Positions 1 through 52,801 of a stretch of DNA of 52,801 nucleotides are shown here, one piece after another (positions within the stretch are counted from its first letter, which is position 1; every line of letters begins with the position of its first letter). The notes under the pieces are model-generated. The model was not told where the DNA came from. It saw only the letters and a list, made by a program, of their open reading frames with translations, and did not search any database. The DNA comes from Actinomycetota bacterium. GTDB lineage: Bacteria; Actinomycetota; UBA4738; HRBIN12. The stretch is taken from contig DASZOO010000115.1 of NCBI GenBank assembly GCA_035550775.1, positions 1 to 52,801 of the forward strand, given 5' to 3'. Made by a program: the position numbers and the translations under genes.

Positions 1-252
1 CCGGGCGACACGGTATCGGGTAAGGACGGACAGGTCTTCGTGAACGGGGAACCGATCGACGAGCCGTACCTGACGCAACCGACCGACGACTTCCGCAAGA
101 CGACGGTGCCCGACGGGGAGCTGTTCGTGATGGGCGACAACCGCGGGAACTCCCTCGACTCCCGCTTCTCCCTGGGATTCGTGCCGATCGACAACGTGAT
201 CGGCAAGGCCGAGATCGTGATCTGGCCTCCCGGCGATCTGGGGCTCATCTAG
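1..252 (+). CDS. lepB: Signal peptidase I, C-terminal fragment (5' end lies outside the window)
   Basis: Frame is open from base 1. C-terminal SPase I boxes GDNRGNSLDSRF and GFVPIDNVIGKA. Stop TAG at 250-252. Confidence 0.85.
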   Translation, partial: PGDTVSGKDGQVFVNGEPIDEPYLTQPTDDFRKTTVPDGELFVMGDNRGNSLDSRFSLGFVPIDNVIGKAEIVIWPPGDLGLI

Positions 253-2669
253 CCCCGATCGGACGGCGAGCGGTCGTCGAGCCGACGCCGGCCGAAGATC
301 GGATCCCGAGCCCTCGGGCCCACCGGCAGCTCGCCGGGAACGAACAGGCGCGCGAACGACCACACGATCGCGGCGATGCCGAACCCCGCCAGCCACACGA
401 TCAGCGGCGGTGGATCGAGCGCGAAGAAGGTCTGCGACGGCGGCCAGACGAGCGCGAGGACGAACAGCGCCGCCATCGACCAGATCAGCAGCAGGCGCCA
501 CCGTGAGAGTGGCGCCGCGATGATCGAGAGCACGAGGAACCCGATCCACGTCAGCACCATGACCGCCGTGGTCTGCGCCTGCACGAGCGTGACCCCGGGC
601 TCGTCGCGAGCGAGCGAGTACGCGAGCAGGGTCGCGATCGCCGCGAGCGTGCCGGTCGGGATCGCGAACCGAAGCACGCGGCGGACGAACCCGGGATGGA
701 ACCGATCGATGTTCGGCGCGAGCGCGAGGAAGAACGAGGGGATGCCGATCGTGAGCGAGCCGATCAGCGTGAGGTGCCGCGGCAGGAACGGGAAGACGAA
801 CCCGAGCACGCCGGTCGCGAGCGAGATCAACATGGCGTAGACGGTCTTGTTCAAGTAGAGGCCGCTCGTCCGCTCGATGTTGCCGAGCACACGGCGCCCC
901 TCGGCGACCACCGGCGGCAGCGAGTCGAACGTGGAATCGAGCAGCACGAGTTGCGCGACCGCACGGGTCGCATCGCTGCCCGATCCCATCGCGACCCCGA
1001 TATCGGCGTCCTTGAGCGCGAGCGCGTCGTTCACCCCGTCGCCGGTCATCGCCACGGTGTGACCGTGCGCCTGCAGCGCCTGCACCATCGCCCGCTTCTG
1101 TCGAGGCGTCACCCGGCCGAAGACGGAGTGCGACTCGAGAGCGCCGGCCAGATCGTCGTCGTCGGACAGCTCGCGCGCATCGACCGGCTCGTCGCCGCCC
1201 TCGAGTCCCAACGTCGCCGCGATCGCACCGACCGTGCGCGGATCGTCGCCCGAGATCACCTTCACGGTCACGTCCTGATCTCGGAAGTACCGCAGCGTGT
1301 CGGCCGCGTCGGGACGAGGCCGATCGCCCAGGATCGCGAGCCCGACCGTCTCGAGGTCGGATGGGAGTCGTTCGTCGCTGAGTGCGTGAGCGCGCGCCAC
1401 GAGCAGCACCCGGTGGCCCTGGTCGGCCAGCTCGTGCACGCGCGCGCCGACCGACCCGTCGTCCTCGATCGAGGAGAGCAACACGTCGGGCGCTCCGAGG
1501 AACCAGGCCCCTTGCCCGTCGAAGGCGGTCCCGCTCCATTTCCTCGCCGACGAGAAGGGCACGGTGTCGACGGCGTGCCAGCCACCGGCGTCGCCGAACC
1601 GTTCCGCGATCGCCCTCGTGGTGGCGTTCGGCGACGGATCCGCCGCGGCGAGCGCGCCGAGCACCGTTCCCAGGCGCTCGCCGTCACCGTCGAGCGCCTC
1701 GACGTCTTCCACCGCGAGCTTGCCCTCGGTGAGCGTGCCGGTCTTGTCGATGCACAGCACGTCGACGCGGGCGAGACCTTCCACGGCCGGGAGTTCCTGC
1801 ACGAGCACCTTGCGCCGTGCCAGGCGCACCACGGCGACGGCGAAGGCGAGCGAGGTGAGCAGCACGAGCCCCTCGGGCACCATGGCGACGGTGCCGGCCA
1901 CCGCGCCCGACACCGCTTCCCGCCAGTCGCCCGGCACCGCCCGGATCTGGCTGAGGAACAGCAGAGCAGCGGTCGGCACGATCGCGAACGTCACATACGT
2001 CAAGATCGTGTCGATGCCCGAGCGCAGCTCGGACTTCGTGAGGGTGAAGCGGCGGGCGTCCTCGGCCAGCTGCACCGCGTAGGCCTCGGCGCCGACCTTC
2101 GTGGCCCGGTACCGCCCGGCGCCGGCCGCCACGAAGGAACCGCTCAGCACCTCGTCGCCGGTGGACTTGTCGACCGCGTCGGCCTCACCGGTGAGCAGGG
2201 ACTCGTCGACCTCGAGCCCGCGGCTCGTGAGCACCTCCCCGTCGACGACGATCTCCGACCCGGCGGGCGCGTCGAGCACGTCGTCGAGCACGACCTCGCC
2301 GACCGCCACCTCGCGGATCGCGCCCTCTCGAACCACACGAGCCCTCGGCGCGGTGAGCACGGTGAGGCGGTCGAGCGTCCGCTTGGCGCGAAGCTCCTGC
2401 ACGATGCCGATGCCGGCGTTCGCGATCAGCACGATGCCGAACAGCGCGTCCTGCAGCGGGCCAACGACGAGGATGATCGCGAGCATCGCGCCCAGGATCG
2501 CGTTGAAGCGGGTGAACACGTTGGCGCGCACGATCTGGGCGACCGTGCGGGTCGGGGCGGCGGGAACATCGTTGACCTGTCCCTTCGCGACACGCTCGGC
2601 CACCTCGGCGGCGGTGAGCCCGCGCTCCGGGTCGACGTGCGGCGCCTCGGCGGTCGTGGTCGCGGCCAT
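249..2669 (-). CDS. Cation-translocating P-type ATPase (HAD-IC / P2-like, CtpE-like)
   Basis: 806 aa. Phosphorylation motif DKTGTLT, hinge TGDGVNDALALKDADIGVAMG, TGEA actuator motif, about 10 TM segments. Confidence 0.9.
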   Translation of the reverse strand: MAATTTAEAPHVDPERGLTAAEVAERVAKGQVNDVPAAPTRTVAQIVRANVFTRFNAILGAMLAIILVVGPLQDALFGIVLIANAGIGIVQELRAKRTLDRLTVLTAPRARVVREGAIREVAVGEVVLDDVLDAPAGSEIVVDGEVLTSRGLEVDESLLTGEADAVDKSTGDEVLSGSFVAAGAGRYRATKVGAEAYAVQLAEDARRFTLTKSELRSGIDTILTYVTFAIVPTAALLFLSQIRAVPGDWREAVSGAVAGTVAMVPEGLVLLTSLAFAVAVVRLARRKVLVQELPAVEGLARVDVLCIDKTGTLTEGKLAVEDVEALDGDGERLGTVLGALAAADPSPNATTRAIAERFGDAGGWHAVDTVPFSSARKWSGTAFDGQGAWFLGAPDVLLSSIEDDGSVGARVHELADQGHRVLLVARAHALSDERLPSDLETVGLAILGDRPRPDAADTLRYFRDQDVTVKVISGDDPRTVGAIAATLGLEGGDEPVDARELSDDDDLAGALESHSVFGRVTPRQKRAMVQALQAHGHTVAMTGDGVNDALALKDADIGVAMGSGSDATRAVAQLVLLDSTFDSLPPVVAEGRRVLGNIERTSGLYLNKTVYAMLISLATGVLGFVFPFLPRHLTLIGSLTIGIPSFFLALAPNIDRFHPGFVRRVLRFAIPTGTLAAIATLLAYSLARDEPGVTLVQAQTTAVMVLTWIGFLVLSIIAAPLSRWRLLLIWSMAALFVLALVWPPSQTFFALDPPPLIVWLAGFGIAAIVWSFARLFVPGELPVGPRARDPIFGRRRLDDRSPSDRG

Positions 2670-2701
2670 GTCCGCCGAGCGTAGCGGGGTACGCTGGACT
2701 C

Positions 2702-3118
2702 GTGCGGACCTTCCTCATCGTCGTCGGCGTGGTCGCCGCCGTCTGGGCCCTGGCGATCGCCGGACTCTGGCTCTTCGGACGGAAGATCGCCGCGAAGCGG
2801 TTGGCGCGCGCGATCCCCGACCTCGTCGCGCTCGCCAGGGGGCTGATGAGCGATCCCCGGATCCCGTTCGGCTCGAAGCTCCTCGTGGGAGGCGCCCTCC
2901 TGTGGCTCATCTCACCGATCGACCTGGTGCCCGAGTTCATCCCGGCACTCGGCCCCCTCGACGACCTGATCGTGGTCGGGCTCGTGCTCCGTCACCTGGT
3001 CAAGCGGAGCGGCGCCGAGGTGGTGCAGGAACACTGGCGTGGTGATCCACGGGTGTTGCGGACGGTGTTGCGCCTGGCAGGACTCCGCCTTCCGGAGGCG
3101 CGACCGCTCACCGGTTGA
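2702..3118 (+). CDS. DUF1232 (YkvA-like) membrane protein
   Basis: GTG start. N-terminal TM segment. Motif SPIDLVPEFIPALGPLDDLIVV is typical of DUF1232. Confidence 0.7.
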   Translation: MRTFLIVVGVVAAVWALAIAGLWLFGRKIAAKRLARAIPDLVALARGLMSDPRIPFGSKLLVGGALLWLISPIDLVPEFIPALGPLDDLIVVGLVLRHLVKRSGAEVVQEHWRGDPRVLRTVLRLAGLRLPEARPLTG

Positions 3119-3178
3119 CGAGGAGCAGCCGCCGGTTCCAGCATCTGGACCGCTGCCCCTGACGCCGGCCGACGGCCC

Positions 3179-4564
3179 TCAGGCGCCGCCGCGCTCCTTC
3201 CACCACTCGTCGAGCAGGCCGTACGCCTCGTCCTCGGGCACGGGACCGCGCTCCATGCGGAGCTCCATCAGGAACTCGAGCGCCTCGCCGACGGCCGGGC
3301 CGGGCTCGAGGCCGAGGCGGTCCATCACCTGCTTCCCGTCGAGGGGCGGGCGGAGCGCGTCGAGGTTCTCCTGCTCGGCCAGGCTCGCGATGCGCTCCTC
3401 CAGGTCGTCCTGCAGGGACTGGAACTTCGCGGCTCGCCGTTCGTTCCGCGTGGTCACGTCGGCACGGGAGAGCTGGTTCAGCTTGTCGAGCAACGAACCG
3501 GCGTCGCGCACGTACCGGCGCACCGCCGCATCGCTCCAACCCTCGCCGTATCCGTGGAAGCGCAGGTGCATCTCGACGAGCTTCCTCACATCGTCCACGA
3601 CCGAGTTGGGGTAGCGCAGCTCGCGAAGCCGCTTCTCGGCCATCCGTGCACCGACGACCTCGTGGTGGTGGAACTGGACGCCCTCAGACGTGATCTGTCG
3701 GGTCGCAGGCTTCCCGATGTCGTGCAGGAGCGCCGCGAGGCGCAGCACCTCATCGGGCTCGGTGTTCTCGACGACGGCGTAGGTGTGCCGCAGCACGTCC
3801 TTGTGCTGATGCACCGGGTCCTGTTCCAGCTCGAGCGCCGCGAGCTCGGGCAGGAACGTATCGGCCAGCCCCGTCGACACGAGCAGCTCGAGCCCCTTGC
3901 CCGGATGCTCTCCGAGGAGCAGCCTCGACAGCTCCTCCCCGATTCGCTCGGCCGAGACGATCTCCATGCGCTCGCGCATCGCCTCGATCGCCCCGACGAC
4001 CCGGGGGGCCGCGGTGACGTCGAGCTGCGAGACGAACCGGGCCGCGCGCAGCATGCGGAGGGGGTCGTCGCCGAACGAGACCTCGGGCTCGAGGGGCGTG
4101 TCGAGCACGTGGGCAGCGAGGTGCCGCACGCCCCCGTACGGATCGACGAACGACCCCTCGGGGAGCCGCACCGCCATCGCGTTGATCGTGAAGTCGCGGC
4201 GCGACAGGTCGGTCCCGACGTCGTCGCCGAACGTCACGGTCGGCTTGCGGTGCTCCTGGACGTAGACCTCCTGGCGGAACGTCGTGATCTCGAGTCGATG
4301 GCCGTCCTTCAGCGCTCCAACGGTGCCGAACTTCACGCCGACCAGGTAGCGTCGATCCGCCCATCCGTGCAGGAGCCGCGTGGTCTCGTGGGGATGCGCG
4401 CTCGTCGTGAAGTCGAGGTCGCCGCCGACCCTGCCGAGCACCATGTCTCGCACGCTCCCCCCCACCAGGTAGAGCTCGTGACCACCGTCGGCGAACCGCG
4501 CACCGAGGTCCTTGGCGATCGGGGGCACCTCGAGCACGGCGCTGGAAGGTGTCTGGTCGGCCAT
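3179..4564 (-). CDS. cca: CCA-adding tRNA nucleotidyltransferase / poly(A) polymerase family with HD domain
   Basis: GGSVRD and RRDFTINAM motifs; HDIGKP HD motif. Synteny with NUDIX/murJ as in the mycobacterial pcnA locus. Confidence 0.9.
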   Translation of the reverse strand: MADQTPSSAVLEVPPIAKDLGARFADGGHELYLVGGSVRDMVLGRVGGDLDFTTSAHPHETTRLLHGWADRRYLVGVKFGTVGALKDGHRLEITTFRQEVYVQEHRKPTVTFGDDVGTDLSRRDFTINAMAVRLPEGSFVDPYGGVRHLAAHVLDTPLEPEVSFGDDPLRMLRAARFVSQLDVTAAPRVVGAIEAMRERMEIVSAERIGEELSRLLLGEHPGKGLELLVSTGLADTFLPELAALELEQDPVHQHKDVLRHTYAVVENTEPDEVLRLAALLHDIGKPATRQITSEGVQFHHHEVVGARMAEKRLRELRYPNSVVDDVRKLVEMHLRFHGYGEGWSDAAVRRYVRDAGSLLDKLNQLSRADVTTRNERRAAKFQSLQDDLEERIASLAEQENLDALRPPLDGKQVMDRLGLEPGPAVGEALEFLMELRMERGPVPEDEAYGLLDEWWKERGGA

Positions 4565-4581
4565 GGCGGCCTGAGCTTACC

Positions 4582-4977
4582 GTGGACCCCGTGCCCACCT
4601 GGCTCGGATTCATCTGGACCTCACCGAACACCCTGCTCGGCCTCGTGCTCGGACTGCTCACGTTCCAGAAGCCGACCCTGCGTGACGGCGCGCTGATCTT
4701 CGACAAGGCGCCGCGCGGCCTGACGTGGGTGTTGCGGAAGTTCCATCGCACCGCGATGACGGTGGGATTCGTGATCGTGTCGGCCGAGCCGGTCACCGGG
4801 CGGCTCCTGGCGCACGAGCGATGGCACATCCGGCAGTTCAGCGCGTGGGGGCCGTTCTTCATCCCGGTGTACCTGGTGCTCGCGATCCCCTACGGCTACC
4901 GGCGGCACCCCCTGGAGATCAAGGCCCAGATCGCCGCCGGGGAGCGCTCCCCCACTCGGCCGGACCTCACGCACTAG
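4582..4977 (+). CDS. Small membrane protein with an HExxH motif (function unknown)
   Basis: High GC3 in this frame, 2-3 hydrophobic segments, motif AHERWHIRQ (HExxH). The GTG at 4582 is preferred over the track ATG at 4549, which would overlap the divergent cca start. Confidence 0.5.
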   Translation: MDPVPTWLGFIWTSPNTLLGLVLGLLTFQKPTLRDGALIFDKAPRGLTWVLRKFHRTAMTVGFVIVSAEPVTGRLLAHERWHIRQFSAWGPFFIPVYLVLAIPYGYRRHPLEIKAQIAAGERSPTRPDLTH

Positions 4978-5011
4978 TCCGTCTCGGACTAGCTGGGCGG
5001 CACCCCACGGC

Positions 5012-5695
5012 TCAGGATCGTCGACGGGCCGCGAGCCTGCGACCCACCCAGGCGACGAGACTGCCCACCGACGACCCGACCACCACCCCCGCGACCACGT
5101 CACCCGGGTAGTGCACCCCCGAGTGCACGCGGGAGTACCCGACGGCCGCGGCCGCCAGGCCGAGGGGCAGGCCGAGGGCGGGCACCACCTGGGAGACCGA
5201 GGAGGCGAAGGCCGCTGCCGACGCCGAGTGACCCGACGGGAACGACGCCGAGGTCGGCATCTCGACGCGCCGCGCCGACGGCACGCCCGCCGCGTCGGCG
5301 TCGGGGCGGCGGCGATGTCCGGCGAGCTTCATCGGCAAGTTCACGATCGCCGACGTGCAGGCGATCGCGGCCACGCCGGTGAGGGCCGCACGCCGCCCCC
5401 TGCGCCCCCCGACGACGAAGAGCACGGTCGCCGCACCGATCCACAGCTTCGAATGGTCGGCCGCACCCGTGAACGTGCGGAGGGGGCCGTCGAGTGAGGG
5501 CGTCGGCGTGGCCGCGACCGCCCGGTACACGGCCTTGTCGACCGCGGCCAGCTCGCGCAGCGCCCGGACCACGGTCGGATCGGGCGCCGACGGACGGGCC
5601 TCCAGCCGCTCCGCGAGCCGTTCGGACGGCGGCTGCGCCGGCACGACGTCGTCGTCGATGCGCTCGCCGGCAGACGACTCGCCGGACCCGCTCAT
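5012..5695 (-). CDS. PAP2-family lipid phosphatase
   Basis: PAP2 signature K..RRRP / SFPSGHSA / SRVHSGVHYPGDV. Internal ATG (M79 of the track ORF) overlaps the upstream stop by 4 nt (ATGA). Confidence 0.8.
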   Translation of the reverse strand: MSGSGESSAGERIDDDVVPAQPPSERLAERLEARPSAPDPTVVRALRELAAVDKAVYRAVAATPTPSLDGPLRTFTGAADHSKLWIGAATVLFVVGGRRGRRAALTGVAAIACTSAIVNLPMKLAGHRRRPDADAAGVPSARRVEMPTSASFPSGHSASAAAFASSVSQVVPALGLPLGLAAAAVGYSRVHSGVHYPGDVVAGVVVGSSVGSLVAWVGRRLAARRRS

Positions 5696-7044
5696 GCCGC
5701 GACCGGCTTCCCGGCCGCGACCCGGAGCAGTGCACGGATCGTCGAGGCCTCCGTCACCCGCACCGCGGCCGCGGCCGGCGACCGTCCGGGCGCATGGCGA
5801 GGCATGCGGACCGTGAGCGCACCGGGACGGGTCGCGAAGACGATCGGCGGTTCCAGCGTGAGCGCCTCGCCGTCGACCCCGACATCGACCGGACCGTCGG
5901 ACCGCACCTCGAACCGCTCCGACGTCCACTCGCGCCAGCCCTCGAATCGGTCGAGGCGACCGGCTGCCTGCAGCGAGACGAGCTTCTGCATGTCCGAGGC
6001 GCTCGAGACCGTGACGGTCGCGACGCCGAGCACGCCGTCGTCCAGGCGCTCTCGGGTCCCGCGACCCTTCGCCCGCTGCAGCTCGTACGGCCCGTTCGAG
6101 ACGAGGATCACCGCCGCGGTCGGCACCTCCTCGCCGTCGGGGCCGGTGAAGCGGAGGTCGAGCGGCCGGGCGTCGGGGCCGATCAGCTCCGGCAGCATCT
6201 CGAGCGACGTCTGCACCTTCGCGTCCCGGTACTCGGGCGACTGCACGATCCGCGCGTACAGCCCGAGCGTGGCGTTGTTCACGAAGACGCGGCCGTTCAC
6301 CTCCGCGAGGTCGATCGTGCGGTCGACGCCGTCGCTGTAGGCGTCGAGGGCACCGACGACGTCGTCGCGGTCGAGCCCGAGGTCGAGCGCGAAGTGGTTC
6401 CGCGTGCCGGCCGGGACCACGACGTGCGGGATGCCGTGCGCGCTCGCCACGGTGCCGACGAGCGCCTGGGAACCATCGCCGCCGGCCATGCCGATCACGT
6501 CGGCGCCGCGCTCCACCGCGTCCTCCGCGAGCTGCAGGAGGTCGTCACCCGGCGTGAGCACGATCGGCTCGATGCCCCGGTCCCGGCATTCGCGCTCGAG
6601 GTCGGACTTCACCGCCTTGCCGCCGCCGGACTTCGGGTTCATCAGCAGCACCGGGTGCCGTGGGCGGGGGGCGGGGGGCTCGTCGGCGAACGGGGTCGCG
6701 TCGTGCGGCTCGCGGAGCGCGAGGCCTGCTGCCCCGACCGAGACCGCCGCGACGGCCCCCACCGCCACCCACGGCCACAGGCGGGCGTCGCCCACGACGA
6801 GCACGGCGAGCACGATCGCGAGGCCGGCGAGGACCGTCGCGAGGGCGATCAGGCGCACCGAGCCCCGGTGCGACAGCGAGTACCAGGCGCCGCCGATCGC
6901 GATCGAGACGCCGACGCTCGCGATCACGATGTTCACGATGTTCGTGAGCGCGAGCGTGGCCACGACGACGACCGCGGCCACCAGGGTCACGATCGCGAGC
7001 AGCGCCGCCAGCCGTCGGATCAACGCCGGCCGATCGGTCGTCAT
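5692..7044 (-). CDS. Membrane-anchored diacylglycerol/lipid kinase (DAGK_cat, YegS/LCB5-like)
   Basis: N-terminal TM block, then VLLMNPKSGGGKA and AGGDGSQ kinase motifs. The ATG at 7044 overlaps the SulP stop (ATGA). Confidence 0.8.
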   Translation of the reverse strand: MTTDRPALIRRLAALLAIVTLVAAVVVVATLALTNIVNIVIASVGVSIAIGGAWYSLSHRGSVRLIALATVLAGLAIVLAVLVVGDARLWPWVAVGAVAAVSVGAAGLALREPHDATPFADEPPAPRPRHPVLLMNPKSGGGKAVKSDLERECRDRGIEPIVLTPGDDLLQLAEDAVERGADVIGMAGGDGSQALVGTVASAHGIPHVVVPAGTRNHFALDLGLDRDDVVGALDAYSDGVDRTIDLAEVNGRVFVNNATLGLYARIVQSPEYRDAKVQTSLEMLPELIGPDARPLDLRFTGPDGEEVPTAAVILVSNGPYELQRAKGRGTRERLDDGVLGVATVTVSSASDMQKLVSLQAAGRLDRFEGWREWTSERFEVRSDGPVDVGVDGEALTLEPPIVFATRPGALTVRMPRHAPGRSPAAAAVRVTEASTIRALLRVAAGKPVAA

Positions 7045-8798
7045 GGTCGGGTCCCTCCCTCCGTCACGCCCCACTCCTCGCCGAACTCCGCCCGATACGC
7101 CTCGATCGCCGCCTCGATCGTCGGGAAGAAGTGCCCGGGGTCGATCGTTCGCGTGAGCTCGTAGCGCTCGATCTTCGCGCGCACCCCGTCCTTGATCTCC
7201 GCGAACACGAGCGACACGTCACGAGCGTTCAACCAGACGTCCAGCTCCTCCAGCATGTCGGCGGCCGTCGTGTCGACATCGGTGATCGGTTCGGCCGCCA
7301 CCACGATCCATCGCAGCCCCGGGGTCGCGTTCACGAGCTCGGTGGTCTCTTCACGGAACGTGCGGCAGTTCGCGAAGATCAGCGGCGCGTCGAACCGGTA
7401 CATCACGAGACCGGGCAGCTGCTCCCCGTTCGGATACTGCCGCACGTCGTGGAACCCCGGCAGGCCCTCGACCCGGCCCAGACGGGTCTGGTACGGCCAC
7501 CATGCCCGCCGGAACACGTTGAGGATCGACAGGGCGACGGCGACGAGGATGCCCGGCAGCACGCCCAGCAGCGCGACGCCCAGGAAGGCGGCGATCGTGA
7601 GCAGGAACTCGGTTCGGCGTTGCTTCCACAACCTGATCGTCGCCGGGATGTCGGCGAGCGAGATAGACGCGGCGATCACCACGGCGGCCAGCGTCGGCTG
7701 GGGCAGGTTCCTCAGCAGGTCCGGGGCGACGAGCAGCAGCAGCAGGATCGCGAGCGCGCCGACGAGGCCCGTCACCTGGCTCTTCGCCCCGGCCTGCTCG
7801 GCCACGGCGGTGCGCGAACCGCTCGTGCTCACCGGGAAACCCTGGAAGAACCCGGCGGCGACGTTGGAGACGCCGATGCCGATCATCTCCTGGTTGCCGT
7901 GCACGTGCTGGCCCTGGCGAGCGGCGAACGCCGAGGCGGTCGAGATCGTGTCGGCCAACGCGACGAGGACGATGCCGAGCGCGCCGCCGAGCAGGAGCGG
8001 GAGATCCGACCACGAGACGTCCGGCATCGTGAGCGGAGGGAATCCACCCGGCAGCGGGCCCACCACCGACACGCCACGATCGACCAGATCGAACAGCTCG
8101 ACGGCGGCGATCGCGAGCACCACCGAGACCAGCACGGCCGGCACCTTCGGCAGCCGTCGCTGCAGGCCGAGGATGATCAGCAGGCTCGCGACGCCGATCG
8201 AGAGGGCTGCGACCACGGTCTCACCGTCGACCAGTCCGTCGACGAATGCGACCGCCTCGTCCACCAGTCCGTCCGCGTCGACGGAGTACCCGAACAGCTT
8301 CGGGAGCTGACCGACCAGGATCGTCAGGGCGAGTCCGTTCATGTATCCGATCTGCGTGGGCTTGGAGAGCAGGTCCGCGACGAAACCTAGCTTGGCGACA
8401 CCGGCGAGGATCATGACCGCCCCTGCCAAGAGCGCGAGCATCGACGAGAGCGCGATCGCTCGGACGGGATCGCCGCCGGCAACCATCAACGGTGCGATCG
8501 TGGCCGCGATCATGGGCCCGAGCGAAGAGTCGGGGCCGAGCACCAGGATGCGAGACGGGCCGAACACGGCGTAGCCGAGCAGGCACAGGATCGACGTGTA
8601 CAGGCCGGTGATCGCCGGGAGGCCGGCGAGCTCTGCATACGCCATGCCCTGCGGCACGAGGAGCGCGGTGAGCACCAGCCCGGCGACGACGTCCTTCGGG
8701 AGCCACTCCCGCCGGTATCCACGCAGGGCGGCGAGCCCGGGGATCGCCCCCGTTCCAGTGCGTTCCCCGCGAGCGAGCGCTGGAGCCTGCTGACCCAG
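7041..8798 (-). CDS. SulP-family anion (sulfate/bicarbonate) permease with C-terminal STAS domain
   Basis: N-terminal YRREWLPKDVVAGL...VPQGMAYAELAG, multiple TM segments, STAS-like C-terminus. Start is uncertain: there is no in-frame ATG/GTG/TTG between the pilT stop and the conserved N-terminus; a CTG lies at 8798. Confidence 0.8.
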   Translation of the reverse strand: MGQQAPALARGERTGTGAIPGLAALRGYRREWLPKDVVAGLVLTALLVPQGMAYAELAGLPAITGLYTSILCLLGYAVFGPSRILVLGPDSSLGPMIAATIAPLMVAGGDPVRAIALSSMLALLAGAVMILAGVAKLGFVADLLSKPTQIGYMNGLALTILVGQLPKLFGYSVDADGLVDEAVAFVDGLVDGETVVAALSIGVASLLIILGLQRRLPKVPAVLVSVVLAIAAVELFDLVDRGVSVVGPLPGGFPPLTMPDVSWSDLPLLLGGALGIVLVALADTISTASAFAARQGQHVHGNQEMIGIGVSNVAAGFFQGFPVSTSGSRTAVAEQAGAKSQVTGLVGALAILLLLLVAPDLLRNLPQPTLAAVVIAASISLADIPATIRLWKQRRTEFLLTIAAFLGVALLGVLPGILVAVALSILNVFRRAWWPYQTRLGRVEGLPGFHDVRQYPNGEQLPGLVMYRFDAPLIFANCRTFREETTELVNATPGLRWIVVAAEPITDVDTTAADMLEELDVWLNARDVSLVFAEIKDGVRAKIERYELTRTIDPGHFFPTIEAAIEAYRAEFGEEWGVTEGGTRP

Positions 8799-8839
8799 AG
8801 TCCCCCCTTCCCCGAGGCCGGACCCTGCGGCCGCGGCGG

Positions 8840-9943
8840 CTAGAAGGGTAGACCCTCGCTCTCTCCCACGGGAAGCCGGTCCAGCACGCCGCCCATCTGC
8901 AGGTCGAAGTCGTGGGGGTTCGTGGCTGCGCGGCGGGCCTCTTCCTCGGCCACCAGCCCCTCCTTCGTGAGCTGCACCAGCGACTGGTCGAACGTCTGCA
9001 TGCCGTAGAAGTCGCCTTCGGCGATCACGTCGACGATCTGATCGGTCGTCGCGGGGTCCACGATGCGGTCGAACACGCGGCCGGTGTTGATCAGCACCTC
9101 CACGGCGGGTACGCGACCCTTCCCGTCGGCCTTCGCCACGAGCCGCTGTGACACGATGCCGCGAAGCGATCCGGCGAACGAGGTCCGCACCTCCTTCTGC
9201 TGATGCGGCGGGAACAGGTCGAGGATCCTGTTGATCGTCTCCATGCAGTCGATCGTGTGCAGCGTGGAGATCACGAGGTGGCCGGTCTCGGCAGCCTGGA
9301 TCGCCGACATCGCGGAGTCGGGGTCGCGGATCTCCCCGACGAAGATCACGTCCGGGTCCTGGCGGATCACGTGCCGCAGAGCGTTCGCGTACGAGTCGGT
9401 GTCGATGCCGATCTCCCGCTGCTGCACGATCGAGAGCAGGTCGTCGTGCATCACCTCGATCGGGTCCTCGATCGTCACGATGTGCGCGCGCCGGTGGCGG
9501 TTGATGTGCCCGATCATCGACGCGATCGTCGTCGTCTTCCCCGTGCCCGTCGGTCCGGTGACCAACACGAGCCCGCGCGGTGAATCGGCGAGCGCGTTCA
9601 TCACCTTCGGCAGGCGTAGTTCCTCGAACGTCGGCACCTCGCTGCGCACGCGCCTGATCGCGAGGCCCACGACGCCTCGCTGGCGGAACACGTTCACCCG
9701 GAACCGCCCGACCCCGGGGAGCGTGTAGCCGAGGTCCGCCTCGCTCGTCTCGGCGAATTCCCGCTTCTTGTGATCCGACATCAGCGACTCGGCGGCTTCC
9801 TCGGTGTCGGCCGCGCTGAGCACATCGAACTCGCCGGGTATCAATTGACCGTCGACCCGCACGAACGGCACGTTGCCGACCTTCAGATGCAGGTCGCTCG
9901 CGCCCCGCTCGACCGTGTACCTGAGCAGCGCGTTCACATCCAT
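8840..9943 (-). CDS. pilT: PilT/PilU-type type IV pilus retraction ATPase
   Basis: Walker A GPTGTGKTT, Walker B DPDVIFVGEIRD, His box TGHLVISTLHT. Starts at internal M26 (MDVNALLRY). Confidence 0.85.
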   Translation of the reverse strand: MDVNALLRYTVERGASDLHLKVGNVPFVRVDGQLIPGEFDVLSAADTEEAAESLMSDHKKREFAETSEADLGYTLPGVGRFRVNVFRQRGVVGLAIRRVRSEVPTFEELRLPKVMNALADSPRGLVLVTGPTGTGKTTTIASMIGHINRHRRAHIVTIEDPIEVMHDDLLSIVQQREIGIDTDSYANALRHVIRQDPDVIFVGEIRDPDSAMSAIQAAETGHLVISTLHTIDCMETINRILDLFPPHQQKEVRTSFAGSLRGIVSQRLVAKADGKGRVPAVEVLINTGRVFDRIVDPATTDQIVDVIAEGDFYGMQTFDQSLVQLTKEGLVAEEEARRAATNPHDFDLQMGGVLDRLPVGESEGLPF

Positions 9944-10044
9944 CGCCGGTGAGAGCCTCCCGTTCGGCCCACGACGGTCGCAGGCCACGTGGTTCCATCG
10001 GCCCTCACCCGGGCGCACCTGAGGGTGGGGACTAGGATTCTCGC

Positions 10045-10635
10045 GTGACCGACGAGCCCACCTCCGACGGGCGACAGCCCCCGAGGAAGCGACGACGCCG
10101 GCGGCGCAGGAAGGGCGGCGCGAAGAGGTCCCAGCCCGCCACCGAGGGGCAGGCGTCCGGGAGCACCACCTCGAAACGCAGGCGGAGGTCCACCGCGAGC
10201 CGGTCGGGGGGCCGGGTCCAACGCGAGGTCTCGGCCGGCGGCGTCGTGTACCGGCGCTCGGGCGACGGCATCGAGGTCGTGCTCGCCTCCCGACGCACCC
10301 GCCGGGGCGATCTGGCCTGGGGCCTCGCGAAAGGAGGCGTGGAACGCGGGGAGTCGTTCGAGGAAGCGGCGGTCCGAGAGGTCCTCGAAGAGACCGGGTA
10401 CCGGGCGGAGATCGAGACCTCTTTGGGCGAGACCCGCTACTTCTACGTGTGGGAGGACACCCGCATCCGCAAGACCGTGCACTTCTTCCTGATGCGGTGC
10501 ACCGGCGGAGACCCGGCCGACCGAGACGACGAGATGGAGGAGATCCGCTGGTTCCCCCTCGAACGCGCGCTCAAGCGTGCCGCCTACCGGGGGGAGCGCG
10601 AAGTGCTCGGGCGGGCGGCCGAGCACCTCTCCTGA
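10045..10635 (+). CDS. NUDIX hydrolase with Arg-rich N-terminal extension (MutT4-like position)
   Basis: Nudix box GGVERGESFEEAAVREVLEETGY. GTG start. Poly-Arg tract RKRRRRRRRK. Confidence 0.85.
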   Translation: MTDEPTSDGRQPPRKRRRRRRRKGGAKRSQPATEGQASGSTTSKRRRRSTASRSGGRVQREVSAGGVVYRRSGDGIEVVLASRRTRRGDLAWGLAKGGVERGESFEEAAVREVLEETGYRAEIETSLGETRYFYVWEDTRIRKTVHFFLMRCTGGDPADRDDEMEEIRWFPLERALKRAAYRGEREVLGRAAEHLS

Positions 10636-10642
10636 CGGTTCG

Positions 10643-11407
10643 ATGAGCGCGACCGACGTCCTCCTCGGGATCACGATCGGACTGGCGTCGGGCGTCCTCT
10701 CGGGCCTGTTCGGCGTCGGTGGCGGCATCGTGATGACCCCTGGGCTCCAGGTCGTGCTCGGCGCCCGTCCGATCGTGGCGCTCGCGACGCCGCTGCCGGT
10801 CATCCTGCCCACCGCCCTCACCGGTGCCCTCACGTACGCGAAGGCCGGCGAGCTCGACCGCCGGGCGGCGACGTGGATGATCGGCCCCGGCGTGATCGCC
10901 TCGATCGCCGGCGCCGTGCTCACGGCGTTCGTCGAGACGCATCTGCTGCTCGTGATCACCGCCGCCTTGCTCGCCTATCAGGCGGTCGGCCTCCTCCGCG
11001 GATCGAGGCGGCGGCCAGGGCGGTCGATCGAGGCCACCCCATCGATCTACGTCGGTATCGGGCTGGTCGCCGGGTTCGTGAGCGGCCTGTTGGGCATCGG
11101 TGGCGGCATCGTGATCGTGCCCATGCTCGCGGGGTGGCTCGGCATGCCGCTCAAGCGCGCGCTCGGCACGTCCCTGCTGGCCATCGTGGCTCTCGTGATC
11201 CCGGGCACGGTCGCCCACGCGGCGCTCGGGCACGTCGACTGGGCGCTGTTCGTCGTCGTCACGCTCGGTGCCGTGCCGGGGGCACGGATCGGCGCGGCGA
11301 TAGCGATCGCGGCTCACGAGCGCACCCTCCGAACGCTGGTCGGGACGTTCCTGCTCGTCGTGGCGGCCGCGTACGGCATCGCCGAGGGCGTCGCGCTCAT
11401 CCGCTGA
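10643..11407 (+). CDS. TauE/SafE (DUF81) family anion exporter membrane protein
   Basis: Repeated GVGGGIVMTP / GIGGGIVIVP motifs, about 7-8 TM segments. ATG at M23 of the track ORF, 8 nt after the NUDIX stop. Confidence 0.8.
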   Translation: MSATDVLLGITIGLASGVLSGLFGVGGGIVMTPGLQVVLGARPIVALATPLPVILPTALTGALTYAKAGELDRRAATWMIGPGVIASIAGAVLTAFVETHLLLVITAALLAYQAVGLLRGSRRRPGRSIEATPSIYVGIGLVAGFVSGLLGIGGGIVIVPMLAGWLGMPLKRALGTSLLAIVALVIPGTVAHAALGHVDWALFVVVTLGAVPGARIGAAIAIAAHERTLRTLVGTFLLVVAAAYGIAEGVALIR

Positions 11408-11466
11408 CCGGGCGGGGCCTCGGTCCTCGGGGAGCCCGGGTGCGCGGTCTACGATGAGGACCGCTC

Positions 11467-13524
11467 ATGACGATCTCCCGCGCGCTCGGCGCGCTGCTGA
11501 CGCTCGCGCTCGCCGCCACGACCGTTCTCGTCGCGGCTGCTCCGTCCGACGCCCAGGAACCGGCCGTCGCCCTGACGTTGCGAGCGCAGACACCCTTCAC
11601 CACGCTCGACGAACCTGACGTGACGATCACGTTCGAGGCGGAGAACCTCGGCGAGGAACCACTGGAGGATCTCTCCACCGGGTTCATCGTCGGCCCGCAG
11701 ATCACGTCTCGGGTCCAGTACGAGTCCTCGCTCGTCGACGGGCCGGCCGGGACGTTGATCTACGTCGATGCGTTCACGCAAACCGGAACCCTGGAACCCG
11801 GCGCCGCCCGGGAGTTCTCCGTCACCGTCGACCTCAGCGAGATCGACCTTGTGAGCGACGTCGATTCGCTCGTGTACCCGGCTCGTGTCGACCTGCGGAG
11901 CGCCGGGGTGCAGATCGCGACCCTCGACACGCCTCTCGTGCACCTCGTCCGAGACCCGGAGGTGCCGATCCGACTGGCGTGGTGGACGGAGTTCGACGCC
12001 CCGATCGCCCTGGACCCGCAGGGTCGGCTCGCCGACCCGTCGTTCGAAACCGCGATCGCGGACGGCGGCAGCCTTGCGCAACAGGTCGCGACGCTGCGGA
12101 CGGCCGTCGCGTCCGACGACGGCGTCACCGAGGTCGACCTCGTGGTCACTCCCGCGGTGGTCGACCAGATCGCGCGCATGGCCGACGGCTACGAACGGTC
12201 CTCGGGCGAGGCCGTAGCCGAGGACGAGGCGCCCGCCACCCACGCGGCCGCGCTCCTCACCGACCTGCGGGAGCTCGTCGCCGACCCCGACGTGCACCTG
12301 GTCGCCGCCCCGTTCTCCGGACCCCTGCTGCCGTCGCTGGCCTCCGGGGGCCTGGCCCGCGATCTCGCGCGCCAGCAGGCGCTCGGCGACGCGACGGTCG
12401 CGGAGCAGCTCGGCGTCAGGCCGTCCCCCGTGACCGCCCGCCCTCCTCAGGGAGCGCTCGACGAGCCGAGCCTGCAGTGGCTCGCCGACCGGGGCACGAC
12501 GACGCTGCTGTTGCAGGCGGACTCGGTCGACCGCCCGGCGCAGCCAAACGACTTCGCCCCACTCCCCGTCGCGACGGTGAGCACGTCGGACGGCAACAGC
12601 CTCGACGTGATCCTGCCCGATCCCGGCATCCAGGGGTTGTTGACGGATCCGACCTTGCTCGCCGACCCGGTCCGCACCGCTCAGGCCGTCTTGGGAGAGC
12701 TCGCCACGATCTGGCGCGAGCAGCCGGTGCCGGGGCTCCAAGCCGACGGCACCGAGACCGTTCGTGGGGTCGCCGTCGCGCTGCCGACGGCATTGCCTCC
12801 GGAAGCGTGGGCACCCCTCGTCCGTCGCCTCTCGCAGGCCCCCTTCCTGGTTCCGACCGAGGCGAACACGTTCGCCGAGCGGGTGAACCCCGGTCAGGGA
12901 AGCGCCGCGTTCACGCCGTCCACCGCCCGCTTCCCGCGCGACTACGTCGATGCGATCCGCGACCAACGCAGGAACGTGACCGCCTACCGGTCCATGCTGA
13001 CCGCGCCGAGCCCCCAGCCGGCGCGCCTCGATCGCAACCTGCTCTACGCCGAGGCCGGCCAGTACGTCGCCGAACCCGACGTGGGCCGTCAGTGGTACGA
13101 CCAGGTGAACGCGGTGACCGGGTCGGTCTTCAGCGGCGTGCTGCCCGACGTCGCACAGGAGTTCCTCCTCACGTCGGGAACGGGGACCATCCCCCTGCGG
13201 ATGGGTGACCCGGGACCCACGCCGCTCACGGTTCAGGTCGTGCTGCGATCGGCATCCTTCGAATTCCCGTCGGGCGCCGAGCGAACGATCACGCTCGAAG
13301 GGCCCGACGAGGTGGTGCCGGTCGATGTCGTCGCCAAGGCGAGCGGACCGCAGACGATCCGCGTCAAGACCAGGGCACCGTCGGGCCGTGACCTCGGGGA
13401 GGATCAGAACCTCGTCGTGCGAACGACCGCCGTGAACAGCGTCGCCCTGTGGATCACCGTGGGCGCCGGCGTGCTGCTGTTGTTGCTGTGGTCGAGGAGG
13501 TTGATCCGACGACCGACGCCGTGA
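11467..13524 (+). CDS. Secreted, C-terminally anchored protein of the murJ-neighbour family (DUF6049-like; Rv3909 position)
   Basis: Signal peptide (ALLTLALAATTVLVAAAPSDAQE), C-terminal TM segment plus RRLIRR. Conserved position directly upstream of murJ. Confidence 0.65.
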   Translation: MTISRALGALLTLALAATTVLVAAAPSDAQEPAVALTLRAQTPFTTLDEPDVTITFEAENLGEEPLEDLSTGFIVGPQITSRVQYESSLVDGPAGTLIYVDAFTQTGTLEPGAAREFSVTVDLSEIDLVSDVDSLVYPARVDLRSAGVQIATLDTPLVHLVRDPEVPIRLAWWTEFDAPIALDPQGRLADPSFETAIADGGSLAQQVATLRTAVASDDGVTEVDLVVTPAVVDQIARMADGYERSSGEAVAEDEAPATHAAALLTDLRELVADPDVHLVAAPFSGPLLPSLASGGLARDLARQQALGDATVAEQLGVRPSPVTARPPQGALDEPSLQWLADRGTTTLLLQADSVDRPAQPNDFAPLPVATVSTSDGNSLDVILPDPGIQGLLTDPTLLADPVRTAQAVLGELATIWREQPVPGLQADGTETVRGVAVALPTALPPEAWAPLVRRLSQAPFLVPTEANTFAERVNPGQGSAAFTPSTARFPRDYVDAIRDQRRNVTAYRSMLTAPSPQPARLDRNLLYAEAGQYVAEPDVGRQWYDQVNAVTGSVFSGVLPDVAQEFLLTSGTGTIPLRMGDPGPTPLTVQVVLRSASFEFPSGAERTITLEGPDEVVPVDVVAKASGPQTIRVKTRAPSGRDLGEDQNLVVRTTAVNSVALWITVGAGVLLLLLWSRRLIRRPTP

Positions 13525-13544
13525 CCCCCGACGCCGTGACCCCC
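13515..13544 (+). repeat. Perfect 15-bp tandem duplication (gacgccgtgaccccc x2) across the stop/start junction
   Basis: Read directly. It encodes DAVTP-DAVTP in the murJ frame and creates two in-frame GTGs (13521, 13536). Confidence 0.9.
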
Positions 13545-15191
13545 GGCGAGGAGCCGGCCGAGGCGCTTCCCGCCGACACCACGGGCGCCTACGTGCGCAA
13601 CACGGCGCTCATGACCGTCGGCACGACGCTGTCCCGTCTGACCGGGTACGTGCGCATCGCAGCCCAGACCGCGGCGCTGGGGGTCACGGTCGCACCGCTA
13701 GGCAACGTCTACACGCAGGCGAACACGACACCCAACATCGTGTACGAGCTGATCCTCGGCGGCATCCTCACGTCGGTCTTCGTGCCCGTGTTCGTCGATC
13801 ACCAGCGCCGACACGGACGCGAGGCCGCGTTCGACCTGGGCCGGCGCGTGTTGACGCTCGCCCTCGTGCTGCTGAGCGCCATGGCGATCGCGGGCATCGT
13901 CTTCGCGCCGCAGATCATGGGCCTGTACCTGGTCGAATCCGATGCCACCGACGTCCAGGCGCAGATCGAACTGGGCGTGTTCCTGCTGCGCTGGTTCATG
14001 CCCCAGATCGTGTTCTACGGCATCGGCGCGATCGCCGGCGGTCTGCTGAACGCCGAGCGCCGATTCGCGGCGCCGATGTTCGCGCCGATCCTGAACAACC
14101 TCGCGGTGATCGCCGCGTTCGCCGCGTACGTGATGCTGCGGGCCGGCGCCCCGCCGTCGGTGAGCGACGTCACGTGGCTCGAGAAGACCGTGTTGGGGGC
14201 CGGCACCACGTTCGGCGTCGTAGCCATGACCGTGGCGTTGTGGCCCTCGCTGCGCGCGACGGGGTTCCGCTGGCACCTCACGGGCGGTTGGACCCATCCC
14301 GGCATCCGTCGCATCGTGAGGCTGTCCGGCTGGGTGCTCGTGTACGTGGCCGCCAACCAGCTCGCCTACGTCGGCATCATCATCCTCGCCGGCGGGGTCT
14401 GCGCCGCCTGTTACCAGATCTACGCGACCGCCTTCATCATCTTCCTGCTCCCGCACTCGATCTTCGCCGTCTCGATCTTCACGGCCCTGCTCCCCGGCAT
14501 GGCCGACCGGTGGACGGCGGACGACCTCGACGGGGTCCGCGACCGCTTCTCGCTCGGCCTGCGCGACACGATCGTCGTCATCGTGCCGGCCGCGTTGGCG
14601 TTCCTCGCGCTCGCCGAACCGATCGTCTCGCTGCTGCTCGAATACGGGTGGGTGATCGAGGAAGACGTGCCCCTCCTCGCCCGCACGCTGCAGGGGTTCG
14701 CCCTCGGGCTGCCGTTCTTCTCCGCGTTCCAGCTGATCACCCGCACCTTCTACGCGACGCAGGACAGCCGCACGCCGGCGCTCGTGAACGTGGCCGCTGC
14801 CGTGGTGACGATCACGGTCGACGTGCTGCTCGTTCGCGCGATCGGACTCGACGTGCCGGGGCTGGCGCTGGGGCACGCGGCTTCCTACGTGTTCGCCGCC
14901 GGCGCGGGACTCTGGCTCGCTCGTCGGCGGCTCGGCTCCCTCGACGCCCGACGCGTCGCGGGCACGGCGCTCCGTGCCGTGCCCGCCGCGATCGTGACCG
15001 CGCTGGCTGCCTGGCTGATCGCCGCCGGCATCGCGGCGGTCGCCGACACCGATCTGGTCGTCTGGCGCGTCGTGCAGATGGCGGTCGCGGTCGTGACGGG
15101 GGTCGGCGTCTACTTCATCGCGTCGCTCATGTTGGGCATGGAAGAGGTCGATGAGGTGGTGGGCGCGGTACGCAGGAGGTTCCGCGGATGA
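13521..15191 (+). CDS. murJ: Lipid II flippase MurJ (MviN)
   Basis: ALMTVGTTLSRLTGYVR N-terminal motif, about 14 TM segments. GTG at 13521 overlaps the upstream TGA (GTGA). Confidence 0.9.
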   Translation: MTPDAVTPGEEPAEALPADTTGAYVRNTALMTVGTTLSRLTGYVRIAAQTAALGVTVAPLGNVYTQANTTPNIVYELILGGILTSVFVPVFVDHQRRHGREAAFDLGRRVLTLALVLLSAMAIAGIVFAPQIMGLYLVESDATDVQAQIELGVFLLRWFMPQIVFYGIGAIAGGLLNAERRFAAPMFAPILNNLAVIAAFAAYVMLRAGAPPSVSDVTWLEKTVLGAGTTFGVVAMTVALWPSLRATGFRWHLTGGWTHPGIRRIVRLSGWVLVYVAANQLAYVGIIILAGGVCAACYQIYATAFIIFLLPHSIFAVSIFTALLPGMADRWTADDLDGVRDRFSLGLRDTIVVIVPAALAFLALAEPIVSLLLEYGWVIEEDVPLLARTLQGFALGLPFFSAFQLITRTFYATQDSRTPALVNVAAAVVTITVDVLLVRAIGLDVPGLALGHAASYVFAAGAGLWLARRRLGSLDARRVAGTALRAVPAAIVTALAAWLIAAGIAAVADTDLVVWRVVQMAVAVVTGVGVYFIASLMLGMEEVDEVVGAVRRRFRG

Positions 15192-15622
15192 ATCGCACTG
15201 GCAACCCGATCGGCGCCGGTCTGGCCGATCAATCTGGCATGGTCGGGAAGGCAGCGGTGCTCTGGCTGCTGATCCTCGCGGTGCTCGGCATCGGCGTGGC
15301 CGATGCCGTCTCGATCGCGCGAACCACGTTGCACGCGTCCGAGGTCGCCACCGAGGCAGCGATCGAGGGAGCCTCTGCGTTCCGCGTCGAGGGGCGCAGC
15401 TCGCTCGCGGCGTGCGAGGCCGTGGCGACGAGCATCGCGGAGCAGGATCCGGCGCAGTCGCTGGAGCTGGGACGCAAGGGGTGCGTCGTCGACGCCTCCA
15501 CCGGCCGCGTCACCGTCACGCTCCGGACGGTCGCCACCACGGTCATCGCCGGACGCTTCGATCCGACCGTGAAGTACACGCAGGTCGTCGTCACCGAGGC
15601 CAACGGTCAGTCGAAGGTGTAG
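15188..15622 (+). CDS. Hypothetical membrane-anchored protein (weakly TadE/pilus-assembly-like N-terminus)
   Basis: ATGA overlap with the murJ stop. Single N-terminal TM segment (AAVLWLLILAVLGIGVA) followed by a soluble domain. Confidence 0.5.
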   Translation: MNRTGNPIGAGLADQSGMVGKAAVLWLLILAVLGIGVADAVSIARTTLHASEVATEAAIEGASAFRVEGRSSLAACEAVATSIAEQDPAQSLELGRKGCVVDASTGRVTVTLRTVATTVIAGRFDPTVKYTQVVVTEANGQSKV

Positions 15623-15631
15623 CGTTCGGCC

Positions 15632-16231
15632 GTGACCGACGCCGAGCGGGACGAGGCGCTCGTCCGTCGCTTCCGAGACGGCGAGCCCGCTGCGTTCACG
15701 GAGCTGGTGCGACGTCACCAGCAACGGGTCTACTCCCTGTGTCTGCGGATGCTCGGCGACGCCGATTCGGCGGCCGACGTCGCTCAGGACACGTTCCTCA
15801 CCGTGCTGCGCAAGCTCGACGGGTTCCGGGGCGACGCGGCGTTCACGACCTGGTTGCACCGGGTCGCCGTGAACGCCTGCTACGACGAGCTCCGCAGGAA
15901 GCGCCGTCGGCCGATGCTCCACGTCGTCGCCGACGACGGCCCCGAACGCGAACCGGGGCCCGCGATCGCCGACCACGCCGACGAGGTGGCCGGCACCCGC
16001 GACGCGGCGTCCGCCCTCGCCTCGATCTCCGAGGAGTTCCGTGTCGCCGTGGTGCTCGCCGACGTGCAGGACCTGCCCTACGAGCAGATCGCCGAGGTGC
16101 TGGATGTGCCCGTCGGCACCGTGAAGTCCCGGGTGCACCGGGGCCGGCTCGCCCTCGCCGCCGCCATGGGCCTCGAAGCGTCGACCGGGGAACCCCCGAC
16201 CCGCGCGCGAACGTCGGAGCAGGAATCGTGA
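15632..16231 (+). CDS. ECF (group 4) RNA polymerase sigma factor, SigM-like position
   Basis: Region 2 (VYSLCLRMLGDADSAADVAQDTFL) and region 4 HTH (LPYEQIAEVLDVPVGTVKSRVHRGR). Confidence 0.9.
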   Translation: MTDAERDEALVRRFRDGEPAAFTELVRRHQQRVYSLCLRMLGDADSAADVAQDTFLTVLRKLDGFRGDAAFTTWLHRVAVNACYDELRRKRRRPMLHVVADDGPEREPGPAIADHADEVAGTRDAASALASISEEFRVAVVLADVQDLPYEQIAEVLDVPVGTVKSRVHRGRLALAAAMGLEASTGEPPTRARTSEQES

Positions 16232-17013
16232 GCCATCCCCTCGATCAGCTCGCCCCGTTCGTGGACGGCGTGCTCGGACCTTCGGAGCGTGCCGTGGTCG
16301 AGGACCACCTTCGTGCGTGTGCGCGCTGCCGCCGCGAGGTGGATGCGGCCGCGGCCGCTCGTGCCGCGGTGCGGGCGATGCCGGTGCTCGATGGGCCCGA
16401 CCTCGAGTCTCGCTTCGCGCCCGATCGCCTCGCCGAGCTCGCCGCTTCCCGTTCAGCGTCGCGAGCACCCTGGTCGAGGCTCGCACCCATCCTCGCGGCT
16501 GCGGCGGCCGTCGCCCTCATCGCGATCGTGATCCCCCGTGTCGGCGACGTCGGCGGGGGTGGCGCCGAGACGGCTGCGGACGGGCTCACGGAAGCGGGGG
16601 CCGGCGACGCCCCGTCGGCCGACCTCCGCCTGGAGATCGTCACCACCGACTACGACGTGGATTCGCTCGAAGCGTCGGCGGCGTCCTTCCTCGGATCGGG
16701 AGGCGGCGGGCAACCGCCCGAGGCCGATCAGGCGGGTGGCGGAACCGAAGGCGCCGCGCCCGATGCGTCCGACGAGGCGCGGTTCGCCGGACCCGGCCGG
16801 ACGGCCCGAGCCGTCGCGTGTCTCCGGCGGGCCTTCCCCGGCTTCCCTGGCGAGATCGTGCAGGTGAAGCGAGCTTCGTTCGAGGGAGAGCCCGCCTACC
16901 TCGGGTACGTGCTCGAGGGCCCGGGTGCCGGCAGGCCCCCTGAAGCCCTGTCGATCTGGGTCGCCGCCATCGACGACTGCTCGATCCTGACGATCGCGTC
17001 GGCGCGTCCCTGA
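16228..17013 (+). CDS. Anti-sigma factor with zf-HC2 (ZAS) motif and one TM segment
   Basis: GTGA overlap with the sigma stop. HLRACARCRREV (H-x3-C-x2-C). TM segment LAPILAAAAAVALIAIVI. Confidence 0.75.
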   Translation: MSHPLDQLAPFVDGVLGPSERAVVEDHLRACARCRREVDAAAAARAAVRAMPVLDGPDLESRFAPDRLAELAASRSASRAPWSRLAPILAAAAAVALIAIVIPRVGDVGGGGAETAADGLTEAGAGDAPSADLRLEIVTTDYDVDSLEASAASFLGSGGGGQPPEADQAGGGTEGAAPDASDEARFAGPGRTARAVACLRRAFPGFPGEIVQVKRASFEGEPAYLGYVLEGPGAGRPPEALSIWVAAIDDCSILTIASARP

Positions 17014-17078
17014 CCCCGCCAGGGCGGGCATGAACACAGCTGCTGGAGCGTTCTCGGCTGTGGGAGGATGCTCGCACC

Positions 17079-18017
17079 ATGACCGACGAACGCAGCGTGA
17101 TCGTGATCGGATCGGGGCCGGCCGGCTACACGGCCGCCCTGTACGCGGCCCGCGCCAACCTCGAGCCGCTCGTGCTCAAGGGGCTCGATGCCGGTGGCCA
17201 GCTGATGCTCACGACCGACGTGGAGAATTACCCGGGGTTCCCCGACGGCCTGCTGGGGCCCGAGCTGATGGACCGCTTCGAGAAGCAGGCCGCACACTTC
17301 GGCGCGGAGATCCTGCCCGTGCACGTCACCGAGGTCGACCTCTCGAGCAGGCCGTTCCTGGTGAAGGCCGGGGATCAGGAGTGGCAAGCGCTGACCGTGA
17401 TCGTCGCGACGGGAGCGAGCGCCCGCTGGCTGGGCGTTCCCGGGGAGGAGAAGCTCCGAGGCCGCGGCGTGAGCGCCTGCGCCACCTGCGACGGCTTCTT
17501 CTTCCGCGATCGCGAGCTCGTGGTCGTGGGCGGCGGCGACTCGGCGATGGAAGAGGCCACGTTCCTCACGAAGTTCGCGTCGAAGGTCACGATCGTGCAC
17601 CGGCGCGACGAGTTCCGAGCGTCGAAGATCATGCAGGATCGGGCCCTCGCCAACCCGAAGATCGAGGTCGCCTGGAACACGACGGTGACCGAGATCCTGG
17701 GTAAGGATGCCGTCACCGGCGTTCGGCTGGCGGACTCCGTGACCGGCGAGGAACACGAGATGGCCACCGACGGGGTCTTCATGGCGATCGGGCACGACCC
17801 GAACACGTCGCTGTTCCGAGGGCAGCTCGAGCTCGACGACAACGGGTACGTGCTCGTGCAGGAACCCCGCACGTACACGAGCGTTCCCGGCGTCTACGCG
17901 GCCGGCGACGTGACCGACACAATCTACAAGCAGGCGGTCACCGCCGCCGGGCAGGGATGCAAGGCAGCCATCGACGCGGAGCGCTTCTTGGAGGACCAGG
18001 CGCACGCCGGGGCATGA
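17079..18017 (+). CDS. trxB: Thioredoxin-disulfide reductase
   Basis: [18 protein letters not shown] motif; redox-active CATCDG. Confidence 0.95.
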
Positions 18018-18103
18018 CCCCGGGAATCCCGGCACCCGCCCCAGCGTTGTGGAACAGACGGCCGGGGGCGCCGGCCGGCAACCCGACGAGGAGTACGACG
18101 ACG

Positions 18104-18430
18104 ATGGCGAACGTGAACACCGTGACCGATCAGGAGTTCCAGAGCTCCGTCCTGGACTCGCAGACCCCGGTCCTCGTGGACTTCTGGGCCGAATGGTGCG
18201 TGCCGTGCCACATGGTCTCCCCGGTGGTCGAGGAGATCGGCCAGGACAAGGGCGAGGCCCTGAAGGTCGTGAAGCTGAACATCGACGAGAACCCCCAGGC
18301 CACGCGCACCTACGGGGTGATGAGCATCCCGAGCCTGATCCTGTTCAAGGGCGGGCAAGAGGTCGCCCGCGTGATCGGCGCGAAGCCGAAGGACGCGATC
18401 CTCCGGGACATCGAACCGCACCTGGCCTGA
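18104..18430 (+). CDS. trxA: Thioredoxin (atypical WCVPC active site)
   Basis: VLVDFWAEWCVPCHM. 108 aa. GAGGAG Shine-Dalgarno about 10 nt upstream of the ATG at 18104. Confidence 0.95.
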   Translation: MANVNTVTDQEFQSSVLDSQTPVLVDFWAEWCVPCHMVSPVVEEIGQDKGEALKVVKLNIDENPQATRTYGVMSIPSLILFKGGQEVARVIGAKPKDAILRDIEPHLA

Positions 18431-18475
18431 CCGCCGAGACCGCCAACCCATCCGCTCGACCACGGGGCCGGTCGG

Positions 18476-19540
18476 TTGCCGCTGCGCGTGCACGCGGCGC
18501 AGACTCGTCGTGTGCACATCTACCGCCTCGGCGACGAAGGCCCCGAGGTCGGCGACATCCAAGAACGGCTGACCGGGCTCGGACTCTCGATCGAGGAGCA
18601 GGAGCGGGGCGGGCGGTTCGGACCGTCGACCGACGCCGCCGTCCGCGAGTTCCAGCAACGGCGCAACCTGCGCATCGACGGGCTGGTCGGGCCCGACACC
18701 TGGGGCCAGCTCGTGGAAGCCGGCTACCGGCTGGGCGACCGGACCCTGTATCTGCATTCCCCTCACTTCCGTGGCGACGACGTCCGGGGCCTGCAGCGAA
18801 AGCTCAACGCCTTGGGCTTCGACGCGGGCCGAGAGGACGGCATGTTCGGTGTCGACACCGATCGGGCGATGCGGGAGTTCCAGCGCAACGTCGGTGAGGA
18901 GATCGACGGCATCGTCGGGTTGCACGCGATCGAGATGCTCCGGCGCATGCGTCCGTCCGAGCACGGTCCCAGCCGCGCGCTCGTTCGCGAGGAGGAGGAG
19001 CTGCGGCACCTGCGGACCTCGATCGAGGGGCAGGTCCTCGCGATCGATCCCGGTGATCCGGCGGAGCCTGGCAGCGCCTGCACTCACTCGGTGGCCGCCG
19101 TGCTCCGCGACGAGCTCACGTCGATGGGCGCGAAGCCGTGCCTGCTGCGCGCGAGGGACGAGCCGCTCGGGCCGACCGACCGAGCACGGGTCGCCAACGA
19201 GATGGGGGCCGTGATGTGCGTGTCGATCGAGTTGGCGACCGGACCGCCGGAAGCGTCGGGGCCCACCGTCTCCTACTTCGGCAACGAGAGCACGCACTCC
19301 CCCGCCGGCATGCTGGCGGGGGAGCTGATCCTCGAGGAGCTCGAGGCGGCGCTGGGGGTTCGAGGTCGGTTGCAGCGGCTGGCCATCTCGATGCTGCGCG
19401 AGACCCGCATGCCCGCCGTGCAGGTCGAACCGGCGTTCATCACGAACACGCGCGAGGCGGCGTCGATCGCCGATCCGGCCTTCGCAGAGCTCGTCGGACG
19501 CGCGGTGGCGTCGGGGATCAAGCGCTTCTACGCCGACTGA
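18476..19540 (+). CDS. cwlM: CwlM-like protein: two PG_binding_1 repeats plus a degenerate Amidase_3 domain, no signal peptide
   Basis: GDEGPEVGDIQERL and GDDVRGLQRKLNALGF PG-binding repeats. The amidase_3 region has IDPGDPA where the usual DPGHGG would be. Synteny after trxA. Confidence 0.8.
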   Translation: MPLRVHAAQTRRVHIYRLGDEGPEVGDIQERLTGLGLSIEEQERGGRFGPSTDAAVREFQQRRNLRIDGLVGPDTWGQLVEAGYRLGDRTLYLHSPHFRGDDVRGLQRKLNALGFDAGREDGMFGVDTDRAMREFQRNVGEEIDGIVGLHAIEMLRRMRPSEHGPSRALVREEEELRHLRTSIEGQVLAIDPGDPAEPGSACTHSVAAVLRDELTSMGAKPCLLRARDEPLGPTDRARVANEMGAVMCVSIELATGPPEASGPTVSYFGNESTHSPAGMLAGELILEELEAALGVRGRLQRLAISMLRETRMPAVQVEPAFITNTREAASIADPAFAELVGRAVASGIKRFYAD

Positions 19541-19685
19541 CCAACCGCAGGAACACGCCCAGCGCAACGCCGAGCACGGCGGCGCGAACGGCGCGTTCGC
19601 CTTCCGTGAGGTGGCGCGCGGCCGGCCTCGGGTCCGGCCGAGTCCCTTCGGGGGCGTGCGACATCGCGGGCTATGCTACGCGCCG

Positions 19686-20648
19686 ATGCGCTTCTGCCTG
19701 ATGCTGGAAGGACAGGAAGGCGTCACCTGGCCCGACTGGCTCGCGGCCGGGAAGGCCGCCGAGCGACTGGGCTTCGACGGCATCTTCAGCTCCGACCACT
19801 ACCTGAGCGTGATCCGCCATCGCGACCACGATCGCGGTTCCTCCGACGCGTGGACGATGCTGTCCGCGCTGGCAGCCTCGACCACGTCGATCCGCCTCGG
19901 AACCCTAGTCTCACCCGTCACGTTCCGGCTGCCGGCCCACCTCGCGAAGACGGCGGTGACGGTCGACAGGGTCAGCGGCGGGCGCGTCGAGATCGGGATG
20001 GGCGCGGGATGGTGGGAGGAAGAGCACCGGACGCACGGCTTCCCGTTCCCCGATCCGTCGACGCGGTTCGACATGCTGGCCGAGCAGCTCGAGATCGTGC
20101 ACGGGCTCCTGACCGAGGAGCGGTTCTCGTTCCGGGGCCAGCACTACCAACTCGACGCCGTTCCGTTCGCTCCCAAGGGCACCCAGGAGCCGCATCCCCC
20201 GATCATCGTTGGCGGCAACGGAGGGCCCCGGGTCGCCGAGCTGGTCTCGCGCTGGGCGGACGAGTTCAACACCGTCGGGCCCTCACCCGAGCAGGCGCGC
20301 GAACGGATCGGCCGGGTGCGCGACCGGCTCGACGCCGACGGTCGCGGGCAGGAGACGCTCACGACATCGGTGATGACATGGTGCTACGTCGGTGAGACCG
20401 AGCGCGATGCGATGCGGGTGATCGAGCAGGCTCGCACCCGCGCGATGCGCGTGGCGAGGTTCGAGGACGAGCTCGACGAGCTCCGCGCGCACTGCGTCGT
20501 CGGATCGGTCGACCAGGCGGTCGAGCGGCTGAACGAATACGTGGCCGCCGGGGTGCAACGGATCATGCTCAACCACGAGGTCTTCGACGACCTCGAGATG
20601 CTCGACGTGCTCGCCGAGCGCGTGTTCCCTCAGGTGACGCATGCATGA
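19686..20648 (+). CDS. Luciferase-like (LLM class) F420-dependent oxidoreductase
   Basis: MRFCLMLEGQEG...FSSDHY and TIM-barrel LLM motifs. ATG at M26 of the track ORF. Confidence 0.8.
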   Translation: MRFCLMLEGQEGVTWPDWLAAGKAAERLGFDGIFSSDHYLSVIRHRDHDRGSSDAWTMLSALAASTTSIRLGTLVSPVTFRLPAHLAKTAVTVDRVSGGRVEIGMGAGWWEEEHRTHGFPFPDPSTRFDMLAEQLEIVHGLLTEERFSFRGQHYQLDAVPFAPKGTQEPHPPIIVGGNGGPRVAELVSRWADEFNTVGPSPEQARERIGRVRDRLDADGRGQETLTTSVMTWCYVGETERDAMRVIEQARTRAMRVARFEDELDELRAHCVVGSVDQAVERLNEYVAAGVQRIMLNHEVFDDLEMLDVLAERVFPQVTHA

Positions 20649-20668
20649 GCTAGCCTGAGGGCCTTCCC

Positions 20669-21898
20669 ATGGCCGAATTCTCCATCGATCGCTTCGTCGA
20701 CCTGTACGCGCACCGGACGTCGGGCATGTCCGCTTCGGAGGTGCGCGCGCTCTTCGCGGTCGCCTCGCGTCCCGAGGTCGTCTCGCTGGCCGGCGGCATG
20801 CCGTTCGTGGACGCGCTGCCAACCGACGACGTGCTCGAGGCCGTTCGGAGCGTGCTCGACGAGCACGGATCGATGTCGTTGCAGTACGGCGGCGGTCAAG
20901 GTCACGCCGGTCTGCGTGCGCGCATGGCCGCGTTGATGGGCGCCGAGGGCGTCGAGGGCGACCCCGAGGACATGGTGATCACGACCGGCGCCCAGCAGGC
21001 GCTCGACCTCGTCGGCAAGATCTTCATCGACCCGGGTGACCTCATCGCGGTCGAGGCACCCGCTTACGTGGGAGCCCTCACCGCGTTCGGGGCCTACGAG
21101 CCCCGATACCTCCAGCTCGACATCGACGACGACGGCATGATCGTCGATCAGCTGGAGGAGGCGATGATCCGCGGCGAGCGCCCCAAGTTCGTGTACACGT
21201 GCCCGAACTTCGGGAACCCCAGTGGTGTGACACTGTCATACCGACGCCGTCAACACCTCGTCGCTCTCTGCCGTGAGGCGGGTATCCCGATCGTCGAGGA
21301 CAACCCGTACGGCATGCTTCGGTTCGAAGGGGACGCGATCCCCGCGCTGCGGACCCTCGACCCGGGCAACGTGATCTACCTGGGCACGGTCTCCAAGGTC
21401 TTCTCCCCCGGTGTCCGCGTCGGATGGGCGATGGCGGAGCAGTCCGTCGTGCAGCGCCTCGTGCTCGCGAAGGAAGCGGCGGACCTCTGCGGTTCCTCGT
21501 TCACCATGCTCCTCACCGAGCGATACTTCGCCGACGAGACCCGGTGGCGATCGAACCTGTCCACGCTCGCCGAAACCTATCGTTCACGTCGCGACGCGAT
21601 GCTCGAGGCGATCGACGAACGGTTCCCCGACGGGGCGATGTGGACCTCGCCTGCAGGTGGGTTCTACGTGTGGGTGACGCTCCCCGATTGGTTCGATACC
21701 CGGGCCATGCTCGCGGCCGCCGTGGAACGTCGCGTGGCCTACGTGCCGGGGACCGCCTTCTATCCCGACGGCCGGGGCGGCAATCAGATGCGGCTGGCCT
21801 TCTGCTACCCGCCCGAAGACCGGATCCGAGAAGGCATCTCGCGTCTGGGCGATCTCCTCGAGGACGAGCAGGCCCTGTACCGGAGCCTGCATCCGTGA
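20669..21898 (+). CDS. PLP-dependent class I/II aminotransferase (LysN/ARO8-like)
   Basis: NPSGV, then SKVFSPGVRVGW (PLP lysine). 409 aa. Confidence 0.85.
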   Translation: MAEFSIDRFVDLYAHRTSGMSASEVRALFAVASRPEVVSLAGGMPFVDALPTDDVLEAVRSVLDEHGSMSLQYGGGQGHAGLRARMAALMGAEGVEGDPEDMVITTGAQQALDLVGKIFIDPGDLIAVEAPAYVGALTAFGAYEPRYLQLDIDDDGMIVDQLEEAMIRGERPKFVYTCPNFGNPSGVTLSYRRRQHLVALCREAGIPIVEDNPYGMLRFEGDAIPALRTLDPGNVIYLGTVSKVFSPGVRVGWAMAEQSVVQRLVLAKEAADLCGSSFTMLLTERYFADETRWRSNLSTLAETYRSRRDAMLEAIDERFPDGAMWTSPAGGFYVWVTLPDWFDTRAMLAAAVERRVAYVPGTAFYPDGRGGNQMRLAFCYPPEDRIREGISRLGDLLEDEQALYRSLHP

Positions 21899-22836
21899 AC
21901 GTCGCGGTGCTCGCGGGTGGGCGCACACCGGAGCACGATGTCTCGCTGCGCAGCGGGCACCGTGTCGTGGGCGCCATGCGAGACCTGGGACACACGGCGG
22001 AGATGATCGATCCCGGGGAGCTGTCGCTGGCCGAGGCGCTGCAGGAACGGGCGCCCGATCTCTGCTACCTCGCCTTGCACGGCAAGGAAGGTGAGGACGG
22101 CACCGTTCAACGCCTGCTCGACCTCATCGGCGTCGCCTACACCGGCACCTCGGCCTTCGACTGCGAGGTGGCGTTCGACAAACTCTTGGCCAAGGACGTG
22201 CTTGCCCGGGCGGGCGTGCCCACGCCGGCATGGGCGCCGATCGAGGGCGCGGCTCTGCGCGACCTGGGTGCCGGTGCGGTGCTCGGTCGCGCGATCGATC
22301 GCGTCGGGCTGCCGTGCGTCGTCAAACCCTCGAGGAGCGGTTCAGCGCTCGGCGTCACGACGGTTGCACGGGAATCGGATCTGCCGGCCGCCGTCATGGC
22401 GGCGTTGTCGTTCAGCGGCGGAGTCGTGATCGAGCGCGCCGTGGCCGGCACGGAGGTGGCCCTCGGTGTCGTGGGCACGCCCGCGGACACCCTCCCTGCG
22501 GTGGAGATCGTGCCGAAGGGTGGCACGTACGACTACGCCGCCCGGTACACGGCCGGCGCCACCGAGTACTTCGCTCCCGCGAGGCTGAGCGACGACGCCA
22601 CGATGGCGTGCCACGACGCGGCGATGGCCGCGTGGTCGGCCCTGCACCTGCGTGACGTCACCCGGGTCGACATGATCGTCGACGACGACGGCCGCCCCTG
22701 GGTCCTCGAGGTGAACGTCTCCCCCGGCATGACCGAGACCAGCTTGCTGCCGATGGGCGCAGGGGCTGCCGGCATGGCTCTTGCTGAATTGTGTGATGCC
22801 ATCATTCAGTCGGCGCTGGCCCGCAAGTCGAGTTGA
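21895..22836 (+). CDS. ddl: D-alanine--D-alanine ligase family (ATP-grasp)
   Basis: GTGA overlap with the aminotransferase stop. HGKEGEDGTVQ, KPSRSGSALGV, EVNVSPGMTETSLLP. Confidence 0.85.
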   Translation: MNVAVLAGGRTPEHDVSLRSGHRVVGAMRDLGHTAEMIDPGELSLAEALQERAPDLCYLALHGKEGEDGTVQRLLDLIGVAYTGTSAFDCEVAFDKLLAKDVLARAGVPTPAWAPIEGAALRDLGAGAVLGRAIDRVGLPCVVKPSRSGSALGVTTVARESDLPAAVMAALSFSGGVVIERAVAGTEVALGVVGTPADTLPAVEIVPKGGTYDYAARYTAGATEYFAPARLSDDATMACHDAAMAAWSALHLRDVTRVDMIVDDDGRPWVLEVNVSPGMTETSLLPMGAGAAGMALAELCDAIIQSALARKSS

Positions 22837-22851
22837 GGGCCCGCCCGGGGT

Positions 22852-23748
22852 TCAGTCGGGGGAGAGCCCGGGGCCGGATCCCACGATCTCGGACACGATG
22901 CGCTCCAGGTCGTCGACGGAACCGAATTCGATGATCACCCGGCCTCGCTTCTTCCCGTGCTGGATCTGCACACGCGTGGCGAGTTGCTCCGAGAGGATCT
23001 CTTCGACCTCGGCCATGCCGGAGTCCACGGCCGGGACCGTGGCGACGTCGGAGGTGGCTTCTCGCTCCGCCGGGGGCTCGAGGTAGCGCCGGACGAGCTC
23101 TTCGGTTTCGCGGACCGAGAGATCCTCGGCGGCCACGCGCATCGCGAGGGTGTTGACCGCATCGGCGTCGCCGAGCGTCAGCAGCGCGCGAGCGTGGCCG
23201 GCTTGGATCTTCGCGTCGGACAGCAACTGCTGGGTCTCCAACGGGAGTTGCAGCAGCCTGATCGTGTTGGCGATGTGTGACCGCGACACACCGACTCGTT
23301 CCGCGAGCTCCTCCTGCTTCAGCCCGAGATCCTCGAGGAGTTGACGGAACGCCTCTGCGAGTTCGATCGGGCCGAGGTCCTGCCGATGGATGTTCTCGAT
23401 CAGGGCCTCTCGCAGGAGGTCGGAGTCGTCGGTGTCACGCAGCACCACGGGTACGGTTGCCAGACCCGCGACCTTGGCGGCCCGCAGCCGCCGTTCTCCC
23501 GCCACCAGCTCGTAGCCGTCGTCTCCCGAGCGTCTGACGACGATGGGCTGCAGGATGCCGACCTCGGTGATCGACGCCGCGAGGGCCTGGATCTCCTCCT
23601 CGTCCCAGTGCGTCCGAGGCTGCTTCGGATTCGGGGTCACGGCGTTGACGGGGACCTCGAGCAGTCCGGAGACGCCCTCCCCGGCTTCCGGCGCGCCGGG
23701 GATCAGCGCCGAGAGCCCGCGTCCCAGACCACCACGTTTCGCCATCAT
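22852..23748 (-). CDS. parB: Chromosome partitioning protein ParB
   Basis: GLGRGLSALIP, GERRLRAAK arginine patch, HTH QEELAERVGVSRSHIANTIRLL. ATGA overlap with the parA stop. Confidence 0.95.
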   Translation of the reverse strand: MMAKRGGLGRGLSALIPGAPEAGEGVSGLLEVPVNAVTPNPKQPRTHWDEEEIQALAASITEVGILQPIVVRRSGDDGYELVAGERRLRAAKVAGLATVPVVLRDTDDSDLLREALIENIHRQDLGPIELAEAFRQLLEDLGLKQEELAERVGVSRSHIANTIRLLQLPLETQQLLSDAKIQAGHARALLTLGDADAVNTLAMRVAAEDLSVRETEELVRRYLEPPAEREATSDVATVPAVDSGMAEVEEILSEQLATRVQIQHGKKRGRVIIEFGSVDDLERIVSEIVGSGPGLSPD

Positions 23749-25211
23749 TCCCCTCCCTTGCGGAACAGTCGCCACCGGCGCTTGGGCGCAGCTTCCTCGT
23801 CGTGGAGCGTCGCACCGATGTCCGCCACGGCACGGCCGGCGGGCTGCTCCCCTGCTGGTTCGTCCGTTCGCCCCGGCTGCGGGATCGGCGGTTCGGCGTC
23901 CTCGTCGATCACCACGACCCGCCGCCCCGGGGCGGGCGCCGCTCGGCGCTCCGGCTCACCAGGCGAACGCCGCAGGGGGGGACGCGGCGTGCCGGCCTCT
24001 TCCCAGACGTCGTCCTCCTCGAATGACTCGGGGATCGGCGGTGGGGACGGAGCGACTGCCTCCGCTCCTGCACGCTCCGTGAGATCGGGCTCGGGCGCGG
24101 GGACCGGCTCGGGCTCGGGCGCGGGGACCGGCTCGGGCTCGGGCGCGGGGACCGGCTCGGGCTCGGGCGCGAGATCGTGCACCATGGGCACGTCACCGAG
24201 CTCGTCGTCGGTGAGCGGCTCGGCAGGCGCCATGGTCCCGTCCAACGGCGGGACGACGACCGTCGGGAGGTCGTCGAACGCCGGCATCGGCTCCGCGGGC
24301 GGCGGGCGGATCGCGACCTCCCGGCCGAGCTCTCGATAGCTGGCGGCGCCCTTGGACTTGGGGTCGTACACCGTGATCGGCTGGCCAAACCCTGGAGCCT
24401 CTGACAGACGTACGGTCCTCGGGATGATGACGTCGTACACGAGATCGCCGAAGTAGCGTCTCACCTCGTCGACGACCTGCTCCGACAGCTTCGTCCTGGG
24501 GTCGAACATCGTCATCACGATGCCTGAGAGCCGCAGGCCCGGATTGATGTTCTGCTGGACCAGCGACACGTTCCGCAAGAGCTGCCCGAGACCCTCGAGG
24601 GCGTAGTACTCACATTGGATCGGGACGATCAGTTCTTCCGCGGCGGTCAACGCGTTGATCGTGAGGAGGCCGAGCGAAGGGGGGCAGTCCAGCAGGATGA
24701 AGTCGTACTTCCCCTCACGCACCGACCCCAGAGCCTTCTTCAGCCGCGTCTCGCGAGAGAACTGACTCACGAGCTCGATCTCGGCCCCGGCGAGATCGAT
24801 CGTCGAAGGGATCGCCGCGAGATGCTTCACGGGCGTCGGCACGATCGCGTCATCGACATCGGCTTCCGAGACGATCACGTCGTAAACGCTGATCTCACGA
24901 GCCTCGTGGCGGATGCCCAGCCCCGTCGAAGCGTTCCCCTGTGGATCCAGGTCGACCACGAGCACGCGGAAGCCGAGGTCCGCCAGGGCTGCGCCGAGGC
25001 TCACGGCTGTCGTGCTCTTGCCGACGCCACCTTTCTGATTCGCGATCGCGATGACCCGAGCGATCCCGGGGGTGTCGGGGACGACCGGGACCGGCTTCTT
25101 CTTCTCGCGCTTGGATCGCTTCCCCTTGGATGCGGTTGTCGAACCGCCCTTGGAACTCGAGCGGGTGGACGTGCTTGGGGCGGCGCCGACGCCGGCGGAG
25201 GCCTTGGTCAC
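23745..25211 (-). CDS. parA: ParA/Soj partition ATPase with a Lys/Ser-rich N-terminal tail and a C-terminal Pro/Glu-rich extension of about 188 aa
   Basis: Deviant Walker A NQKGGVGKSTT. The core ends near aa 300 (ASYRELGREVA); the frame continues to aa 488. GTGA overlap with the rsmG stop. Confidence 0.9.
   Translation of the reverse strand: MTKASAGVGAAPSTSTRSSSKGGSTTASKGKRSKREKKKPVPVVPDTPGIARVIAIANQKGGVGKSTTAVSLGAALADLGFRVLVVDLDPQGNASTGLGIRHEAREISVYDVIVSEADVDDAIVPTPVKHLAAIPSTIDLAGAEIELVSQFSRETRLKKALGSVREGKYDFILLDCPPSLGLLTINALTAAEELIVPIQCEYYALEGLGQLLRNVSLVQQNINPGLRLSGIVMTMFDPRTKLSEQVVDEVRRYFGDLVYDVIIPRTVRLSEAPGFGQPITVYDPKSKGAASYRELGREVAIRPPPAEPMPAFDDLPTVVVPPLDGTMAPAEPLTDDELGDVPMVHDLAPEPEPVPAPEPEPVPAPEPEPVPAPEPDLTERAGAEAVAPSPPPIPESFEEDDVWEEAGTPRPPLRRSPGEPERRAAPAPGRRVVVIDEDAEPPIPQPGRTDEPAGEQPAGRAVADIGATLHDEEAAPKRRWRLFRKGGE
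24087..24170. repeat. 24-bp tandem repeat (ggctcgggctcgggcgcggggacc, about 3.5 copies) inside the parA 3' extension
   Basis: Read directly. Encodes (PEPEPVPA)x3 on the minus strand. Flanked by gagatc on both sides. Confidence 0.9.
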
Positions 25212-25813
25212 TGCCGAGTCATGATAACGAGCGGTCCCGACCGTGCAAGAGCGGACGTCCTCGAAAACCGTGCGGAGACACCTTTGGGCAGATCCGACGA
25301 GGGATCGAAGCTGGAGCCGGCCCAGTAGATGAGGGATCCGGCTGGAACCAGCAGGCGTTCAGCGGCAGCCCACGACGTCGCTGCAGAGCCGAACGCTCGC
25401 GCGGTGCACGTGTCCACGCGCTGTCGGAACGTTTCGACCCGTCGCGGGTAGACCGTCACGTTGTCCATGTCGGACGCGGCTTCCTGCAGGAACGTGGCCC
25501 GATTCCGGCGCACCTCGATCAACACCCACCGCAGGTCGGGCCTCACGATGGCCAGGACGAGGCCGGGCAAGCCGGCTCCCGAGCCCAGGTCGCACACGGT
25601 GCCGAACCCAGGCAGGAGCGGCGCCGCTCGGAGGGAGTCCGCGATATGGCGATGCCTGAGTCGTGACGCATCCAATGGAGCGATCATCCCCATCGGGATC
25701 GCCCATTCCGAGAGGAGGTGCTCGAAGCGTTCCAGCCGCTCCAGGGCATCCTCGTCGAGCCGGACTCCCAGGGCCGCGACCCATTCCCAACCCTCATGTT
25801 TCACGTGAAACAT
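25208..25813 (-). CDS. rsmG: 16S rRNA (guanine527-N7)-methyltransferase RsmG (GidB)
   Basis: SAM motif DLGSGAGLPGLVLAI. Conserved position between parA and jag. Confidence 0.9.
   Translation of the reverse strand: MFHVKHEGWEWVAALGVRLDEDALERLERFEHLLSEWAIPMGMIAPLDASRLRHRHIADSLRAAPLLPGFGTVCDLGSGAGLPGLVLAIVRPDLRWVLIEVRRNRATFLQEAASDMDNVTVYPRRVETFRQRVDTCTARAFGSAATSWAAAERLLVPAGSLIYWAGSSFDPSSDLPKGVSARFSRTSALARSGPLVIMTRQ
25797..25812. promoter_or_regulatory. parS: parS centromere site, perfect TGTTTCACGTGAAACA
   Basis: Exact 16-bp consensus palindrome (18-bp palindrome ATGTTTCACGTGAAACAT at 25796-25813). It coincides with rsmG codons 1-6 (MFHVKH). Confidence 0.85.
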
Positions 25814-25842
25814 CGCCTCCGCGCAGGAGGGCTAGGACGACG

Positions 25843-26337
25843 TCAGACAGGACGGATGACCACGTACCGCTCTGGATCCATCCCGCGAGACTCCGTCTCG
25901 ACGCCCTCGACGTCGGCGACGGCATCGTGAACGAGCTTGCGCTCATAGGAGTTCATCGGCTCGAGCTCTTCCTCACGACCCTCGTCACGCACCCGCTGGG
26001 CTAGCTCCCGGGCGTGCTCCTCGAGTCGTTCCTCACGGCGCTTCCGATAGTCCTCGACGTCGACGATCACCCGGATCCGCCGATCCAGTCGGCGCCCGAC
26101 GACCATGCGTGAGAGCTCCTGGATCGCATCGAGCGTCTGTCCGTGCCGTCCGATCAGGAGCGACATGTCCTCGTCTGCCCCATCCACGATATCGACGTAC
26201 ATGTGGTCTTCGTGCGGGTTGGGCTCGGCGATGGCGTCGATGTCCATGCGAGCGAGCAGCTCTTCCAGGAAGTCCGCGGTCGCGTCCGCCTGTTCCTCCA
26301 GGTCGTCCATCGTGGGACCGTGGTCGCGATCAGACAC
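25843..26337 (-). CDS. jag: Jag-like RNA-binding protein (KH + R3H domains)
   Basis: KH motif LLIGRHGQTLDAIQ; R3H region MNSYERKLVHDAV. Overlaps the yidC stop. Confidence 0.85.
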   Translation of the reverse strand: MSDRDHGPTMDDLEEQADATADFLEELLARMDIDAIAEPNPHEDHMYVDIVDGADEDMSLLIGRHGQTLDAIQELSRMVVGRRLDRRIRVIVDVEDYRKRREERLEEHARELAQRVRDEGREEELEPMNSYERKLVHDAVADVEGVETESRGMDPERYVVIRPV

Positions 26338-27511
26338 CGTTCTTGCCTCCGGATCCCGGCTTCTTCGGTTTCCGCTGCGAGGAGCTCCCCTTCTTCGGCG
26401 TCGTGCCCTTCTTGGGCAGAGAGCCCTTCGAGGTAGAGCCTTTCGTCCCGGCCTCCCGGCGCTGCCGCTCGACCTCGGCTCGTTCCATCATCGAGGCCAT
26501 GATGCCCTTTTTCTGGGGCTTGTCGGCCTGGGCCGCCATCTTCGCCTTCTGTTCCGCCATGCGCTTCTCGAGGGCATCGGGCCCGATGTGGCCGGCACGG
26601 AGCAGCAGCGTCTGCTGCCCGATCATGAAGAGGTTGGAGACCGTCCAGTACAACACCAGGCCGGACGGGAAGCTGTAGCCGATGAATCCGAAGAACAGGG
26701 GCATGATCCGCAGGATCATCTGCTGCTGCCCGGACGCGGCCCCCTGGGGACTCGCCCGTTGCGTCTGCAGCGTCTGATAGAAGGACGTGGCGATCATCGC
26801 CCCGAGGAGCAGCACGTAGCCGATCTTCGACGTGATGCCGTCGGTGCCGCAGGGGAGCACCGGTTTCGAGGTGAACGAGTCGAGAGGCTCTCCGTCGTCG
26901 CCGACCAACTCCACCCCGGGTTCGACGACCTCCTTGTTGGTGTCCCGGATCGTGCTCTTGTCGACGTTGCCGGCCTGGTCTGCCGAGCACTGCAGGTTGA
27001 GCCCGACGAATCCGGTGCCCTCGTGCGTCACGACGCTGGCGAACAAGTCGCTCTCGACCGGGAGGTGGTTGTCCTTGATGTGGTAGGCCACGACGGGTGT
27101 TTCGGCGGTCGCGACCGCCCCCTGGGCATCGATCGGCTCGTAGGTCGGTGGCCTGATCACGGCGTACATCGCGATCAGGAGGGGGAACTGGGCGAGCACC
27201 GGGAGACACCCGCCAAGCGGATTGACGCCGGCCTCCTTGTAGAGGCGCATCGTCTCCTCCTGGGCCTTCTGCTTGTTCCCCCGGTACTTCTTCTGGATCT
27301 CCTTGATCTTCGGCTGAAGCGCCTGCATCGCCTGCATCGACTTGATCTGCTTCATGCCGAGCGGGAACAGCAGGAACCGCAGCACCAGCGTGAGGATGAT
27401 GATCGCTACCCCGTAGTTGGGGATGATGTCGTACAGCCAGGCCAGCACCCAGCCGATGGCATCGAGCAAGGCCTGGAAGACCGGCGAGATGATCGGGATC
27501 TCCGCCAGCAT
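26330..27511 (-). CDS. yidC: Membrane protein insertase YidC with Lys-rich C-terminal tail
   Basis: YGVAIIILTLVLRFLLFPL...MQALQPKIKEIQKKY, and a C-terminal basic tail. Confidence 0.9.
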   Translation of the reverse strand: MLAEIPIISPVFQALLDAIGWVLAWLYDIIPNYGVAIIILTLVLRFLLFPLGMKQIKSMQAMQALQPKIKEIQKKYRGNKQKAQEETMRLYKEAGVNPLGGCLPVLAQFPLLIAMYAVIRPPTYEPIDAQGAVATAETPVVAYHIKDNHLPVESDLFASVVTHEGTGFVGLNLQCSADQAGNVDKSTIRDTNKEVVEPGVELVGDDGEPLDSFTSKPVLPCGTDGITSKIGYVLLLGAMIATSFYQTLQTQRASPQGAASGQQQMILRIMPLFFGFIGYSFPSGLVLYWTVSNLFMIGQQTLLLRAGHIGPDALEKRMAEQKAKMAAQADKPQKKGIMASMMERAEVERQRREAGTKGSTSKGSLPKKGTTPKKGSSSQRKPKKPGSGGKNGV

Positions 27512-27832
27512 CTACACCCGCGCCTTCTGCGGTTCTTGTACGACAACATCATACGTCCGAGGGTTCCGAGGCACGGGCACCGGGTCGATGCCGCCGCGTC
27601 CGTAGGGGTTGCACCGCGCGACCCTCCATAGGGCGAGGCCCGAGCCCTTGATCGCCCCGTGCTCACGGATCGCGGTGGCCGCGTACGCCGAGCACGTGGG
27701 GGAGAACCGGCACTGCCCTCCGAGCCATCCGGACAGGAGGGCCTGGTAGACACGGATCGCGCCGAGCAACGCTGCACGAGCAGGCGTGCCGGCGATCCAA
27801 CCGATCTCGCGGACAGTCATCGTGTTCGGCAT
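27512..27832 (-). CDS. yidD: Membrane protein insertion efficiency factor YidD
   Basis: RVYQALLS...CRFSPTCSAYA...HGAIKG..LALWRVARCNP. An alternative start at 27820 gives an ATGA overlap with the rnpA stop. Confidence 0.85.
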   Translation of the reverse strand: MPNTMTVREIGWIAGTPARAALLGAIRVYQALLSGWLGGQCRFSPTCSAYAATAIREHGAIKGSGLALWRVARCNPYGRGGIDPVPVPRNPRTYDVVVQEPQKARV

Positions 27833-28122
27833 CCCCGCGGGAGCAGGTCGATCATCTCGTTCACCAGATCCTGTGTCTTGGCCCCCCGGATCGCCTCACG
27901 GGCCACGAGCACGGCGTCGAAATCCCCTGTGACCTGCGGCGACACCTGTCTCCAGGCCTCCCGCAGGATCCGTCTCGCCCGGTTCCGGTCGACGGCGCCG
28001 CCCACACGGCGTGTGGCCATGACCGCCCACTGACCGGAGCCCGGCGCGAGGAACAGTACCACCCGCCTTCCGTGACGCGAGTGGCCCTGATCGAGCACCC
28101 GGCGCACCTCGGGGGAGCGCAC
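27817..28122 (-). CDS. rnpA: Ribonuclease P protein component
   Basis: GTG start 14 nt after the rpmH stop. Basic protein with RRVGGAVDRNRARRILREA. Conserved rpmH-rnpA-yidD-yidC order. Confidence 0.8.
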   Translation of the reverse strand: MRSPEVRRVLDQGHSRHGRRVVLFLAPGSGQWAVMATRRVGGAVDRNRARRILREAWRQVSPQVTGDFDAVLVAREAIRGAKTQDLVNEMIDLLPRGCRTR

Positions 28123-28135
28123 TCGGCGCTCCCGA

Positions 28136-28279
28136 TCAGGCGGAGAGGCGGGCGCGGCCCTTGCGGCGTCGCGACGAGATGATCGCGCGGCCGGCTCGGG
28201 TGCGCATGCGCAGGCGGAAGCCGTGACGGCGCGCGCGTCGGCGGTTGTTCGGCTGATAGGTTCGCTTGCCCTTGGCCAT
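28136..28279 (-). CDS. rpmH: 50S ribosomal protein L34
   Basis: [34 protein letters not shown]. 47 aa. Internal ATG of the track ORF. Confidence 0.95.
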
Positions 28280-28389
28280 GCTCAGATGTGGTCCTTCGTG
28301 AGGGGATCGCGTGCGCGCCCCGTGGGAAAGGCGGGCGGATCGCCGGCCGCGACCGAGTATACGAGGCCGCATCGTCGCAGGACAAAGGC

Positions 28390-28413
28390 CTTGACACGAG
28401 AAAGAGTGTCAAG
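28390..28413. promoter_or_regulatory. Perfect inverted repeat CTTGACAC-N8-GTGTCAAG in the rpmH/dnaA divergent intergenic region
   Basis: Read directly. Each arm contains a TTGACA hexamer facing outward. Candidate operator or pair of -35 elements. Confidence 0.4.
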
Positions 28414-28524
28414 ACCCCCACGGCGACGGGTAGCCGTCGAGAACCGTGTGCTAACGTGCGGCCCGCCTTCCCCCCGGCGATCCGGGCCGTCACACGGTGC
28501 GGCGCCACGACCACCTTCCCGTTG

Positions 28525-28557
28525 TTTTCCACCCATGTGGAAAGGTGCTGTGGAATC
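28525..28557. promoter_or_regulatory. Cluster of three DnaA-box-like 9-mers just upstream of the dnaA start
   Basis: TTTTCCACC (28525-28533), TGTGGAAAG (28536-28544) and TGTGGAATC (28549-28557). The first two form TTTCCAC-N4-GTGGAAA. Confidence 0.6.
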
Positions 28558-28561
28558 CGAC

Positions 28562-29998
28562 ATGGCGGTAGCGTCCCCTGAACACGCGGCCCGGGACGCG
28601 TGGGCTCACGTGCTCGATCAGGCGCGCGAAGAACTCCCCGAGACCACCGTGGTCATGTGGTTCGCCGACGTGCGTCCGGTCGGCTTGGCCCGGAACTCGA
28701 TCTCCCTGGCGGTTCCGAGCTTGCTCGTCCGGGAACGGCTGCAGCACAATCATCTTGCACTCATCGAGCGGGCGGCCGAGGAAGCGGTCGGTCGCCCCTT
28801 GAAGGTCGAGCTCTCGGTCGACGAGGCGTTGCGGGAGCATCAACCGTCCGCTCCCGACGCGCTGCGGCGAGACATCGATCCGGGGTCCGGGGTCACGCCC
28901 GCGGGCACTCCGGCCGCAGCTCCGCATTCGGCGGCGAGCGGTCCCGCCTCGGGAGCCCCCATGTTGCCGTTCCCCAACTACACCTTCGATGCCTTCGTGC
29001 CGGGCCCGAGCAACCGGTTCGCGCACGCGGCCGCGATGGCGGTCGCCGAGGCGCCGCCCTCGACCGCGTACAACCCGTTGTTCATCTACGGCGGGGTGGG
29101 GCTCGGCAAGACCCACCTGCTGATCGCGGTCGGCCACCACATGTACCGCCTCGCACCCGCTCTGCGCGTGAAGTACGTCACCTCCGAGCAGTTCGTGACC
29201 GAGTTCATCAAGGCGGTGCGTGAACGGCAGGGCGGAGACAGCTTCCGGCAGCGGTATCGCGAGGTCGACGTGCTGCTCGTCGACGATATCCAGTTCCTCG
29301 CCAAGCGCGAGGAGACGCAGACGGAGTTCTTCCACACGTTCAACCACCTCCACGGGGCCGGCAAACAGATCGTGATCGCCTCGGATCGCCCGCCGCATGA
29401 GCTCTCCGGCCTCGAGGAACGGCTCGTGAATCGCTTCCGGTGGGGGCTCTGCGTCGACGTGCAGCCGCCCGACCTGGAAACACGGATCGCCATCCTGCAG
29501 CTGAAGGCGGAACGGGAGCGGATCACGGTGCCCCCGGAGGTCATCGAGTTCGTGGCGTCGAAGTTCGACCAGTCTGTCCGCGAGCTCGAGGGCGCGCTCG
29601 TGCGCGTGGCCGCGTGGAGCGAGCTCACCGGTCAGCCGATCGAGGTCTCGCTCGCCGAGCGCGCCCTCGAGGACCTGATCCCCCAGACCCAGAACGAGAT
29701 CCCGCCTCCGCTGATCCTCGACGAGACCGCGAAGTACTTCTCGCTGTCGTCGGCCGACCTCATGTCGAAGTCCCGGTCGCGCCCGCTGACGCAGGCCCGC
29801 CACATCGCGATGTACCTCACGCGTGAATGCACGGGGCTGTCCCTGCTGAAGATCGGCGAGATCTTCGGCGGCCGCGACCACACGACGGTGCTGCACGGCA
29901 TCCGCAAGGTCGAGGACGAGATGCGGGCTCGCGACGCGACGTTCCGCCAGGTGCAAGACCTCACACGGATCATCCGTGGGCGGGTGCGGGCCGCGTGA
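28562..29998 (+). CDS. dnaA: Chromosomal replication initiator protein DnaA
   Basis: Walker A GGVGLGKTHLL, DDIQFL, and C-terminal DNA-binding signature (ARHIAMYLTRE...DHTTVLH). ATG at M114 of the track ORF. Confidence 0.95.
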   Translation: MAVASPEHAARDAWAHVLDQAREELPETTVVMWFADVRPVGLARNSISLAVPSLLVRERLQHNHLALIERAAEEAVGRPLKVELSVDEALREHQPSAPDALRRDIDPGSGVTPAGTPAAAPHSAASGPASGAPMLPFPNYTFDAFVPGPSNRFAHAAAMAVAEAPPSTAYNPLFIYGGVGLGKTHLLIAVGHHMYRLAPALRVKYVTSEQFVTEFIKAVRERQGGDSFRQRYREVDVLLVDDIQFLAKREETQTEFFHTFNHLHGAGKQIVIASDRPPHELSGLEERLVNRFRWGLCVDVQPPDLETRIAILQLKAERERITVPPEVIEFVASKFDQSVRELEGALVRVAAWSELTGQPIEVSLAERALEDLIPQTQNEIPPPLILDETAKYFSLSSADLMSKSRSRPLTQARHIAMYLTRECTGLSLLKIGEIFGGRDHTTVLHGIRKVEDEMRARDATFRQVQDLTRIIRGRVRAA

Positions 29999-30226
29999 GG
30001 ATCGCTCGGCGGTCTCCCGCGGTGCACGATGGTGTGGACTACGTCGTGCCTTCGGTGGGAACCCGGACTTCGTTCGGGACGCCGGCAGCCGCCGGCACGT
30101 TTTCCCCACTCGTTTCCCACATGTCGGACAGCCTGATTACGCTGGGGCGACAGAGGGTCTTTCCACGTTTCCACAGCACCTACTACTGCAGTAGTCCTTC
30201 TTTCTCTCTAACAACGGAAGCAGGGG
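29999..30226. other. oriC: Candidate oriC core (dnaA-dnaN intergenic region: DnaA boxes plus a locally AT-richer stretch)
   Basis: Boxes: TGTGGACTA (30033-30041), TTTCCCACA (30113-30121), CTTTCCACG (30159-30167), GTTTCCACA (30167-30175). These are followed by cacctactactgcagtagtccttctttctctctaacaac. Confidence 0.6.
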
Positions 30227-30235
30227 GTGGACCGA

Positions 30236-31339
30236 GTGAAGTTCCGGTGTGACCGCGACGCGCTGTCTGAGGCGCTGCAGACCGTCCAGCGCGGCGTCTC
30301 CTCGAGACCCGGCATCCCTGCGCTCACGGGCGTGCTGATCGAGGCGACCGACGACGGGCGACTCACGTTCACCACGACCGACCTCGAGGTCTCGGCACGC
30401 CTGGCCACCGAAGCCCACGTCAGCGAGGCCGGCGTCGCCCTCGTGCCCGCCCGGCTGCTCGGCGACACGGTGAAGTCGCTGTCCGATGCTCCGGTCGACG
30501 TCGATGCCGATCAGTCGCAGGCTCACATCAGATGCGCGGCGTACGAGGGCACGCTGCGGCTGCTGCCCGCCGAGGACTTCCCCGGTCTCCAGGAACCGAG
30601 CGGCACGAGGATCACGGCCGAGGCGGGCGCGTTCGCCGAGGCGGTGCACCAGGTCGCACGAGGCGCGTCGCGCGACGAGGCGCGCCCCGTTCTCACCGGC
30701 GTGCTGATCGAGGTGAGCAGGGAAGGCGTCGTGATGGTCGCGACCGACTCCTACCGCCTCGCGGTGCGGGAGCTCGTTGCCTCGGCCGACGGCGAGGGCA
30801 AGGCCATCGTGCCGGAGCGTGCGCTCAGCGAGGCAGGGCGCAGCGCAGCCGCCGACGAGAAGGCCACGATCGAGGTCCTCGTCGACGAGTCGCAGGTGGC
30901 GTTCCGCATCGGCGAGCTCACGCTCACCTCGCGGTTGATCGAGGGAGAGTTCCCGAACTACCGCCAGCTCCTGCCCGACCAGCACGAGAGCCGGCTCACG
31001 ATCAGCCGCCAGCAGCTGCTCGACGCGGTCAGCCGGGTCGGGCTGATGGCGCGCGACACGACGCCGGTACGGCTGGAGTTCAACGCGCTGGGCGTCAAGC
31101 TGTCGTCGTCGAGCCCCGACCTGGGGCAGGCGATCGAGACGGTCGAAGCACGGTACGAGGGCGACGACCTCACGGTGGCGTTCAACCCCCAGTACCTCGC
31201 CGACGGTCTGCGGGCCGCCACGGGTGAGAGCGTGAGGCTCGACGTCCGCGACGGATTGAAACCCGGTGTGGTGCGGGGCGAGAACGACGAGTTCACCTAC
31301 CTCGTGATGCCCGTGCGACTCCCGGCCGCGGTCTCCTGA
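30236..31339 (+). CDS. dnaN: DNA polymerase III beta sliding clamp
   Basis: VKFRCDRDALSEAL...PALTGVLIE. GTG at 30236 (alternative GTG at 30227). Confidence 0.95.
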   Translation: MKFRCDRDALSEALQTVQRGVSSRPGIPALTGVLIEATDDGRLTFTTTDLEVSARLATEAHVSEAGVALVPARLLGDTVKSLSDAPVDVDADQSQAHIRCAAYEGTLRLLPAEDFPGLQEPSGTRITAEAGAFAEAVHQVARGASRDEARPVLTGVLIEVSREGVVMVATDSYRLAVRELVASADGEGKAIVPERALSEAGRSAAADEKATIEVLVDESQVAFRIGELTLTSRLIEGEFPNYRQLLPDQHESRLTISRQQLLDAVSRVGLMARDTTPVRLEFNALGVKLSSSSPDLGQAIETVEARYEGDDLTVAFNPQYLADGLRAATGESVRLDVRDGLKPGVVRGENDEFTYLVMPVRLPAAVS

Positions 31340-31369
31340 CCCGACGATCGCGGGCTCCCCACTCCTGCG

Positions 31370-32467
31370 ATGCGTCTCGGCTGGGTCGAGCTGCGGTCGT
31401 TCCGCAACCATCGCCATACACGCATCGACGCGATCCCCGACGGGCTCACGGTCGTCGTGGGTCCCAACGGCGAGGGCAAGACGAACCTGCTCGAGGGCAT
31501 GTACGTGCTCTACGCGCTCGGCTCGCCCAGGGTCTCGGCGAACCCGGCGCTGGTGCAGGAGGGTCAGGAAGCGGCCTACGCTCGGGGGGAGTTCGAGTCC
31601 ACGGGCGGGAAGGTGCTGGTCGAGGTCGAGATCCCCGCGAAAGGGGCGAGCCGCGTGAAGGTGAACCGCTCGCCGATCCGGCGCAAGCGTGACCTGCGCC
31701 GGCAGGTGCGCGCGGTGTTGTTCGGTCCGTTCGACCTGCCGGTCGTGATCGGCGATCCGTCCAAACGCCGGACCTTCCTGGACGAGGCCGTGACGGCGTT
31801 GTGGCCGCTGAAGGAAGCGCTGATGTCCGCCTACGATCGAGCGCTGCGCCAGCGGAACCGGCTGCTGAAGGAATGGGACCGTCCAGGCCCGCCCACGGGC
31901 ATCGAGGCCTGGGACGAGGAGCTCATCGAAGCGGGCGCTGCGGTGGTGCGGGCACGCCATGACGCCGTCGAACGGCTCGCGCCGCACGCGGCCCGGGAGT
32001 TCGCCGGCCTCGCGGACTACGAGCTGCTCGTCCGATATCGGCCCAACGTCTGGGATGCTGACGACCTCGAGGGAGCGTTCGCCGCTCGGCTGGCCGAACG
32101 TCGTGCGGACGAGCTGGCGCGCCGGAGCTCGCTCGTCGGGCCGCACCGCGACGATCTCACGTTGGACGTGCGAGACCTCGGAGCTCGCTCCGCCGGGTCG
32201 CATGGGGAGACGTGGGCCACGGCGCTCTGCCTGCGTACCGGTCTCGCCTCGGCTGTGGCCGACGAGCTCGGTGAGCCGCCGGTCCTGCTCGTCGACGACC
32301 CGTTCAGCGCGCTCGACCCGGCCCGTCGCGATCGGTTCCTAGGGCGGCTCGCGGAGCGGGAAGGCCAGGTGATCGTCACGGTGGCCGACGAGGCAGACGT
32401 GCCGACGCATCCCGCGGCCGTCTGGGACGTGCGGGCAGGCGCCGTCGTCCCTCGGAGCGCGGCGTGA
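31370..32467 (+). CDS. recF: DNA replication and repair protein RecF
   Basis: Walker A GPNGEGKTNLLE; signature SHGETWATALCL; LLVDDPFSALD. Confidence 0.95.
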   Translation: MRLGWVELRSFRNHRHTRIDAIPDGLTVVVGPNGEGKTNLLEGMYVLYALGSPRVSANPALVQEGQEAAYARGEFESTGGKVLVEVEIPAKGASRVKVNRSPIRRKRDLRRQVRAVLFGPFDLPVVIGDPSKRRTFLDEAVTALWPLKEALMSAYDRALRQRNRLLKEWDRPGPPTGIEAWDEELIEAGAAVVRARHDAVERLAPHAAREFAGLADYELLVRYRPNVWDADDLEGAFAARLAERRADELARRSSLVGPHRDDLTLDVRDLGARSAGSHGETWATALCLRTGLASAVADELGEPPVLLVDDPFSALDPARRDRFLGRLAEREGQVIVTVADEADVPTHPAAVWDVRAGAVVPRSAA

Positions 32468-32486
32468 CCAGGTCGGCCGTGGGGGC

Positions 32487-32834
32487 GTGGTGATGCCCGA
32501 CGCGAAGGGTTTCCAGGGGCGCCGCCGGCCTCGGTCCGACGATGCGGTCGCGCTGGGCACGATCGTCGAGGGGTTGCTGCGTGAGGAGGTGTTCAGCAGG
32601 GGGATGCCGATCGCGACGCTCGCCTCGCGGTGGCCCGAGATCGTCGGACAGCGCTTGGCCGCCGAGACCGCACCGGTGTCCCTGGACGAGGGCGTCCTGA
32701 CCGTGGAGGTGTCCACCGGCGCGTGGGGTGCGCAGGCCCGGTTCCTGCACGAGGAGATCCGCAGGAAGGCCGACGAGTCGCTGGGGGGCGAGCAGGTCCG
32801 CCGGGTCCGGTTCACCGTGAGAAATCCCAGGTAG
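32487..32834 (+). CDS. DUF721 protein (DciA-like, Rv0004 position)
   Basis: Small basic protein between recF and gyrB. WPEIVGQRLAAETAPVSLDEGVLTVEV is typical of DUF721. Confidence 0.8.
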   Translation: MVMPDAKGFQGRRRPRSDDAVALGTIVEGLLREEVFSRGMPIATLASRWPEIVGQRLAAETAPVSLDEGVLTVEVSTGAWGAQARFLHEEIRRKADESLGGEQVRRVRFTVRNPR

Positions 32835-34937
<2,103 letters not shown>

Positions 34938-34962
34938 TGATCTCGCAAGGAGCTGACACCCC

Positions 34963-37409
<2,447 letters not shown>

Positions 37410-37410
<1 letters not shown>

Positions 37411-37433
37411 GGCGGGGCCGCAACCTCCCGCCC
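37410..37433. terminator. GC-rich hairpin between convergent gyrA and the M23 peptidase gene
   Basis: GGGCGGG-N10-CCCGCCC immediately after the gyrA stop. No clear U-tract. Confidence 0.4.
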
Positions 37434-37451
37434 GTCCTCGAGGTGCCTCGC

Positions 37452-38240
37452 TCAGCAGACGGCGGCGAGGTACAGGAACGGATCGACCGCCTCGCCGTCG
37501 CCGGGGTGCCACTCGAAGTGGAGGTGCGGACCCGTGGCGTTCCCGGTGCTCCCGACGTATCCGATCACGTCGCCGACGTTCACGGCGCCGAGCTTGCCGT
37601 AGGCGGACAGGTGCGCGTTGTACGTGTGCCCGCCCGCGCCGTAGAGCTCGACGGCCATGCCGCCTTCGTCGCTCGGGTTCGCCACGGCGTCGCCGTCGAA
37701 CGTCGCCACGATCGGCACGCCGGTCGCGGCGCCCATGTCCACCCCCTGGTGCACGTGACTGCCGTCCTTGCCGTGGTCGTGCCAGATGCCGAAGTTGTCG
37801 TTCACGGTCACCGAGCCGTCTACCGGGCACCGCTGCAACGGGAGCGAGTTGATCCATTCCGTCACGTCGGCGCGCTTGGCGCGGAGCTCGTGGACTCGCT
37901 TGCGGATCGTCTTGATCAGGGCACGCTCCTCGGCGCGCAGGTCGGCCAAGCGCTCGAGTTGGTGCTGGCGGTACTCCTGTGCCCGCTCACGGCTGTTCGC
38001 TCTCGCGGAGCCGGTCGACTTCTTGAGCCGGGCCTTCGTGTAGCGGATGCGCTGATGCAGCTGGATCCGGCGGACGCGACGGGTCTCCTGCAGCTCCTGG
38101 ATGCGGCCCTGGATGTCGCGCTTCTGGTGCAGCGCGGCTTTGACGGACGATTCCGCGTTGGCGGCCGCCATCAAGCCCGCCAACAACAGGCTCCCCACCA
38201 CCACGATCGCCAGCACTCGTCGCGTCGTTCGACTCCGCAT
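37452..38240 (-). CDS. M23 (LytM-domain) metallopeptidase with signal/anchor and coiled-coil N-terminal half
   Basis: HQGVDMGA (HxxxD) and GPHLHFEWH (HxH). N-terminal hydrophobic segment. Confidence 0.85.
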   Translation of the reverse strand: MRSRTTRRVLAIVVVGSLLLAGLMAAANAESSVKAALHQKRDIQGRIQELQETRRVRRIQLHQRIRYTKARLKKSTGSARANSRERAQEYRQHQLERLADLRAEERALIKTIRKRVHELRAKRADVTEWINSLPLQRCPVDGSVTVNDNFGIWHDHGKDGSHVHQGVDMGAATGVPIVATFDGDAVANPSDEGGMAVELYGAGGHTYNAHLSAYGKLGAVNVGDVIGYVGSTGNATGPHLHFEWHPGDGEAVDPFLYLAAVC

Positions 38241-38354
38241 CGTCCCGTCTCCCTACTTCGCTCGTTGTCCGACAGATGCCCTGCAGCGGTATCGGCAGGA
38301 AGGGGGGCGGCGCTTGAGTAGAAGGGGTGGGTACTACGTAGTCATCCCTGGCCG

Positions 38355-38648
38355 GTGTCGCCAGGGGCTACGTACGGGATGATCTCTCCGGTGGCGTGGG
38401 GAGCGATCACGATCGTCGTGGCCGGCGGCGCATTCGTCGCCGGCCTGGTCGGCTTGCGGACGGGTCGATCGCCCACGCCCTGGTCCGCCGTGCTCGCACT
38501 GGCGGGCGCCGGGCTGGCGGCCGGCGCGCTCCTGGTCCAGGACGATCCTGGAGCTGCCTCGTGGTTCATCGCCCTGCCGGTGGGCGCGGCGCTCTCGGTG
38601 GCTCACGGCAGGGCCTTGTTCTCCGCGGGGGGACCGTTCCGGACATGA
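38355..38648 (+). CDS. Small hypothetical membrane protein (about 3 TM segments)
   Basis: High GC3 in this frame and hydrophobic segments. Start could be M9 at 38379. No recognisable family. Confidence 0.45.
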   Translation: MSPGATYGMISPVAWGAITIVVAGGAFVAGLVGLRTGRSPTPWSAVLALAGAGLAAGALLVQDDPGAASWFIALPVGAALSVAHGRALFSAGGPFRT

Positions 38649-38684
38649 CGGTGCGGGTACTTGCCTCGGCGAGGGCGTACCCTT

Positions 38685-39371
38685 ATGACCCCGATCGAGG
38701 AGTTGGTACAGACGGTCGAACAACCCGATGCCAGTGAGCCGCTCTCGCCGCGCGACGGCGACGAGGCGAGCCGTGCACGTCAGCCGCACGTGGTGACAGC
38801 CGTCGGTGATCCGGCGCCTGCCTCGTCACCGACGCCGGCTCCGTCTCCGGCGCCATCTGCACCGACACCCGCCCCGGCGCCTACTGCACCCGCGCCCGCC
38901 CCGGGACAGATCTCGAACGTGGCCACGCCCGAGCGCCCCACCGGCGCCGCCCGCGCGCCGCGGACGGTTCGCCCACCGCGCATCCGCTCGGGCCCGCGCC
39001 GCACGCGTGTCATCGTCCGCAAGCTCGGGCCCCTGTCGGTGCTGAAGTTCTCGCTCCTGTTCTATCTGTGCCTGATGCTGATCGTGCTCTTCGCGATGGT
39101 GATCGTGTACGGCGTCCTGTCGGCGGCCGGAGCGATCGAGTCGCTCGAGACGGTGCTCGGATACGTGTTCGGCACAGGTACGACCTCGACCGGTGGCGCC
39201 GAGCCGATCGAGATCGACGGTGGCGCCGTGTTCGTGTGGAGCTTCTTCGGCGGGCTGGTGCTCGTGGTCGTCTGGTCGGTGATCAACGTGTTCGTGGCGA
39301 TGCTGTACAACCTGATCAGCGACATCATCGGGGGGGTCGAGGTCACGCTCGCCGAGCGTCCTCAGGGTTGA
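38685..39371 (+). CDS. DUF3566 transmembrane protein (Rv0007 position downstream of gyrA)
   Basis: Pro/Ala-rich N-terminus, then RKLGPLSVLKFSLLFYLCLMLIV...LYNLISDIIGGVEVTLAE. ATG at 38685 has a GAGGG Shine-Dalgarno; the track start is TTG at 38661. Confidence 0.75.
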   Translation: MTPIEELVQTVEQPDASEPLSPRDGDEASRARQPHVVTAVGDPAPASSPTPAPSPAPSAPTPAPAPTAPAPAPGQISNVATPERPTGAARAPRTVRPPRIRSGPRRTRVIVRKLGPLSVLKFSLLFYLCLMLIVLFAMVIVYGVLSAAGAIESLETVLGYVFGTGTTSTGGAEPIEIDGGAVFVWSFFGGLVLVVVWSVINVFVAMLYNLISDIIGGVEVTLAERPQG

Positions 39372-39476
39372 CTCCCACGTTTGACACGCGTTTCGGGCCC
39401 TGGCTACGCTGCCGTACGGGCTGTCCGGCCCCGAAGAGGGGCCTCACGCAGCGGAGCGGTAGGTCCCAAGGAAGAG

Positions 39477-39551
39477 GGGCCTGTAGCTCAGCCCGGTTAG
39501 AGCGCTTCCCTGATAAGGAAGAGGTCGATGGTTCAAGTCCATCCAGGCCCA
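39477..39551 (+). tRNA. ileT: tRNA-Ile (anticodon GAT), no encoded CCA
   Basis: Cloverleaf folded by hand: acceptor GGGCCTG/CAGGCCC, D arm GCTC..GAGC, anticodon stem CTTCC/GGAAG with loop CTGATAA, T arm GATGG-TTCAAGT-CCATC, discriminator A. Confidence 0.95.
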
Positions 39552-39572
39552 CTCCCGGAAGGAGGGCTTCCC

Positions 39573-39764
39573 ATGGCAGACGAGGCCACCGTGACGGTCG
39601 AGGCCGTCGAGGAGAAGAAGAAGGGCGGATTCTTGAAGAAGCTGATGAAGATCGCCGTGATCGGCGCCATCGTCGCCGCGATCGTGGCGTTCGTGAAGCG
39701 CCGCCGGGGCGATGACCTCGACGACGTCGAATGGCAGGAGTTGCCGCCCCCCGCAGGCGGCTGA
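39573..39764 (+). CDS. Small single-TM protein (63 aa; possibly DLW-39-like)
   Basis: Strong Shine-Dalgarno GGAAGGAGGG, high GC3, KK-flanked TM segment IAVIGAIVAAIVAFV, acidic tail DDLDDVEWQEL. The track start at 39528 would overlap the tRNA. Confidence 0.6.
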   Translation: MADEATVTVEAVEEKKKGGFLKKLMKIAVIGAIVAAIVAFVKRRRGDDLDDVEWQELPPPAGG

Positions 39765-39777
39765 TCGATACCGCAAC

Positions 39778-39798
39778 ACGTCGGGCGAAGCCCGACGT
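39778..39798 (+). terminator. Perfect 9-bp stem / GAA loop hairpin after the small ORF
   Basis: ACGTCGGGC-GAA-GCCCGACGT, 14 nt after the stop. No U-tract. Confidence 0.45.
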
Positions 39799-39869
39799 CG
39801 ATCCCCGGAAGGCCCGTCGTCAGGCGGGTCTTCCCGTCGCTTGGGGCAGCCCGCGTCGCGCGGTCGGGA

Positions 39870-40727
39870 GTGCCTTGGGCCGTCGGTACACTCCGCCGCA
39901 TGAGCGGACCCGCGTGGACGATGGCACACGAGGCGGCGACCGCAGCCGGCGTGGAGCTCCGCTCGCTGACGTCGCTCGAGGATGCCGACGCGATCCTGCG
40001 GGTGATGGTGGCGACGTGGAACGAGGAGATCCCACGGGAGACGCTCCGTGCGTTGTCCGGGTCGGGGAACGTCCCCTGGGGCGCCTTCGACGGTGACGAG
40101 CTGATCGGCTACGTGCTCGGCTGGGCCGCCATCTCCGACGACGACGGGCTGCACGAGCATTCGCACATGCTGGCCGTCCTTCCCGGGCGCCGGCACGCGG
40201 GTGTGGGCTACGCCCTCAAGCTGGCACAACGGGCGTCCTGTCTCGACCGGGACATCCACCTGGTTCGATGGACCTTCGATCCGCTCGTCGCTCGCAACGC
40301 CCACCTCAACATCAACAAGCTCGGCGCGACCTGCGACAGGTTCCACCGCGACTACTACGGCGAGATGCCCGATGCGATCAATGCCGGGGATCGCAGCGAC
40401 CGCCTCGTCGTGCGGTGGCTGCTCGACCCGGCGCCGACGGCTCCGACGATCCCCTTCGGCGCCCGGATCGTAGTCCGCAGCGCCGGCCCCGTCGATGCGC
40501 CCGAGCCGGAGGTGATCGACGAGTCGAACGGGACTGAGGTCGTTGCGGTGCAGGTGCCCCGAGACCATGCCGCCGTGCGGACGGCCGATCCGGGGCTCGC
40601 GGCCGCCTGGCGGGAAGCCGTCGGCTCGGTGCTCGAGGCTCAGGTTGCCGCGGGGCTCGGCGTCGTGGCATTCGATCCCGATCGAGCAGCGGGCCGCCCG
40701 ACCTACTACCTCGGGCCGCGGCCATGA
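39870..40727 (+). CDS. GNAT-family acyltransferase
   Basis: Acyl-CoA motif LPGRRHAGVGYALKLAQ. 4-nt overlap with the downstream enolase-superfamily gene. Start may be M11 at 39900. Confidence 0.7.
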   Translation: MPWAVGTLRRMSGPAWTMAHEAATAAGVELRSLTSLEDADAILRVMVATWNEEIPRETLRALSGSGNVPWGAFDGDELIGYVLGWAAISDDDGLHEHSHMLAVLPGRRHAGVGYALKLAQRASCLDRDIHLVRWTFDPLVARNAHLNINKLGATCDRFHRDYYGEMPDAINAGDRSDRLVVRWLLDPAPTAPTIPFGARIVVRSAGPVDAPEPEVIDESNGTEVVAVQVPRDHAAVRTADPGLAAAWREAVGSVLEAQVAAGLGVVAFDPDRAAGRPTYYLGPRP

Positions 40728-41833
40728 GCGTCGTTCGAACGCTCGAGCTCCGCCTGATCGGCTTGCCCCTCGTGCGGCCGTTCCGCACGAGCTTCGGCAC
40801 CTCGACGGAGAAGACGTGCGTGCTCGTGCGGCTCGTGTCCGATGCGGGCGAGGGATGGGCCGAGTGCGTGACGGAGGTCGAACCCAGCTTCAGCGAGGAG
40901 TTCAACGACGGTGCGTGGCTGGTGCTGCGCGATCACCTCGGCCCGGCGTTGCTACGCGCCGGCGACCTGGACATCGATGACCTCGAAGGGGTCTTCACAC
41001 ACGTGCGCGGCAATCCCATGGCGAAGGCGGCGATCGTCGACGCCTTCGTCGACGCCGAGCTCAGGGGTCGAGGTGAGCCGCTCGCGGACTGGCTCGGCGC
41101 GGACCGCGATCGGGTCCCGTGCGGGGTGTCGATCGGCATCACCGACACGACGGAGGCCCTGCTCGGACAGGTCGAGGGGTACCTGGAGGAGGGGTACCGG
41201 CGGATCAAGCTCAAGATCGAGCCGGGTCTCGACGTCGAGCGGGTGGCGGCGGTCCGATCCGCGCATCCGAGCATCGCGCTCAGCGTCGACGCCAACGCGG
41301 CGTACACGATCGACGACCTCGACGTGTTCCGAGCGCTCGACGGATACGACCTGTTGATGATCGAACAACCGCTCCACCATTCGGACCTGGTCCGGCACGC
41401 CGAGCTGCAGCGGGCGATCCGAAGCGACGTCTGCCTCGACGAGTCGATCCGCTCGGCGGCCGATGCCGCAGCCGCGTTGGAACTCGGCAGCTGCCGCATC
41501 GTGAACATCAAGCAGGGCCGCGTCGGCGGCATCCTCGAGGCTCGGCGAGTGCACGACGTGTGTCGCGCGGCCGGCGTGCCCGTCTGGTGCGGCGGCATGT
41601 TGGAGACGGGTATCGGCCGCGCCCAGAACCTGGCGTTGGCGGCCATGCCGGGGTTCACCCTTCCCGGCGACACGAGCGCGAGCGCACGCTATTTCCCCGA
41701 CGACATCACCGAGCCGTTCGTGATGGCGTCGGACGGCACGATGTCGGTGCCCGCGGGTGCCGGGATCGGCATCTCACCTCGTCCCGATCGCCTGGTGGAG
41801 ACGACGCTGAGAACCGAGACGATCTCACGATGA
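40724..41833 (+). CDS. Enolase-superfamily enzyme of the o-succinylbenzoate synthase / N-succinylamino-acid racemase subgroup
   Basis: KxK (RIKLKI), metal ligands in DANAAY / MIEQPL / LDESI, second Lys in NIKQGRVGG, and CGGMLETGIGRA. Confidence 0.85.
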   Translation: MSVVRTLELRLIGLPLVRPFRTSFGTSTEKTCVLVRLVSDAGEGWAECVTEVEPSFSEEFNDGAWLVLRDHLGPALLRAGDLDIDDLEGVFTHVRGNPMAKAAIVDAFVDAELRGRGEPLADWLGADRDRVPCGVSIGITDTTEALLGQVEGYLEEGYRRIKLKIEPGLDVERVAAVRSAHPSIALSVDANAAYTIDDLDVFRALDGYDLLMIEQPLHHSDLVRHAELQRAIRSDVCLDESIRSAADAAAALELGSCRIVNIKQGRVGGILEARRVHDVCRAAGVPVWCGGMLETGIGRAQNLALAAMPGFTLPGDTSASARYFPDDITEPFVMASDGTMSVPAGAGIGISPRPDRLVETTLRTETISR

Positions 41834-41931
41834 GCGGATCCCGCCTCCCGGTCCGCGTTCGGTCCGGAAAGAGTGACAAGAACCCCGGCTCCGATTTGAC
41901 GGCAGGCAGGCGAACGCCGTATGGTTCGTCA

Positions 41932-41971
41932 TGAGAAACCGCTGGGGCCCCCGGGTTCCGGCGGTTTCTCA
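41932..41971. terminator. Long hairpin (11-bp perfect arms TGAGAAACCGC / GCGGTTTCTCA) in the 279-nt gap before the mau-like operon
   Basis: Read directly. The GC-rich loop can pair further. About 100 nt downstream of the OSBS/NSAR stop. Confidence 0.4.
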
Positions 41972-42112
41972 CGTTCGGGGCTCGTTGACCTCACGCGTGC
42001 TTGAGCCGGAGGCCTCCAGGGGCGACCATACGCACACGCGCCCGCCGCGGCCGCGACCTCCGAGGACCGCCCGGAGATCGCCGGCTCTCGATCTCGAGCG
42101 GGCCGGACCGAC

Positions 42113-42673
42113 ATGAAGAAGCGAGTCGTCCAAGCGGGGGAGTTCGAGGTCGTCGACGCCGACGGCCGCGTGCGTGTGCGCATCGGGCTGTCCAACGACG
42201 AAGATCCCTTCCTCTCGCTGCTCGCCCCCGATGGCCAGGTCCGCATGCGATTCGGCCTGTCGGGCGACGGGGCCGCAGGGCTTGCCGTCGGCGACGCCAA
42301 CGGCAAGGTGCGTGCCACGGTGGGACTGTCCAGCGACGGCAGCGCGAGCCTTGCGTTCGGCGACAAGAACGGGCGGATCCGCGCGAAGTTCGGCCTGGCC
42401 CCCGAGGCGTCCCCGACGATGGGCATGCACGTGAGTGACGACGAGCTGTCGCAGGTCTACTCGCTCGCCGAACAGGGTTCACCGACATTGGGTCTCTACG
42501 ATCACGCGGGCAAGGTCCGGGTTCGGCTCGGCCTCGCGGCCGAAGGCTCCCCGGTGCTCCGCCTGCTCGACCGCGACGGGGAGCTCCGAGCGATCGTGGG
42601 GCTCGCGGATGACGGCTCGCCGTTCGTCCGATTCCTCGACGAGGCCAAGCAACCGACCTGGACCATGCGATGA
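42113..42673 (+). CDS. Leaderless, Cys-free protein made of about 7.5 tandem 23-aa repeats
   Basis: Repeat pattern x-L-x-L-x-D-x-x-G-x-x-R-x-x-x-G-L-x-x-D-G-S-P, e.g. VLRLLDRDGELRAIVGLADDGSP. ATGA overlap with the next gene. Confidence 0.7.
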   Translation: MKKRVVQAGEFEVVDADGRVRVRIGLSNDEDPFLSLLAPDGQVRMRFGLSGDGAAGLAVGDANGKVRATVGLSSDGSASLAFGDKNGRIRAKFGLAPEASPTMGMHVSDDELSQVYSLAEQGSPTLGLYDHAGKVRVRLGLAAEGSPVLRLLDRDGELRAIVGLADDGSPFVRFLDEAKQPTWTMR

Positions 42674-43179
42674 CCGGGTGGTGGGCCCTGGCCTTCGTCG
42701 TGCTCTGGCTGCTCGTGGTCGTGCTCTGCATCGTCGTGATCGCGCTCGCCCGGCAGGTGGGCACCCTGCATCTGCGTCTCGGCCCCCGCGGCGCGCTCGA
42801 GATCGACGACGAGGGCCCGGCGATCGGCGAACCGCTGCCGACCGTCACCGCGGCCACGCCCGGCGGACATCCGATCACGATCGGGGGAGCGGGCCGGCCG
42901 CGCCTGGTGCTGTTCGCCTCGGAGACCTGTGCGATCTGCCGCGAGGTGTCCCCCGGCATCCCCGCAGCGGCGGCCGCCGGCCGGCTCGACCCGATCGTGG
43001 TGCACGACTCGGCGGCCGAGCGCCGGCTCGACGTGCCGGGTACGCCGTTCGTGGTCGTGTTGGACGAGCACGGTATCGTGCGCGCCAAAGGCACCGTGAA
43101 CAACCTGGAACAGGTCGAGGGATTGGTGGACACCGCGAACCGCCGGATCACGGAGGAACATCGACAGTGGGCAAGCTGA
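42670..43179 (+). CDS. Membrane-anchored thioredoxin-fold protein, MauD-like (TlpA/ResA superfamily)
   Basis: N-terminal TM segment WWALAFVVLWLLVVVLCIVVIAL; FASETCAICREV CxxC motif; GTPFVVVLDEHG. Confidence 0.75.
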   Translation: MTGWWALAFVVLWLLVVVLCIVVIALARQVGTLHLRLGPRGALEIDDEGPAIGEPLPTVTAATPGGHPITIGGAGRPRLVLFASETCAICREVSPGIPAAAAAGRLDPIVVHDSAAERRLDVPGTPFVVVLDEHGIVRAKGTVNNLEQVEGLVDTANRRITEEHRQWAS

Positions 43180-43703
43180 CCCCGATCGAGCGAGCGGAAC
43201 GCTCTCTCGCCTCTCGCACCAGTCGCCGGAGCTTCCTGGGGCGGGTCGGCAAGGGCGTCGTCGCGCTCGCAGGCGGAGGACTCGTCGCCACCGCGATCGC
43301 TCCCGACCGCGCGCAGGCGTATCACATCTGCGGCCACACGTATACGACCGGCTCATGCCCGCATCCTTACTCCCCGTTGTCTCGGACCGATCGCTACGGC
43401 TATCCGATGCACCCTCAGTACGGGCACCCCGTCGACGACGCGGGGAAGAAGTACGTGGATCCCAAGTCTCAGAAGCGGCGGAAGACCTGTGAGCAGATGG
43501 TGCCCGGGGAGTATCCGTTCACGGGGAGACCGCGTTACGGCGGTGGATGGACCCGCTGCTGCTACGGAAGGCTGCGGCACATCCAGGATTGCTGCTCCAC
43601 CTCCGACATCCGTATCAACGGGGACTACGCCGTTCGTGGCTACTGTCCGCGCGGGCTCAAGGTGTTCTGCATCACCTACCGGGAGCTCAACCGGCGGTGC
43701 TGA
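43167..43703 (+). CDS. Tat-leader, 10-Cys small protein resembling the methylamine dehydrogenase light chain (MauA-like)
   Basis: GTG preceded by GGAGG 10 nt upstream. Leader ASRTSRRSFLGRVGKGVVALAGG...APDRAQA. Mature part has GGGWTRCCY, IQDCC and GYCPRG motifs. Confidence 0.7.
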   Translation: MGKLTPIERAERSLASRTSRRSFLGRVGKGVVALAGGGLVATAIAPDRAQAYHICGHTYTTGSCPHPYSPLSRTDRYGYPMHPQYGHPVDDAGKKYVDPKSQKRRKTCEQMVPGEYPFTGRPRYGGGWTRCCYGRLRHIQDCCSTSDIRINGDYAVRGYCPRGLKVFCITYRELNRRC

Positions 43704-43781
43704 CCGACGCGCTGGGCGGCGACGCGGTCGCGGGAGCGCTGGTGCTGGCCCTCGTGGCCGCGTCGGCCGTCGCGGGGTGGT

Positions 43782-43807
43782 CAGCCCTCTACGGGCCCTG
43801 AGGGCTG
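43782..43807 (+). promoter_or_regulatory. Hairpin CAGCCCTC-N10-GAGGGCTG whose 3' arm contains the Shine-Dalgarno sequence of the next gene
   Basis: Read directly. GAGGG (43800-43804) lies 6 nt before the ATG at 43811. Confidence 0.4.
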
Positions 43808-43810
43808 TCG

Positions 43811-44935
43811 ATGGTGGAGACCATCACTCCCGTCGTGTACGGGGGCCGAGCCCGATGGACCGCGGCGTTCGCGCTGCACGTCGCCGGCGCCACAGCGAGC
43901 GCTGCCATGTTCGGGTTGATCCTGGGCGGCGTCGGGTCGTTGCTCGGCGCTCCGTGGGGGCGCGCGGGAGCGATCGCCCTCGCCGCCGCCGCGGCGGTCT
44001 ATGCCCTCGGGGAGCTCCCCCGGATCACGGCCACGGTCCCGCAACTCCGTCGCCAGGTGCCCGACTGGTGGCGGGAGTTCTTCTCGTGGCCGGTCGCCGC
44101 TACGCTCTACGGCGCCGGGCTCGGCATCGGCTTCTTCACCTATCTCTCGCACGGAACGCTGGTCGTCGTGGCGCTCGCTGCGCTCGCGTCGGGAGACCCT
44201 CTCGTCGGCGCGATCGTCGTCGCGCCCTTCGGGCTGGCTCGAGGGCTCTCGGCCGCTCGGGCCTCCGGGGTTCGAACGCAGGAGGCATCACAGCGGTTGG
44301 TCGATCACCTCGCAGAGACGCCGGAGCGAGGCCGGTCGATCGCCAACGGCTCGGCGCTGGTCGTGGTGGGCGGCCTCTCGCTCGTGACGGCGGCCGGAGC
44401 GGCGGATGGTTGGGGCGCGTTCGCGACGGCAGCGCTCGCGCTGGCGTTCGCCTGGGCGGCCGCGTCGAAGGTGGCTGACGTGCGTGGATGGCGCCGCACC
44501 CTCGCCGCGCACGGGCTGCCCCGAGGCGTCGGGGCGGCGGCCGTGTTCGGCGTGCCCACCGCCGAGGCGTTGGTGCCGGTGCTCGCGGTGTCGGGGTGGC
44601 CTCGAGCGGCCGCGATCTGGGCGCTCGTGCTCCTGCTCGTCTTCACGGTCGAGGCCCTGCGGGCCTGGCGACGGTTCGGACCCCACGTGCCGTGCGGCTG
44701 CTTCGGCGGCCGCGAGGCCGTCTCGCCGGCGGCCCTGCTGCTCCGCAACGCCGCGCTCGCCGGCCTCGCCGCCACCGTAGCCCTGCGGCCGGCACCCCCG
44801 CCGGCGTTCTCCTGGCCCGGGTGGCCCGCCCCGGGGGAGGTCTTGCCGATGGTGTTGGCGATCGTGGGAGTGGGCGTGGCAGGCTTCACCGCGTGGACGG
44901 CGACGAAGTGGCTCGGCGGCGGGGCGCGCCCGTGA
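43811..44935 (+). CDS. Polytopic membrane protein: N-terminal Cys-free multi-TM domain fused to a MauE/DoxX-like C-terminal half
   Basis: C-terminal half has FGVPTAEALVPVL... and VPCGCFGG. The N-terminal half has QLRRQVPDWW and GAGLGIGFFTY motifs. Confidence 0.65.
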   Translation: MVETITPVVYGGRARWTAAFALHVAGATASAAMFGLILGGVGSLLGAPWGRAGAIALAAAAAVYALGELPRITATVPQLRRQVPDWWREFFSWPVAATLYGAGLGIGFFTYLSHGTLVVVALAALASGDPLVGAIVVAPFGLARGLSAARASGVRTQEASQRLVDHLAETPERGRSIANGSALVVVGGLSLVTAAGAADGWGAFATAALALAFAWAAASKVADVRGWRRTLAAHGLPRGVGAAAVFGVPTAEALVPVLAVSGWPRAAAIWALVLLLVFTVEALRAWRRFGPHVPCGCFGGREAVSPAALLLRNAALAGLAATVALRPAPPPAFSWPGWPAPGEVLPMVLAIVGVGVAGFTAWTATKWLGGGARP

Positions 44936-45567
44936 TGATGCCGTGGATCCGACGCGCCGTATGGGCGATGCGGCCCGTGACACCCTTCCTCGCTGCCGGG
45001 CTGGCCGTCCTCGTGGCCCTGGTCGCGATCGCGTCGCCGAGGTTCCATACGGACATGAACGATCCCGACGATGCGAAGGGTCCCCTCGACGTCCGCCGGA
45101 TCCGCCTCGACCACGAGGGCCGCACCGAGATCACCGCGATCACCTTCTCGGACTGGACGGCGAAGTCGATGTGGGACCGTGGGAACGCCTACGTGCTGCT
45201 CGACACCGTCGGGCGCGAGCCCGCCGACTATTTCATCGTCGTGCGCAGCACGGGCACGACGTTGCAGGCTTCCTTGTGGCGAGATCGGCGGGCGAAGCGT
45301 GACGCGTTCCTGCGAAACGTCAAGGTGCGCCGGAAGACGTTGAACAGCCTGACCGTCAGGGTGCCGGTGAAGTCACTGGAGTTCGGGCGCCAGCGAGACG
45401 TCTACTACTGGTGGGTGGTGACCAGCTTCACGGGCAGCATCTGCCGGCGAACGTGCCTCGACCGGGCCCCCAACAGCGGGACGGTCGAACAGTGGCGGCC
45501 GGGCCACTCGCCGACGCCGACCACGACCACGTCGACGTCCACCGGCACGAGGACCGCCGGCCCGTAG
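44935..45567 (+). CDS. Hypothetical exported or anchored protein with Thr-rich C-terminal tail
   Basis: GTGATGATG start region overlaps the upstream TGA. Hydrophobic N-terminus FLAAGLAVLVALVAIA; DDAKGPLDVRRIRL; tail PTPTTTTSTSTGT. Confidence 0.6.
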   Translation: MMPWIRRAVWAMRPVTPFLAAGLAVLVALVAIASPRFHTDMNDPDDAKGPLDVRRIRLDHEGRTEITAITFSDWTAKSMWDRGNAYVLLDTVGREPADYFIVVRSTGTTLQASLWRDRRAKRDAFLRNVKVRRKTLNSLTVRVPVKSLEFGRQRDVYYWWVVTSFTGSICRRTCLDRAPNSGTVEQWRPGHSPTPTTTTSTSTGTRTAGP

Positions 45568-45600
45568 GAGCGGGGGCCGGCCCGCAGGCTGGAGGGTCAC

Positions 45601-47631
45601 ATGCCGGCTACCGACGACGCGGTCGGATCGGTGTTCAGCCGCTGGGCTCGTCGTTGCCGGGCACCCGGTGTGGCCTGGGGCATCGTCCGCCGAGGTGAGC
45701 TCGAGGCGTCCGGAGGCATCGGCACGCTGCGGCTCGGCGACGACGTGCAGCCCGACGCCGACAGCGTCTTCCGTATCGCCTCGATGACCAAGAGCTTTAC
45801 CGGCGCCGCCCTGATGGGGCTGGTCGTCGAGGGTCGTCTGCGTCTCGACGACCGGGTCTCGACGCACGTGCCCGAGTTGGCGTCCTGGTCGGGTCCGACG
45901 AGCGACGGACCGCCGCTCACCCTGCGGCACCTCGTGTCGATGGAAAGCGGGCTGCCCACCGATGACGCCTGGGCGGATCGCCACATGGACCTCACCGACG
46001 AGCAGATGGACGAGCTCGTCGCGGCTGGGGTCGAGTTCGCGTGGGCCCCGGGCACGCGTTTCGAGTACTCGAACCTCGGGTGGGGTCTCCTCGGCCTGGT
46101 GATCAGGCGCGTCACCGGAGCATCGGTCCAGGAACGGGTCACCGCCTCACTGCTCGAACCGCTCGGGATGCGTGCCACGACGTGGACGCGACCGTCCGCG
46201 GCCTCCGTGGCCGAGCCCCATCGGGTGCAGGACGGGCGGGTGGTGCGGGAGGCCGAGCCGCTCGGTGACGGAGCGATCGCGCCGATGGGTGGCCTCTGGT
46301 CAACGGTGCGAGACCTGACGAGGTGGGTGGGCTGGTTCACCGATGCGTTCCCTCCACGTGACGATCACGACGACGGACCGTTGCCCCGGTGGGCCAGACG
46401 CGAGATGCAACAGCTGCGCCGGATCGACGGGGTGCGTCGGTTCCGACCGTCGCCGAGCGGCCCTTCGCGGGTGGCGGCGACCGGATACGGCATCGGACTC
46501 GGCGTTCGCATCGACGAGCGGCTCGGTAGCTCGGTCGGACACAGCGGTGGTCTTCCCGGCTACGGCTCGCACATGCGGTGGCTGCCGGAACACGGCGTCG
46601 GCGTGATCGGACTCGCGAACGTCACGTACGGGAACATGCACGCGGCCTGTATCGAGGCGCTCGAAACGCTCGCCGATCTCCACGAACTCGGGCCTGCCCA
46701 CCCGATCGTGCCCTCGGCGGCGCTCACCGCCGCGAGTCGGCGGGTCGTCTCGCTGATGGGGGCTTGGAGCGACGTCGAGGCCGATGGGCTGTTCGCCGAC
46801 TGCGTCGGCCTCGACGAGCCGTACGAGCGGAGATCGGCGCAGGCCGCAGGGCTGGTCGGCAGCCTGGGTCCGCTCGAGGTCGGATCGATCGATGCCGAGA
46901 CACCTCGTCGCGGCTCGTTCACCTCGGCGGGGGGACTCGTGCGGGTCGAGGTCGGTCTCGGCCACGAGGATCGAGTGCAATGGCTCGACGTCCATGGTCG
47001 ACTCGAGCCGAGCGACGATCCGATGATCGTCGACGACGCCGGATTGGGCGACGCAGCCGGTTGCGCTTACGTCGTCGTGCGGCCGGTCGCCGATCTCGCC
47101 GAGCGATTCAACGACTGGCAGGGCGAGGTGCTCGACCGGCTCGGGGGAGCGCCGGCCGTGGTTCCCGGCGCGCATGCGACGGTGAAGGAGTTCGGCTCCC
47201 CGGCGAGCCCACTCGCCGGCGACGACGAGGAGCGGCTGGCCGAGGTCGTCGCGGCCTGGGCCGCCACGCACGCTCCGATCGAGCTCCGCGCCCGAGGTCT
47301 CGGCCTGTTCGACGACATCCATGTGCCCGTGGTCAGACTCGAGATGACGGATTCGTTCCGCTCGGCGATGGTCGCCCTCAGGGCCGCGGCCGCCGACGCG
47401 GGTGTCCCGGCCGGCGAGAGCGACCGGTTCGACATCGACGAGTGGATCCCGCACCTCTCCCTCGCGTACGCACGTGACGTCGACCCGGCTCGCTGGGAGG
47501 AGCTCAGGGCGTGGGTGCGTGGCGTCGACGTCGGATCGTGCGAGTGCGTCGCCGTGCGCGCCGAGCTGGTCGCCTACGACGGCGGCCCGGAGCGGCGATC
47601 GGGGACGTTCCCGCTGGCCGGAGGGCGATGA
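45601..47631 (+). CDS. Fusion protein: serine beta-lactamase/DD-peptidase-family hydrolase (N-terminal) + 2H phosphoesterase/LigT-like domain (C-terminal)
   Basis: SMTK (SxxK), YSN and HSG motifs in the first 330 aa or so. HATV and HLSL (two HxT/S motifs) in the last 190 aa or so. Confidence 0.8.
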   Translation: MPATDDAVGSVFSRWARRCRAPGVAWGIVRRGELEASGGIGTLRLGDDVQPDADSVFRIASMTKSFTGAALMGLVVEGRLRLDDRVSTHVPELASWSGPTSDGPPLTLRHLVSMESGLPTDDAWADRHMDLTDEQMDELVAAGVEFAWAPGTRFEYSNLGWGLLGLVIRRVTGASVQERVTASLLEPLGMRATTWTRPSAASVAEPHRVQDGRVVREAEPLGDGAIAPMGGLWSTVRDLTRWVGWFTDAFPPRDDHDDGPLPRWARREMQQLRRIDGVRRFRPSPSGPSRVAATGYGIGLGVRIDERLGSSVGHSGGLPGYGSHMRWLPEHGVGVIGLANVTYGNMHAACIEALETLADLHELGPAHPIVPSAALTAASRRVVSLMGAWSDVEADGLFADCVGLDEPYERRSAQAAGLVGSLGPLEVGSIDAETPRRGSFTSAGGLVRVEVGLGHEDRVQWLDVHGRLEPSDDPMIVDDAGLGDAAGCAYVVVRPVADLAERFNDWQGEVLDRLGGAPAVVPGAHATVKEFGSPASPLAGDDEERLAEVVAAWAATHAPIELRARGLGLFDDIHVPVVRLEMTDSFRSAMVALRAAAADAGVPAGESDRFDIDEWIPHLSLAYARDVDPARWEELRAWVRGVDVGSCECVAVRAELVAYDGGPERRSGTFPLAGGR

Positions 47632-47739
47632 GGCCACCGTGCGAACGAGTGAGCCTCCAGGCATTGCCCGGCGATGGAACGCGGCGAGGGCTCGAGGGGC
47701 CGACCGTCGCTGTGGTTGCTGTTCCGAGCGACCGCGCGT

Positions 47740-49176
47740 ATGGTCCGCCGCGTGAACGGCGGCACGAACCCCGGCCTGCGTCGCCTGCGAGGCGCCGCGA
47801 CGATCGTGCTGCTCACGGCCCTGATCGTCGGCGCGGGGGCGCGATCGAGCACGGCGGGTTCCCGACGCCCCCCGGGCATCGTCGTGATCATGGCCGACGA
47901 CCAGCCGTACGACGTGATCTCCGCGATGCCCGCGGTGGACCGGCTGCTCGCCGAGCGCGGCACGACCCTCACCCGATCGTTCTCCGAGAACCCGCTGTGC
48001 TGCCCCGCGAGGGCATCGTTCCTCACCGGCCAGCACTCGCATTCGACCGGGGTATGGACGAACGTCCAGTTCCACGGAGGCTGGCGGGCGTTCGAACCCC
48101 ACGAGGACGAGACCATCGCGGTGGCGCTCGATGCCGCCGGCTACCGGACCGCGTTGATCGGCAAGTACCTGAACGGATACGGCGGGGCGTCGGCGCTCCA
48201 CGTGCCGCCCGGGTGGGACCGGTGGTTCGCGTTCGGTGGGCCCAACGGCGGCTACTACGACTACGACGTCGTGAGCCGCGTCGCCGGGCAGGATGCCGAG
48301 GTCCTGTCGTTCGGATCGTCCCCGCACGAGTACTCGACCGACGTGTTCGCCCGTGAGGGGGAGGAGTTCCTCAGGTCCGTGCCGCGCCGGCAGCCGTTCT
48401 TCCTGCTGCTCACGCCGTATTCGCCCCATGGGCCGTCGACCGCGGCGATCCGGCACGAGGACGCCCACGTGGGGCCTCTCAACGAACCGCGCCCCTCGCA
48501 GCTCGAAGGGGATGTCTCGGACAAACCTCTCTACATCCAGGCGAGAGAACCGATCCCCGTCGAGCGGATGCAGCGGAAGGAGCGACGGATGCGGAGGTCG
48601 CTGCTCGCGGTCGACGACCTCGTCGCTCGGACGGTGCGGACGCTCGACGACATCGGTCGCCTGCATCGCACGGTGATCGTGTACATGAGCGATCACGGAC
48701 AGTCGAACGGGCATCATCGGTGGGGATACAAGCTGGTTCCCTACGAGGAATCGATCAGGATCCCGACGATCGTCCGGTACGACCCGAGGATCCCTCGTGG
48801 GCGGGTGACGTCGGGGATGGTGTCGATCGTCGACTGGGCCCCGACGCTGGCTCGGTACGCCGGCCTGCGTTTCCGGACGGAGGGGATGGCGCAGCGCAGC
48901 CTGCTGAACGGCTCGTTCAGCCGGCGCTCGGAGGTGCTCCTCGAGCACCTGGACCACGGTGGGCGCCATGCGGTGCCCTCGTACTGCGGCGTGCGAACGA
49001 AACGGTTCATGTTCGCGCGGTACGAGGACGGGTTCGAGGAGCTCTACGACCACCAGAACGACCGATGGCAACTGCACAACATCGCCGGTGCGCCGGGCTC
49101 GGAACGACGGACCCAGAAGCTCCGAGCGCTCGCTCGCGAGCTCTGCGACCCGCCGCCGCCCGGATACCGATGGTGA
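47740..49176 (+). CDS. Cys-type (formylglycine) sulfatase, N-acetylglucosamine-6-sulfatase-like
   Basis: Signal-like N-terminus. IVVIMADDQ, CCPARAS (CxPxR), MSDHGQ. ATG at M23 of the track ORF. Confidence 0.85.
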   Translation: MVRRVNGGTNPGLRRLRGAATIVLLTALIVGAGARSSTAGSRRPPGIVVIMADDQPYDVISAMPAVDRLLAERGTTLTRSFSENPLCCPARASFLTGQHSHSTGVWTNVQFHGGWRAFEPHEDETIAVALDAAGYRTALIGKYLNGYGGASALHVPPGWDRWFAFGGPNGGYYDYDVVSRVAGQDAEVLSFGSSPHEYSTDVFAREGEEFLRSVPRRQPFFLLLTPYSPHGPSTAAIRHEDAHVGPLNEPRPSQLEGDVSDKPLYIQAREPIPVERMQRKERRMRRSLLAVDDLVARTVRTLDDIGRLHRTVIVYMSDHGQSNGHHRWGYKLVPYEESIRIPTIVRYDPRIPRGRVTSGMVSIVDWAPTLARYAGLRFRTEGMAQRSLLNGSFSRRSEVLLEHLDHGGRHAVPSYCGVRTKRFMFARYEDGFEELYDHQNDRWQLHNIAGAPGSERRTQKLRALARELCDPPPPGYRW

Positions 49177-51059
49177 CGCCGCCCACGGCGAACCGCGTCC
49201 CGCGGATCGCGGGCACGCTCGCGGTGGTGGGCATGATCGTCGTGATCGGGGCTTTCTACCTCTGGCGGTACGGCACGCATCGCGACCTCACGCCGATCGG
49301 CTACGACACGCCCCAATACATCTGGCGAGCCAACCTCGTGCACCTCGGCGGTCTGAGCGCGCTCGTCGGCTGGGCGCCCGAAGGGCTCAAGGTGCATGGC
49401 GATCGCACCGGATTCCTCGTGTTCTCCGCCCTCGTTCGCGGATCGACCGGCATCGGCGCCTACCGGCTGATGTTCGTGTTCCCGGCGATCGCGGCCGTCG
49501 TGACCGCGCTGGCCGCCGGGGCGTTGGCGGTGAGCGTGCTGGAGGAGCGATGGTGGGCATTCGCCGTGTACGGGATCGTGGTGGGCCTCTCGACGAACAT
49601 GGTGCGGATCGCCGTGGGGAGCCACGACAACTCCTTCTCGATGGGCATGCTCACGGCCTTCGCCGTCACGGCGCTGCTCTCGACCGCGTCCCGGCCCGCC
49701 CGCGTCGCCTCGGTCGTGCTCCTCGTCGGAGCGGCGATGTCTCACTGGGTGTTCGCCGCCCTGTTCGTCGCCCTGTTCGCCGTGGTCCTCATCTCGTTGC
49801 TGCCGGGTTCGTGGCGCCAGTGGCGGGCGGGTGCGCCCGTGACGGCAACGCCGAGCGGACGGCTCGCGACGGTGCTGGGTGCGAGCACGCTCGCCGGGGC
49901 GGCCGCCCTGGCCCTCATGCCGCAGGCGCCGTCGGTCGAGGCCTACCTCGATCCGAGCATGCGGGAAGGCAGGCTCGAGACCAAGTCCGCGCGAAGAGGC
50001 CGGGAGCTCCGACTCGCATGGTTCCTGCCGGCCGCGGTCGTGGGCGTGATCGCGGGATGGACGTCTCGATCCCCCCTGCGACGGTGGGGCATCCTCACGG
50101 CGACGGTGTGGGCGCTCTCGATCGTTCCCGGCTTCGTGGCCTACGCGTGGTTGGACCTGGAGGTGCCCGTGTACCGCATCGCGGCGTTCGCCCTCGGCAT
50201 CCCGATCCTCGTGGCCGCCGGGGGGGTCGGCCTCGCGATGTGGGGCTCGCGCCGGTTCGGGTTGGCGGGCACCGTGGCCGGAGGCGTCGTCGTCGCGCTG
50301 CTCGTCTCCGGGGTGGTCCTCGCCGGCCGAGCGGTTTGGAACGATGAGCGCCCGCTGATGACCGAGGAGAGCGTCGCTGCCTTCTCGGCGGTCTCCGCCT
50401 ATCTCGATCGGGCCGACATCGAGCGGCCCGTGGTCTTCCTGGCATCGGAGCGGCGGCTCGTGCCGGTCCTGCGGCAGGTCTATGCGGGTGTGCCTCCTCG
50501 CCTCATCACCCGCACCCGAGTGTTCGTAGGCGCCCTCGAGGACCTCGTCGCGGGGCAGGCGACGACCCGACCGGCCGCATTGGCGGAGGCGTCGAGCCTC
50601 TCGCTCCCCGGTGCCCTCGAGATCGCGGACCAGGATCCGTTGATCGTGCACGTCGGCGAGGTGAACCCGGTCCTTCCGCCTCCCAGAGCGGCCCGGTCCG
50701 TCTCGCCGGGCGTGTCCGTGGTCGGCGGTCCGCCGCTGGTCGTCGAGGCGTCGGTGCCGCGCGTCGGTTGGGGTTCCTTGATCGCGATGACGGCAGCGGG
50801 GTTGCTGCTCCTGATCCTCCTCGGCGCGGGATGGTCGTGGTCACTGGTCCCGGCGGACTGGCTCGCCCGCCTCGGCCTCGCTCCCGCGATGGGGGCGGCG
50901 GTCGCCGTGCTCGTGGGCACGATCGCCGACCGCGCGGGCGTCGGCTTCGATGGGCCCGCAGCGGTGTGGATGCTGGTGGGGACCGCGGTCAGCGGATGGG
51001 CGCCCGCCGTGGCCCGCGCGATGGGTGACCGTCGGCAACAGGCGGGGTCACGAGCATGA
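49170..51059 (+). CDS. Large polytopic membrane protein of unknown function (possibly GT-C-like)
   Basis: In-frame ATG overlaps the sulfatase stop by 7 nt. More than 12 hydrophobic segments, an extracytoplasmic domain of about 140 aa, and terminal TM segments. Confidence 0.65.
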   Translation: MVTPPTANRVPRIAGTLAVVGMIVVIGAFYLWRYGTHRDLTPIGYDTPQYIWRANLVHLGGLSALVGWAPEGLKVHGDRTGFLVFSALVRGSTGIGAYRLMFVFPAIAAVVTALAAGALAVSVLEERWWAFAVYGIVVGLSTNMVRIAVGSHDNSFSMGMLTAFAVTALLSTASRPARVASVVLLVGAAMSHWVFAALFVALFAVVLISLLPGSWRQWRAGAPVTATPSGRLATVLGASTLAGAAALALMPQAPSVEAYLDPSMREGRLETKSARRGRELRLAWFLPAAVVGVIAGWTSRSPLRRWGILTATVWALSIVPGFVAYAWLDLEVPVYRIAAFALGIPILVAAGGVGLAMWGSRRFGLAGTVAGGVVVALLVSGVVLAGRAVWNDERPLMTEESVAAFSAVSAYLDRADIERPVVFLASERRLVPVLRQVYAGVPPRLITRTRVFVGALEDLVAGQATTRPAALAEASSLSLPGALEIADQDPLIVHVGEVNPVLPPPRAARSVSPGVSVVGGPPLVVEASVPRVGWGSLIAMTAAGLLLLILLGAGWSWSLVPADWLARLGLAPAMGAAVAVLVGTIADRAGVGFDGPAAVWMLVGTAVSGWAPAVARAMGDRRQQAGSRA

Positions 51060-52516
51060 CCGCGCGCGGAGAGCGTACCGACGGTGGGGGCTCCGTTCGG
51101 GGGCGGTGGGCCCTCGTGGTGGCGATCGTCGGGCTGCTGCTGCCGTCCTGCACGCCCACGAACGACACGCCACCGGACGCGCGGGCCGAACCGTCGGGAA
51201 CGGCGGTCGACCGACCGAACATCGTGCTGATCGTCACCGACGACCAGCGATGGGACACGCTCGGGTCCATGCCTGCCACGCAGCGGCTGCTGATGGGACC
51301 GGGCGTGACGTTCCGCAACGCCTTCGTCGTGAACCCGCTCTGTTGCCCGTCGCGGGCCTCGATCCTCACGGGGGGCTACTCGCATACGACCGGGGTGTAC
51401 AGGAACGGAGGGGAATACGGACCGCGGGCGTTCGACGACACGTCGACGCTCGGCACGTGGCTCGATGCGGCCGGCTACCGGACCGGACTGGTCGGCAAAT
51501 GGATGAACACGTACCGCGACCTCTCGTACGTGCCTCCGGGGTGGGACCGTTGGGTGGGGATGCGATCGAGCCACGCCGTCTATTACGACTACGCGCTCAG
51601 CGTCGACGGCGACGGTCGGTCCTTCGGGTCGAAACCGAGCGACTACTCGACCGACGTGCTCGCCGGCTTCGCCGAGCGCTTCGTTCGCTCGACCGAGGAA
51701 GACACGCCGCTGTTCATGCTGGTCACTCCCACCGCTCCGCACGGACCGCGGCTTCCGGCTCCACGTCACGAAGGACTGGTCGATCGCAGCGGCATCAGGC
51801 CCGGCCCCAACGTCGCCGAGTCCGACGTGTCGGACAAGCCACGCTACATCCGCTCGCTCCCGCTCGACGGGCCTGAGCTCGAGAGGGCGATGCGGGAGTG
51901 GCGGGATCGCCAGGTCGCGACCCTCCGGGCGGTCGACGATCTGGTGCGTCGCGTCGTGCTCGCGCTCCGTGACACGGGCCGGCTGCAGAACACGCTCATC
52001 GTGCTCACCTCGGACAACGGCCTCGCGTTCGGCGAGCATCGCTGGACCTACAAGCTCACCCCGTACGAGGAGTCGATCCGTGTTCCGATGGTCATGCGCT
52101 ACGACCCGGCGACGTCGGGCACCCACAGCGGAGCGATCGCGCTGAACATCGACCTGGCGCCCACGATCGGAGATCTGGCTCGCGTCACGATCCCCGCGGC
52201 CGATGGCGAATCGCTGCTCCCGGTCATCGACGGGACCCGACGCGGTGTGCGGAACTCCTTCCTGATCGAGCATCTGCGCGACCAGCGCGACGGGCGTCGT
52301 CCCGATCCGCCCACCTACTGCGGCCTGCGCACCGAACGTGCCCTCTTCGTCCGGTACCAGACGGGGGAGGAGGAGCTCTACGACCTTGCGAGCGACCCGT
52401 TCCAACTCCGCAACCTGGTGGAGGAGCCCGGATCACGGGAACAGCTCCGGGATCTGCGGCGGCGGACGCGCTCGATGTGCCGCCCGGTCCCTCCGGGCTT
52501 CTCGTGGGATCCGTGA
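51056..52516 (+). CDS. Second Cys-type sulfatase, paralogue of 47740-49176, possible lipoprotein
   Basis: ATGA overlap. LLLPSC near the N-terminus. IVLIVTDDQ, CCPSRAS, TSDNG. Shares SDKP.YI and KL.PYEESIR.P blocks with the first sulfatase. Confidence 0.85.
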   Translation: MTARGERTDGGGSVRGRWALVVAIVGLLLPSCTPTNDTPPDARAEPSGTAVDRPNIVLIVTDDQRWDTLGSMPATQRLLMGPGVTFRNAFVVNPLCCPSRASILTGGYSHTTGVYRNGGEYGPRAFDDTSTLGTWLDAAGYRTGLVGKWMNTYRDLSYVPPGWDRWVGMRSSHAVYYDYALSVDGDGRSFGSKPSDYSTDVLAGFAERFVRSTEEDTPLFMLVTPTAPHGPRLPAPRHEGLVDRSGIRPGPNVAESDVSDKPRYIRSLPLDGPELERAMREWRDRQVATLRAVDDLVRRVVLALRDTGRLQNTLIVLTSDNGLAFGEHRWTYKLTPYEESIRVPMVMRYDPATSGTHSGAIALNIDLAPTIGDLARVTIPAADGESLLPVIDGTRRGVRNSFLIEHLRDQRDGRRPDPPTYCGLRTERALFVRYQTGEEELYDLASDPFQLRNLVEEPGSREQLRDLRRRTRSMCRPVPPGFSWDP

Positions 52517-52594
52517 CCTCGGTTCGACCCGAGGCACGTCCGGCAACCCGATCAGCGTGGTCGGTAGACTCGATGTCCGACGGATGCTGCAGTC

Positions 52595-52670
52595 GGGGAC
52601 GTAGCTCAGTTGGTAGAGCGCCGGCTTTGCAAGCCGGAGGTCGCCGGTTCGATCCCGGTCGTCTCCACCA
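52595..52670 (+). tRNA. alaT: tRNA-Ala (anticodon TGC), CCA encoded
   Basis: Acceptor GGGGACG/CGTCTCC with the G3:U70 identity pair; anticodon stem CCGGC/GCCGG with loop TTTGCAA; T arm GCCGG-TTCGATC-CCGGT; ends ACCA. Confidence 0.95.
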
Positions 52671-52726
52671 TCCTCCCCGGGCGGGGCATACGATGTCGCT
52701 CGCGTTGCAGCCGGACAGGAGACCGC

Positions 52727-52801
52727 GTGTCACGCCAGATGTTGAACGAGAAGACGTTCCAGAACGCGCCGCACCTGGAGCCGATCACGATCCCCGGCCG
52801 G
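52727..52801 (+). CDS. Possible 5' end of a CDS running off the window
   Basis: AGGAG 5 nt before the GTG at 52727. All 24 visible codons except one end in G/C (VSRQMLNEKTFQNAPHLEPITIPG). Too short to classify. Confidence 0.3.
   Translation, partial: MSRQMLNEKTFQNAPHLEPITIPGR

Follow-up and report, generated by a model that had tools for sequence, protein, structure and literature searches.

A probable disulfide-maturation operon of Actinomycetota encoding a MauF-MauE fusion that is very probably a selenoprotein

Organization and conservation of the locus

The window analyzed here, a 52,801-nt stretch of an Actinomycetota genome (contig DASZOO010000115.1), contains an operon of five co-directional genes located downstream of parBA, yidC, dnaA, dnaN, recF, gyrB and gyrA, in agreement with the origin-proximal setting proposed by a first-pass annotation of this DNA. 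The five genes are:

42113-42673, + strand: ORF1, a leaderless 186-aa beta-hairpin repeat protein
42670-43179, + strand: ORF2, MauD family, a thioredoxin fold with the active site CAIC, anchored in the membrane at its N-terminus
43167-43703, + strand: ORF3, a 178-aa precursor with a MauA-type Tat leader, the probable client
43697-44935, + strand: ORF4 as re-annotated here, a 412-aa MauF-MauE fusion membrane protein with a GTG start
44932/44935-45567, + strand: ORF5, roughly 210 aa long, starting with a membrane anchor or signal

The first-pass coordinates, which had listed ORF4 in its ATG form (43811-44935), were recovered, and so were its overlaps: ATGA at 42670-42673, 13 nt at 43167-43179, and the shared stop/start of ORF4 and ORF5, which reads GTGATG (44932-44937). 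All 80 GTDB species-representative loci are colinear for the five genes wherever the contig is long enough, and the arrangement is therefore not the product of chance. A sister group, here termed subfamily 2 (about 40% identical), keeps MauE, MauD, an ORF3-like protein and MauF, fused differently: MauE and MauD are joined, MauF occurs alone or with an extra domain, and the ORF3-like genes lie between mauD and mauF in different genomic surroundings. The reported absence of a heavy chain, MauG and a cupredoxin extends beyond the window, since MauB, MauG, MauJ and amicyanin are missing from it and from 164 related loci (1.43 Mb), where no flavoprotein was found within about 7 kb either. Likewise, no CxxCH motif occurs in any of the five ORFs.

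ORF1 had been described as a leaderless repeat protein, and its AlphaFold model (pLDDT 88) bears this out, with 16 beta-strands at about 23 aa per hairpin. The protein has no Pfam or NCBIfam match and is 58-94% identical across 80 loci. Its Foldseek matches are not propellers but repeats of the MORN type and of the single-layer beta-sheet kind (TbMORN1, engineered OspA). Distant relatives of ORF1 carry an N-terminal membrane anchor. The beta-rich domain of ORF5 has a D-x2-D-x2-G-x-LD motif and two Cys that are conserved, and a Thr/Pro-rich tail follows it; the protein has no Pfam, NCBIfam or PDB match, and its identity among loci is 36-68%. Because neither gene was detected in subfamily 2, sequence comparison places both outside the conserved core, as translationally coupled additions specific to the clade.

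ORF2 and ORF4 as homologues of Mau accessory proteins

The MauD-like character first assigned to ORF2 is well founded. The protein matches TIGR02661 (E 2.3e-24, with a score that falls below the equivalog cutoff) and is 32% identical over its full length to Paracoccus denitrificans MauD (BLASTP, E 2e-28). It also matches the thiol-disulfide isomerase of PDB entry 3ia1 (E 2e-5), and its CxxC and anchor motif are conserved across 78 orthologues.

For ORF4, public annotation places the start at ATG 43811 (374 aa); the best 120 database entries are all 372-389 aa long and therefore called from that ATG. The intervening 107 nt (43704-43810) had accordingly been read as an intergenic gap, a claim that we reject. 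This stretch is in frame with ORF4, has coding-type composition (GC1/2/3 = 0.86/0.60/0.94) and shows 3-periodic variation over 72 unique orthologues that is broken only by an invariant TGA. It encodes the first transmembrane helix of ORF4, and across 78 loci the amino-acid sequence of the in-frame extension is conserved. The resulting GTG start at 43697 overlaps the stop codon of ORF3 (GTGCTGA). The protein features of the re-annotated gene are:

43697-44362, + strand: MauF-homologous domain (hhalign), approximately residues 1-222
43799-43801, + strand: in-frame TGA at residue 35, motif YGP-U-GLSM, a probable selenocysteine codon
44420-44785, + strand: MauE domain (PF07291)
44693-44701, + strand: CGC of the MauE domain (VPCGCFGG), a CXC-F-G motif

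The MauE assignment of the C-terminal half stands (PF07291, 75.7 bits against a cutoff of 27, E 5e-21). The N-terminal half had been overlooked by the first-pass annotation. No Pfam or NCBIfam model exists for MauF, and this half was compared directly with P. denitrificans MauF: an alignment of 121 family members matches it with an hhalign probability of 99.4% (E 4.8e-21, 194 columns), and tblastn finds MauF matches in 114 of the related loci. On these profile matches, ORF4 is a MauF-MauE fusion.

ORF3 as candidate client

The twin-arginine leader and ten Cys ascribed to ORF3 are both present. The leader and its processing site map as follows:

43167-43319, + strand: ORF3 Tat leader, residues 1-51, cleavage site between AQA and Y

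Invariant residues of the mature domain (127 aa) include 10 Cys, one Trp (W128) and five His; D141 and an RINGD motif are further features. The protein has 631 homologues in databases and occurs in at least 578 species genomes, at 66-90% identity. The earlier description of ORF3 as MauA-like holds for the leader and for the position after mauD. Compared alone, the ORF3 and MauA leaders match strongly (hhalign, 97%, E 1e-10), and TIGR02659 aligns with residues 7-35 only. It does not hold for the mature domain, which has no detectable likeness to TTQ light chains: searches against PF02975, other Pfam models, PDB sequences and a MauA profile, and with Foldseek using a mediocre AF2 model (pLDDT 62), returned nothing, and there is one invariant Trp, not two. 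Its genomic context makes ORF3 the probable client of the maturation module.

ORF3 could instead be a true quinoprotein small subunit, TTQ- or CTQ-like and built on W128, whose catalytic partner and cofactor-forming enzyme (MauG or LodB/QhpG-type) are encoded elsewhere in a dispersed amine-dehydrogenase system. The MauA-type leader and the gene's place directly after mauD favor this reading, as does a GGGW-x2-CC...DCC pattern in a predicted beta-hairpin, reminiscent of W57...D76-C77-C78 in MauA and of the MauA-like proteins of Thermomicrobium roseum (hhalign 19%, E 1e-3); ORF3 is, moreover, the most conserved gene in the cluster, as expected for an enzyme subunit and not for a toxin. The T. 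roseum small subunits (NC_011961.1; WP_143714793.1 and an unannotated paralogue) share with ORF3 the GG-x-W-x2-CC...DCC hairpin, an FCGH motif and a C-terminal Cys, in what is a weak local match (E 1e-3). They differ from it in keeping a second Trp (SWC/NWC), in having more Cys, in matching MauA directly by tblastn and in adjoining genes whose products, about 400 aa long, are possible heavy chains. Against a quinoprotein stand the lack of profile or fold similarity of the mature domain to TTQ light chains, its single invariant Trp, with Phe167 at the motif-aligned place of MauA W108, its 10 rather than 12 Cys, and the absence of MauB, MauG, amicyanin or a flavoprotein within about 7 kb in the 164 loci. 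We judge this reading unlikely. It would be compatible with the selenocysteine finding described below.

Alternatively, MauF-MauE and MauD might form a general disulfide-forming pathway that substitutes for DsbB/DsbA, with ORF3, ORF1 and ORF5 as mere syntenic neighbors in an origin-proximal block. MauE is reported to act as an oxidase of general function with a much wider distribution than MauA (bioRxiv 10.64898/2026.03.05.709764), and the entire region is syntenic in the lineage, including the upstream GNAT and MR_MLE genes, so that synteny alone is weak evidence of function. However, ORF3-like genes keep their place between mauD and mauF even in subfamily 2, where the surroundings are different; the start and stop codons of ORF3 overlap its neighbors on both sides, its MauA-type leader is conserved, and all other known MauF proteins come from clusters that contain mauA. 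A general pathway with no specific client thus appears improbable, and we retain ORF3 as the probable client.

An in-frame TGA at the redox position of MauF

A codon-composition test singles out the TGA at 43799-43801 as the one plausible in-frame TGA of the window, and this codon is kept in 78/78 orthologous loci. Coding-type 3-periodic variation and amino-acid-level conservation are found on both sides of it. The same alignment column holds the conserved Cys of P. denitrificans MauF (TWSPCGYSS, hhalign) and, in subfamily 2, Cys (TGC/TGT, WSPCGFSM) in 61 loci and TGA in six, the latter being an independent group with its own hairpin. Since the N-terminal half is homologous to MauF and the TGA falls at the MauF Cys, ORF4 is very probably a selenoprotein, a conclusion drawn from comparative sequence analysis. 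Apart from the selenocysteine (Sec) position, the MauF domain of ORF4 contains no Cys; canonical MauF and the Sec forms have a single redox residue, whereas most Cys-form MauF homologues carry a second Cys about 23 residues on, in the next helix. No tRNA-Sec, selA, selB or selD was found in the DNA covered by the search, namely the window and the 1.43 Mb of related loci.

The TGA lies within UGAGG, 8 nt ahead of the annotated ATG, and a stop followed by Shine-Dalgarno and restart is therefore formally possible. On this reading the operon would have a free-standing 34-aa transmembrane peptide (43697-43801), and translation of MauF-MauE would resume at ATG 43811 from the overlapping SD-like GAGG, giving a split MauF without its Cys. 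The UGAGG-N7-AUG geometry is favorable to reinitiation, TGA is the commonest stop at these loci, and public annotations (the best 120 entries) use the ATG. Nevertheless, unconstrained stops in these loci vary at 20-40% (64 TGA, 16 TAG and 1 TAA for ORF3; 36, 23 and 3 for ORF5), whereas TAG or TAA replaces the TGA in 0/78 loci. The Gly-Leu-Ser codons between TGA and ATG (GGN; CTN/TTG/TTC/ATG; TCG) also show coding-type variation, changing at third positions or conservatively only (entropies 0.14/0.00/0.95), which is unexpected in an untranslated spacer, and the Met is a conserved internal residue of the Cys forms (CGFSM). A true stop would also remove exactly the residue conserved in all MauF, amid strongly constrained flanks, and would have to account for the second, independent TGA group inside the Cys subfamily. 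We therefore give termination at this codon little credence and favor its decoding as Sec.

Conserved hairpins downstream of the TGA

The first-pass annotation had placed an SD-sequestering hairpin in the supposed gap. Its likely arms, CAGCCCTC/GAGGGCTG at 43782-89/43800-07, are complete in only 1/72 orthologous sequences, and the claim does not survive. The conserved hairpins are two in number and lie downstream of the TGA, where synonymous variation is suppressed:

43810-43825, + strand: hairpin 1, GAUGGU-GGAG-ACCAUC, beginning 8 nt past the UGA
43827-43845, + strand: hairpin 2, CUCCCGU-CGUGU-ACGGGGG, the most SECIS-like element

In the stem of hairpin 1 (MFE -8.5 kcal/mol), five pairs are present in 72/72 unique sequences and the sixth in 67/72, and TCG, ACC and ATC never vary at the third position; the distance of the element from the UGA falls slightly short of the 16 nt that the bSECIS model sets as a minimum. 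Hairpin 2, which fits that model (PMC13188914), has a loop that starts 32 nt past the UGA and contains a conserved GU. Its CCC (+10) and GGG (+14) codons are nearly invariant (H 0.11, compared with 1.6-1.9 for other Gly codons). Because the stems are nearly invariant there is almost no covariation; the one CG/GC exchange, at pair 29-47 of hairpin 2 (50/18), may be a single event. A hairpin satisfying strict criteria is present in 52/72 Sec forms versus 10/56 Cys forms. Rfam returned no SECIS match. The hairpins of the two TGA lineages differ but share a similar loop, CGUG(U/C).

Read-through of the TGA without Sec, by hairpin-stimulated near-cognate decoding (Trp, Cys, Arg) or local recoding to yield full-length MauF-MauE and possibly a truncated product, is served equally by the evidence for translation across the codon, could be stimulated by the downstream hairpins and finds a W at this position in one database protein (P0142, itself a frame-shifted chimera), but we deem it very improbable: homologues align Cys there in a classic Sec/Cys pairing, the hairpin position and conserved-GU loop fit the bacterial SECIS model, the two TGA lineages have differing hairpins with a like loop, and inefficient decoding would poorly serve an essential active-site residue.

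Comparison with known systems and proposed mechanism

Like the mauFBEDACJG cluster of P. denitrificans (plasmid NC_008688.1) and Methylobacterium extorquens, the operon encodes MauF, MauE and MauD homologues and, just after mauD, a small Tat precursor that is rich in Cys and whose leader is homologous. It differs in lacking MauB heavy chain, MauG, MauJ and amicyanin, in having a mature small protein that is unrelated by profile and fold searches (10 Cys, one Trp), in the fusion of MauF and MauE with a TGA at the MauF Cys position, and in its setting, a chromosomal origin-proximal locus of Actinomycetota with no methylotrophy genes in view. MauE proteins elsewhere have a CXC-F-G active site and DsbB-replacing oxidase activity shown experimentally (bioRxiv 10.64898/2026.03.05.709764). 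The CGCFGG of ORF4 conforms to these DsbB/VKOR-like oxidases, as does the thioredoxin-fold partner, paired here and fused in the MauE-MauD of subfamily 2; MauE is a generalist in that study, whereas here it shares a compact operon with one particular candidate client. MauF, MauF-MauE fusions, selenocysteine and Actinomycetota are not mentioned by those authors (Gonzalez et al., bioRxiv 10.64898/2026.03.05.709764).

Known bacterial thiol-oxidoreductase selenoproteins include DsbA-like, DsbG-like and thiol:disulfide interchange proteins and the rhodanese/DsbD fusion-like TsoB (PMC13188914, Table 1). ORF4 resembles them in its single in-frame UGA at a redox Cys position, its Cys homologues, the hairpin directly 3' and its mis-annotation as a truncated ORF, and differs in its polytopic membrane fold and GP-U-G motif with no resolving Cys nearby. 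Similarly, annotation splits the mycobacterial selenoprotein formate dehydrogenase gene fdhA/fdoG at a UGA with a SECIS directly 3' (PMC13449736). That actinobacterial gene belongs to another protein family, and the Sec machinery has been demonstrated in those mycobacterial genomes. As in CcdA/DsbD transmembrane relays, the MauF redox residue sits in a Pro/Gly-rich membrane-helix break (SPCG), with a second Cys about 23 residues on in most Cys-form homologues; however, sequence comparison detected no similarity, the DsbD models of Pfam give no match, and Sec forms and canonical MauF have one redox residue.

We consider it likely that the operon is a dedicated extracytoplasmic disulfide-maturation module together with its client, ORF3. 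ORF3 would be exported through the Tat pathway by its long MauA-type leader and give rise to the 127-aa form with 10 invariant cysteines. The MauE domain, through its CGC, would act as a DsbB-like, quinone-coupled disulfide generator that re-oxidizes MauD, which, by analogy with methylamine dehydrogenase, may then pass or shuffle disulfides in ORF3. The MauF domain would supply one essential redox residue, the WSPCG Cys, replaced by Sec in the present lineage and inserted at UGA 43799 with the aid of the hairpin or hairpins directly 3'. As this domain has no other Cys, the exchange partner of the selenol would have to be MauD, the client or the CGC of the MauE domain in the same protein. By a simple positive-inside count, Sec lies closer to the cytoplasmic side of the membrane than does the CGC of MauE, which is periplasmic; if so, simple direct exchange between the two fits poorly. 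The order of the relay is suggested by genomic context. Because the MauA and ORF3 leaders are conserved while the mature domains differ, the leader may be the recognition handle for the MauF/E/D machinery.

Conclusions

The first-pass interpretation is thus partly supported: the layout, ORF2 and the C-terminal half of ORF4 stand, the intergenic gap and the full MauA likeness of ORF3 do not, and its conclusion is upheld that this is no classical amine dehydrogenase but an uncharacterized system built around an exported small protein matured by disulfides. The probable MauF-MauE selenoprotein family is missing from the 2026 catalogue, which has no MauF or MauE entry among its 119 families (PMC13188914). 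Retained by hundreds of uncultured soil actinobacterial species, the operon in all likelihood represents the accessory trio of methylamine dehydrogenase biogenesis (MauF, MauE and MauD) without the enzyme itself, together with a client of its own.

Organization and conservation of the locus

The five genes analyzed here lie on an origin-proximal actinobacterial contig with 70% GC content, and comprise the following open-reading frames (ORF):

ORF1, 42113-42673, + strand, regarded as an accessory gene
ORF2, 42670-43179, + strand, MauD-like protein
ORF3, 43167-43703, + strand, Cys-rich Tat precursor, the putative client
ORF4, 43697-44935, + strand, predicted MauF-MauE fusion with an in-frame TGA at 43799-43801 (re-annotated; public start at ATG 43811)
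ORF5, 44932-45567, + strand, regarded as an accessory gene

The genes located 5′ of these ORFs are parB/parA, yidC, dnaA (28223), dnaN, recF, gyrB, gyrA, a tRNA-Ile gene, a GNAT gene and an MR_MLE-family gene; a beta-lactamase-like gene followed by sulfatases lies on their 3′ side. The first-pass annotation had described the locus as a mau-like operon devoid of heavy chain, MauG and amicyanin, and its observations were largely right. The five + strand ORFs are joined as claimed (ATGA at 42670-42673, a 13-nt overlap at 43167-43179 and GTGATG at 44932-44937), the motifs it listed (CAIC in ORF2, an RR leader and ten Cys in ORF3, VPCGCFGG in ORF4) were all found, and no CxxCH occurs in any of the five ORFs. 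The exceptions are a "107-nt gap" and a hairpin assigned to it.

A search of the GTDB species representatives with a profile of ORF3 gave at least 578 confirmed matches, each of them in an uncultured Actinomycetota MAG. Complete or near-complete MAGs with the operon include OY969934.1 (3.45 Mb) and CAVQPR010000001.1 (2.65 Mb). The five genes are colinear in 80/80 retrieved loci wherever the contig allows, with identities to the window of 67-90% for ORF3, 58-94% for ORF1, 56-88% for ORF2, 46-77% for ORF4 and 36-68% for ORF5, and the same block is found 3′ of gyrA and DUF3566 in related genomes. The arrangement is conserved far beyond chance.

Several additional features were recorded around the operon. 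The GNAT acetyltransferase and MR_MLE (enolase-superfamily racemase/epimerase-like) genes, at 39870-41833, share an ATGA overlap, and the pair precedes the operon in essentially all related genomes (loci L001-L084), with a DUF3352 gene between MR_MLE and ORF1 in some of them. The 280-nt spacer separating MR_MLE from ORF1 contains a promoter-like TTGACG-18-TATGGT at 41896-41925 and, directly 3′ of it, a perfect 10-bp inverted repeat (GAGAAACCGC/GCGGTTTCTC, 41933-41970); the whole element (41896-41970) could be the terminator of the upstream gene or a 5′-UTR element. About 25 kb upstream, trxB-trxA (thioredoxin reductase and thioredoxin, 17079-18430) occupy their usual place in the actinobacterial origin region. 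Frame-shifted or read-through chimeras of ORF1-ORF4 from this locus are frequent in public protein collections (P0128, P0142, P0144, P0275, P0284 and others), and detectable database homologues number 33 for ORF1 versus 631 for ORF3. In a locus of such high GC content and with overlapping frames, gene calling is unreliable.

Mau components in the window and related loci

The proteins of the P. denitrificans cluster mauR-FBEDA-amicyanin-JG were used as reference and searched with tblastn against the window and 164 loci (1.43 Mb). MauD matched 133 loci, MauF 114 (best E 2e-15) and MauE 34, and MauA produced one marginal match restricted to the leader. Neither MauB nor MauG, MauJ or amicyanin had any match in this set, which bears out the earlier description of accessory genes without the enzyme: the methylamine/aralkylamine dehydrogenase set (MauB propeller, di-haem MauG and cupredoxin/cytochrome acceptor) is absent in every neighbourhood examined.

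Profile searches upheld the proposed MauD and MauE relationships. ORF2 is recognized by TIGR02661 (E 2.3e-24), yet its 85.9 bits lie below the equivalog cutoff of 188.6. BLASTP aligns it with P. denitrificans MauD over residues 1-169 (32% identity, E 2e-28), and both proteins have the N-terminal anchor/RQVG-LH motif and CxxC; ORF2, a membrane-anchored protein with a thioredoxin fold, is thus a MauD family member, not an equivalog. Its 13-nt overlap with the start of ORF3 recalls the mauD-mauA adjacency of canonical mau clusters. The C-terminal half of ORF4 scores 75.7 bits against PF07291, with a gathering score of 27, identifying it as MauE, and CGCFGG, which conforms to the MauE active-site motif CXC-F-G (bioRxiv 10.64898/2026.03.05.709764), is invariant in 44 homologues.

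No Pfam or NCBIfam match was obtained for ORF1, ORF3, ORF5 or the N-terminal half of ORF4. For the latter, this silence arises because neither Pfam nor NCBIfam (release 20) has a model for the MauF family. When 121 sequences of the ORF4 N-terminal half, drawn from the window's clade and from a group of distant relatives (subfamily 2), were compared with P. denitrificans MauF, hhalign aligned them over 194 columns (probability 99.4%, E 4.8e-21). The resemblance includes the Cys of WSPCG and the PQ-RRQVP...LYG-LG motif, and P. denitrificans MauF, which reads "...LLSTWSPCGYSSIS...PYPQRRAQVPHDARQRFPKWVIGGLYGLSLGLDYLTYV...", has a conserved Cys (Cys79, in WSPCG) aligned on the column that is TGA in the window's clade. 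Based on these alignments, ORF4 is a predicted 412-aa MauF-MauE fusion with a predicted selenocysteine (Sec) at residue 35; apart from C333 and C335, in the CGC motif of MauE, it has no cysteine. Fusion is one of several architectures encountered.

Architectures of MauF, MauE and MauD proteins
MauF-MauE fused: as in the window
MauF alone: approximately 225 aa
Cys-form MauF with an extra TM helix and a C-terminal domain of approximately 290 aa: L111:8129-9685
MauE-MauD fused in one ORF: L111:6683-7582 (metagenome contig JADMIO011281655.1), distant subfamily

The C-terminal domain of approximately 290 aa in subfamily-2 MauF has no match in Pfam, NCBIfam or the PDB. A second Cys, 23 residues after that of WSPCG, is present in 85% of Cys-subfamily members (L085-L164), in the column of ORF4 Phe58 (extended numbering). 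Unlike most Cys forms, Paracoccus MauF and the Sec forms do not have it, and its absence from the latter suggests that Sec forms may dispense with a resolving Cys.

An in-frame TGA in ORF4

The putative gap is coding sequence. The stretch 43697-43810 shares the frame of ORF4: it opens with a GTG overlapping the stop of ORF3 (GTGCTGA), its product is a hydrophobic helix, and the TGA at 43799-43801 is the sole interruption. The hairpin proposed to sequester a Shine-Dalgarno sequence here (probably 43782-89/43800-07) is intact in just 1/72 unique sequences. Frame-shifted database chimeras from the distant subfamily read "...TWSPCGFSMVETIGP..." 3′ of an ORF3-like gene, resembling the "...GWSALYGP-TGA-GLSMVETITP..." of the window.

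Conservation of the codon itself is complete, with TGA in 78/78 orthologous loci (72 unique sequences), within the context (V/I)AG(W/I/L/V)S-x-L-x-GP-TGA-G(L/F/M)SMVETI. Where no overlapping start constrains it, the stop codon varies among these genomes, with TGA/TAG/TAA counts of 64/16/1 for ORF3, 36/23/3 for ORF5 and 56/11/7 for MR_MLE. Across the 72 unique sequences, mean entropy by codon position is 0.45/0.33/1.09 over the ten codons upstream of the TGA and 0.14/0.00/0.95 over the three codons (GGN CTN TCG) between it and the annotated ATG. Variation is therefore 3-periodic on either side, which argues that both flanks are translated in the ORF4 frame; GC1/2/3 upstream of the TGA is 0.86/0.60/0.94.

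Independent evidence comes from the distant relatives. A metagenome scan for subfamily 2 (about 40% identical) yielded 80 loci, 67 of which include the TGA region. In 61 of these 67 the codon is TGC or TGT, within WSPCG(F/L)SM and an uninterrupted ORF, and in the remaining six it is TGA, within WSP-TGA-SLSM. The Met of "SM" is internal and conserved in the Cys forms, so that ATG 43811 would not be a genuine start. It is the first ATG past the TGA, and 120/120 of the best database entries (372-389 aa) start there.

A codon-composition scan singled out 43799-43801 as the only credible in-frame TGA of the window, and found no other recurrent in-frame TGA across all loci. A TGA on the - strand at 18132 passes the composition filter, lies antisense to the thioredoxin gene (17957-18430) and is very likely an artefact. 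In our assessment it is very probable that the ORF4 TGA is translated.

RNA structure downstream of the TGA and Sec machinery

Synonymous variation collapses at codons +3 to +8 after the TGA, where TCG, ACC and ATC are invariant and entropy (H) is 0.52 for GTG and 0.31 for GAG in the 72 unique sequences. Further on, CCC(+10) and GGG(+14) have an H of 0.11 each, against 1.6-1.9 for nearby Gly codons. Two hairpins, both recovered by RNAalifold, occupy this region.

Hairpins 3′ of the ORF4 TGA
HP1: 43810-43825, + strand, GAUGGU-GGAG-ACCAUC, 6-bp stem, GGAG loop, spacing 14 nt, MFE -8.5 kcal/mol
HP2: 43827-43845, + strand, CUCCCGU-CGUGU-ACGGGGG, 7-bp stem, CGUGU loop with conserved GU, spacing 32 nt from UGA, MFE -10.2 kcal/mol

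Evaluated with the criteria of the bSECIS model (PMC13188914), HP2 conforms to the model, and HP1 deviates from it in its spacing (14 nt) alone. A hairpin under strict criteria was detected in 52/72 Sec forms versus 10/56 Cys forms. In the six TGA loci of subfamily 2 the hairpin differs (GGCAC-CGUGC-GUGCC): it follows the UGA at a distance of 20 nt, and its CGUG(Y) loop is similar. The stems of HP1 and HP2 are almost invariant, and covariation amounts to one exchange between CG and GC (50 vs 18 sequences). Rfam returned chance-level matches and no SECIS match for 43600-44000, ARAGORN detected no tRNA-Sec in either the window or the loci (1.43 Mb), and the window has no sel genes. We consider Sec the likely residue at the TGA.

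The putative client ORF3

The ORF3 family comprises 631 database matches, the best 120 of which have at least 66% identity; a library clustered at 50% identity contains few distinct ORF3 clusters, and many of these are frame-shifted chimeras or fragments. An AQA|Y site predicts a mature protein of 127 aa. Invariant features, in sets of 55 and of 142 family members, are the ten Cys, W128, H53/57/82/138, R130, D141 and RINGD, and H66 is present in at least 90% of sequences.

The first-pass annotation had called ORF3 MauA-like, a designation that holds for its leader and gene position and is not supported by profile or fold searches for its mature domain. With leaders alone, hhalign aligns ORF3 and MauA over 31 columns that include the n-region (97%, E 1e-10), and TIGR02659 matches residues 7-35 of the leader and nothing else (E 0.008, 16 bits vs a cutoff of 197). 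For the mature protein, PF02975 gave no match at E<=0.1, phmmer and hmmsearch against the PDB found nothing for either the single sequence or the profile, and hhalign assigned a probability of 0.1-0.3% to alignment with the MauA mature domain. Comparison of ORF3 with a single MauA sequence reached 0.7%, and against a profile of 7-9 MauA sequences the leader alone aligns. The AF2 model of ORF3 (pLDDT 62) has no Foldseek match in the PDB with E<1.

Judged by its Trp count, its Cys count and this lack of a mature-domain profile match, ORF3 does not qualify as a tryptophan tryptophylquinone (TTQ) light chain (MauA/AauA): it has one invariant Trp (W128) and ten Cys, where the TTQ light chain has two Trp and 12 Cys (six disulfides), and the motif alignment sets F167-C168 of ORF3 against MauA W108-C109. 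A local likeness concerns a predicted beta-hairpin, GGGW128TRCC..RLRHIQD141CC, which resembles SW57VASC...YRD76CC of MauA; the MauA-like proteins of Thermomicrobium roseum (GGAWYVCC...RYRDCC) are closer to the ORF3 hairpin than MauA is (hhalign 19%, E 1e-3). On the sequence evidence, ORF3 is best described as a putative positional analogue of MauA with a homologous leader and without the defining features of a TTQ light chain.

On the T. roseum plasmid NC_011961.1 (L168), at least two divergent genes for MauA-like small subunits lie at approximately 7000-7444 and 11720-12172. One of them lacks an annotation, and each adjoins hypothetical proteins of some 400 aa. In their GGAWxxCC...RYxDCC hairpin, FCGH motif and C-terminal Cys they seem to stand between canonical MauA and ORF3.

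Probable accessory genes ORF1 and ORF5

The AF2 model of ORF1 (pLDDT 88) consists of sixteen strands in consecutive hairpins, and Foldseek matches it to a single-layer beta-sheet (engineered OspA) and MORN repeats, not to a propeller; on this fold, ORF1 is rejected as a stand-in for the MauB propeller. Distant relatives of ORF1 have N-terminal membrane anchors. ORF5 has an anchor at its N-terminus and a tail rich in Thr and Pro, and its conserved features include a D-x2-D-x2-G-x-LD motif and two Cys; a PDB sequence search returned nothing for it. Neither gene was detected in subfamily 2, and hhalign found no relation of either to the subfamily-2 MauF C-terminal domain. We regard both, translationally coupled to the core in this locus, as clade-specific accessories.

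Discussion

To our knowledge the role of MauF in methylamine dehydrogenase (MADH) biogenesis has never been defined, very few papers mention the protein at all, and MauE was only recently shown to be a DsbB-like oxidase. We found no relevant literature linking MauE or MauF to selenocysteine. Of the 119 families of prokaryotic selenoproteins in a May 2026 review, none is MauF or MauE (PMC13188914), and the terms MauE, methylamine and DoxX are absent from this review and from the BSepDB paper. Sec use is established in Actinobacteria, and the splitting of a selenoprotein gene at UGA by annotation is documented (PMC13449736); ORF4 resembles such fdhA-type splits, in which gene calling cuts a Sec gene. 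In this context the MauF-type proteins represent a new predicted family of membrane selenoproteins, mis-annotated as truncated in 120/120 public records examined. The family is of a familiar type, with Sec in place of a redox Cys, and belongs to a new form of the Mau accessory system whose putative client is not MADH. The earlier interpretation was right in spirit, over-stated the case for MauA and missed both MauF and the recoded TGA.

A four-component core (MauF, MauE, MauD and an ORF3-like protein) is kept in two subfamilies. In E. coli, MauE proteins can take the place of DsbB, their CXC faces the periplasm and they are predicted to bind quinone, and MauD and MauE are required to mature the MADH light chain (bioRxiv 10.64898/2026.03.05.709764); the same preprint makes no mention of MauF, MauF fusions or selenium. 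By analogy, ORF3 would be the client that, after Tat export, is oxidised and/or isomerised by MauD, which in turn would be recycled via MauE to quinone. MauF would contribute a single selenol/thiol, exchanging with the MauE CGC, MauD or the client, and the shared leader may act as a recognition handle for the MauF/E/D machinery. In a crude positive-inside count, the R-rich loop "PQLRRQVPDWWREFF" is cytoplasmic, as is the linker between MauF and MauE, and the GP-U-G segment falls close to the cytoplasmic end of TM1 or within a re-entrant stretch, so that a CcdA/DsbD-like reducing (isomerising) role for MauF appears as plausible as an oxidising one. If MauF acts as a reducing relay, trxB-trxA could supply the cytoplasmic electron donors.

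We judge a dedicated MauF/E/D-client system to be likely. A more specific scenario, which we consider speculative and rather improbable as a whole, would make MauF the catalytic thiol/selenol carrier of a leader-guided MauF-MauE-MauD maturation machine, its residue upgraded to Sec in this lineage. ORF3 would then found a new family of exported proteins that are crosslinked or carry a cofactor, with five disulfides and, in addition, a modified Trp128 or a His/Cys metal site. It would be made without MauG or heavy chain and belong to the core-genome functions of a large clade of uncultured actinobacteria.

The fusion of MauF and MauE argues for both acting in one thiol-disulfide relay. MauF is required in methylamine dehydrogenase biogenesis, and the Sec/Cys pair would pinpoint its functional residue. 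The stronger conservation of ORF3 than of its neighbours across an uncultured soil lineage marks what is probably an important extracytoplasmic function. In at least 578 species-level genomes the Mau accessory trio would serve a client that is not a TTQ light chain, which supports a broader maturation system, linked to the leader, for exported proteins rich in Cys.

Follow-up and report, generated by a model that had tools for sequence, protein, structure and literature searches.

The MauD/MauE/MauF module has so far been studied mainly as a helper of methylamine dehydrogenase, and to our knowledge MauF has neither a known chemistry nor a Pfam or NCBIfam model. The small subunits MauA and AauA are the tryptophan tryptophylquinone (TTQ)-bearing beta subunits of methylamine and aromatic amine dehydrogenases (PF02975, TIGR02659), and the light chain of methylamine dehydrogenase (MADH) carries the disulfides 23-88, 29-61, 36-121, 38-86, 46-77 and 78-109 (UniProt P22619). 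In canonical clusters, mauD lies directly upstream of mauA. Experiments identify MauE as a DsbB-like oxidase whose CXC site is part of a CXC-F-G motif; it is now regarded as a generalist disulfide oxidase, and MauA is present in only about 10% of MauE-bearing species (bioRxiv 10.64898/2026.03.05.709764). In the Streptomyces clusters reported by decRiPPter, mauE or mauD adjoins precursors with at least eight Cys (PMC7794033).

Here we describe a Cys-rich protein, termed X, encoded on a 52,801-nucleotide stretch of DNA from an Actinomycetota bacterium (contig DASZOO010000115.1, assembly GCA_035550775.1; the whole stretch is called the window below). X occupies the mauA slot: a mauD homologue overlaps its gene upstream, directly as in canonical clusters, and a mauF::mauE fusion follows downstream.

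Protein X belongs to a large and strongly constrained family

The X gene, preceded by a GGAGGA ribosome-binding site, runs from the GTG at 43167 to the TGA stop at 43701-43703 (Table 1). Mature X is very basic, begins at Tyr52 and holds its single Trp (W128) within GGGWTRCCY, together with ten Cys at positions 55, 64, 108, 131, 132, 142, 143, 160, 168 and 178; the strings DCC, GYCP, KVFCIT and PHPYSPLSRTDRYGYPMHPQYGHP were all confirmed in the translation. A first-pass annotation had counted one Trp and ten Cys behind a Tat leader, and this count holds on the translated ORF and is nearly invariant in the relatives. Ten Cys are found in 230 of the 233 full-length relatives and exactly one Trp in 193, the other 40 having additional Trp at nonconserved sites (positions 59 or 79). 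The extra Cys after the Trp (WTRCC) pointed out by that annotation proved universal, with W-x-R-C-C in 233/233 full-length relatives. Tyr159 is kept in 231 of 231 relatives and D141 and Cys131 are invariant, like W128, while position 167 is Phe in 229 relatives and Tyr in 2. The Tyr/Pro/His-rich insert that had also been noted is present as a string, but its His-rich character is not kept in subfamily 2. Because His53, His66, His82 and His138 are not conserved there, we dropped the idea of a His-rich metal site.

The family comprises two subfamilies, with 631 and 1237 clusters at 90% identity, and occurs in about 400 species genomes, nearly all of them from uncultured Actinomycetota. The subfamilies are about 43% identical to each other and share 37 invariant columns, including all ten Cys and W128. 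The conservation of these features is far beyond chance, and the family is real and strongly constrained; we found no account of it in the literature. Most of the apparent X fusion proteins in a representative search were frameshifted metagenome calls.

Table 1. Features of the X operon, with positions in the window
Feature	Position	Strand	Description
186-aa protein	42113..42673	+	First operon gene; about eight 23-residue beta-hairpin repeats; no signal peptide, no family assignment
MauD-like thioredoxin-fold protein, 169 aa	42670..43179	+	N-terminal membrane helix; C-A-I-C active-site motif
X precursor, 178 aa	43167..43703	+	Tat leader and 127-aa mature domain; Cys-rich
X Tat leader	residues 1-51, nt 43167-43319	+	Reads SRRSFLG...APDRAQA
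X Trp128	43548-43550	+	Sole Trp of the mature part; invariant
X Tyr159	43641-43643	+	Invariant
X Phe167	43665-43667	+	Phe or, rarely, Tyr in relatives
mauF::mauE fusion, 412 codons	43697..44935	+	GTG start at 43697; overlaps X stop by 7 nt (GTGCTGA)
In-frame TGA, codon 35 of mauF::mauE	43799..43801	+	Aligned with the conserved Cys in W-S-P-C-G of MauF
Two RNA hairpins, candidate bacterial SECIS	43810..43843	+	Directly downstream of the TGA
Hairpin 1	43810-43825	+	GAUGGU-GGAG-ACCAUC; GGAG loop at 14 nt
Hairpin 2	43829-43843	+	CCCGU-loop-ACGGG; loop N-G-U-N-N at 32 nt
210-aa protein	44935..45567	+	Last operon gene; N-terminal membrane anchor or signal and extracytoplasmic domain; no family assignment

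X lies among mauD, mauE and mauF homologues and apart from dehydrogenase genes

The genes of the X operon overlap by 4, 13, 7 and 1 nt; the stop of the 186-aa gene overlaps the mauD start (ATGA), the mauD and X genes share 13 nt, and the start of the 210-aa gene overlaps the mauF::mauE stop by 1 nt. The only NCBIfam match of the MauD-like protein is the MauD model TIGR02661 (E 2.3e-24; 85.9 bits against an equivalog cut-off of 188.6), and Paracoccus denitrificans MauD finds its gene by tblastn with 33% identity (E 2e-17). In the fusion protein, a MauF-like domain (residues 1 to about 225) precedes a MauE domain (242 to 363) with a P-C-G-C-F-G active-site motif; the latter matches PF07291 at E 1.4e-20, and residues 78 to 268 of P. 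denitrificans MauF align with residues 34 to 225 of the fusion at 31% identity (E 9e-13). All 81 loci have a mauD homologue, and 75 have a mauE homologue. The MauD/E folding machinery postulated in the first-pass annotation is therefore in place around X, and mauF accompanies it.

The same three partner domains recur in both subfamilies, whereas the other subfamily-1 neighbours are not common to both. The gene order of subfamily 2 differs, running from a MauE::MauD fusion through X to a MauF-like protein with an extra domain. The 186-aa neighbour is found in 78/81 loci at 74 to 94% identity and is missing from subfamily-2 clusters; it has no Pfam or NCBIfam match, and its only PDB matches are weak ones to engineered OspA hairpin-repeat proteins (E 0.02). 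The 210-aa neighbour, present in 65/81 loci at 38 to 68% identity, has no Pfam or PDB relative. We considered these two proteins as analogues of a large subunit and rejected the idea, as neither resembles the C-terminal domain of the subfamily-2 MauF-like protein or, apart from those OspA designs, has a PDB relative. The operon adjoins gyrA near oriC, and the dnaA, dnaN, recF, gyrB, gyrA region is conserved in all loci.

No component of a methylamine dehydrogenase system other than these helpers was detected around X. Searched by tblastn, P. denitrificans MauB, MauG and MauJ had no counterpart at E<=1e-5 in 80 related loci (about 6 kb on each side) and none even at E<=10 in the window, in line with the earlier suggestion that X does without MauG. 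There is no amicyanin gene near X, and the X clusters of both subfamilies have no conserved MauG, LodB/GoxB/QhpG-type flavoprotein or radical-SAM enzyme.

The conserved MauF Cys is replaced by a probable selenocysteine

Gene callers begin mauF::mauE at the ATG at 43811 because of the in-frame TGA at codon 35, and the gene is truncated at this TGA in every genome whose calls were seen. The start codon switches between GTG and ATG among loci and the helix before the TGA is conserved in frame; the third-position variation upstream of the TGA shows that this frame is translated. Codon 35 is TGA in 78 of 78 loci and TAA or TAG in none, and the aligned residue is Cys (TGC) in the subfamily-2 MauF-like proteins and in P. 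denitrificans MauF.

RNAalifold, run on 63 distinct sequences, retains both hairpins after the TGA, and the entropy at four-fold degenerate sites is 0.0 to 0.11 bits in the hairpin stems versus 0.5 to 1.9 bits in loops and flanks. Hairpin 1 is missing from the Cys-encoding homologues despite a nearly identical peptide. The energy z-score of the region is only -1.16, in a GC-rich context. Judged against the bacterial SECIS (bSECIS) model (PMC13188914), hairpin 2 fits the criteria for loop, stem and spacing. Rfam gave no match at the candidate element, no tRNA-Sec was detected in the window or the fetched loci, and no sel gene was among the ten window proteins scanned. Taken together, codon 35 probably encodes selenocysteine; we found no account of a MauE or MauF selenoprotein in the literature.

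The leader of X resembles that of MauA, and its mature domain aligns marginally

X residues 6 to 33 align with MauA residues 10 to 37 at hhalign probabilities of 94.7% and 93.8% (E 6e-8 and 1.7e-7), and the 27 aligned columns take in the region ahead of the twin arginines. TIGR02659 is the only specific NCBIfam model to match the X family (17/52 members); in the window protein, the one whose matched stretch is known, the match of 16 bits (cut-off 197) covers leader residues 7 to 35 only. When whole proteins were compared by hhalign, the leader alone aligned. The likeness of the leader to that of MauA, pointed out in the first-pass annotation, is thus supported.

The same annotation had called the mature part MauA-like, and here the searches spoke against it. 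PF02975 matched neither the window protein nor any of 52 relatives, even at E<=1, and Pfam and NCBIfam scans of these proteins gave only leader or Tat matches, apart from sub-threshold hits to ZnF_RZ (PF20173) in 22/52 members, which fell in differing regions of each protein and were discarded as Cys/His composition noise. PDB sequences searched with X (phmmer and two profile searches) yielded nothing at E<=10. An early AlphaFold2 model from a shallow alignment was too poor for use (pLDDT 53), and the later model reached a pLDDT of 86 to 97 in the mature part. Searched against the PDB with Foldseek, to which small disulfide-rich folds are difficult, it gave a best E of 0.55 at a TM under 0.2, and the top 50 contained no MADH light chain. 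By these sequence and structure searches, and with no MauB or MauG nearby, X falls outside the TTQ light-chain family.

A weaker relation is suggested by local alignments. The C-terminal 55 residues of X find their best profile match in the short, Thermomicrobia-type PF02975 proteins (P 0.0015; a score reached by 2 of 200 shuffles), in a register that pairs the W, CC, DCC, aromatic-C, C and C-terminal C. With canonical MauA, the best local profile alignment falls on the W-x3-C...DCC block (P 0.018). The annotation had matched this block (W-x3-C-Y...DCC...CP) with MauA, and the pairing does return as the best local alignment but is only marginal; hhalign probabilities for the mature part are no more than 2.5 to 17%. 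In the N-terminal half, the segment ICGHTYTTGSCPHP scored no better than shuffles against PF02975 profiles in hhalign, so a tentative pairing with ICDCSGGSLTNCPPG was rejected as unsupported. The mature domain is thus not demonstrably a MauA domain, and its homology to MauA is unproven. The MauA-like idea as a whole keeps the leader, the mauA slot and the weak C-terminal alignment, but loses family membership of the mature domain.

Since the second conserved Trp of the MADH pair (beta-Trp57 and beta-Trp108) is absent and W128 alone is conserved in 233/233 relatives, a canonical TTQ in X is, judged from the alignment, impossible, as had been proposed earlier for a single-Trp protein. In the best-scoring profile alignment, Tyr159-Cys160 of X stands opposite MauA Trp108-Cys109. 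The first-pass annotation had instead read the partner position as KVFCIT (Phe167-Cys168), which scores lower, and a conserved aromatic residue, the invariant Tyr159, arguably occupies that position, an outcome that the annotation itself had named as counting against its reading. On either candidate alignment, the ten Cys of X can be mapped onto four MADH-like pairs and one extra pair.

A proposed role for X as client of a Mau-type oxidative-folding module

Considering all the observations jointly, we favor, with somewhat better than even confidence, the view that X is a disulfide-knotted protein of MauA stock that sits in the mauA slot, is matured by MauD, MauE and MauF and carries no TTQ. 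X would be exported by the Tat pathway and act outside the cytoplasm, its knot probably held by five disulfides. Its maturation would fall to a Mau-type oxidative-folding module that serves X specifically and whose genes form, together with that of X, one translationally coupled operon. In this module, MauD would serve as the DsbA-like thioredoxin-fold part, MauE as the DsbB-like, quinone-linked disulfide generator with its CXC site, and MauF as a membrane protein whose conserved Cys is here replaced by the probable selenocysteine. X most likely comes from the same stock as the precursors of MauA, the TTQ light chain; it would have retained the MauA-type leader, the place right after mauD and possibly a C-terminal Trp-hairpin/DCC core, whereas the second Trp, the MauB partner and MauG would be missing through loss or from the outset, so X would be neither an amine dehydrogenase subunit nor a TTQ carrier. 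The sequences show the anatomy of X, its conservation, the operon, the leader similarity and the lack of MADH components nearby; we infer the action of MauD, MauE and MauF on X, the pairing of its disulfides and the common descent of its mature domain.

Several other explanations were weighed. X may be unrelated to MauA, a Cys-rich exported protein that recruited a Mau-type module, with the W...CC...DCC likeness due to chance and the leader likeness to a generic Tat signal or convergent recognition. The empty PF02975, PDB sequence and Foldseek searches, the low hhalign probability of the mature part and an N-terminal half that looks like noise are all consistent with this, and the Streptomyces clusters provide a precedent in which mauE or mauD is paired with unrelated Cys-rich precursors (PMC7794033). 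However, it would require four independent coincidences: a leader match that extends into the pre-twin-arginine region and picks the MADH small-subunit model specifically among 18,950 NCBIfam models; the place of the gene right after mauD; the presence of mauF, otherwise known from mau clusters only; and the exact coincidence of the best local alignment with the TTQ-Trp hairpin, in register as far as a C-terminal Cys common to the Thermomicrobia-type MauA proteins. We consider it unlikely. The adjacency of X and MauD/E/F could also reflect a housekeeping locus near oriC, because MauE is a generalist and few MauE-bearing species have MauA, and this weighs against a client role. X might then be a working component of a general MauE/MauD disulfide system, such as a redox relay or an isomerase partner, in an operon with housekeeping duties. 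Its two vicinal Cys pairs and the gene calls in which X is joined to MauD or MauE-MauD (P0130, P0134) would suit such a role, as would the conserved oriC-proximal position in all loci. On the other side, X has neither a thioredoxin-like fold nor a CXXC motif, the invariance of its ten Cys is that expected of structural disulfides, the MauA-type leader and mauA slot point to a client, and many of the "fusions" are frameshifted calls, which together leave this explanation very improbable.

It seems also conceivable that X carries another protein-derived cofactor on Trp128 made without MauG, namely a 7-hydroxy-Trp, a Cys131-Trp (CTQ-like) or a Tyr159-Trp crosslink, and works as a small redox enzyme or electron carrier. 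The invariance of W128, Cys131, Tyr159 and D141 (corresponding to MADH beta-Asp76 of the DCC motif) and the placing of Tyr159 at the partner-Trp position in the best profile alignment argue for it; autocatalysis is the presumed route of the first hydroxylation of the TTQ and CTQ Trp (PMC7876137), and the presence of a selenoprotein among the maturation factors hints at demanding redox chemistry. Against it, no modifying enzyme is conserved in the cluster of either subfamily, there is neither a large-subunit partner nor an electron acceptor gene, the residue equivalences stand on a marginal alignment, and the ten Cys, an even number, are fully accounted for by five disulfides; we regard such a cofactor as quite unlikely. 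The fuller claim, that X is the first of a new protein-derived-cofactor class in which Trp128 of a MauA-descended scaffold is hydroxylated and/or crosslinked to Tyr159 or Cys131 without MauG, with a selenocysteine-containing MauF::MauE in the module, is a long shot. If true, it would mean a small extracytoplasmic redox protein widespread in uncultured soil Actinomycetota.

If X is indeed a disulfide-knotted client, a very large unnamed family appears to use the same three helpers without any dehydrogenase, so that the module would serve a wider class of clients, and X offers a simpler client than MauA for dissecting the role of each helper. The probable Cys-to-selenocysteine swap would mark the MauF residue as redox-active, a first functional clue for this protein, and would extend the bacterial selenoproteome by a membrane protein of the disulfide pathway. 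For work on such cofactors, X moreover provides a natural experiment: with the partner Trp and MauG missing, it can show to what extent the TTQ scaffold persists and what role the conserved Trp has.

Comparison with known systems

The chemistry of a single Trp crosslinked to Cys, which the first-pass annotation had proposed for X, is that of QhpC, the CTQ gamma subunit of quinohemoprotein amine dehydrogenase, and of the CTQ oxidases LodA/GoxA. We found no sequence similarity between X and these proteins, and unlike X they require QhpD/E/G or the flavoproteins LodB/GoxB and have thioether bonds or are large proteins (PMC7876137); genes for QhpD/E/G or LodB/GoxB do not occur in the X clusters. 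The candidate RiPP clusters of Streptomyces share with X the reuse of Mau-type disulfide enzymes beyond methylamine metabolism for a Cys-rich product (PMC7794033), but their precursors are short putative peptides in accessory clusters, whereas X, encoded at a core syntenic locus, has a Tat leader and a folded domain of 127 residues.

Like X, MauA and AauA have a long Tat leader with a similar pre-twin-arginine region, a gene that follows mauD directly and shares its operon with mauE and mauF, and a small Cys-rich mature domain in which a W-x3-C...D-C-C hairpin motif is followed in the same order by an aromatic-Cys and a late Cys. In contrast, neither PF02975 nor the mature part of TIGR02659 recognises X, which has one conserved Trp rather than two and ten Cys rather than twelve. 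Between its CP motif and its Trp lie about 55 inserted residues, a helix among them, and the N-terminal C-x-Y-W-R-H-C segment is missing. In Foldseek the solved MADH and AADH light chains show no similarity to X, and no MauB, MauG, MauJ or amicyanin gene lies near. The Thermomicrobia-type short PF02975 proteins (for example Thermomicrobium roseum WP_143714793 and an unannotated paralogue; P0390-P0402) come closer: like X and unlike canonical MauA, they carry an additional Cys just past the Trp (W-x-x-C-C) and end in Cys, and their genes adjoin one for a fused MauE protein. They differ from X in keeping the second Trp (N-W-C), the N-terminal C-x-x-W-x-x-C and the CLCSC/CPxG block, and they are recognised by PF02975, whereas X, with Tyr at the aligned position, is not.

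The module itself is the part most directly comparable with mau clusters, as all three domains of MauD, MauE and MauF are conserved around X with the same motifs, CXC-F-G in MauE, CXXC in MauD, and W-S-P-C-G and P-Q-x-R-x-Q-V-P in MauF. It differs from them in the fusion of MauF to MauE in subfamily 1 and of MauE to MauD in subfamily 2, in the TGA that encodes the conserved MauF Cys position in subfamily 1, and in a client that would be other than MauA.

X belongs to a conserved family with one Trp and ten Cys

The leader of the 178-aa protein X bears twin arginines (TSRRSFLG) and the cleavage site A-Q-A, and is followed by a mature part of 127 residues that is strongly basic (15 Arg and 6 Lys versus 7 Asp and 3 Glu) and contains a single Trp (W128 in GGGWTRCCY) and ten Cys. 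All sequence strings quoted in the first-pass annotation are present in X, and the pattern it described is kept across the family. Searching a collection of 5.8 billion proteins yielded 631 clusters of close relatives (subfamily 1, the type of the window) and 1237 clusters of more distant ones with another gene order (subfamily 2), and a scan with one genome per species placed relatives in 400 species. Among the best 80 of these species, 78 are labeled as uncultured Actinomycetota/Actinomycetes or unclassified MAGs; one subfamily-2 member bears the name Solirubrobacteraceae. Alignment of 52 sequences from both subfamilies, which are about 43% identical to each other, reveals 37 invariant columns, including all ten Cys, W128, D141, Y159, and an R-x-N-G-D motif. 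W-x-R-C-C occurs in 233/233 full-length members and ten Cys in 230/233, while Tyr159 is found in 231/231; at position 167, 229 members have Phe and 2 have Tyr. A single Trp is present in 193 of the 233, and the surplus Trp residues of the others fall only at non-conserved sites. The one-Trp/ten-Cys pattern is thus not a chance trait of a single sequence. Many long "fusion" matches of the family are frameshifted metagenome calls, and several database entries (P0139, P0129, P0170, and similar ones) are chimeras in which X runs into mauF::mauE.

The operon of X lies in a conserved oriC-proximal block (dnaA, dnaN, recF, gyrB, gyrA onwards), which suggests that it serves a core function of the envelope and is not an accessory trait. 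The window represents the chromosomal origin region: at 28223-37410 and 39477-39552, ORFs assigned to dnaA, dnaN, recF, gyrB, and gyrA from their size, their order, and synteny are followed by an M23 peptidase, DUF3566, and tRNA-Ile. In related genomes, a DUF3352 gene separates the MR_MLE gene from the operon; the window lacks it.

Features of the X operon
Feature	Position	Strand	Remarks
186-aa protein	42113-42673		about eight 23-residue repeats, no signal peptide
MauD-like gene	42670-43179	+	directly upstream of X, 13-nt overlap
X	43167-43703	+	GTG start, GGAGGA 5' of start, 178 residues
Hairpin 1	3' of TGA 43799-43801		GAUGGU-GGAG-ACCAUC
Hairpin 2	3' of TGA 43799-43801		CCCGU-loop-ACGGG, loop N-G-U-N-N

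X is accompanied by MauD, MauE, and MauF

X sits where mauA would be expected in its operon, which reads mauD - X - mauF::mauE. The MauD-like protein matches TIGR02661 (E 2e-24), shares 33% identity with P. denitrificans MauD, and has a CAIC motif, while the gene 3' of X encodes a MauE domain (PF07291, E 5e-21) with a P-C-G-C-F-G motif. For the N-terminal half of this annotated "MauE" protein (43811-44500), homology to P. denitrificans MauF extends over 196 residues (31% identity, E 9e-13), and both have the motifs W-S-P-C-G and P-Q-x-R-x-Q-V-P. Because neither Pfam nor NCBIfam holds a MauF model, such domains go unannotated in public genomes. The retained MauD/E folding machinery noted on first reading was found, and MauF with it.

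A mauD homologue is present in 81/81 loci and a mauE homologue in 75/81. Subfamily 2 has the same three partner domains in a different order, in which a MauE::MauD fusion precedes the X counterpart (X2), followed by a MauF-like protein that has an additional domain (about 270 residues). In the subfamily-2 loci L095 (8121-11081) and L096 (8121-11084), the fusion has 296 aa, and the third gene product, of about 500 aa, has a MauF-like N terminus (Cys rather than Sec) and ends in a domain of about 270 aa without family assignment. The two other subfamily-1 genes, for the 186-aa protein of beta-hairpin repeats and for an anchored protein of 210 aa, have no counterpart in subfamily 2. Since both subfamilies keep MauD, MauE, and MauF and the other subfamily-1 genes are not common to them, these three are the universal partners of X. 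Queries with P. denitrificans MauB, MauG, and MauJ gave nothing in the window or in any of 80 loci, each covering about 6 kb on either side of the gene.

The 186-aa protein (repeat x-L-x-L-x-D-x-x-G-K-x-R-x-x-x-G-L-x-x-D-G-x-P) is translationally coupled to mauD and, at 74-94% identity, more conserved than MauD. Among PDB entries it resembles only engineered OspA proteins with beta-hairpin repeats, and these weakly. It may act in the cytoplasm as a chaperone of the long leader of X.

Relationship of X to MauA

X is not recognized as a member of the tryptophan tryptophylquinone (TTQ) light-chain family. PF02975 matched neither X nor any of 52 relatives at E<=1, and phmmer and two profile searches with X against all PDB chain sequences found nothing at E<=10. 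The AlphaFold2 model from a shallow alignment was poor; with both subfamilies aligned, the mature domain reached pLDDT 86-97, with a single helix at residues 107-115, strands 123-132 and 135-144 forming a beta-hairpin, and a long strand at the C terminus (165-177). Foldseek of this model against 350,542 PDB chains gave a best match of E 0.55 and TM below 0.2, with no methylamine or aromatic amine dehydrogenase (MADH, AADH) light chain among the top 50.

The leader gives a different picture. In a profile comparison with seven proteobacterial MauA/AauA and two Thermomicrobium MauA-like proteins from annotated plasmids, X residues 6-33 paired with MauA residues 10-37 at 94-95% probability, including the region N-terminal to the twin arginines. 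TIGR02659, which is the NCBIfam equivalog model of the MADH small subunit, scored 16 bits on X against a cut-off of 197, over leader residues 7-35 only; it was the sole specific family among 18,950 NCBIfam models to match the X family (17/52 members). Both results bear out the MauA-like leader proposed in the first-pass annotation. Leader and operon together tie X to the Mau maturation system.

For the mature domain, the earlier proposals stood in part. With leaders removed, the W-x3-C...DCC block was the best local alignment to canonical MauA, as proposed, pairing GWTRCCYG..LRHIQDCC with SWVASCYNPTDGQSYLIAYRDCC, but the match is weak (P 0.018, probability 2.5%). The divergent Thermomicrobia PF02975 proteins aligned better (42 columns, P 0.0015, probability 17%), and only 2 of 200 column-shuffled templates reached this score. 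Here W128, C131-C132, and D141-C142-C143 are in step, Y159-C160 stands opposite N-W-C and C168 opposite V-V-C, and the terminal Cys residues of both sides align. Like X, and unlike canonical MauA, these proteins have a second Cys directly after the Trp (W-x-x-C-C) and end in Cys. The profile alignment to the PF02975 family that the annotation had called for thus brought the Trp, Cys, and DCC columns into register over the C-terminal 55 residues, while the N-terminal part of X was indistinguishable from noise; a mature-domain likeness to MauA confined to these 55 residues is suggested, not proven. The annotation had placed KVFCIT (Phe167) at the TTQ partner position. The lower-scoring canonical alignment agrees, but the higher-scoring Thermomicrobia alignment puts the invariant Tyr159 opposite partner Trp108. 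A second conserved aromatic at this site, which had been named as counting against the single-Trp reading, may accordingly be Tyr159; a Trp is not there. In either alignment, with residue numbering checked against the sequence, the ten Cys can be assigned to four MADH-like disulfides and one further pair, assuming the MADH connectivity of UniProt P22619.

The two divergent MauA-like genes of the Thermomicrobium roseum plasmid NC_011961.1 (about 5850-6297 and 699-1151), one of them absent from the PLSDB gene table, both encode W-x-x-C-C, a C-terminal Cys, and 15 Cys in all, an odd number, in the mature part. Their neighbors are a 596-aa MauE fusion, whose N-terminal domain is large, and several hypothetical proteins of 400-450 aa that resemble one another. 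Separately, sub-threshold matches to the RZ-type zinc finger PF20173 in 22/52 family members fell in two different regions (X residues 55-67 and 128-150), and we judged them Cys/His composition noise.

A probable selenocysteine in MauF::MauE

The "intergenic" 108 nt that follow X share the reading frame of mauF::mauE and code for a membrane helix with homology to helix 1 of MauF. With GTG 43697 as start codon (in some loci ATG), the gene would overlap the X stop by 7 nt, and its translation would pass through an in-frame TGA at 43799-43801; in this region (43697-43850), gene callers truncate it. This codon is TGA in 78/78 loci, never TAA or TAG, and pairs with the Cys of W-S-P-C-G in subfamily-2 proteins and in P. 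denitrificans MauF (TGC there). Four-fold degenerate sites upstream of it vary freely (1.2-1.9 bits), so the frame 5' of the TGA is translated. RNAalifold retained both downstream hairpins in 63 distinct sequences; the four-fold sites are frozen in the stems (0.0-0.11 bits) and variable in loops and flanks. Hairpin 1 is missing in Cys-encoding homologues despite an almost identical peptide. The geometry fits a published bacterial SECIS model (PMC13188914). UGA is also the ordinary stop of X, 96 nt upstream, which indicates the standard code in this genome. The TGA is therefore probably a selenocysteine codon with a SECIS element. No tRNA-Sec was found in the window or fetched loci, no sel genes among ten window proteins scanned, and no Rfam match at the candidate SECIS, whose folding-energy z-score is unremarkable in GC-rich sequence. 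We found no literature report of a MauE or MauF selenoprotein. Entry P0139 has Trp at the TGA position (GPWGLSM), suggesting that its contig was translated with a code having UGA as a sense codon.

Proposed role of X

We consider X probably a distant offshoot of the MauA lineage without the partner Trp, MauG, and MauB. After Tat-dependent export, its own MauD (DsbA-like), MauE (DsbB-like), and MauF would fold it into a knot of five disulfides. With only one conserved Trp, a TTQ cofactor is ruled out, as the first-pass annotation had suggested; and because X has no partner Trp and no MauG or MauB encoded nearby, it is predicted to lack amine dehydrogenase activity too. An origin without common descent with MauA seems rather unlikely, as several coincidences would be needed. 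Less probable again is a novel cofactor made from Trp: the invariance of W128, D141, Y159, and C131 would be compatible with one, and in TTQ and CTQ systems the first hydroxylation of Trp is regarded as autocatalytic (PMC7876137), but no modifying enzyme is conserved in the X clusters. That X works within a general disulfide system as one of its components, and not as its client, strikes us as the most improbable of these. From its sequence and gene context, the X family appears to be a widespread, unnamed client family of the MauD/E/F module.

The setting of X resembles known systems in two respects. The CXC-F-G active site of MauE, recently shown to act as a DsbB-like oxidase (bioRxiv 10.64898/2026.03.05.709764), is matched by the P-C-G-C-F-G motif downstream of X, and in canonical mau clusters mauD lies directly upstream of mauA, as it does here upstream of X.
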